A stretch of 27,130 nt of DNA, from contig JBBRLJ010000059.1 of the NCBI GenBank assembly GCA_038231435.1, forward strand, positions 1-27,130, in the 5' to 3' direction. Shown in pieces: positions 1 to 27,130 of this stretch. The notes beneath the pieces were generated by a model, which saw only the letters and a program-made list of their open reading frames with translations, was not told the DNA's origin and did no database searches. A program made the translations under genes and the position numbers. The stretch is from Planctomycetota bacterium. Lineage in GTDB: Bacteria > Planctomycetota > UBA11346. The stretch's first letter is position 1. Each line of letters begins with the position of its first letter.

Positions 1-587
1 TCGCGCAGCTGCTCGCGCGTCATCGCGTCGACCTGCTTGAAGAGGTCCTCGAACTGCTTGGCCGTGTCGCTCTGAAGCTGTCCGATGCCCTCCTGGACCG
101 CAGCCACGCTGCGGTCGACGGCTGCCACATGCTCACCCGTCGCCCTCAGCTGAAGCGCGGCTTCCGCGCTCCGGGCTTCTAGGGCTTCCAGGTTGCTGCG
201 GACGTTGTCGGCCGCGACTAGGCGCGCCTGCAGCTCGTCTCGCGAGCGTTCGAGGTCGACGACGACGTCATGCAGATCCTGCAGCTCTCGGGCCTGCGCT
301 GTGTTCTCCAGCCGCAGCGCCGCGACCTCGGCCGCGACCTCGGCGCGGAAGGCTTCCTTCAGCCGCGCGGCCGCACCGGGCGAGAGAGCCTCGAGCGCCT
401 TCATCTCGGCCGACGGCTCCGTGGCCTGCTTGGCGGCCTGATCGCCGCGCCAGCGACCGAAAAACTCCCGCAGCGTGGTGTGGGAGCCCCGACCGAGATC
501 GGTTGCCACCAGGCGATAGCTGGGCCGGTGCCCACGGGCCGCCACTCGGGAGCAGGACGCGGCGAACTCGTCGTAGGTGATCGTCAT
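1..587 (-). CDS. KfrA_N/TnpT-like DNA-binding coiled-coil protein (partial, runs off left edge)
   Basis: Not in ORF track. Manual translation from ATG at 587: MTITYDEFAASCSRVAARGHRPSYRLVATDLGRGSHTTLREFFGRWR..., matching the KfrA_N pattern (G-RP...V...LG-GS-TT...W). An open Ala/Glu/Leu/Gln-rich heptad region continues to the window edge. Divergent from a tyrosine recombinase. Confidence 0.8.
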   Translation of the reverse strand, partial: MTITYDEFAASCSRVAARGHRPSYRLVATDLGRGSHTTLREFFGRWRGDQAAKQATEPSAEMKALEALSPGAAARLKEAFRAEVAAEVAALRLENTAQARELQDLHDVVVDLERSRDELQARLVAADNVRSNLEALEARSAEAALQLRATGEHVAAVDRSVAAVQEGIGQLQSDTAKQFEDLFKQVDAMTREQLR

Positions 588-596
588 ATGGTAGCA

Positions 597-689
597 CTAC
601 ATAGCGCTACATCGCTACATTACAACAATGCCCTATAAGAGTATTTTACGGGCATAACGGCTTGCAATTCTCCTAATGAGCATGTAGCG
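597..689. promoter_or_regulatory. Candidate recombination site and accessory binding repeats between divergent genes
   Basis: Imperfect 11-6-11 inverted repeat ATGCCCTATAA-gagtat-TTTACGGGCAT (628-655). CTACAT at 597, 607 and 615, with inverted ATGTAGCG at 682-689. AT-rich relative to flanks. Confidence 0.55.
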
Positions 690-690
690 T
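662..690 (+). promoter_or_regulatory. Putative sigma70-type promoter of the recombinase (possibly leaderless transcript)
   Basis: TTGCAA (662-667), 17 nt, TAGCGT (685-690). GTG start 5 nt later with no RBS. Confidence 0.4.
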
Positions 691-695
691 TCGGC

Positions 696-1718
696 GTGGA
701 CCTGATTCCAACCAAGAATGCTACAGAGCCCGAATCGGCTCGGGCCCTGGCCCGGCACGAATTGCTGATCGAGGATTGGCTGGTCGCTCTCCATGCCCAG
801 GCGGCAGCCGGACAACTATCGGCCCTGACGGTCACGGCCTACGGCCGGTGGATCCGGCCCTGGCAAGCCTACCTGAAGCAAGTCGAGCCCGGCCAGCCAA
901 CGCCGGCCACCGTCGAGCGCTTCATCATCAGTCATCGGATCGACCGAAGCCCGGCCTCGGCGAACGGGGTCCTGCACGCGATCAAGAGCTGCTACAGCTG
1001 GGCCGAGACCCAGGACCGTTATCCGGCGATCGCGCGCTCCGTCCGCGCGCTCCGAATCGATCTCAGCGGCCCATTGCCAATCCTCGACATCCACCAGGTC
1101 GCAGAGGTTGCGCGACTCGCACGTCATCCCGAACGCAGGACGCTATCGCCGGAGCTCTCGCAGCTCGGCTCACTGCGGAACGAAGCGCTGATCCGCTGCC
1201 TCTACGCAGCAGGCGTGCGCCTCGTTTCCATGGTGCGGGCGGATGTCGTCGACTGCCGCCTCGAGGAATCACCTCCCGCGCTCGTGCACCAGCCAAAGGG
1301 ACATCGCGGGAAGGACGCGCGCGCGCACCTGCCGCCGTTGGCGGCCGACAGTCTTCGCGCGTACCTGGCGAAGCGGCAATCGCTCGGCGTCGACTCGCCG
1401 GCGTTATGGATCGGCATTCATCCCAAGCTCGGCAGTCGCATGGATACGAAGTCACTCCGGAGAATCATCGTGGCTGGATTCGAGCGCGCTGGTCTCGTCC
1501 AACGTGGCGCCGATGGACACATCGTGAACCCGAGAATCATCTCAGCCCAATGCTTGCGCCGCTCGGCGACAACGCAGGTCGTCGAGCATGTCGGCATCGA
1601 AGCCGGGCAAGTCTTTGCCGGCCACGCCTCCATCGACACGACGCGCAAATCCTATGCTCGCGTGAATGCGCACCGCATTCTGCGCGAAGCGAGCCAGCAC
1701 CTGGATCTTCCGCCATGA
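696..1718 (+). CDS. Tyrosine recombinase/integrase (TnpS-like context)
   Basis: RNEALIRCLYAAGVR (box I Arg), PKGHRG (Lys), AQCLRR (HxxR box with H>Q), AGHASIDTTRKSY (His, catalytic Tyr). N-terminal core-binding region (TVTAY...W). Confidence 0.92.
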   Translation: MDLIPTKNATEPESARALARHELLIEDWLVALHAQAAAGQLSALTVTAYGRWIRPWQAYLKQVEPGQPTPATVERFIISHRIDRSPASANGVLHAIKSCYSWAETQDRYPAIARSVRALRIDLSGPLPILDIHQVAEVARLARHPERRTLSPELSQLGSLRNEALIRCLYAAGVRLVSMVRADVVDCRLEESPPALVHQPKGHRGKDARAHLPPLAADSLRAYLAKRQSLGVDSPALWIGIHPKLGSRMDTKSLRRIIVAGFERAGLVQRGADGHIVNPRIISAQCLRRSATTQVVEHVGIEAGQVFAGHASIDTTRKSYARVNAHRILREASQHLDLPP

Positions 1719-1722
1719 GCCA

Positions 1723-1959
1723 TCAGGGAGTGCCCTCCGGCGCATCGACATCCGCTTCGTCGTCGGCGATTCCGAAGTGCTCCTGCCACTCCTCCGGGGT
1801 GATCCCGGTTTTGATGAATTCCCGCAAGGGGCCCGGCACATTCGGCATCGCGTCCTGCAGGAGGACCCCGCTCGCCCAGCTATCAAGCTGGGCATCGGTC
1901 ACCAGAACCTCCAGGGCGTTCTCTTTGCCAGTCAGCGTCGAGAGTCTCGTGATCAGCAT
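1723..1959 (-). CDS. Small hypothetical protein, phage-like (78 aa)
   Basis: MLITRLSTLTGK...LLQDAMPNV...REFIKTGITPEEW resembles a small phage-associated hypothetical family (from memory). AAAGGA upstream of ATG at 1959. Confidence 0.7.
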   Translation of the reverse strand: MLITRLSTLTGKENALEVLVTDAQLDSWASGVLLQDAMPNVPGPLREFIKTGITPEEWQEHFGIADDEADVDAPEGTP

Positions 1960-2051
1960 GGAAGATCCTTTGATTTCGGGGTTGTGGCCCATCGCCTCAC
2001 GTTCGAGGCGTAACCAGAACCCCAGGCTTCCAAACATCAGCGTTTGGTTCC

Positions 2052-2480
2052 ATGACCGCCTCTAGACGGAGCTCAATCCCACGGCCCGTGGTAAAAGCAT
2101 CCGAAATCCGCACGCGAGCGGAGACGCTCATGAAGTACATGGGCTACACCCTGCGCAAAGGTGCTCCTGGCAAGAAGGCGAAGCCGCTCATTCCCGAATT
2201 GATGAGAGCGTTCGGGGTCTCCCGACGCACCGTAGCTCGTGCGCTCAACTCCATGCAGCGTCGCCCTGCTGCGGCGCGCGCAGCAGGGGTCGGCGGGTAT
2301 GGCGACCTGCTAGCAAAGGCTCATGCTCAAGCGAAAACCTCACCACAGGCCGCGGTCCGAGATGTCGACACCGAGCTTCAGCGCGCACTCTTGGACTGGC
2401 TTACGCGCTCATTGAAGAAGCGGACGGATTCGACCGAATTGGCCAAGGTTCTCCTTGGAATACTCCGCGACACAAAGTAG
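2052..2480 (+). CDS. Basic helix-turn-helix DNA-binding protein
   Basis: ELMRAFGVSRRTVARAL is a GntR-type HTH signature. Divergent from 1723-1959. Confidence 0.6.
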   Translation: MTASRRSSIPRPVVKASEIRTRAETLMKYMGYTLRKGAPGKKAKPLIPELMRAFGVSRRTVARALNSMQRRPAAARAAGVGGYGDLLAKAHAQAKTSPQAAVRDVDTELQRALLDWLTRSLKKRTDSTELAKVLLGILRDTK

Positions 2481-2725
2481 CTAACTCCGACAGTCCACCT
2501 AAACCGAGGATCCTTGTGGTATAGTTGGAGAGCACAGCGGATCATAGAGGATCGCCATACACCCAACCGCGGAGCCCTGGATTCCCTTGTCTGATATCGC
2601 TAAGCACTTGTCAGTTTCGCTGGCGTAAGCGGTATCGACGACCAAGCGATTAGTCTGCTCGCTGCCGGATTCGCCAAAGGCGAGCCTGGTAAACTGGCCG
2701 TGCCTTACCTGAAGCGCGACCCGGC

Positions 2726-2890
2726 ATGACCACCCGCAGCCGCGCCCATGTGGTTTCCTCGTACACCATCGTCAAAGGGACGATGGTCGAGGAGGCTTAC
2801 GCGGCATGTCGGCTGTGGGATCTCGTTCAGACCAGCGATGAAAATCTCAGCCGCCTGCGCAATTCGCCAGAGATTCCCGCGAAAAGCGGT
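2726..2890 (+). pseudogene. Probable truncated BrxA (DUF1819)-family N-terminal fragment
   Basis: AHVVSSYTIVKGTMVEEAYAACRLWDLVQTSDENLSRLR..IPAKS resembles the N-terminus of a BrxA subgroup (from memory). Beyond ~2890 the ORF is antisense shadow of the convergent gene. Confidence 0.45.
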
Positions 2891-2910
2891 GAGCGTCAAG
2901 GCGGCACAGC

Positions 2911-3282
2911 TCAAAAGAGCAAGAGCTCCCTCGCCCGCTCCAGCGCGAGGACCTCTTCGCCGCCACGCACCACGTCGTCATCGAGCGCCCCAGCGTCGCG
3001 GAATTCACGGTGCTCCTCGGCCGAGAGGATGTGGCCCAACGGCCCCAGGCGGCGGACTGATCCGAACCACGCCGCGAGTTCGTGCCGCTCAAAGATCTCT
3101 CGAATCTGGGTGGCGAAGGATGGAATCTCCTCGGCGATCTCGCCATGCCCGTGTGAGTAGCGCAGCGCATTGAGGAACTTCTCGCCGACGAGATAGCCGA
3201 TCGCTTTCTCGACGCCGAACTGCTCACGGATCCCCTCGGCAGCGGCGCATTGATCGATCCAGGTATCGCGGAATCTGGACAC
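2911..3282 (-). CDS. Conserved hypothetical protein (123 aa)
   Basis: WIDQCAAAEGIREQFGVEKAIGYLVGEKFLN; natural composition and GC3-biased codons; resembles a hypothetical family seen in mobile regions. Confidence 0.75.
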   Translation of the reverse strand: MSRFRDTWIDQCAAAEGIREQFGVEKAIGYLVGEKFLNALRYSHGHGEIAEEIPSFATQIREIFERHELAAWFGSVRRLGPLGHILSAEEHREFRDAGALDDDVVRGGEEVLALERARELLLF

Positions 3283-3391
3283 ACTGCCAGAATCGGAGAG
3301 TCAATGCCGGTGGAGGTGATCATGATTCTCGCCTCTCCAGCCCGCACCTTCTCCGCCTTGCGCTCTGCGTTCTTCTCAGAGCGATTCCCCA

Positions 3392-3910
3392 CTAGATCGT
3401 GGTCGGCACCGTGGCTGCCTCAATGCGGTAGAAGTCATAGGCCGAACCCTGATAGGCCGGGGCGGTCACGGTGTGGGCTGGATCGAGAACGATCCAGATG
3501 TTGGTGCCGCCTGGGGGAGCCGAATGCAGGTCGACTGACTTTACGGGTGTATCGAAGAAGGAATGGGTGCCGTCACCGGTATCGGACGCCGTGAGCGTGC
3601 CCGAAGTCACTAGAGGACCAGTGGCGGAGCCGGTATGGATTTCCCAAGGCACGCTGAGGTTTCCTGTATGCGCCGCACCGAACTGCACCTCGGCGCGGAA
3701 AGTGAGTATTCGCCCTGTCGAGGACCAGGCGTAATCATTGGAGCCACTGGCGCCCGCGACCGGCTGGAGAGACACCAAGCCCTGCGTCGGATTCGGCGGC
3801 GGGGTAACACCACCGCCACCACCACCGCCTCCACCCCCAATACCGCAACCCGCGATGGCCCCGATCAGTGAAACCAAGGTGAGGGAGCGAGCGATTGGGT
3901 GCATGGTCAT
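3392..3910 (-). CDS. Lipoprotein with poly-Gly/Pro linker and a probable Ig-like beta-sandwich (CARDB-like) domain
   Basis: Hydrophobic signal ending in lipobox IAGC, then G10-VTPPPNP linker and a beta-rich domain ending IWIVLDPAHTV. Start 3910 or 3904. Confidence 0.7.
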   Translation of the reverse strand: MTMHPIARSLTLVSLIGAIAGCGIGGGGGGGGGGVTPPPNPTQGLVSLQPVAGASGSNDYAWSSTGRILTFRAEVQFGAAHTGNLSVPWEIHTGSATGPLVTSGTLTASDTGDGTHSFFDTPVKSVDLHSAPPGGTNIWIVLDPAHTVTAPAYQGSAYDFYRIEAATVPTTI

Positions 3911-3976
3911 GGTCCGAGTGTTACAGGCGATGCGGGGCGGATTCAATCCGACATTTCAGATGTTGCAAGACGACAG

Positions 3977-4111
3977 CTATTCGTCCCAGGACGAACGGTG
4001 GCGGTCTCGCCGCAGCAGCTGCCGTTTCCGGTCGTGGTGAACCTGCCGGGGACGCGGCATCGGGAGACGGATGCGCTTCATCAGCTCCAGCTGGGAATTC
4101 GGTTTGGCCAT
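3977..4111 (-). CDS. Small basic protein, 44 aa (below ORF-track cutoff)
   Basis: MAKPNSQLELMKRIRLPMPRPRQVHHDRKRQLLRRDRHRSSWDE*; AGGAG 6 nt upstream of ATG; co-oriented with both neighbours. Confidence 0.6.
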   Translation of the reverse strand: MAKPNSQLELMKRIRLPMPRPRQVHHDRKRQLLRRDRHRSSWDE

Positions 4112-4131
4112 GTCGGGCTCCTGTTGGCGGT

Positions 4132-4566
4132 TCACCAGATTGTGACGCCAACCGGACCCGCCGGCATCACTTCCGTCCGTGACGACGTCTCGATATTCTC
4201 ATCGACCAGGCCACGATGCGCGCTGACGACGTCGCCAGCGATAAGGAATCCACCTCCCGCAATCGGGCACAGCTGTCCCTCGGAGAGCAGGGGGCGCGTC
4301 CGTCGATAGAACTCAACCAGCGCCTGGTACAGGCTCATGTCCGGTGGATAGAGCATCGGCATCTGCAGCTCGAAGCGGCGCACTTCTCGCGCGACAAGCG
4401 CGCGTCCCGACCGGTCCCGATCAATCTGTAAACGCGAATGGCGAAAGTCTGCGTACAGGCCTTCGGAGTAGGAGTGACCCCAGTCCAGCCGCTCATAGCG
4501 ACTCGTTGGAGCCGAAATTATTCGGTATGCCCGAACGTGCTGTCTGAGGAGGTGTGGTGTTCTCAT
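4132..4566 (-). CDS. Hypothetical protein (144 aa)
   Basis: 3' part of ORF 4132..4767 from MRTPHLL. Natural composition; ends 20 nt before the next start. Confidence 0.55.
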   Translation of the reverse strand: MRTPHLLRQHVRAYRIISAPTSRYERLDWGHSYSEGLYADFRHSRLQIDRDRSGRALVAREVRRFELQMPMLYPPDMSLYQALVEFYRRTRPLLSEGQLCPIAGGGFLIAGDVVSAHRGLVDENIETSSRTEVMPAGPVGVTIW

Positions 4567-4839
4567 GTCGGATCCGTGGTTGGCAGGTGGGTGATCGCTG
4601 CTGGAGCCGATCCCCATTCCTGCCGGACCAGGTTCGTGACGGGGCGCACGGTGAAGCCGGCGATCCCATTTACTGATGCACGGCGTCGGAGCGGCGTGGA
4701 TCAAGTGGTCGCTCCTCACGCGAATGCGCGAATGAGCGCCCGCAGCCTCAAATCCAGCACGGCTCACCGCGGATCGGACCCGCCCCTAAGGGGGTAGCCA
4801 AGCAATCGCCACTTGCGCGTCACTTCCTGTTGGGTCTAT

Positions 4840-5256
4840 ATGGACTCCATGCGCGCCCTCGCCGTTAGCCCAGGACCGAGCTTCCCTCGGCCGCTCCTTA
4901 TCGCGGTACCAGCTGGCTTCCCCTCGCCGGCCGAGGATTTCATTGAGGGCCAGCTCGACCTGAACACGTACCTCGTAAAAAATAAAATCGCGACCTTCTA
5001 TGTGCGCGTGTCGGGAGAATCGATGCTGCCCGACATCCACCCGAAGGACATTCTCGTCGTCGATCGCTCACTCAACGCGCGAGACCTTTCCGTGGTCATT
5101 GCCCTCGTCGACGGCGAGCTGGTCTGCAAGCGACTGCGCCTCGACGCCGGCGGCGCCGCGCTCGTGGCCGACAATCCAAGCTTCCCAAAGCCGGAGGCAC
5201 CCACAGCGTCGCTCGAGATCTGGGGCGTAGTCACCGCGGTGATTCACAGAGTTTGA
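4840..5256 (+). CDS. umuD: DNA polymerase V subunit UmuD (S24 peptidase)
   Basis: VPAGFPSPAEDF cleavage motif, VSGESM (Ser), VCKRL (Lys); immediately upstream of umuC. Start 4840 or 4849. Confidence 0.95.
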   Translation: MDSMRALAVSPGPSFPRPLLIAVPAGFPSPAEDFIEGQLDLNTYLVKNKIATFYVRVSGESMLPDIHPKDILVVDRSLNARDLSVVIALVDGELVCKRLRLDAGGAALVADNPSFPKPEAPTASLEIWGVVTAVIHRV

Positions 5257-5259
5257 AAT

Positions 5260-6519
5260 ATGACGCTCCTCGCCTTGGTCGATGGAAATAATTTCTACGT
5301 GTCGGTCGAACGGGTTTTTAATCCGAAGCTCATCGGCAAGCCGGTCGTCGTGCTCAGCTCGAATGACGGGAATGTGGTCGCCCGTAGTGACGAAGCGAAA
5401 GCCCTCGGTGTTGCGATGGGGGAGCCATTCCACGAGCTGAAAGCGCGTCAGAAGCAGCACCCGATAATCTGGCTCAGCTCGAATTTCACATTATACGGAG
5501 ATCTGTCGGCGCGCATGCACGCCATCAGCGCGAGCTACGCGAAGGCAATCGAGGTGTATTCGATCGACGAGGCGTTCCTGGACGTGGAGGGGGGGCAGGA
5601 CCCCGTTGCAGATGGACGGGCCTTGCGGTTTCAGACGAAACAATGGTGCGGACTACCCGTCTCGGTCGGAATCGCCGAGACGAAGACCTTGGCGAAGGTT
5701 GCCAATCGCATCGCCAAGAAGGTCCCGCATCACCAAGGGGTCTACTGGCTGCAACCAGGCCCGGAGCGGGAGCGCATCCTCGAGACGATGGAGCTCGAAG
5801 ACGTCTGGGGCATCGCATCAGGCCTCGGCCGGCGCCTACAGGGCCTCGGGATCAAGAATCCAAAACAGCTACGGGACAGTGATCCCCTGCTCATCCAGCG
5901 GCACCTGGGCGTTGTCGGGCAGCGAATCGTCTACGAACTGCGCGGAGAGAGCTGTCTGTCGCTCGACGTCGTTCCACATCAGCGGAAAACTCTGTGCGTG
6001 TCGCGCACCTTCGGTACCGCCACTTTCCACCAGCGCGATCTCATTGAAGCCGTCGCTGCGTTCACGTCCCGGGCTGCTGAAAAGCTCCGCCACGAGGGGC
6101 TCGTCGCCTCACGAATACAGGTGTTCATGCACAACAGCCGATTCCGGCTGGCCGAAGCGCCCATCATGCATGGTGGCGCTGCGGCTCTCCCGCAGCCGAC
6201 CAGCTGCACCACAGAGTTACTTGGCTATGCGACAGCCATCGTCCGCGCCGTATTCCGCGAGAAAGTGCGGTACACCAGCGCTGGCGTGATGCTTCTCGAA
6301 CTCTCACCTGCGAATGAGGCGGGGCAGCTATCCTTGACCGACCAGCGCGATCGATCGCGCGACGCTGGGGTGATGTCACTGCTCGACCAGGTGAATGCCC
6401 GCTGGAAGGGGGCTCTGATGCCGGCTGCAATGGGCTTTGACCGTCGCTGGACCCCAAGGGCCGAGAATCGCTCACCGCGATGGACGACCAGCTGGAGCGA
6501 AATACCGATCGTGAAATAA
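5260..6519 (+). CDS. umuC: Y-family DNA polymerase V catalytic subunit UmuC
   Basis: [27 protein letters not shown]-terminal [12 protein letters not shown] (DUF4113-type tail). Confidence 0.96.
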
Positions 6520-6770
6520 TTTGGGCAGGAGGAATCTGAACGGGAGCCGTTCTGCTCGTGCAGTGAACCCCAAGCATGATGGCCTATTTCAAAACCGTCA
6601 CGGAAGGCCTTACAGGGCAAGCAGAGCGACCGGCGCGGCCGGAGCTAAGGGGACACACGCCCTACCCCAGAGACAAGGCCTGCGAACTGGTCATCGGCGC
6701 GCCCCGGCGGCTGCAGGTCGAACGTGGATTCTCACCACGAGCAGATACGCTGCCCATGCAGGGGAACGCT

Positions 6771-7406
6771 ATGTGTGGTCGCTATGACAGCCTCGCGGAT
6801 CTGAATGTCGCAGCGGATGCCTTCGCCGCCGAGCTCTCCTTCGATCGCACGTCATGGACGGCAACCTCGGACGTCAGGCCCACGACGCGGCAACCAGTCC
6901 TTCTCGCTGACAAGACGGTCGTGTTGGCGCGGTGGGGATGGAAGCCAATCTGGATGAAGAGCGGTGTTCTCATCAACTCCAAGTCTGAGGAGGCTGCCAC
7001 AAAGCGGACGTTCTCGAAGGCATTCGCAACCCGACGGTGTGTCGTGATTGCGAGCGCCTTTTACGAATGGCGGTCAGAGGCGGGAAAGAAGATTCGCGTG
7101 CGCTTTACGCTGCGCGGAACCCCCTGTGTCGCCATGGCCGGTATATGGGCAGATGAGGCAACCGAAGGAGGTGCGGAACAGGAACGAAAGTTTGTCATCA
7201 TGACGACACGGCCAAATGCGCTCGTCGAACCGGTCCACAACCGCATGCCCGTGCTGCTGAAGCATCAACAGGTGGGGGAGTGGTTGAACCCACAGACTCC
7301 CGCCGAGCACGTTACCGCTCTCTGTGATCCCATCGCTGCGTCTGCCATGGAATCCATCGACGCCCCGGAGGTCAAAGGGCCCAAGGGTCGCATTTCGGTG
7401 GCATGA
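6771..7406 (+). CDS. SOS response-associated peptidase (SRAP/YedK/HMCES family)
   Basis: True start MCGRY at 6771 (catalytic Cys2), INSKSE, FYEW, HNRMP motifs. Confidence 0.93.
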   Translation: MCGRYDSLADLNVAADAFAAELSFDRTSWTATSDVRPTTRQPVLLADKTVVLARWGWKPIWMKSGVLINSKSEEAATKRTFSKAFATRRCVVIASAFYEWRSEAGKKIRVRFTLRGTPCVAMAGIWADEATEGGAEQERKFVIMTTRPNALVEPVHNRMPVLLKHQQVGEWLNPQTPAEHVTALCDPIAASAMESIDAPEVKGPKGRISVA

Positions 7407-7434
7407 ATCAGGAGATCGCGAAGGTCCTGGCTCG

Positions 7435-9006
7435 ATGACGCAACTCAACATTTTCACGCGCAAGGTCAACCACGAGTCCGATGTGTGCTCGCTTGTGATG
7501 AATGGCTATCCGTGCACCGCGGTCGTTGCTGCGCGCGGCATCTGCACGTACCACGCCCAGCAGCTGCGCGCCAACGGTCGGTATGAGGAATTCGCATTAC
7601 CTCCGATCACGGGCCAAAGACGCCGTCATGAGATCGTGCTAAAGCCGCCTGCGGAACTTCGGGACGGCGTGTGTCGGGTCGCGGTCAACGGCACCAGCTG
7701 TGAATCGCCCGCACAGCGTCGCGGTCTATGCAGTACGCATTACGCCGGGATCTGGCAGCGCGACGATCTAAACCTGGAAGACTTTTGCGCGCAAACTAAG
7801 CCGCGAGAGTTTCGCCGACGCAAAGTCGTGATGGCGGGTGTCTGTCGGGTCCGCGAAGGGGGCGCCGACTGCCAACACTCACCACACGCGCGAGGCCTTT
7901 GCAAACGTCACTACGCCTGGCTCCGCGAGAACTCACCGCACGACTTTAATGCGATCGCAGAGCCGGATCCGGGCCAGAGGCGTTGGGCACTGCGCCGCGA
8001 TCCCAAATCGGGTCGATGCAGGGCTGAAGAAAACAGCATTGGGTGCGGTGCCATTGCCTTCACGAGAGGGCTCTGCAAACACCACCTGAACGTGCTTCGG
8101 TCTAAGCCTGCTCTGCTCGAGCAGATTGCCTTATCTCCGAAACAAAGGCGGACGAAGGCCTATACCAAGAAGGTTTCGTTTTCACCCGTCGAATGCATCG
8201 TCATCGACGACGGTACGCCCTGTCGTGAGCCTGCTTCTCGGCGAGGACTGTGCCAACGCCATCGAAAGGCGATTTGGACCAGCAAAGCCTACGCGCTCGA
8301 GGACTTCGAGTTGCCGGAAAAGGAGTTCGTCCTGCGGCCGAAGTCGGATGCGGAATCTGTCGATGGCCTCTGCCGTGCCGTCGTCAACGAGGCGCTCTGC
8401 GCGCACCTCCCGAACACCCGTGGGCTTTGCCGAATGCACTATCGGCTCGCGGAGCGTCTCGGGCTCACCGAGCAATTCTCAAAAATCGGCAGAGCGGTCG
8501 CGGCATCCAGGGTCCAGGTCTATCTGGACAAAAACATCATCATCGACTACCTCGATCAGGTCTCTGGCCTATCCAGTGCTAACGCAGCATCATTGACCGT
8601 GATGGATGCGATACATTGTGGGCGACTGGTCGGCTGTATCAGCACAGACGCGATTAAAAGTGCCTACAACCGGCTGCGGCATCGTCTCACCCGGCGGCCC
8701 GACGAAGGCGGGATTGGATGCACTGAAGAGGAGGCCGAGGCCAAGGCCCAAGCAGCCATCGGCAGACTCCTTAAATCCCTTAAGCATTGGCGGATCGTTT
8801 CGCTCGACGCCGTGGCATTTCTCAATGCCTTTCGGAACCCTGGGGGACTTTCCTTAGAGGATGCCCTGGAATGGATGACGTACCAGGTTGCGCGGGCGAA
8901 GCCGGCGGGCCCCATACATTTCATCACGCGCGACGCGGACTTTGAAGAGGGGCTCCACCCTGCCGCCCTTCTAAAAGAAATCGATCGACAGCGTACAGGG
9001 GGCTAA
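7435..9006 (+). CDS. Protein with six CCCH-type repeats and a C-terminal PIN domain (523 aa)
   Basis: Six copies of C-x8-C-x6-RG[IL]C-x2-H about 60 aa apart, then VYLDKNIIID...LEDA...FITRDADF (PIN pattern). Start at ATG 7435 avoids overlap with SRAP. Confidence 0.8.
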   Translation: MTQLNIFTRKVNHESDVCSLVMNGYPCTAVVAARGICTYHAQQLRANGRYEEFALPPITGQRRRHEIVLKPPAELRDGVCRVAVNGTSCESPAQRRGLCSTHYAGIWQRDDLNLEDFCAQTKPREFRRRKVVMAGVCRVREGGADCQHSPHARGLCKRHYAWLRENSPHDFNAIAEPDPGQRRWALRRDPKSGRCRAEENSIGCGAIAFTRGLCKHHLNVLRSKPALLEQIALSPKQRRTKAYTKKVSFSPVECIVIDDGTPCREPASRRGLCQRHRKAIWTSKAYALEDFELPEKEFVLRPKSDAESVDGLCRAVVNEALCAHLPNTRGLCRMHYRLAERLGLTEQFSKIGRAVAASRVQVYLDKNIIIDYLDQVSGLSSANAASLTVMDAIHCGRLVGCISTDAIKSAYNRLRHRLTRRPDEGGIGCTEEEAEAKAQAAIGRLLKSLKHWRIVSLDAVAFLNAFRNPGGLSLEDALEWMTYQVARAKPAGPIHFITRDADFEEGLHPAALLKEIDRQRTGG

Positions 9007-9067
9007 TTCGACCCAGTTCCGCAGCTGGAGAGTTCGCCCACATCCTGTTGTAGCGGCAATCCCCCAT

Positions 9068-9307
9068 TCACTCGTGAAGTAACCGCTGCGCCTCAACTGG
9101 AGTCGCTGCTCCACCATCGTTAGAGAGGCGAGCAACGCGTCGCTCGTGCTGAGCATCGCAAGCGAGCCAGCCACGGCGCCACTCCCTCCAAAAACTGTCT
9201 TCAGTTTCCGGAGAGTACGCCACCCAGTTATATGGATTGCCCTTTAGTGGGAGTGGGGGCTTTTGCAGATATGCGCCCATACCATCGAAGAACGCTCGCC
9301 CTCTCAT
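9068..9307 (-). CDS. Small Rmf/CrpP-like protein
   Basis: AFFDGMGAY...NPY...WRRGW fits the RMF-like G..A...PY...W..GW pattern; ATGA overlap with upstream stop. Confidence 0.6.
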   Translation of the reverse strand: MRGRAFFDGMGAYLQKPPLPLKGNPYNWVAYSPETEDSFWREWRRGWLACDAQHERRVARLSNDGGAATPVEAQRLLHE

Positions 9308-9769
9308 CCGACGGCTCCTGTTCCTAGTATACGCTGAGAATTAGCCCGGGGATGGACTACCTGGTGGGCCGAGATCCCGATGTACAGTAAGCGTGCTATG
9401 CCGTGGCTTTCACCGAGGACAACCGCGGCCTTGGTGGATGACTGAAAGTATCCTTCTGGCTGAGCTAGAAGTTGCGTCGCGAATCGGACGATGCCCTCAC
9501 TCGGTTGAACCGGGAGGTCCGTTCGCTGCTCGACGATCATTCGGAGCCTCATCGCCGAGGCCTTCGTGGCGAGTGACGTTGCAAACTGGGTTTCGATGAA
9601 ACTCCAGGCCGCGGCGCTGAAGCGATGGCCTACCATGAACCGCGGGGCGTTCGGAACTTCCAGATGGAGGGCGCGACCGTCGGCCGCGTCGATGTGGCTT
9701 GTCGACTCCATGAAACCGAGGACATCCGTCGATCCCGTACGGATCGGCTCGACCAAGGCGATGATCGCT
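9304..9769 (-). CDS. Hypothetical protein, probably 5'-truncated
   Basis: Open frame with coding-like codons up to the ~9770 junction; stop overlaps the next ATG; internal ATG (MESTSH) is an alternative start. Confidence 0.5.
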
Positions 9770-11149
9770 CCAGACTTCGCCATCGTTGGCGAACACCTCG
9801 ATCGCAGACCGGTCGACGAAGATCCTCAGGCTCAGCTCGCCGCATGGAGCCATGATGACTGATGAGATCCCTGCCACTCCTCCTCCAGACAGATCCCGAT
9901 CGGTCGAGAGCCGACGCGTGGCGGGCTCATAGGCCACCACCGTCCGCTGCGCGCCATCCTCCGAGCGGCGAGCCATCACCACGATCCGCGACGCGGAGGT
10001 GCGCGTCAGGTCGATGACGATTTCGAGTTCGACACTGTCGCCGGCGGCCTCGGGCCACGCATATTCGCCGCCGATGCGCGCGACGGGGAAATGCGTGACG
10101 GCTCCGCGCAGGCGAGCCAGTTCCGCCACCGGATGGGAGCGTACCCGCCCCCGCGGATCGATCGACAGGACCCGTGGGACTGACATCGCGCAGGCCCAGC
10201 CGCGCTCCGTGGTCGGGATCGGCGTGCCGAAGCGATGCATCCAGCCGATGACGATGCGCCTGCCATCCTCGTCGAGGAACGTTTGCGCGGCGTAGAAATC
10301 GGGCCCGGCGTCGAGCTCCTGGTGCCGTTCGGTGGTGAAGCGCGCGGATCCGTGGGCGAATTCGCCGATCAGCGCCACCACCTTGGGCCGATCCACGCCG
10401 CATGGCGAGACGATCAGCACGTGGCGGCCGTCGAGCGGAAACAGGTCCGGACATTCCCACATCGATCCGAGCGTTCCGTCGCTGCTCGCGGCCACGCCGA
10501 GATAGTCCCAGGCGAGCAGGTCCGCCGAGCGGTAGACGACGGCCTTGCCGATGCCGTCGCGTCCGGTGCCGAGGACCATGTACCAGTGGTCCCCATGCCG
10601 CCAGACTTTCGGGTCGCGAGCATCGTCGCTGCCGTCGACGGGAGAGGTGGCGATGACGGGATTGCGCGGGTGCTTGTCGAAATGAATGCCATCCAGGCTG
10701 GTGGCGATGTTCTGGGTCTCCTTCGGCGCTCCGCCTTCGACGTGGCCGGTATAGACGAGCGTCAGGACGCCGTCGTGGTCGACCGCGCTGCCCGAGAAGC
10801 AGCCGCCGTGGGTGGGATGCTCGTCGTACGCCTCGCTCGGCGCCAGCGCGATGGGCAGGTGCCGCCAGTGCACCAGATCATCGCTCGCCAGGTGCCCCCA
10901 ATGCATCGGGCCCCATGCCGCGGAGTACGGATGATGCTGGTAGAAGAGATGGTACTCGCCCCGGAACCTGATCAGGCCATTGGGATCGTTGAGCCATCCC
11001 GACGGCGCCATGGCGTGGTAGGCGAGGCGGTGTGGGCAGGAACTCGCCAGGGGGATCCTTGCGCGGAGCGCATCCTCGGCGCGGGCGAGGGCATCCTGGT
11101 GGGGGGCATTCCCGCTCGGCAACGCGGCTGGCTGTGGATCAGGGCGCAT
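9497..11149 (-). CDS. GH32 beta-fructofuranosidase / sucrose-6-phosphate hydrolase, C-terminally truncated with aberrant tail
   Basis: WLNDPNG, FSGSA, RDP, WECPD; AAGGAGG RBS before ATG 11149. GH32-like sequence stops at EVFANDGEVW (~9770). Confidence 0.93.
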   Translation of the reverse strand: MRPDPQPAALPSGNAPHQDALARAEDALRARIPLASSCPHRLAYHAMAPSGWLNDPNGLIRFRGEYHLFYQHHPYSAAWGPMHWGHLASDDLVHWRHLPIALAPSEAYDEHPTHGGCFSGSAVDHDGVLTLVYTGHVEGGAPKETQNIATSLDGIHFDKHPRNPVIATSPVDGSDDARDPKVWRHGDHWYMVLGTGRDGIGKAVVYRSADLLAWDYLGVAASSDGTLGSMWECPDLFPLDGRHVLIVSPCGVDRPKVVALIGEFAHGSARFTTERHQELDAGPDFYAAQTFLDEDGRRIVIGWMHRFGTPIPTTERGWACAMSVPRVLSIDPRGRVRSHPVAELARLRGAVTHFPVARIGGEYAWPEAAGDSVELEIVIDLTRTSASRIVVMARRSEDGAQRTVVAYEPATRRLSTDRDLSGGGVAGISSVIMAPCGELSLRIFVDRSAIEVFANDGEVWSDHRLGRADPYGIDGCPRFHGVDKPHRRGRRSRPPSGSSERPAVHGRPSLQRRGLEFHRNPVCNVTRHEGLGDEAPNDRRAANGPPGSTE

Positions 11150-11264
11150 GGGTCCTCCTTGATGCCTGCATGAATACGCCAGCGAGGTGATGATCGCAAT
11201 GGACGTAGCCATCGCCGACCTGTACTTTTGCGACATGACCCTGCCGATGGCTCCCGTCACTACC

Positions 11265-12107
11265 ATGCGCCGACGTGGGCCCGGCCATTGGCCCGAGGCC
11301 GTGGACTTCACCTACGCCTTCTCAGCAGAGGGACACGACCTGCCGCTGAGACTGTCCCTGCTCGAGAGCGGCATCTTCATCCTCGACCGCGATCGGCATT
11401 TCGAGCATCCGACTCCGGATTTCGACCGCGTGTTCATGTTCGCCGAGGGCTGGTGTCGCGTCACTATCGCTGGAGCGGTGCGGCGCCTGCGCCCTGGGAC
11501 CATCTACCTGCTACCGGCGGAGCTGTCCTTCTCGGTGGATTACCGTGCCGGCAGCCGGCTCTACTATCATCACGTCCGACTCCTGGATGCACTCGGCCTG
11601 CCGGTGTTCAGCCGCGCGCGCGACCTCTGCGCGCTGACGCATGACGGCTTTCTGGCGGACCTGGTCACGCCCTACGGGGACGATTCGCCGGTCGGAGTCG
11701 CGCGCTGGCAATCGGCGCTCTTCGCCAGCGTGATGCGCATGGCCGAGCCGTTCCTCGCAGACCTGGTCGACGCCGCGACGCGCGCGCATCCGTTCGCCGA
11801 GCTGATGGCCTACGTGCGCTCGGAACGCCGCGCCACCTTGTCGGTGCGCGAGCTCGCTCGGCGCTACCACGCCTCGCCAGGAGCATTGTCAAAGCGCTTC
11901 AGCCGCGCCATCGGCAGGCCGCTCAAGGACCATCTGATCGACGAGCTCATCCAGCATGCGCGTCGCCTGCTCGGCCACGGCGACCAGAGCGTGAAGCAGA
12001 TCGCGGCGGAACTCGGGTACGCGGACACCTTCTACTTCAATCGCATCTTCCGCCGCCGCACCGGGCACACGCCGACGACCTACCGGGCATTGTCGCGCTC
12101 GCGGTAG
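11265..12107 (+). CDS. AraC-family transcriptional regulator
   Basis: N-terminal cupin-like region; C-terminal SVKQIAAELGYADTFYFNRIFRRRTGHTPTTYR. Start uncertain (11187-11265). Confidence 0.93.
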   Translation: MRRRGPGHWPEAVDFTYAFSAEGHDLPLRLSLLESGIFILDRDRHFEHPTPDFDRVFMFAEGWCRVTIAGAVRRLRPGTIYLLPAELSFSVDYRAGSRLYYHHVRLLDALGLPVFSRARDLCALTHDGFLADLVTPYGDDSPVGVARWQSALFASVMRMAEPFLADLVDAATRAHPFAELMAYVRSERRATLSVRELARRYHASPGALSKRFSRAIGRPLKDHLIDELIQHARRLLGHGDQSVKQIAAELGYADTFYFNRIFRRRTGHTPTTYRALSRSR

Positions 12108-12239
12108 GCGCCCGGGTGGGACTGGGATGTCATGTCGCCGCTGGCGTACCGTTTCATCGCCGTCGGGACCTGGCACCATCCGGTTCCGCTCTTCCGTCCG
12201 CACCACTCCGCACCTCGGCGATCGCCGCGAGCACCCACC

Positions 12240-13427
12240 ATGCGTCCAAGCCCACGAATGGTCCTCATCACCTGCGTCCTGGCGTCGCTGCTGCCGGGTT
12301 GCGGAGGCCCCTCACCCGCGGACCAACGACCGGTCGCGCGCGCCCCGGAGGCGGCCATCGCCCAGACGCCAGCCACTCCGCCCACGCCGGTGGTCACCGC
12401 GCCAAAGATCACCGCGGTGGCTGCGCCTCGCGTCGAGCCCGCGCCTCGCGAGACCGTCGGCGGCGGCACCATCGACCAACCAGCGATCGGTCCCGCGCCG
12501 TCGTTCGCCGTCGGCGGCACTGGATTCGTGCTGGTGAAGAACTGGAACTTCGGCACCGATGCGGCCAGCACCATCACCCGCACCCAGGACCTGAGCGAGC
12601 ACTTCCAGTTCCACGACCAGTTCGGGACCATCGGCAACGGCACCAACTACGGCGCGCTGATGGTGGCCCCGAGCGAGGAGCTCTCGCTGAAGCACCTCGA
12701 GCAGCCGATCGAAGGCCGCGACACCGATGGCAAGCCGATCCGCGAATTCACCGCCGGCTCGATGAAGACCTTCCTGGTGCCGCTGCATGGTGCCACCGAG
12801 TGCCTGCCCACCCGGCACGACGTCGGCTGCGGCTCCTTCCAGGCCAAGTGGAAACTGCCGAAGGGCGGCTCGCGCCTGGGGCAGGACATCCTGTGGGAGA
12901 CGCGCGTGCGCTACGTGACGCCGCCGTACTTCTGGTTCGCCATCTGGACCGCGGGCAATAAGTGGGACCGGGGCGCCGAGATCGACGTAGTCGAGAGCTT
13001 TGGCTACGACAACGGCGGCGGCAATACCAACTACGACGGCCGATTCTGGCACGTCGGCATCGTCGGCGGCCGCGAGGACGAGACGTACGGCAACTGGCAG
13101 CAGAGCATGGCGAAGATGGGCGTGGCCAGCTTCGACGCCACCGCGTACCACACCTGGACGATGCTCTATAAGGCCGACGACTCGATCGCCATCCACATGG
13201 ACGGCATCCTGGTGCAGACCGGCTTCAGTCATTGGACGCTGAAGACGGCGGAAAACGGCGAGCCCCTCGACCTGGGCTTCCTCTTCGACGGCGGCTGGGG
13301 CCACACCGGCGTCCAGAGCGTCAACAAACCGCTGCCCGCCTCGGCGTTCACCGGCACCTTCTACGAATGGGATTACAGCCGCGTCTACCTGCGTCCGGCT
13401 ACTCCGGCTACTCCGGCGACGCCCTGA
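12240..13427 (+). CDS. GH16-like lipoprotein
   Basis: Signal with lipobox LPGC, Pro/Ala/Thr linker, WFAIWT..AEIDVVES (ExDxxE catalytic motif), YHTW, EWDYSRVY. Confidence 0.8.
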   Translation: MRPSPRMVLITCVLASLLPGCGGPSPADQRPVARAPEAAIAQTPATPPTPVVTAPKITAVAAPRVEPAPRETVGGGTIDQPAIGPAPSFAVGGTGFVLVKNWNFGTDAASTITRTQDLSEHFQFHDQFGTIGNGTNYGALMVAPSEELSLKHLEQPIEGRDTDGKPIREFTAGSMKTFLVPLHGATECLPTRHDVGCGSFQAKWKLPKGGSRLGQDILWETRVRYVTPPYFWFAIWTAGNKWDRGAEIDVVESFGYDNGGGNTNYDGRFWHVGIVGGREDETYGNWQQSMAKMGVASFDATAYHTWTMLYKADDSIAIHMDGILVQTGFSHWTLKTAENGEPLDLGFLFDGGWGHTGVQSVNKPLPASAFTGTFYEWDYSRVYLRPATPATPATP

Positions 13428-13539
13428 AGAGGCAGCTTCGCGGGCCGATGAGCAACGAGCGCATCTCTCATCGCGGATCCGCGCGCTCGACTAGTTCCGA
13501 CACGGTACGCGAGGTTCTGGGAACGATAATGAAGGCACA

Positions 13540-13570
13540 GCGGCTGGCGGGATGAGTCCCCGCCAGCCGC
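13540..13570. terminator. Hairpin between convergent genes (terminator or stability element)
   Basis: Perfect 12-bp stem GCGGCTGGCGGG / CCCGCCAGCCGC with a 7-nt loop; no U-tract. Confidence 0.55.
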
Positions 13571-13594
13571 GCGACTCTGACATCACTGTGCCTA

Positions 13595-13990
13595 TTACTT
13601 CTTCGCTTCGACGGGCTTCGCCTCCTCGAGGGTGACGATGCGGCGGCCTTCATTCTCGGTGTACGAGATGGTGACGCGGTCGCCGACCTTGAGCTTGGAG
13701 ATCTGCTCGAGGCGGGGTTTGGAATTGCCGTCCTTGAAATAGGCGCGGTAGTCGTTGGTCTCGTCGGAACCGTCCTCCTTGACGGTGACTGAGTGCTTCG
13801 CGGTATCGACGGCGGTCACGGTGCCGGTCGCGGTGGCCTGCTCGACCTTGGCGGCGGCGGTCTTCTCGTGCTCCTTGGCCGGCTTGTCGCCCTCGGCGGC
13901 GGAGATGCCGCCGCAGATGACGAGCGCGAGGCTGGCTGCGAGGAGGGGTTTGACGACGCGGGCGCGGCTGGCGAAGAGGGGGGCAGTCAT
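13595..13990 (-). CDS. Secreted small OB-fold-like protein (131 aa)
   Basis: AAAGGA RBS, signal peptide, ATGTVTAVD...VTV...LKVGDRVTISY (CusF-like OB pattern without Met metal ligands). ATGA overlap with upstream gene. Confidence 0.75.
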   Translation of the reverse strand: MTAPLFASRARVVKPLLAASLALVICGGISAAEGDKPAKEHEKTAAAKVEQATATGTVTAVDTAKHSVTVKEDGSDETNDYRAYFKDGNSKPRLEQISKLKVGDRVTISYTENEGRRIVTLEEAKPVEAKK

Positions 13991-14715
13991 GGTGTATCCT
14001 TTGTTGGTGGTGAGCGGGTGTCTGTCGGAGCGGGAGCGGACTGTACAGGCGACTCGGGCGCGATGCTGGGCAGGGCCATGACTACCTCGGTGGCGGAGGC
14101 GTCCGCAGGGCTGGCCGCCAGGTCGATCGAGCGCACGTACCCGGGATCGGCGTAGCTGCGGCCGAGCGCCTTCGGGCCGAGGGGGATGCGCATGCTGGAA
14201 TAATGCTTCGCGTGATCCTTGGCGGTCTCCACACGCAGCACGTAGCGGCCCGAGAGCAGGTCGAGTCCCTTCCATTTCCGGGGAATGCGCAAGCGTCCGG
14301 TATCGCCTTGGATGATGGTGGCGCCGGTGACCGCGTCCACGTCCTGCGCGAGTTCCGCCGGCGAGGACAGCGCGTGCCAGACGGTGAGATCCTTGAAGTA
14401 CTTCTTGTCGCGGCTGAAGCACCACAGCGTGCGCACGAAGCGCCCGTCGACGTCCTCGATCCACAGGACGCTCATCGGCTGGTCCTTGGTGGTGCGCATG
14501 CCAGGAGCGGTGTGCGCCTGGAGTTCGATGCTGGTCGGCACATCGGCGCCTGGTGCGCGCAGACCCGCCTGCACGAGCAGGGCCGCGCACCAACAGCGCA
14601 ACGCCAGCGGACTGCGCGTCGGTCGATGCGTCATCCCGGCACCAGCTCGCGTCATCGGACTTTCCATCGGCGTCTCCAAGGACTCTTTTATCGGTCGCTT
14701 CATCGATCCATTCAT
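13987..14715 (-). CDS. DUF2271-family periplasmic protein with FMN-attachment motif
   Basis: VLWIED.DGRFVRTL...KDL..W...VDAVTGAT ([S/T]GA[S/T] motif at 14317-14337). ATGA-coupled start at 14715; a later start is possible. Confidence 0.85.
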   Translation of the reverse strand: MNGSMKRPIKESLETPMESPMTRAGAGMTHRPTRSPLALRCWCAALLVQAGLRAPGADVPTSIELQAHTAPGMRTTKDQPMSVLWIEDVDGRFVRTLWCFSRDKKYFKDLTVWHALSSPAELAQDVDAVTGATIIQGDTGRLRIPRKWKGLDLLSGRYVLRVETAKDHAKHYSSMRIPLGPKALGRSYADPGYVRSIDLAASPADASATEVVMALPSIAPESPVQSAPAPTDTRSPPTKDTP

Positions 14716-15527
14716 CGGTTGATGACGAGCAGGAACACCCATGCGCATCCTCCCACGAGGGTAGCCATGGCGAGCCGGCGGCGGCGCTGGGATACCCAGG
14801 TGATTCCCATCGCCAAGCCGGTGAGCGTGCTGAAGAGCAGCGAGATCGCCGCCGCATCCATCAGGCGACGTTGCCCCCAGCTGGCGTATTTGCCGGTGTG
14901 CAATTCGGCGAGGGCAGATCCCAAGGCGCGGCGATCGCAGCGTTCGCTCCAACGCTGGTGGATGCGATCGACGGTGACGCTGCGCGTCCACCAGACCGAG
15001 GCCACCACCAGTTGGACCCGCGGCGCCTGCATGTCATCTGGATCGACGCCGGTCTCGGGTGTGCCGCCGAGGCTCCTGGCGAACCACAGCGCCAATCCCG
15101 CGCGATCGAGCGGTGCGCCGCTGGGTAGCTGATGCCAGCGCGTGACCGTCACCGTGCCCGCGGGCAAGGCGACGATGGCTTCCACCAGATCCGCGCCGTC
15201 GTCGGCCTGGGCGATCAGCGCATCGCCGGCGTCCTCCAAGCGTGGCACCGTCGCCACCGCCATGCGTGGACGCAGCCAATCGGCGAGCGTCGCATGGTTC
15301 GTGAGCATGGCGGTGGGCGCCACCAGTCGCGGTGCCTCCGTATCCGCGTCCGGGCCGCGCAGTTCGCCGACCAGACCGGTCAGGGCGAAGAAGGCGATCG
15401 CGAACGAGGCGAACAGCGACGCGTAGAGGTGCAAGGTGCGCACCAGCGCCGGCAGGCCCTTCGTGCGGTAGGTGGCCCTGCGCAGGCGAGAGCCAGCCCA
15501 GCGCATGCGATAGTCGGCCCAGCTCAC
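14712..15527 (-). CDS. PepSY-associated TM helix domain protein
   Basis: RTLHLYASL..FFALTG, LAELHTGK, D...LTGL pattern; three hydrophobic helices; GTGA overlap with apbE stop. Confidence 0.85.
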   Translation of the reverse strand: MSWADYRMRWAGSRLRRATYRTKGLPALVRTLHLYASLFASFAIAFFALTGLVGELRGPDADTEAPRLVAPTAMLTNHATLADWLRPRMAVATVPRLEDAGDALIAQADDGADLVEAIVALPAGTVTVTRWHQLPSGAPLDRAGLALWFARSLGGTPETGVDPDDMQAPRVQLVVASVWWTRSVTVDRIHQRWSERCDRRALGSALAELHTGKYASWGQRRLMDAAAISLLFSTLTGLAMGITWVSQRRRRLAMATLVGGCAWVFLLVINR

Positions 15528-16582
15528 GGCGCTTCCAGATCGCGCCAGCCCGCAGAGCGGATCTCCTCGACCCCGTCGACCTCGGCGCGCAGCACCAGCA
15601 TCTCGGCGCGCGCCTCGCCGCAGGCCATGAGCGCGGCGTCGGTGGGCAGGAAGACCGCGGCCTTGGTCAGCGCTTCGGTCGCGCTCGCCTTGCCTCCAGC
15701 GGAAATGGCCACGGTGGCGCCGAGGAGATCGTCCGACGCGGGATCGCCGGTGCGTGGGTCGATGAGATGCGAGACCGGCCGATCACCGATCATCCACGAA
15801 CGGCGGTAGTCACCCGACGTCGAGCACGAAAGCCCAGCTCGCGGCGCCTCGAGCGCTGTCCAGACGGCATCTCCGAGGAGCGGATGTTGCACACCGATGC
15901 GCCATGGCCGTCCGCTCGGCGAGCGTCCCCGACACGAAGTCTCGCCGCCGATCTGCACCAGGATGTCCTCGGCCCCAGCCGCGCGCAGCAGCTGATCGAC
16001 CTCGTCGACCAGGACGCCCTTGGCGACGCCGCCGAGATCGAATTCGCGGCGTAGTCCCGCACAGCTCATGGTGCCGTCGGCCATGCCGATACCGATGCCG
16101 ATTCCCGCCAGCCCGGTATGGGACAGGCAGAACGCGATCTCTCCCGGATCCGGCCAGCGCTGGTCGCGCACCGCGCGCCGCCACAGCGACACCAGCGCGC
16201 CGGCGCTCGCATCGCAGCTGCCGCGGCTCAGGCGATGCGCCTCGACGGCGGCGCGCAGGCACCGGCTCAGCGACGGGGTCAAGTGGAAGCCGTGCTGGAT
16301 CGGCGCGGCGTTCAGCCGCGACAGTTCGCTCGTCGGTGCGAAGAAGCTGAGGTGTCGCTCCGCGTCGAGAAGATGGCGCCAGCAGGCGTCGAGCACCACC
16401 GGATCCACCCCACGGACGGCGATGCGTGCGGGAATGCCGTGATAGAGGGGCTGGCGTTGGTCGCTCCACGCTCCCGGCGGGGACATGCGCGAGGACGCCA
16501 GTCCATCGGATCGGTGGTCGGGGAACGCACCGTTTGCAGCGTTGCGCACGACGCCCGCGAAAACGGCCGAGCCGATAACCAT
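15524..16582 (-). CDS. apbE: FAD:protein FMN transferase ApbE
   Basis: SELSRLN, DLGGVAKG, IGGE, WRIGVQHP, STSGDY, SHLIDPRTG. Start could be 16486. Confidence 0.92.
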   Translation of the reverse strand: MVIGSAVFAGVVRNAANGAFPDHRSDGLASSRMSPPGAWSDQRQPLYHGIPARIAVRGVDPVVLDACWRHLLDAERHLSFFAPTSELSRLNAAPIQHGFHLTPSLSRCLRAAVEAHRLSRGSCDASAGALVSLWRRAVRDQRWPDPGEIAFCLSHTGLAGIGIGIGMADGTMSCAGLRREFDLGGVAKGVLVDEVDQLLRAAGAEDILVQIGGETSCRGRSPSGRPWRIGVQHPLLGDAVWTALEAPRAGLSCSTSGDYRRSWMIGDRPVSHLIDPRTGDPASDDLLGATVAISAGGKASATEALTKAAVFLPTDAALMACGEARAEMLVLRAEVDGVEEIRSAGWRDLEAP

Positions 16583-16724
16583 GGATCCCCCGGGTGCTTG
16601 TCTGAATTACTGGGAATCTGTACACCGATCTCTGGCCTACCGCCGCGATGCGCTGCCACGATGCCCGCCCAGGACGGCTTCCTTGGCCTGCGCCCCTTTT
16701 CATGAGGTATCATTACCATGGAGA

Positions 16725-19700
16725 ATGAGCACGCTGCGCGACGCCTTGGCGCGGACCCTGCCGGCCCAGGCCTACTTGCGGCCTCGGGGCGAGGATCCTG
16801 CGTCCTCTCGTATACCGCCCGTTGATGAGTCGACACCCACGTCCGACCGTTCCGGGATCTCCGACCGGCTGCAGCAGCTCGGCTACCCATTCCCCCATCG
16901 CGCCCGCATCGACGTCGGCAGGCAATTGGGCGTCGGCGCGACTGCGCGGGTGTTCGCAGCCCACGACCAGGACCTGGAGCGTCCGATCGCGGTCAAGATG
17001 CTGGTCGCCGATGGCCGGCCGTCCGCCGAGGCGGTGAGCGGGTTCATCGAGGAAGCGCGCATCACGGCGTCGCTCCAGCATCCCAATGTGTTGCCCGTGC
17101 ACGAGGTCGAGGTCAACGCCAGCGGACAGATGTTCTTCACCATGAAGCGTGTCGATGGACGATCGCTCGGCTCGGTCCTCGCGATATCGACTGCGGAGTC
17201 ACGCCAGCCTCCGCTCGACGACATCAACACCATGGTCAACATCTTCATCGGTGTGGGCCAGGCGTTGGCCTACGCCCACCAGCGGCGCATCATCCATCAG
17301 GATGTCAAGCCTGACAACATCATGCTCGGTGAGTTCGGCGAGGTGCTGCTGGTCGATTGGGGTAGCGCCAAGCGTCTCGACCATCCCGGGGCCGAGGTCT
17401 ATGGGACTCCGCTCTACATGAGCCCCGAGCAGGCGCGAGGGGAAGGAGCCGACGAACGCAGCGACATCTATTGTCTCGGCTCCAGCCTCTTCCACGCGCT
17501 CACCCTGCGCTTGTCCACATGGTCAGAGGACGGCGACGAGTTCTGGGCGCGCAAGCGCGCTGGCGTGGTCGATGTTCCAACCGCCAAAGAACGCGCGGTG
17601 ATGCCGCCAGCGCTTCTGGCGATCGCGATGAAGTCGCTGGCGGCGAGCCCCGACGACCGCTATCAACGAGCCACCGATCTGGTCGAGGATCTTCGCCGCT
17701 ACCAGGCGGGTCTCGCGGTCACGGCTTTGCGCGAGTCCCTGCCACAGCGCGCGCGACGCTGGCATCGCCGCAATGCGCGGACGTTCTGGGCCTGGACCGC
17801 CGCCGCCCTGGTGGTGCTCGCGCTCGCAGGCGCGCTCTACGGCGAGCGGCTCACCGACCTGGCGCGCTGGGGGGCTCCGCGCGCTGAGCTGTTCGCGGCA
17901 GCGTCGTGGCCGATGCGATGGGACGTGGTCAGTGGCGGCTTCCACACCGAGTCAGGCAGGGTGGTGAGCGAAGGCGATTACAATGTCCTCACCCTGCGTG
18001 AACCGATCCAAGGCGCTGCCGCCATCGAATACGATGGCGAGATCCTCGCGGGACATGCGGCCGGCGACGTGTCGCTCATGTGGTCGCGTGGAATCGATGA
18101 CAAGGGCCAAGGTCTCGGCCACCTGGTGGATGGTTTCGTCATCCAGTTCGGCGCTTGGGACGGCGCCTTCAGCGGGATCGCTCTCGGCATCGAGCCACGC
18201 GAGACGGTGGCCCAATGCGACTTCCGTCCCACCGTCGCCAGGCCGTTCCACGCACGAGTCGAGATCGAGGACAACCGCATCCGCATGCTGATCGATGGTC
18301 GCGAGATCTGCGGGTGGACGGATCCCTTCCCCGTGGAAGGGGGGTATCTGTCATTGTTCGCGATCGGGCCTGGAAAGGCCTATGGCAATCTTCGCATCTA
18401 TCAGCGCGAGGTTCCAGCGCGGGTTTCAGCAGTGGCCATCGGCGATGAGGCGGCGCGCGGGAAAGCCTACGATATCGCGGCAGCGGCGTACCAGCGCATC
18501 GTCGCCTCGCATCCGGACGATGCGCTGGGGCGCGAGGCGTTGTACAAGCAGGGACTCTGCCGCTGGCGCCAGGGGCACCCTGACGAGGCGCTCGCCCTCT
18601 GGCAGCCGGTGGTATCGGGACCCTACGCGGAGCGAGTCAGGCTGCATCGCCTCGAGCGCGCCTTCGACGAGGGCCACCACGAGGAGATCTTCGCGCGGCT
18701 GCCAGAGCTCTACCGCTCAGCCGATGCGGCCGACAGGAGCCAGATCGCCCTGCAATGGGGACGTTGGATCGATCGCCTGCGCCGTGATGGCCGGATGGAG
18801 CTGGTCGCGCGCTTCCTCGACTTGCATGACGCGATCATGCCCGGCCAGTCCATCGCTGATCACAGCGCGGCGGAGTCGTTGTTCAGGCTTGGCAGAGGTG
18901 ATGAACTGATGCGCCGCTATCCATGGGAGCGCTACCTGTGCGCCTCGGTCTTGAATGAGCGCGGTGAATATGATCGCGTGATCCGCGAGTACCCCGATCA
19001 GCAATGGCCGCGCGTTCTCGCCGGATTCTCGGGCGCGCTGTGGGACGGCATGGGGCCCGAAGTCGCTGATGGCCTGGGCAATGAGGCCATGTGGATGCGT
19101 GGCCGTGGCGAGGAGATGCTCAAGAAGACCCAGGTGTCCATCTTGATCCGCGCCCATGCGCTGAATGCCCTCGGCCGCTATGAGGAATCGCTCGCGGTCC
19201 AGCGCGAGGATCCCAAGTGGCTTGAAAAGGAGCCGAGCGGAGCCGGCGCGACCATCTATTCGCTGATCTCCCTCGGACGTTCCGCCGAAGCGGCCGCCAT
19301 GTCCGAGGAAGGACGCCAGTCGGTTGCGATCGCCAGCGGACAGGTCGCCGCGCTGGCCGAGGATCCGTCGCCATACACCAGGAATTGGGCCCGGACGATC
19401 CTCGCGATCCAGGCGCGCGCGGCGGGCGATCGCGAGCATTGGCGATCGCTCCTGCCCGAGCGCCTGAAGCCCATCAAGAGCGACGTGTCCGTGGTGCTGG
19501 ATCAGTGGCTGTTCTGTCCTCTGATCACCGGCATCGACACGGGCGATTTCACGGACTTCGATGCATGCTGCGCCGAGCTTTCCCGTAACTGCCGATTTCA
19601 GCATCGACAGCGACCGTCGCTGATCGCGCGTTTCATCCGCGGGGAATGCGACGAGGACGGCCTCAGGCATGAACCGTGCGAGCTCTACGGCGAGGTCGAC

Positions 19701-19868
19701 CTCGCGATGGGGCGAGCGCTGCGAGCGGAGCGCAAGCAGGATCGCGACGCCGCCCTGGCAGCTTGGCGGGATTTCGCGGCCCATCCATCCGGACAAAGGA
19801 ATCCTCAATTCGATGGTGGGAGGGATGCGTTCGTGGCGTGGAGGATCGCGGAATTGGCCAAGAAATAG
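16725..19868 (+). CDS. Hanks-type Ser/Thr protein kinase with TM helix, lectin-like beta domain and TPR-like region
   Basis: LGVGATARV, AVK, HQDVKPDN, DWG, GTPLYMSPEQ, DIYCLG; TM segment WAWTAAALVVLALAGALY; TPR-like EALYKQGLCRWRQGHPDEALALW. Start chosen at MSTLRD. Confidence 0.92.
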   Translation: MSTLRDALARTLPAQAYLRPRGEDPASSRIPPVDESTPTSDRSGISDRLQQLGYPFPHRARIDVGRQLGVGATARVFAAHDQDLERPIAVKMLVADGRPSAEAVSGFIEEARITASLQHPNVLPVHEVEVNASGQMFFTMKRVDGRSLGSVLAISTAESRQPPLDDINTMVNIFIGVGQALAYAHQRRIIHQDVKPDNIMLGEFGEVLLVDWGSAKRLDHPGAEVYGTPLYMSPEQARGEGADERSDIYCLGSSLFHALTLRLSTWSEDGDEFWARKRAGVVDVPTAKERAVMPPALLAIAMKSLAASPDDRYQRATDLVEDLRRYQAGLAVTALRESLPQRARRWHRRNARTFWAWTAAALVVLALAGALYGERLTDLARWGAPRAELFAAASWPMRWDVVSGGFHTESGRVVSEGDYNVLTLREPIQGAAAIEYDGEILAGHAAGDVSLMWSRGIDDKGQGLGHLVDGFVIQFGAWDGAFSGIALGIEPRETVAQCDFRPTVARPFHARVEIEDNRIRMLIDGREICGWTDPFPVEGGYLSLFAIGPGKAYGNLRIYQREVPARVSAVAIGDEAARGKAYDIAAAAYQRIVASHPDDALGREALYKQGLCRWRQGHPDEALALWQPVVSGPYAERVRLHRLERAFDEGHHEEIFARLPELYRSADAADRSQIALQWGRWIDRLRRDGRMELVARFLDLHDAIMPGQSIADHSAAESLFRLGRGDELMRRYPWERYLCASVLNERGEYDRVIREYPDQQWPRVLAGFSGALWDGMGPEVADGLGNEAMWMRGRGEEMLKKTQVSILIRAHALNALGRYEESLAVQREDPKWLEKEPSGAGATIYSLISLGRSAEAAAMSEEGRQSVAIASGQVAALAEDPSPYTRNWARTILAIQARAAGDREHWRSLLPERLKPIKSDVSVVLDQWLFCPLITGIDTGDFTDFDACCAELSRNCRFQHRQRPSLIARFIRGECDEDGLRHEPCELYGEVDLAMGRALRAERKQDRDAALAAWRDFAAHPSGQRNPQFDGGRDAFVAWRIAELAKK

Positions 19869-19936
19869 CACAGCGGGCATGGGCCGTGCAGCTCAATCAC
19901 GTCTCGAACTCAGCTGACCGTTGGTTTCCACGGCTC

Positions 19937-21295
19937 GTGTCCTATCCTGGCCTTATCTTACCCGCAGATCCCATCCGCCTGTTGCGTACCCTCGCGCTCG
20001 CCCTCGTCGTGCTCGGCCGGGTCTGCGCCGCCGATGCTCCGCCTGAGATCGCCGATCCGTTCGGGCTCGGGCCGCGCCTGGCGCTGCTCGAGCATCTTCG
20101 CACCGAGTTCAAGCTCGCGCCTGCGGCCGATGCGACCTACGAACAACTGGTTGAGCTGTACTGGGTCGAGGAGCTCAAACGCCATCCGCGCCAGGACGCC
20201 GCTGATTCGCTCGGGGATCCCGCCGGAGTCGATGAGGACGCGCTGGCGCGCGATCGTGTGAGCCGCCTGCGCGAAGCCCTCAAGCACGAGTTCCATTCCC
20301 AGGCGGCGCCCGAGGCGACCGAGGAAGAACTCGCCACGACGCTGCGCACGCTGCGCGACCAGCGGCGGAACGAGGCGATCGCGGATGGCGCCGTGCAGAA
20401 CACGCACGGCGCCTCGACTCCACCGGTGAAGGCGTCTCCTGGAGAAGCGGGAACGGGGTCCAAGCGCCCAGAAACGACCGAGAAGCCGCTCGACGTCGCG
20501 GCATCGACCCCGGCGGACAGCGCGGCGGCGGATCTCATCGGCGGCTGGCGCGCGCGCGTGCTCGAGACCTGGCAGCGGATGAAGGCCATACCCGCCGACG
20601 TCCCCACCGCGTGGCCGCCGACGATGGCGGAGATCGCCAAGCTCATCGGCGCCTACCGGATCCGCCGTGGGACCGGGCCGGACGAGTACAGCGATCGTCC
20701 GCCCGCCTTCGAGCAGGGCATGCAGGTCTGGATCCAGCGGACCCGACTCGAAGGCGGATCCGGAGCCTATATCCCGACCCAGGTCACCCGCTGGATGCCA
20801 GCCCTCTGGATCCCAGAGGACACGGTCTGGACCTGGGAACATCCCGCCCGTTACCGCTGGGCGCGCGAATCGGAGCCGTACTCACTGCTGGTCCAGCTGC
20901 TGATCGCCGGCCCGGGCCTGAGCGCTGAGCGTCAGAAGATTTGGAAGGAACGGCGCAAGGCATTGACCGAGGCCGCTGGTGATCCCCTCGGAGACCAGGC
21001 ATTCGTCGACGTCTGCGCGACGGCCGCGAAGGAGGGCGGCTTCCCGGACGCCCTTCCCTATGTCGAGCGGATCTCACTGCGCATCGAAGCCACGTTCAAG
21101 CAGATCGATTTGGGCTCGTCGCACTACGAAACGGCCCAGGATCTGGTCCGCGGCAACGCCGAGGACGCGAAGGCCGCGAGCCTGGCCGCCGAGTGGCGCG
21201 CGCGACTCGAGCAGCTGTCGCAGCAGATGCTGGCGCTCGACCTCGATCGTCGCCAGAAGCTCGAAGCGCTGCTGGCATCGATGCCAGGGAAGTGA
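19937..21295 (+). CDS. Secreted hypothetical protein with N-terminal duplicated helical motif
   Basis: Signal-like LRTLALALVVLGRVCAAD; strong GC3 bias; start uncertain (GTG 19937 or TTG 19982). Confidence 0.75.
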   Translation: MSYPGLILPADPIRLLRTLALALVVLGRVCAADAPPEIADPFGLGPRLALLEHLRTEFKLAPAADATYEQLVELYWVEELKRHPRQDAADSLGDPAGVDEDALARDRVSRLREALKHEFHSQAAPEATEEELATTLRTLRDQRRNEAIADGAVQNTHGASTPPVKASPGEAGTGSKRPETTEKPLDVAASTPADSAAADLIGGWRARVLETWQRMKAIPADVPTAWPPTMAEIAKLIGAYRIRRGTGPDEYSDRPPAFEQGMQVWIQRTRLEGGSGAYIPTQVTRWMPALWIPEDTVWTWEHPARYRWARESEPYSLLVQLLIAGPGLSAERQKIWKERRKALTEAAGDPLGDQAFVDVCATAAKEGGFPDALPYVERISLRIEATFKQIDLGSSHYETAQDLVRGNAEDAKAASLAAEWRARLEQLSQQMLALDLDRRQKLEALLASMPGK

Positions 21296-21470
21296 GGAGA
21301 AGCGAGCGTAGGCGACGCCCCGCGTCCGAGCCACGAGTCGTACGCTGCTCGAATCCAGGTACCGCGAGCCGCCACCTGGGCACCCGCGCGCCGGCGCTTG
21401 CATCGCAGCAGCGATGACGCCCATCCCCGCGCGGCAGGGCAACATTGCAGGCAATCCCGCTCGGCCGAGG

Positions 21471-22613
21471 ATGTCCGCGCCCATGTCCATGCGCCAGCCA
21501 AAGCATCGCGCCATCCTCGAGACCCTGCAGCACGAGATCATCGCCGGAGACTTCGTCTCTGGGCGGCTGCCGAGCGAGGCGGCCTTGTGCGCGCGCTTCG
21601 CCGCCTCACGCCCCACCGTGGCGCGCGCTCTCGACGGTCTGCGCGAGCATGGGCTCATCGAGCGCCGGGCAGGCGCAGGCACCTTCCTGCGCCGGCTCGA
21701 GGCCCTCCACGGCGGGTTCTTCGGCCTGATCGGGGCCGGCCTCGGCCATACCGAGGTCCTCGGCCCGATCGGCGCCGAGATCGCCCGCGCCTCGCTCCCG
21801 CTGCGTTACCGCCTGATCCTCGGCGAGTCTGGAACCGGCGAGCGGCATGCCCAGAAGCTGTGCCGTGAATTCCAAGCCCGCGGCGTCGCCGGGGTGTTCC
21901 TGGCACCGTTGGAGCTGGCGGAGCGTCGCGAGGCGGTGAACCGCCGGATGGTCGGCGCCTTCCGCGCGGCCGGGATCCCGGTCGTGCTCATCGACCGGGA
22001 TCTGCTCGAATTCCCGGAACGCAGCGATCTCGACCTGGTGGCGGTCGACGACGTGCGCGCCGGATTCCGGCTCGCGTCCCATCTCCTGCGCCGTGGTTGC
22101 CGCAGTCTCGCCTTCGTCGCGCGGCCCCAGTGGCCATCGACGACCGACCTGCGCCTGATCGGCTGCCGCGAGGCGGCGATCAGGGCCGGGGTGCCGCTCC
22201 TCGCGCGAGCCGGTGACCCGGCAGATCCCGCGTTCATCGCCGCCCTGCGACGCGATTGCCGCTGCGACGGAGTGATCTGTTCCAACGACCAGACCGCCGC
22301 GCTGCTGGTGCGGGTCCTGGGTCGCGCGGTGCCCACCGATATCCTGGTGGGCGGCTTCGACGACGTGCGCTTGGCGGTGCCCTCCCCCATCCCGCTCACG
22401 ACCATGCGCATACCGTTCATGGAGATCGGCGCGATGGCGGTGCGGACCATGCTGATGCGCATCCGTGAGCCCGATCTGCCGCCACGGCAGATCCTGCTCG
22501 ATGCGCAGCTGGTCGTCCGCCGTTCGAGCGGCGTCCGAACCGCCGCGATGAGCAGCGGAAGCGCTCGCCTCGGGGCATCGCGGCCCCGGCGTCGGGCTCC
22601 CCACCTGTCATGA
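21471..22613 (+). CDS. GntR HTH + LacI-type sugar-binding domain regulator (AraR-like architecture)
   Basis: RLPSEAALCARFAASRPTVARAL..L...GLIERRAGAGTF; IPVVLIDR, ICSNDQTA, GFDD, LTTMR. Start 21471-21489. Confidence 0.92.
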   Translation: MSAPMSMRQPKHRAILETLQHEIIAGDFVSGRLPSEAALCARFAASRPTVARALDGLREHGLIERRAGAGTFLRRLEALHGGFFGLIGAGLGHTEVLGPIGAEIARASLPLRYRLILGESGTGERHAQKLCREFQARGVAGVFLAPLELAERREAVNRRMVGAFRAAGIPVVLIDRDLLEFPERSDLDLVAVDDVRAGFRLASHLLRRGCRSLAFVARPQWPSTTDLRLIGCREAAIRAGVPLLARAGDPADPAFIAALRRDCRCDGVICSNDQTAALLVRVLGRAVPTDILVGGFDDVRLAVPSPIPLTTMRIPFMEIGAMAVRTMLMRIREPDLPPRQILLDAQLVVRRSSGVRTAAMSSGSARLGASRPRRRAPHLS

Positions 22614-22615
22614 CA
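22606..22615. promoter_or_regulatory. Candidate GntR-family operator
   Basis: Perfect palindrome TGTCATGACA upstream of a TAGGAT -10-like hexamer (22654-22659) and a GGAGG RBS of the kinase gene. Confidence 0.5.
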
Positions 22616-22677
22616 ACTCGTCAGGCCGGGCGCTTCCTGGCGCCTCGCGACGATAGGATCGAGGCATGGAGGTCGCC

Positions 22678-24594
22678 ATGCCCGCTCGTTCCGCCGCCGC
22701 CTTGGCGATTCCAGGTCATGGTGAATCCCTGGATCAGTCGCTCCGCAGGATCGGCGCGTCCAGGGTCCTGGTGTTCGGCGACCTGTGCCTCGACGCGTAC
22801 TGGGAGATCGATGCGCGCGGCAAGGAGCGGTCGATCGAGACCGGTCTGCCCGTCCAGGCGGTCGCCAGCCAGCGTTACAGCCTCGGCGGAGCCGCCAACG
22901 TCGCGGCGAACGCGAAGGCGCTTGGCGCTGCCTGGGTGGGCGTGGTCGGCGCCATCGGCGATGATGGTTTCGGATGGGAGCTGAGGCGGCTCCTCGCGGC
23001 CCACGGCATCGACAGCGGCAACGTCGTCGATGGCGGCGCGGATTGGAACACCCAGGTCTACGCCAAACCGCTGCTCGAAAGCGTGGAGCTGCCCCGCCTC
23101 GATTTCGGCAGCCGCCTCACCCCGGAGGTGACGGCGCGACTGTTGGCGCAGCTGGAGGCAGCCGTCGGGGGAGCGGATGCGGTCGTGATCAATCAGCAGG
23201 TGAGATCCGGCCTCGAGGACGGCGCCATGGTGGGGAGACTGGATGAAGTGATCGCAGCCCATCCGCGCGTCGTGTTCGTGGTCGACGCGCGCGATAGCGG
23301 TGGCTCCTTCCGCAATGCCGTGCTCAAGCTCAACGCCGCCGAAGCCGCGCGGCAGGTCGACGGTATCGCCGTCGGCGGGACGATCCCGCTCGAGCAGACC
23401 CACCGGCACGCCACGGTGCTGGCCGGGCGGACCGCCCGTCCGGTGTTCGTGACCCGTGGTGAACGCGGCATGGTGGTCGCCCACGGCGAGGTGGTCATCG
23501 ACGTGCCGGGAATCCAGGTCTCCTCGGCCATCGATCCGGTGGGAGCCGGCGACACCGTCGCCGCGGCGATCGCCGCCGCGCTCGGCGGAGGATGCCTGCC
23601 AGAGGCGGCTGCGCGGATCGCCAACGTCGCCGCCTCGATCACCGTGCGCAAACTGCGCACCACCGGCACCGCGACTCCGGCCGAGATCCGCCAGGTGGGC
23701 GAGACACCCGACCACGTGTGGTTCCCCGATATCGCCGACGACGCCAGGTTCGCCACGTGCATCCCGGGATCATCCATCGAGATCGTGCGCGCGCTCGCGC
23801 CCGGCCGGCCGATCCGCCACGCCATCTTCGACCACGACGGTACGCTCTCCACCCTGCGCCAGGGATGGGAGGCGGTGATGGAGCCGATGATGGTGCGCGC
23901 CATCCTCGGCGAGCGCCTCGCGACCGCTGATGCGCGGCTCATCGCGCGCGCTGGCGACGAGGTGCGCACCTTCATCGATCGCACCACCGGCATCCAGACG
24001 CTGGTGCAGATGCAGGGCCTGGTGGAGCTGGTGCGCGAATTCGGCTGCGTGCCGCGCGAGCGCATTCTCGACCACATCGATTACAAGGCGCTCTACAACG
24101 ACGCGCTGATGGCGATGGTGCGCGACCGCGCCAGGCGGTTGGCGAATGGCGAGCTCGGATCCGAGGACTTCCAGATCAAGAACGCCCGCCGGCTGCTCGA
24201 GCGCCTGCGCGCGGCTGGAGTCGTGCTCCATCTCGCCAGCGGCACCGACCAGCGAGACCTCTCTGCCGAGGCTGAAGCCATGGGCTACGCGCACCTGTTC
24301 GACGGCATCCACGGCGCGGTCGGCGATGTCGCGATCGAGGCGAAGCGCGATGTCATGGACCGGATCCTGCGCCTGCATGGCGATGCGGGCTTCGTGGTCT
24401 TCGGCGACGGCCCGGTCGAGATCCGCGAGGGCCGGCGCCGCGGCGCGGTCTGCGTCGGAGTCGCCTCCGATGAGTTGCGCCGGTTCGGCGTCGACGCCGC
24501 GAAGCGGCGCCGCCTCATCCGCGCCGGCGCCGACGTGATCGTAGGCGACTACAGCCAGCTCGACATCCTGCTGCGACACATTGGCATCACCTGA
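22678..24594 (+). CDS. PfkB-family (HldA/RfaE domain I-like) sugar kinase fused to a HAD hydrolase
   Basis: GDLCLD, LGGAANVAAN, DPVGAGD, then IFDHDGTLST (HAD motif I), LASGT (II), AKR (III), GDGPVE (IV). GGAGG before ATG 22678. Confidence 0.88.
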   Translation: MPARSAAALAIPGHGESLDQSLRRIGASRVLVFGDLCLDAYWEIDARGKERSIETGLPVQAVASQRYSLGGAANVAANAKALGAAWVGVVGAIGDDGFGWELRRLLAAHGIDSGNVVDGGADWNTQVYAKPLLESVELPRLDFGSRLTPEVTARLLAQLEAAVGGADAVVINQQVRSGLEDGAMVGRLDEVIAAHPRVVFVVDARDSGGSFRNAVLKLNAAEAARQVDGIAVGGTIPLEQTHRHATVLAGRTARPVFVTRGERGMVVAHGEVVIDVPGIQVSSAIDPVGAGDTVAAAIAAALGGGCLPEAAARIANVAASITVRKLRTTGTATPAEIRQVGETPDHVWFPDIADDARFATCIPGSSIEIVRALAPGRPIRHAIFDHDGTLSTLRQGWEAVMEPMMVRAILGERLATADARLIARAGDEVRTFIDRTTGIQTLVQMQGLVELVREFGCVPRERILDHIDYKALYNDALMAMVRDRARRLANGELGSEDFQIKNARRLLERLRAAGVVLHLASGTDQRDLSAEAEAMGYAHLFDGIHGAVGDVAIEAKRDVMDRILRLHGDAGFVVFGDGPVEIREGRRRGAVCVGVASDELRRFGVDAAKRRRLIRAGADVIVGDYSQLDILLRHIGIT

Positions 24595-24623
24595 TCGATG
24601 CCCCAACCTCCGATGCGAGGCCC

Positions 24624-25196
24624 ATGAAAGAAATGACCATGTCCACCTTTGGCCCCAAGATCCTCACGCCCGAGCAGATGCGCGCCGAACGCGATCGGCT
24701 CCACGGGCTTGGACGTATGTTGGTCTTCACCAACGGCTGCTTCGACATCCTCCACCGTGGCCATGTCAGCTACCTCGGGTTCGCGCGCGAGCAGGGCGAC
24801 GCCCTGGTGGTGGGCCTCAACACCGACCGTTCGGTCAAGACCAACAAGGGCGACCTGCGGCCGGTGAACCCGCAGGAGGACCGCGCCTGGGTGCTCGGCA
24901 GCCTGCGCTGCGTCGACTACATCGTCTATTTCGACGACCGCGAACCGCGCGAGCTGATCGCGCGGATCCTGCCACACGTGCTGGTGAAGGGGAAGGACTG
25001 GGCGCACCACGTCAGCGGCCGCGACATCGTCGAGTCCAATGGTGGCCGCGTGGTGCTCGCCGACCTGGTAGCGGGCCGCAGCACCACCGGCACGATCGAA
25101 CGCATCGTCGCCGCGTATTCCGGGAAACCGGCAGGTGGTAACGCCTCGGCGCCGCTCGCGTCATCCGCCACGCCCAGCCTGAAGGCGGCCCCATGA
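24624..25196 (+). CDS. rfaE2: D-glycero-beta-D-manno-heptose 1-phosphate adenylyltransferase-like (HldC / RfaE domain II)
   Basis: FTNGCFDILHRGH, GLNTDRSV, KG..RPVN, LVKGKDW, STTGTIERI. Confidence 0.92.
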   Translation: MKEMTMSTFGPKILTPEQMRAERDRLHGLGRMLVFTNGCFDILHRGHVSYLGFAREQGDALVVGLNTDRSVKTNKGDLRPVNPQEDRAWVLGSLRCVDYIVYFDDREPRELIARILPHVLVKGKDWAHHVSGRDIVESNGGRVVLADLVAGRSTTGTIERIVAAYSGKPAGGNASAPLASSATPSLKAAP

Positions 25197-26176
25197 AGGG
25201 GCCGATCGTCGTCACCGGCGCGGCCGGCTTCATCGGCCGCAACCTGATCGCTGAACTCAACCGCCGCGGGCGGTCGGACATCGTCGCGGTCGACCGCCTC
25301 GGCTCTGACGAGCGCTGGAGCAACTTGGTTGGCCTGGCCTTCGATGAGCTGCTCGACGCGGATCGCTTCCTCGCAGACGCCATCGTCGATCGCGCGGCTC
25401 CGGCGGGAACGGTGATCCATCTCGGCGCCTGCAGCGCGACCACCGAGCGCGACGCCGGATTCCTGCTGCGCAACAATTACGACTACACCCGGGCGTTGTG
25501 CGATTGGAGCCAGCGCCGTGGCGCGCGCTTCGTCTATGCCTCGAGCGCCGCTACCTACGGCGACGGCTCGCGCGGCTACAGCGACGACGATGCCGTGACG
25601 CCGACCCTCGAGCCACTCAACATGTACGGCTACTCGAAGCATCTTTTCGATCTGTGGGCATTGCGCGGCGGAGCGCTGCGCGGCATCGCTGGAGTTAAGT
25701 ACTTCAATGTCTACGGGCCGTTCGAGGACCATAAGCAGGACATGCGCTCGGTGATCTGCACATCGCACGCGCGCATCCTCGCCGGCGACGGCATCGAGCT
25801 GTTCAAATCGTACCGTCCTGATTACCAGGATGGTCAGCAGCGCCGCGATTTCGTGTACGTGCGCGATGCCATCGCGGTCACGCTCTTCCTCGCCGGCGAT
25901 GGCGCGCCATCCGGACTGTTCAATTGCGGCACCGGCGTGGCCAGGTCATGGCACGACCTGGCGCTGTCGCTGTACGCCGCGCTCGGCCTGCCGGCGCGGA
26001 TCCGCATGGTCGACATGCCTGAATCGCTCAAAGAGAAGTACCAGTACTTCACCCAGGCCGATATGGGCAAGCTGCGCCGCGCCGGCTATGTTCAGCCTTT
26101 CACCTCGCTCGAGGACGGTGTGCGCGACTATGTGCTCTCGCACCTCGGAGCGGCGCCCGCGTCGGGAGCGGCGTGA
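25193..26176 (+). CDS. hldD: ADP-L-glycero-D-manno-heptose 6-epimerase
   Basis: TGAAGFIG, YASSAATYG, PLNMYGYSK, YFNVYGP, RDFVYV, YQYFTQAD; ATGA overlap with upstream gene. Confidence 0.95.
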   Translation: MKGPIVVTGAAGFIGRNLIAELNRRGRSDIVAVDRLGSDERWSNLVGLAFDELLDADRFLADAIVDRAAPAGTVIHLGACSATTERDAGFLLRNNYDYTRALCDWSQRRGARFVYASSAATYGDGSRGYSDDDAVTPTLEPLNMYGYSKHLFDLWALRGGALRGIAGVKYFNVYGPFEDHKQDMRSVICTSHARILAGDGIELFKSYRPDYQDGQQRRDFVYVRDAIAVTLFLAGDGAPSGLFNCGTGVARSWHDLALSLYAALGLPARIRMVDMPESLKEKYQYFTQADMGKLRRAGYVQPFTSLEDGVRDYVLSHLGAAPASGAA

Positions 26177-26244
26177 ACGCCACCTGCTCCTGAACGACGG
26201 TCGTCAGTCCACTCGATCGGCTATGTCTGCTCCTCGGCCGCACA

Positions 26245-26568
26245 TCAATCAGGATCGATGGAGTGACCTTCGAAATCAGAGAGGTGCTTCGCTGCCTCGG
26301 TCCGAATTTTCACGAGATGCCCAGCCCAATGTGAATAGAAGGAATCACGTTTTGCCGCCTCATTGGCGGTAGAGATGTCCTGGTCCAACTTTTCCAGGCG
26401 AGCACGTAGGCATTTGCCCAGTCCCGCTGCAACCTCGGCATCCATCCGAGTGAGTTTGGCAGACACTCTCTTCGATGAAGGTTTCCGTTCTGTTACCTGG
26501 TCTGGACCTGTGTCAGCCTGATCCTCAGGGATCTCGTCGAGTTCGTCATCGCTGGCCTTGGTTCCCAC
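26245..26568 (-). CDS. Hypothetical protein (107 aa)
   Basis: Purine-rich RBS AAGGGAAGA before GTG; acidic N-terminus and helical C-terminus; low GC3. Confidence 0.5.
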   Translation of the reverse strand: MGTKASDDELDEIPEDQADTGPDQVTERKPSSKRVSAKLTRMDAEVAAGLGKCLRARLEKLDQDISTANEAAKRDSFYSHWAGHLVKIRTEAAKHLSDFEGHSIDPD

Positions 26569-26990
26569 GCTCTTCCCTTATATGTCCGTTGTGGTCATAG
26601 TGCTCGGGACTGCGTTGGTCGCAATCACCCAGAAGCCGCCGCGAGCTTGAAGCGGTGATGCCATACCCCGTTGTCGCCGATGCGGATCTGAGCACATCGA
26701 AGGAGGATGTCCCGCTCCAGGGGCTCCTCCTGATCGGCCGGTAACGAGGAGTGATCCAGCCACATAAACATCGGGTCGGTCCGAGCCATCACGTCGATGG
26801 TCTGAGTCGTGATGCTAGAGGTTTACGAAGGAATGGTCCGGTGATCTCTCATCAACTCGCATGCTTTTAGACGGTGATTGGTCACGATTGCTTCATGGAG
26901 CCGCATCAAGGATCGGTGCAATACACGCATGCGCTCCTGAGTCGGGTTTAGACTGCGGACCTCTAGGATCACTCCAACCAAAGGAAATCA

Positions 26991-27130
26991 GGCTCTGCGT
27001 CACTTTGTGTGGGTACTTCTCAGATCCAGTTTTCCCGCGATGAGATACGCCATGAGGATGAACGTCTCGTGGTTCCGGTATCCACGCGCCTTTCGTTTGG
27101 CCGCTTGGACGAGGCTGGCCAGGGCTTCCA
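26991..27130 (-). mobile_element. Right end of an ISL3-family insertion sequence
   Basis: Terminal GGCTCTGCGTCACTTTGTGTGGG from 26991 (ISL3 ends commonly begin GGCTCT), overlapping the transposase stop. Confidence 0.85.
27000..27130 (-). CDS. ISL3-family transposase, C-terminal part (partial)
   Basis: Manual translation: EALASLVQAAKRKARGYRNHETFILMAYLIAGKLDLRSTHTK*, a typical ISL3 C-terminus; not in ORF track. Confidence 0.88.
   Translation of the reverse strand, partial: EALASLVQAAKRKARGYRNHETFILMAYLIAGKLDLRSTHTK

Follow-up and report, generated by a model that had tools for sequence, protein, structure and literature searches.

A gene for a six-finger CCCH protein with a predicted C-terminal PIN nuclease in a mobile island of a Planctomycetota bacterium

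The presence of CCCH fingers and a PIN domain in one protein is familiar from animal immune RNases, and a tandem reader array followed by a C-terminal nuclease is the layout of TALE, PPR-SMR and C2H2 zinc-finger nucleases. To our knowledge, nearly all bacterial PIN nucleases are small toxins kept in check by an antitoxin that is encoded separately, and arrays of tandem zinc fingers are seldom seen in bacteria. Here we describe a gene (product P0001) in which six CCCH units precede a PIN domain; it lies in the window, by which we mean the whole stretch of 27,130 nucleotides that was analysed (Table 1). Both parts are of known kinds and their union appears to be undescribed. NCBIfam returned no match, none of the Pfam, PHROG or PADLOC models covers a six-finger plus PIN architecture, and no description of it was found in the literature searched (mainly open-access main texts, without supplements), which agrees with a first-pass annotation, made from the sequence alone, that did not recognise the architecture.

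Compared with VapC/PIN_3-type nucleases (7vwo; VapC20, 5wz4; PAE0151, 2fe1), the C-terminal domain has the same fold (Z 10-13) and the same three near-invariant acids, but it carries a basic insert of ~30 residues and an invariant Lys after the first Asp, it is preceded in the same chain by a 350-aa finger array, and it scores 13-16 bits against the 27 bits of Pfam PIN_3. Unlike VapBC type II systems, in which the toxin gene shares a two-gene operon with its antitoxin, the locus has no adjacent antitoxin gene, and VapKSC, as presented in PMC13373217, is a different system. Regnase-1/MCPIP1 (ZC3H12) likewise has PIN and CCCH in one chain, with a finger described as improving substrate binding; however, its single finger is placed C-terminal to PIN (PMC5943514), whereas the six described here are all N-terminal. 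In the searches run, Regnase-1 was neither a sequence match nor a top structural match of the finger-PIN protein, and the likeness is one of analogy, not of kinship.

Table 1. Features of the finger-PIN gene and of its neighbourhood, by position in the window.
Feature	Position	Strand	Basis
KfrA_N gene; marks lower-GC mobile region	3-587	-	Pfam
Tyrosine integrase; marks lower-GC mobile region	696-1718	+	Pfam
Phage-family ORF (PHROG 20898) in same island	1723-2037		
HTH gene in same island	2052-2480		
umuD-like and umuC-like ORFs, upstream of gene on same strand	4813-6519	+	Pfam
SRAP (SOS response associated peptidase) ORF, ends 28 bp upstream of gene	6576-7406	+	Pfam from residue 66
Gene for 523-aa six-finger PIN protein (P0001)	7435-9006	+	Unbroken translation; start matches homolog P0003
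CCCH unit 1 core: C18, C27, C37, H40	7486-7554	+	Motif scan, AlphaFold
CCCH unit 2 core: C80, C89, C99, H102	7672-7740	+	Motif scan, homolog comparison, single-unit model
CCCH unit 3 core: C137, C146, C156, H159	7843-7911	+	Motif scan, AlphaFold
CCCH unit 4 core: C195, C204, C214, H217	8017-8085	+	Motif scan, AlphaFold
CCCH unit 5 core: C254, C263, C273, H276	8194-8262	+	Motif scan, AlphaFold
CCCH unit 6 core: C313, C322, C332, H335	8371-8439	+	Motif scan, AlphaFold
PIN/VapC-fold domain, residues 355-521	8497-8997	+	Foldseek, VIA, homolog alignment
Predicted catalytic acids D365, D405, E475, D476, E479, D500	D365, 8527-8529; D476, 8860-8862; D500, 8932-8934	+	Homolog alignment
Basic helical insert specific to the family, behind strand 2 (Y411, R415, R417, R420, G425-G426)	8644-8769	+	

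The six CCCH units and the PIN domain

The choice of start codon is backed by a relative (P0003, 63% identical) that begins at the same place as the window protein. All six units have a spacing of exactly C-x8-C-x9-C-x2-H and recur with a period of 57-62 aa, and a six-frame scan of the 5.2-Mb genome with a looser motif returned six matches, all of them these six units. There is no repeat at the DNA level within the gene (best off-diagonal direct match in self-BLASTN, E 1.1), so the duplications behind the array are old; taken with the genome-wide scan, this indicates that the array is real, old and single-copy. In the AlphaFold model of the whole protein (32-row alignment; mean pLDDT 89.3, pTM 0.58), every unit consists of a strand, a hairpin, a helix and a short helix, and an alpha/beta domain follows the six. 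The exact spacing and the common fold bear out the tandem repeats that the first-pass annotation had reported. It also noted a helix behind each unit, often with an acidic-aromatic ending; that ending is clear-cut in units 1, 2, 5 and 6, and units 3 and 4 have it in altered form. We infer that each unit binds one zinc, zinc binding as such being predicted. The array is basic (60 K+R vs. 38 D+E), and unit 2 is its most conserved unit, with a conserved helix behind it (Y103-I106-W107-Q108-R109-D111).

An assembly or frame artefact is ruled out by the homologs, by selection and by the fold. Among contigs built from the reads of four DNA runs of one study, a contig of 5912 letters covers positions 3252-9163 with three letters differing, and the ORF is therefore bridged, by a run that may itself be the source of the assembly. 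The depth is lower, at 10.5 vs. 14.6 on the flanks, which is no measure of the share of cells, and the contigs of the four runs hold no credible joint that skips the gene. P0002, which is 99% identical to the window protein and whose longest contig likewise has 5912 letters, is probably the same record.

Structure searches with the C-terminal domain gave a clear result. The best Foldseek matches were VapC20 (E 8.9e-4), PAE0151, Shigella VapC and PAE2754, and VIA aligned 132 positions of residues 355-521 to 7vwo_A, a mycobacterial TA toxin (Z 12.9, rmsd 2.8), with mostly VapC/PIN chains among its best 17 rows. Pfam PIN_3 (PF13470) matched weakly, with 13.3 bits (E 0.15) for the whole protein and 15.8 bits (E 0.026) for the domain alone, short of the curated cut-off of 27 bits, and 1 of the 32 family members matched it at E<=1. 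The matches that the Atlas listed for the whole protein were PIN clusters, at lead level only (0.78-0.80). Across 42 complete PIN domains, a count that omits P0002, P0041 with its two PIN domains, and three proteins whose ends are broken or cut (P0010, P0025 and P0026), E475 and E479 are kept in all 42 and D365, D476 and D500 in 41 each, the one exception at D476 being a replacement by E; T498 is found in 42, D502 in 29 and D405 in 27. The helix-2 glutamate of canonical VapC, which we take to correspond to residue 409, is Ser/Ala in these proteins. As defined in PMC5499597, the PIN superfamily has three near-invariant acids, located after S1, at H4 and after S4, and a variable fourth, mostly after S2, with at least four acids required. 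All acidic positions of this definition are present, the fourth being D405 in the window protein and E475/E479 in 42 of 42 domains. The basic insert is common to the PIN-only sisters P0106, P0122, P0123 and L030, and it also occurs in P0069 and P0099, two proteins whose N-termini are long and unrelated. Based on the conserved acids and the shared insert, the finger-linked PIN is a distinct subfamily that is predicted to be active. The C-terminal PIN domain that had been proposed on first pass is thus well founded.

Family, distribution and genomic setting

A word-index search (8000 candidates scored) recovered 32 full-length relatives at 31-99% identity and an exhaustive search recovered 108 representatives, and profiles were built from both sets. 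Finger-plus-PIN proteins, i.e., those with a PIN domain and at least five units, account for 46 of the 136 proteins profiled. Most of these have six units (34 proteins), while five have five, three of which look cut at the start, four have seven, and one each has eight, nine and twelve, the last with two PIN domains. The ligand pattern reads CCCH in 263 of the 286 units, and a further 13 have CCCC. In 31 six-unit proteins, the nearest neighbour of a unit stood at the same array position for 178 of 186 units, and identity is 37-50% for the same position across proteins as opposed to 26-37% within one protein. The six closest pairs have dN/dS values of 0.10-0.19. Of the 105 pairs compared, 15 have dN < 0.33, and in 12 of these PIN shows a lower dN than any other of the seven regions. 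Judged by these sequence comparisons, the architecture is an old fixed array under purifying selection. Because its units hold position, the array is fixed and not programmable, and TALE-like programmability is excluded by the position-fixed units, their low identity within a protein and purifying selection; unlike TALE, PPR and C2H2 arrays, there is no sign of a swappable code. Programmable arrays of the TALE and PPR type consist of nearly identical, exchangeable units whose specificity positions are hypervariable. The homologs with variable repeat number that the first-pass annotation suggested looking for do exist (5-12 units); its reader array, if taken as freely modular, is not supported.

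Named hosts of the family are Planctomycetota and Ca. Riflebacteria MAGs, one Ca. Ozemobacteraceae MAG and one MAG labelled Bifidobacteriaceae. The gene was found in none of the 47 other genomes from the class to which the window belongs and in 3 of 400 genomes of the phylum, many of these genomes being incomplete. None of 156 pattern matches in viral contigs was a relative, and phage and plasmid records gave no match to the finger-PIN gene. A quick tree of PIN left 26 of 46 inner branches unsettled, and we draw no order of events from it. Split or frameshifted copies are seen at L013, L023, L026 and L028, caused by decay or assembly error.

The region of the gene has a GC content of 58-62% vs. 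67% for the genome. A umuD-umuC-SRAP mutagenesis cassette (4813-7406) sits inside the integrase-bearing lower-GC island. The DNA around the window gene shows no noteworthy tandem or terminal repeats, and ahead of the gene there is no convincing promoter. The loci studied comprised 27 from genome and metagenome scans and three from further genomes; no neighbour gene is conserved across those compared with one another, a set to which L035 and L036 do not belong. Among ten non-redundant loci of at least 10 kb (the window, L004, L005, L006, L011, L015, L021, L023, L035 and L036), an integrase, serine recombinase or TrwC relaxase is present at five as a raw count, and no recombinase occurs among the heuristically picked ORFs at the other five; the L005 copy follows an integrase at tRNA-Sec at a distance of 0.8 kb. 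The members of one clade (75-95% DNA identity) resemble one another from a TTGACA-type promoter-like site, ~140 bp ahead of the start, down to the stop codon, and their flanks are unrelated; a site of this kind is present in 8 of 16 upstream regions, the window's not being one of them. Since likeness is confined to the promoter-to-stop stretch, the gene spreads as a self-contained unit without an antitoxin, in one clade as the gene plus its own promoter. With SRAP upstream, no conserved small neighbour, and likeness in that clade ending at promoter and stop, the earlier observation that there is no adjacent antitoxin stands.

Several other features of these loci were observed. A non-coding element of ~175 bp (L011:11168-11342, L015:1250-1422, L013:1797-1974 and L027:3955-4061) directly follows the gene in two loci and directly precedes it in two others, keeping the same orientation. 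This element has a ~22-bp inverted repeat and a promoter-like site on the minus strand, a 45-bp part of it occurs twice in genome G425, and it has no Rfam match; it could be a cassette boundary or a recombination site. At two unrelated loci, a gene for an RNase_H_2 (TM0106-type) nuclease-helicase lies <7 kb from the finger-PIN gene (L005:14232-19925 and L023:3403-8989), accompanied by TIR and ADP-ribosylglycohydrolase genes in one and by a Schlafen-type helicase in the other. At L030 (778-1526), a PIN-only sister is preceded by a 92-aa ORF without a Pfam match that overlaps its start, and the two are a possible new TA pair.

One could envision a toxin-antitoxin system in a single chain, where the array acts as an autorepressor and a built-in antitoxin that binds the promoter of its own gene and masks PIN until proteolysis or stress frees the toxin, thereby stabilising the island. 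PIN_3 clusters are typically TA toxins (PMC5499597), a conserved promoter-like region accompanies the gene in one clade, and the L030 sister with its overlapping ORF has a TA-like layout. We nevertheless consider this scenario rather improbable. Autorepression needs far less than 350 aa of six fixed fingers, the window copy is without that promoter and begins 28 bp after SRAP, and the conserved face of unit 2 is kept in the PIN-less proteins P0168 and P0097, so it is not merely a mask for PIN.

A role in DNA processing together with the SOS cassette, in which the fingers bind DNA and PIN cuts flaps or gaps in the course of repair or of element transfer, its basic insert serving as a small arch, seems quite improbable. 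Here, the gene comes after umuD-umuC-SRAP, and at L018 SRAP comes next after the gene with a gap of 35 bp. The conserved basic insert follows strand 2, which is the arch site of FEN nucleases (PMC5499597), and related fingers are fused to DNA-acting domains. However, SRAP adjoins the gene at only two loci, VapC chains far outrank FEN/Exo1 in Foldseek (Exo1 at rank 37, probability 0.41), and the AlphaFold model has no H2TH element behind the PIN core.

Relatives and ligand of the fingers

DUF5763 (PF19067), a family without known function, scores 30.1 bits summed over the units of the whole protein vs. a cut-off of 26.3, and 31 of the 32 family members match it at E<=1. In a Pfam search with 108 units, 47 matched DUF5763, 14 matched Zf_WRKY19 (weakly) and one matched zf-SAP30, while none matched the WRC domain (PF08879) at E<=5; WRC was seen only as an Atlas lead (score 0.80, 21% of that cluster). 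The Atlas placed units 2-4 near small phage and bacterial proteins (0.90-0.91), with WRKY19, DUF5763 and WRC clusters as leads. PHROG HNH families match the units (PHROG 5351, E 1e-8), and related units are fused to Mrr and an SF2 helicase (P0088), an SF2 helicase (P0085), EndoVII (P0103), HNH (P0112), HTH (P0133, P0168) and pRiA4 ORF3 domains. Kinship to modules of phage HNH proteins, as suggested on first pass, is confirmed by PHROG 5351 and P0112. Compared with the DUF5763, Zf_WRKY19, WRC and SAP30 fingers and the phage HNH/EndoVII modules, the units described here are ~58 aa long with an extra strand and a second helix, and they form a fixed six-unit array tied to PIN. Because the catalytic partners of related fingers are DNA enzymes, the ligand of the fingers would, by analogy, most likely be DNA.

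Some proteins with related fingers deserve mention in their own right. P0088 (1141 aa) has an Mrr-like nuclease and an SF2 helicase followed by approximately ten related CCCH fingers, and P0085 (840 aa) has an SF2 helicase followed by three; both are uncharacterised and restriction-like. P0051, P0053, P0062 and P0065-P0096 are lysine-rich stand-alone arrays of 3-10 fingers with no catalytic domain, some of which may be fragments. In P0168 (L007:1629-2858) and P0097, units 1-3 are joined to an HTH_17 and receiver-like regulator that replaces units 4-6 and PIN. The notion of an effector swap as an adaptive design has lost ground, since stand-alone HTH-receiver proteins of ~225 aa form a common family, the finger-fused form amounting to two proteins (78% identical) among 63 matches.

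The partners of the finger also bear on whether the protein could work in the manner of Regnase, with fingers that bind a specific RNA element and a PIN that cuts, so as to trim transcripts of the island or host without killing or defence. In human MCPIP1/Regnase-1, the CCCH finger is described as raising the affinity of PIN for longer RNA (PMC5943514). A single fixed target fits the fixed unit order and purifying selection, no antitoxin would be needed, and RNases are the closest folds of the PIN domain. On the other hand, every other catalytic partner found for the finger acts on DNA, no common RNA element or Rfam family was found near the gene at the four loci scanned, and the very patchy distribution speaks against a host regulator. 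We therefore regard a Regnase-like mode of action as unlikely.

Modeling of a single unit (pLDDT 85.7) produced no strong structural match. The top match was the sigma-interacting domain (SID) of GcrA both in Foldseek (E 4.8, TM 0.48/0.56) and in VIA (Z 3.1, rmsd 3.6, 42 aligned), both of them weak, and in VIA it was tied with the fingers of A20, which is ubiquitin-binding, RING and SAP30L. No VIA match of the unit exceeded Z 3.1, a result that speaks neither for a new fold nor for a difference, and a sequence search of the PDB with the family profile gave no real match. The GcrA finger (5yix) is described as C-x14-C-x9-C-x2-H and as binding sigma region 2 (PMC5887438). It has the C-x9-C-x2-H half, the strand before the first Cys and the C-terminal helix in common with the units; however, the first spacing is 14 as compared to eight here, and the window protein has six tandem copies and no GcrA DNA-binding domain, with a weak score. 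The SAP30 finger, which has C-x8-C and C-x2-H in common with the units, binds DNA and is described as preferring nucleic acid (PMC2673417), and WRC is described as DNA-binding (PMC11139448). Because the GcrA, SAP30 and WRC fingers differ in ligand, the unit fold leaves the type of ligand unfixed.

A protein ligand for the fingers, which the first-pass annotation did not consider, is a live rival. In its fuller form, GcrA-type fingers would grip a conserved protein of the host or of a phage (a sigma factor, RNA polymerase or the ribosome) and PIN would be brought to nascent RNA. The GcrA SID is the top single-unit match in both Foldseek and VIA, I106/W107 of unit 2 are located at the same spacing from the His as A150/Y151 of the GcrA interface, and a target conserved across phyla could explain the conservation of unit 2. 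On the contrary, Z 3.1 is in the chance range for a small domain and is shared with A20, RING and SAP30L, none of the 108 units matches the GcrA families of Pfam or NCBIfam, and six fingers are unneeded for one sigma site. A complex prediction that paired units 1-3 with the principal sigma factor of the host (region 2) scored 0.02 vs. a mark of 0.32, which is no evidence either way. As a full account of the protein, we find such tethering improbable. The host genome itself encodes two full-length RpoD-like sigma factors (G000:C23:73717, i.e., L037, and G000:C25:58524, i.e., L038) that are 57% identical over region 2.

Predicted action and significance

The reading that we tentatively prefer is that the protein would be a self-restrained, finger-guided nuclease that serves as a one-gene conflict effector (defence or toxin) and is carried as cargo of mobile islands. 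The basic finger array would dock on nucleic acid, most likely DNA, with a conserved contact through unit 2. The nuclease would remain silent at first; docking would then raise the local concentration of PIN domains, make them dimerise or relieve an internal block, and in this way switch on or aim the predicted VapC-type activity. Self-restraint would be needed because the active site is intact and conserved, yet no antitoxin travels with the gene. The substrate that is cut would, as in VapC, most likely be RNA, and the outcome could be growth arrest or loss of invader transcripts. A DNA ligand and an RNA substrate are drawn from two separate analogies, and both need not hold. Likewise, the roles in sequence-specific RNA cleavage, defence and toxicity that were put forward on first pass are ones that we infer.

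Several observations weaken the effector reading. PADLOC 2.0 returned no families for P0001 at E<=1 and none for seven relatives at E<=1e-5. Few loci show clear defence-like neighbours; L023 is the best of them, with BrxHI/DrmD-like, PDC-S41 and MkoA-like genes, and at L005, L009 and L016 such neighbours are recognised by generic domains. The nearest folds of the unit (GcrA SID and A20), weak as these matches are, bind protein. Slow, position-fixed evolution is unusual for an arms-race sensor. Finally, residue 409 is Ser/Ala, and no more than 27 of the 42 domains retain D405.

A bolder proposal is that the protein is a natural bacterial zinc-finger nuclease, in which 58-residue fingers would recognise an invader by a long, fixed signature in its DNA or RNA and license the VapC-type nuclease in the same chain, making an antitoxin unneeded. 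We regard this as doubtful. If true, Regnase-type immunity would gain a bacterial counterpart, gain and loss of units (from 5 to 12) would retune the signature, and the finger would be a new portable nucleic-acid reader that connects the modules of phage HNH proteins with GcrA and with the WRC and WRKY19 fingers of plants.

Returning to the effector reading that we prefer, an intact and conserved PIN that spreads alone with six fingers calls for another kind of control, which the single gene makes amenable to direct testing. Should the fingers read sequence, they would constitute a new modular reader with an attached nuclease, and if they bind protein, the GcrA finger would be extended into conflict systems. 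In addition, the protein would offer a first functional handle on fingers of the DUF5763 type.
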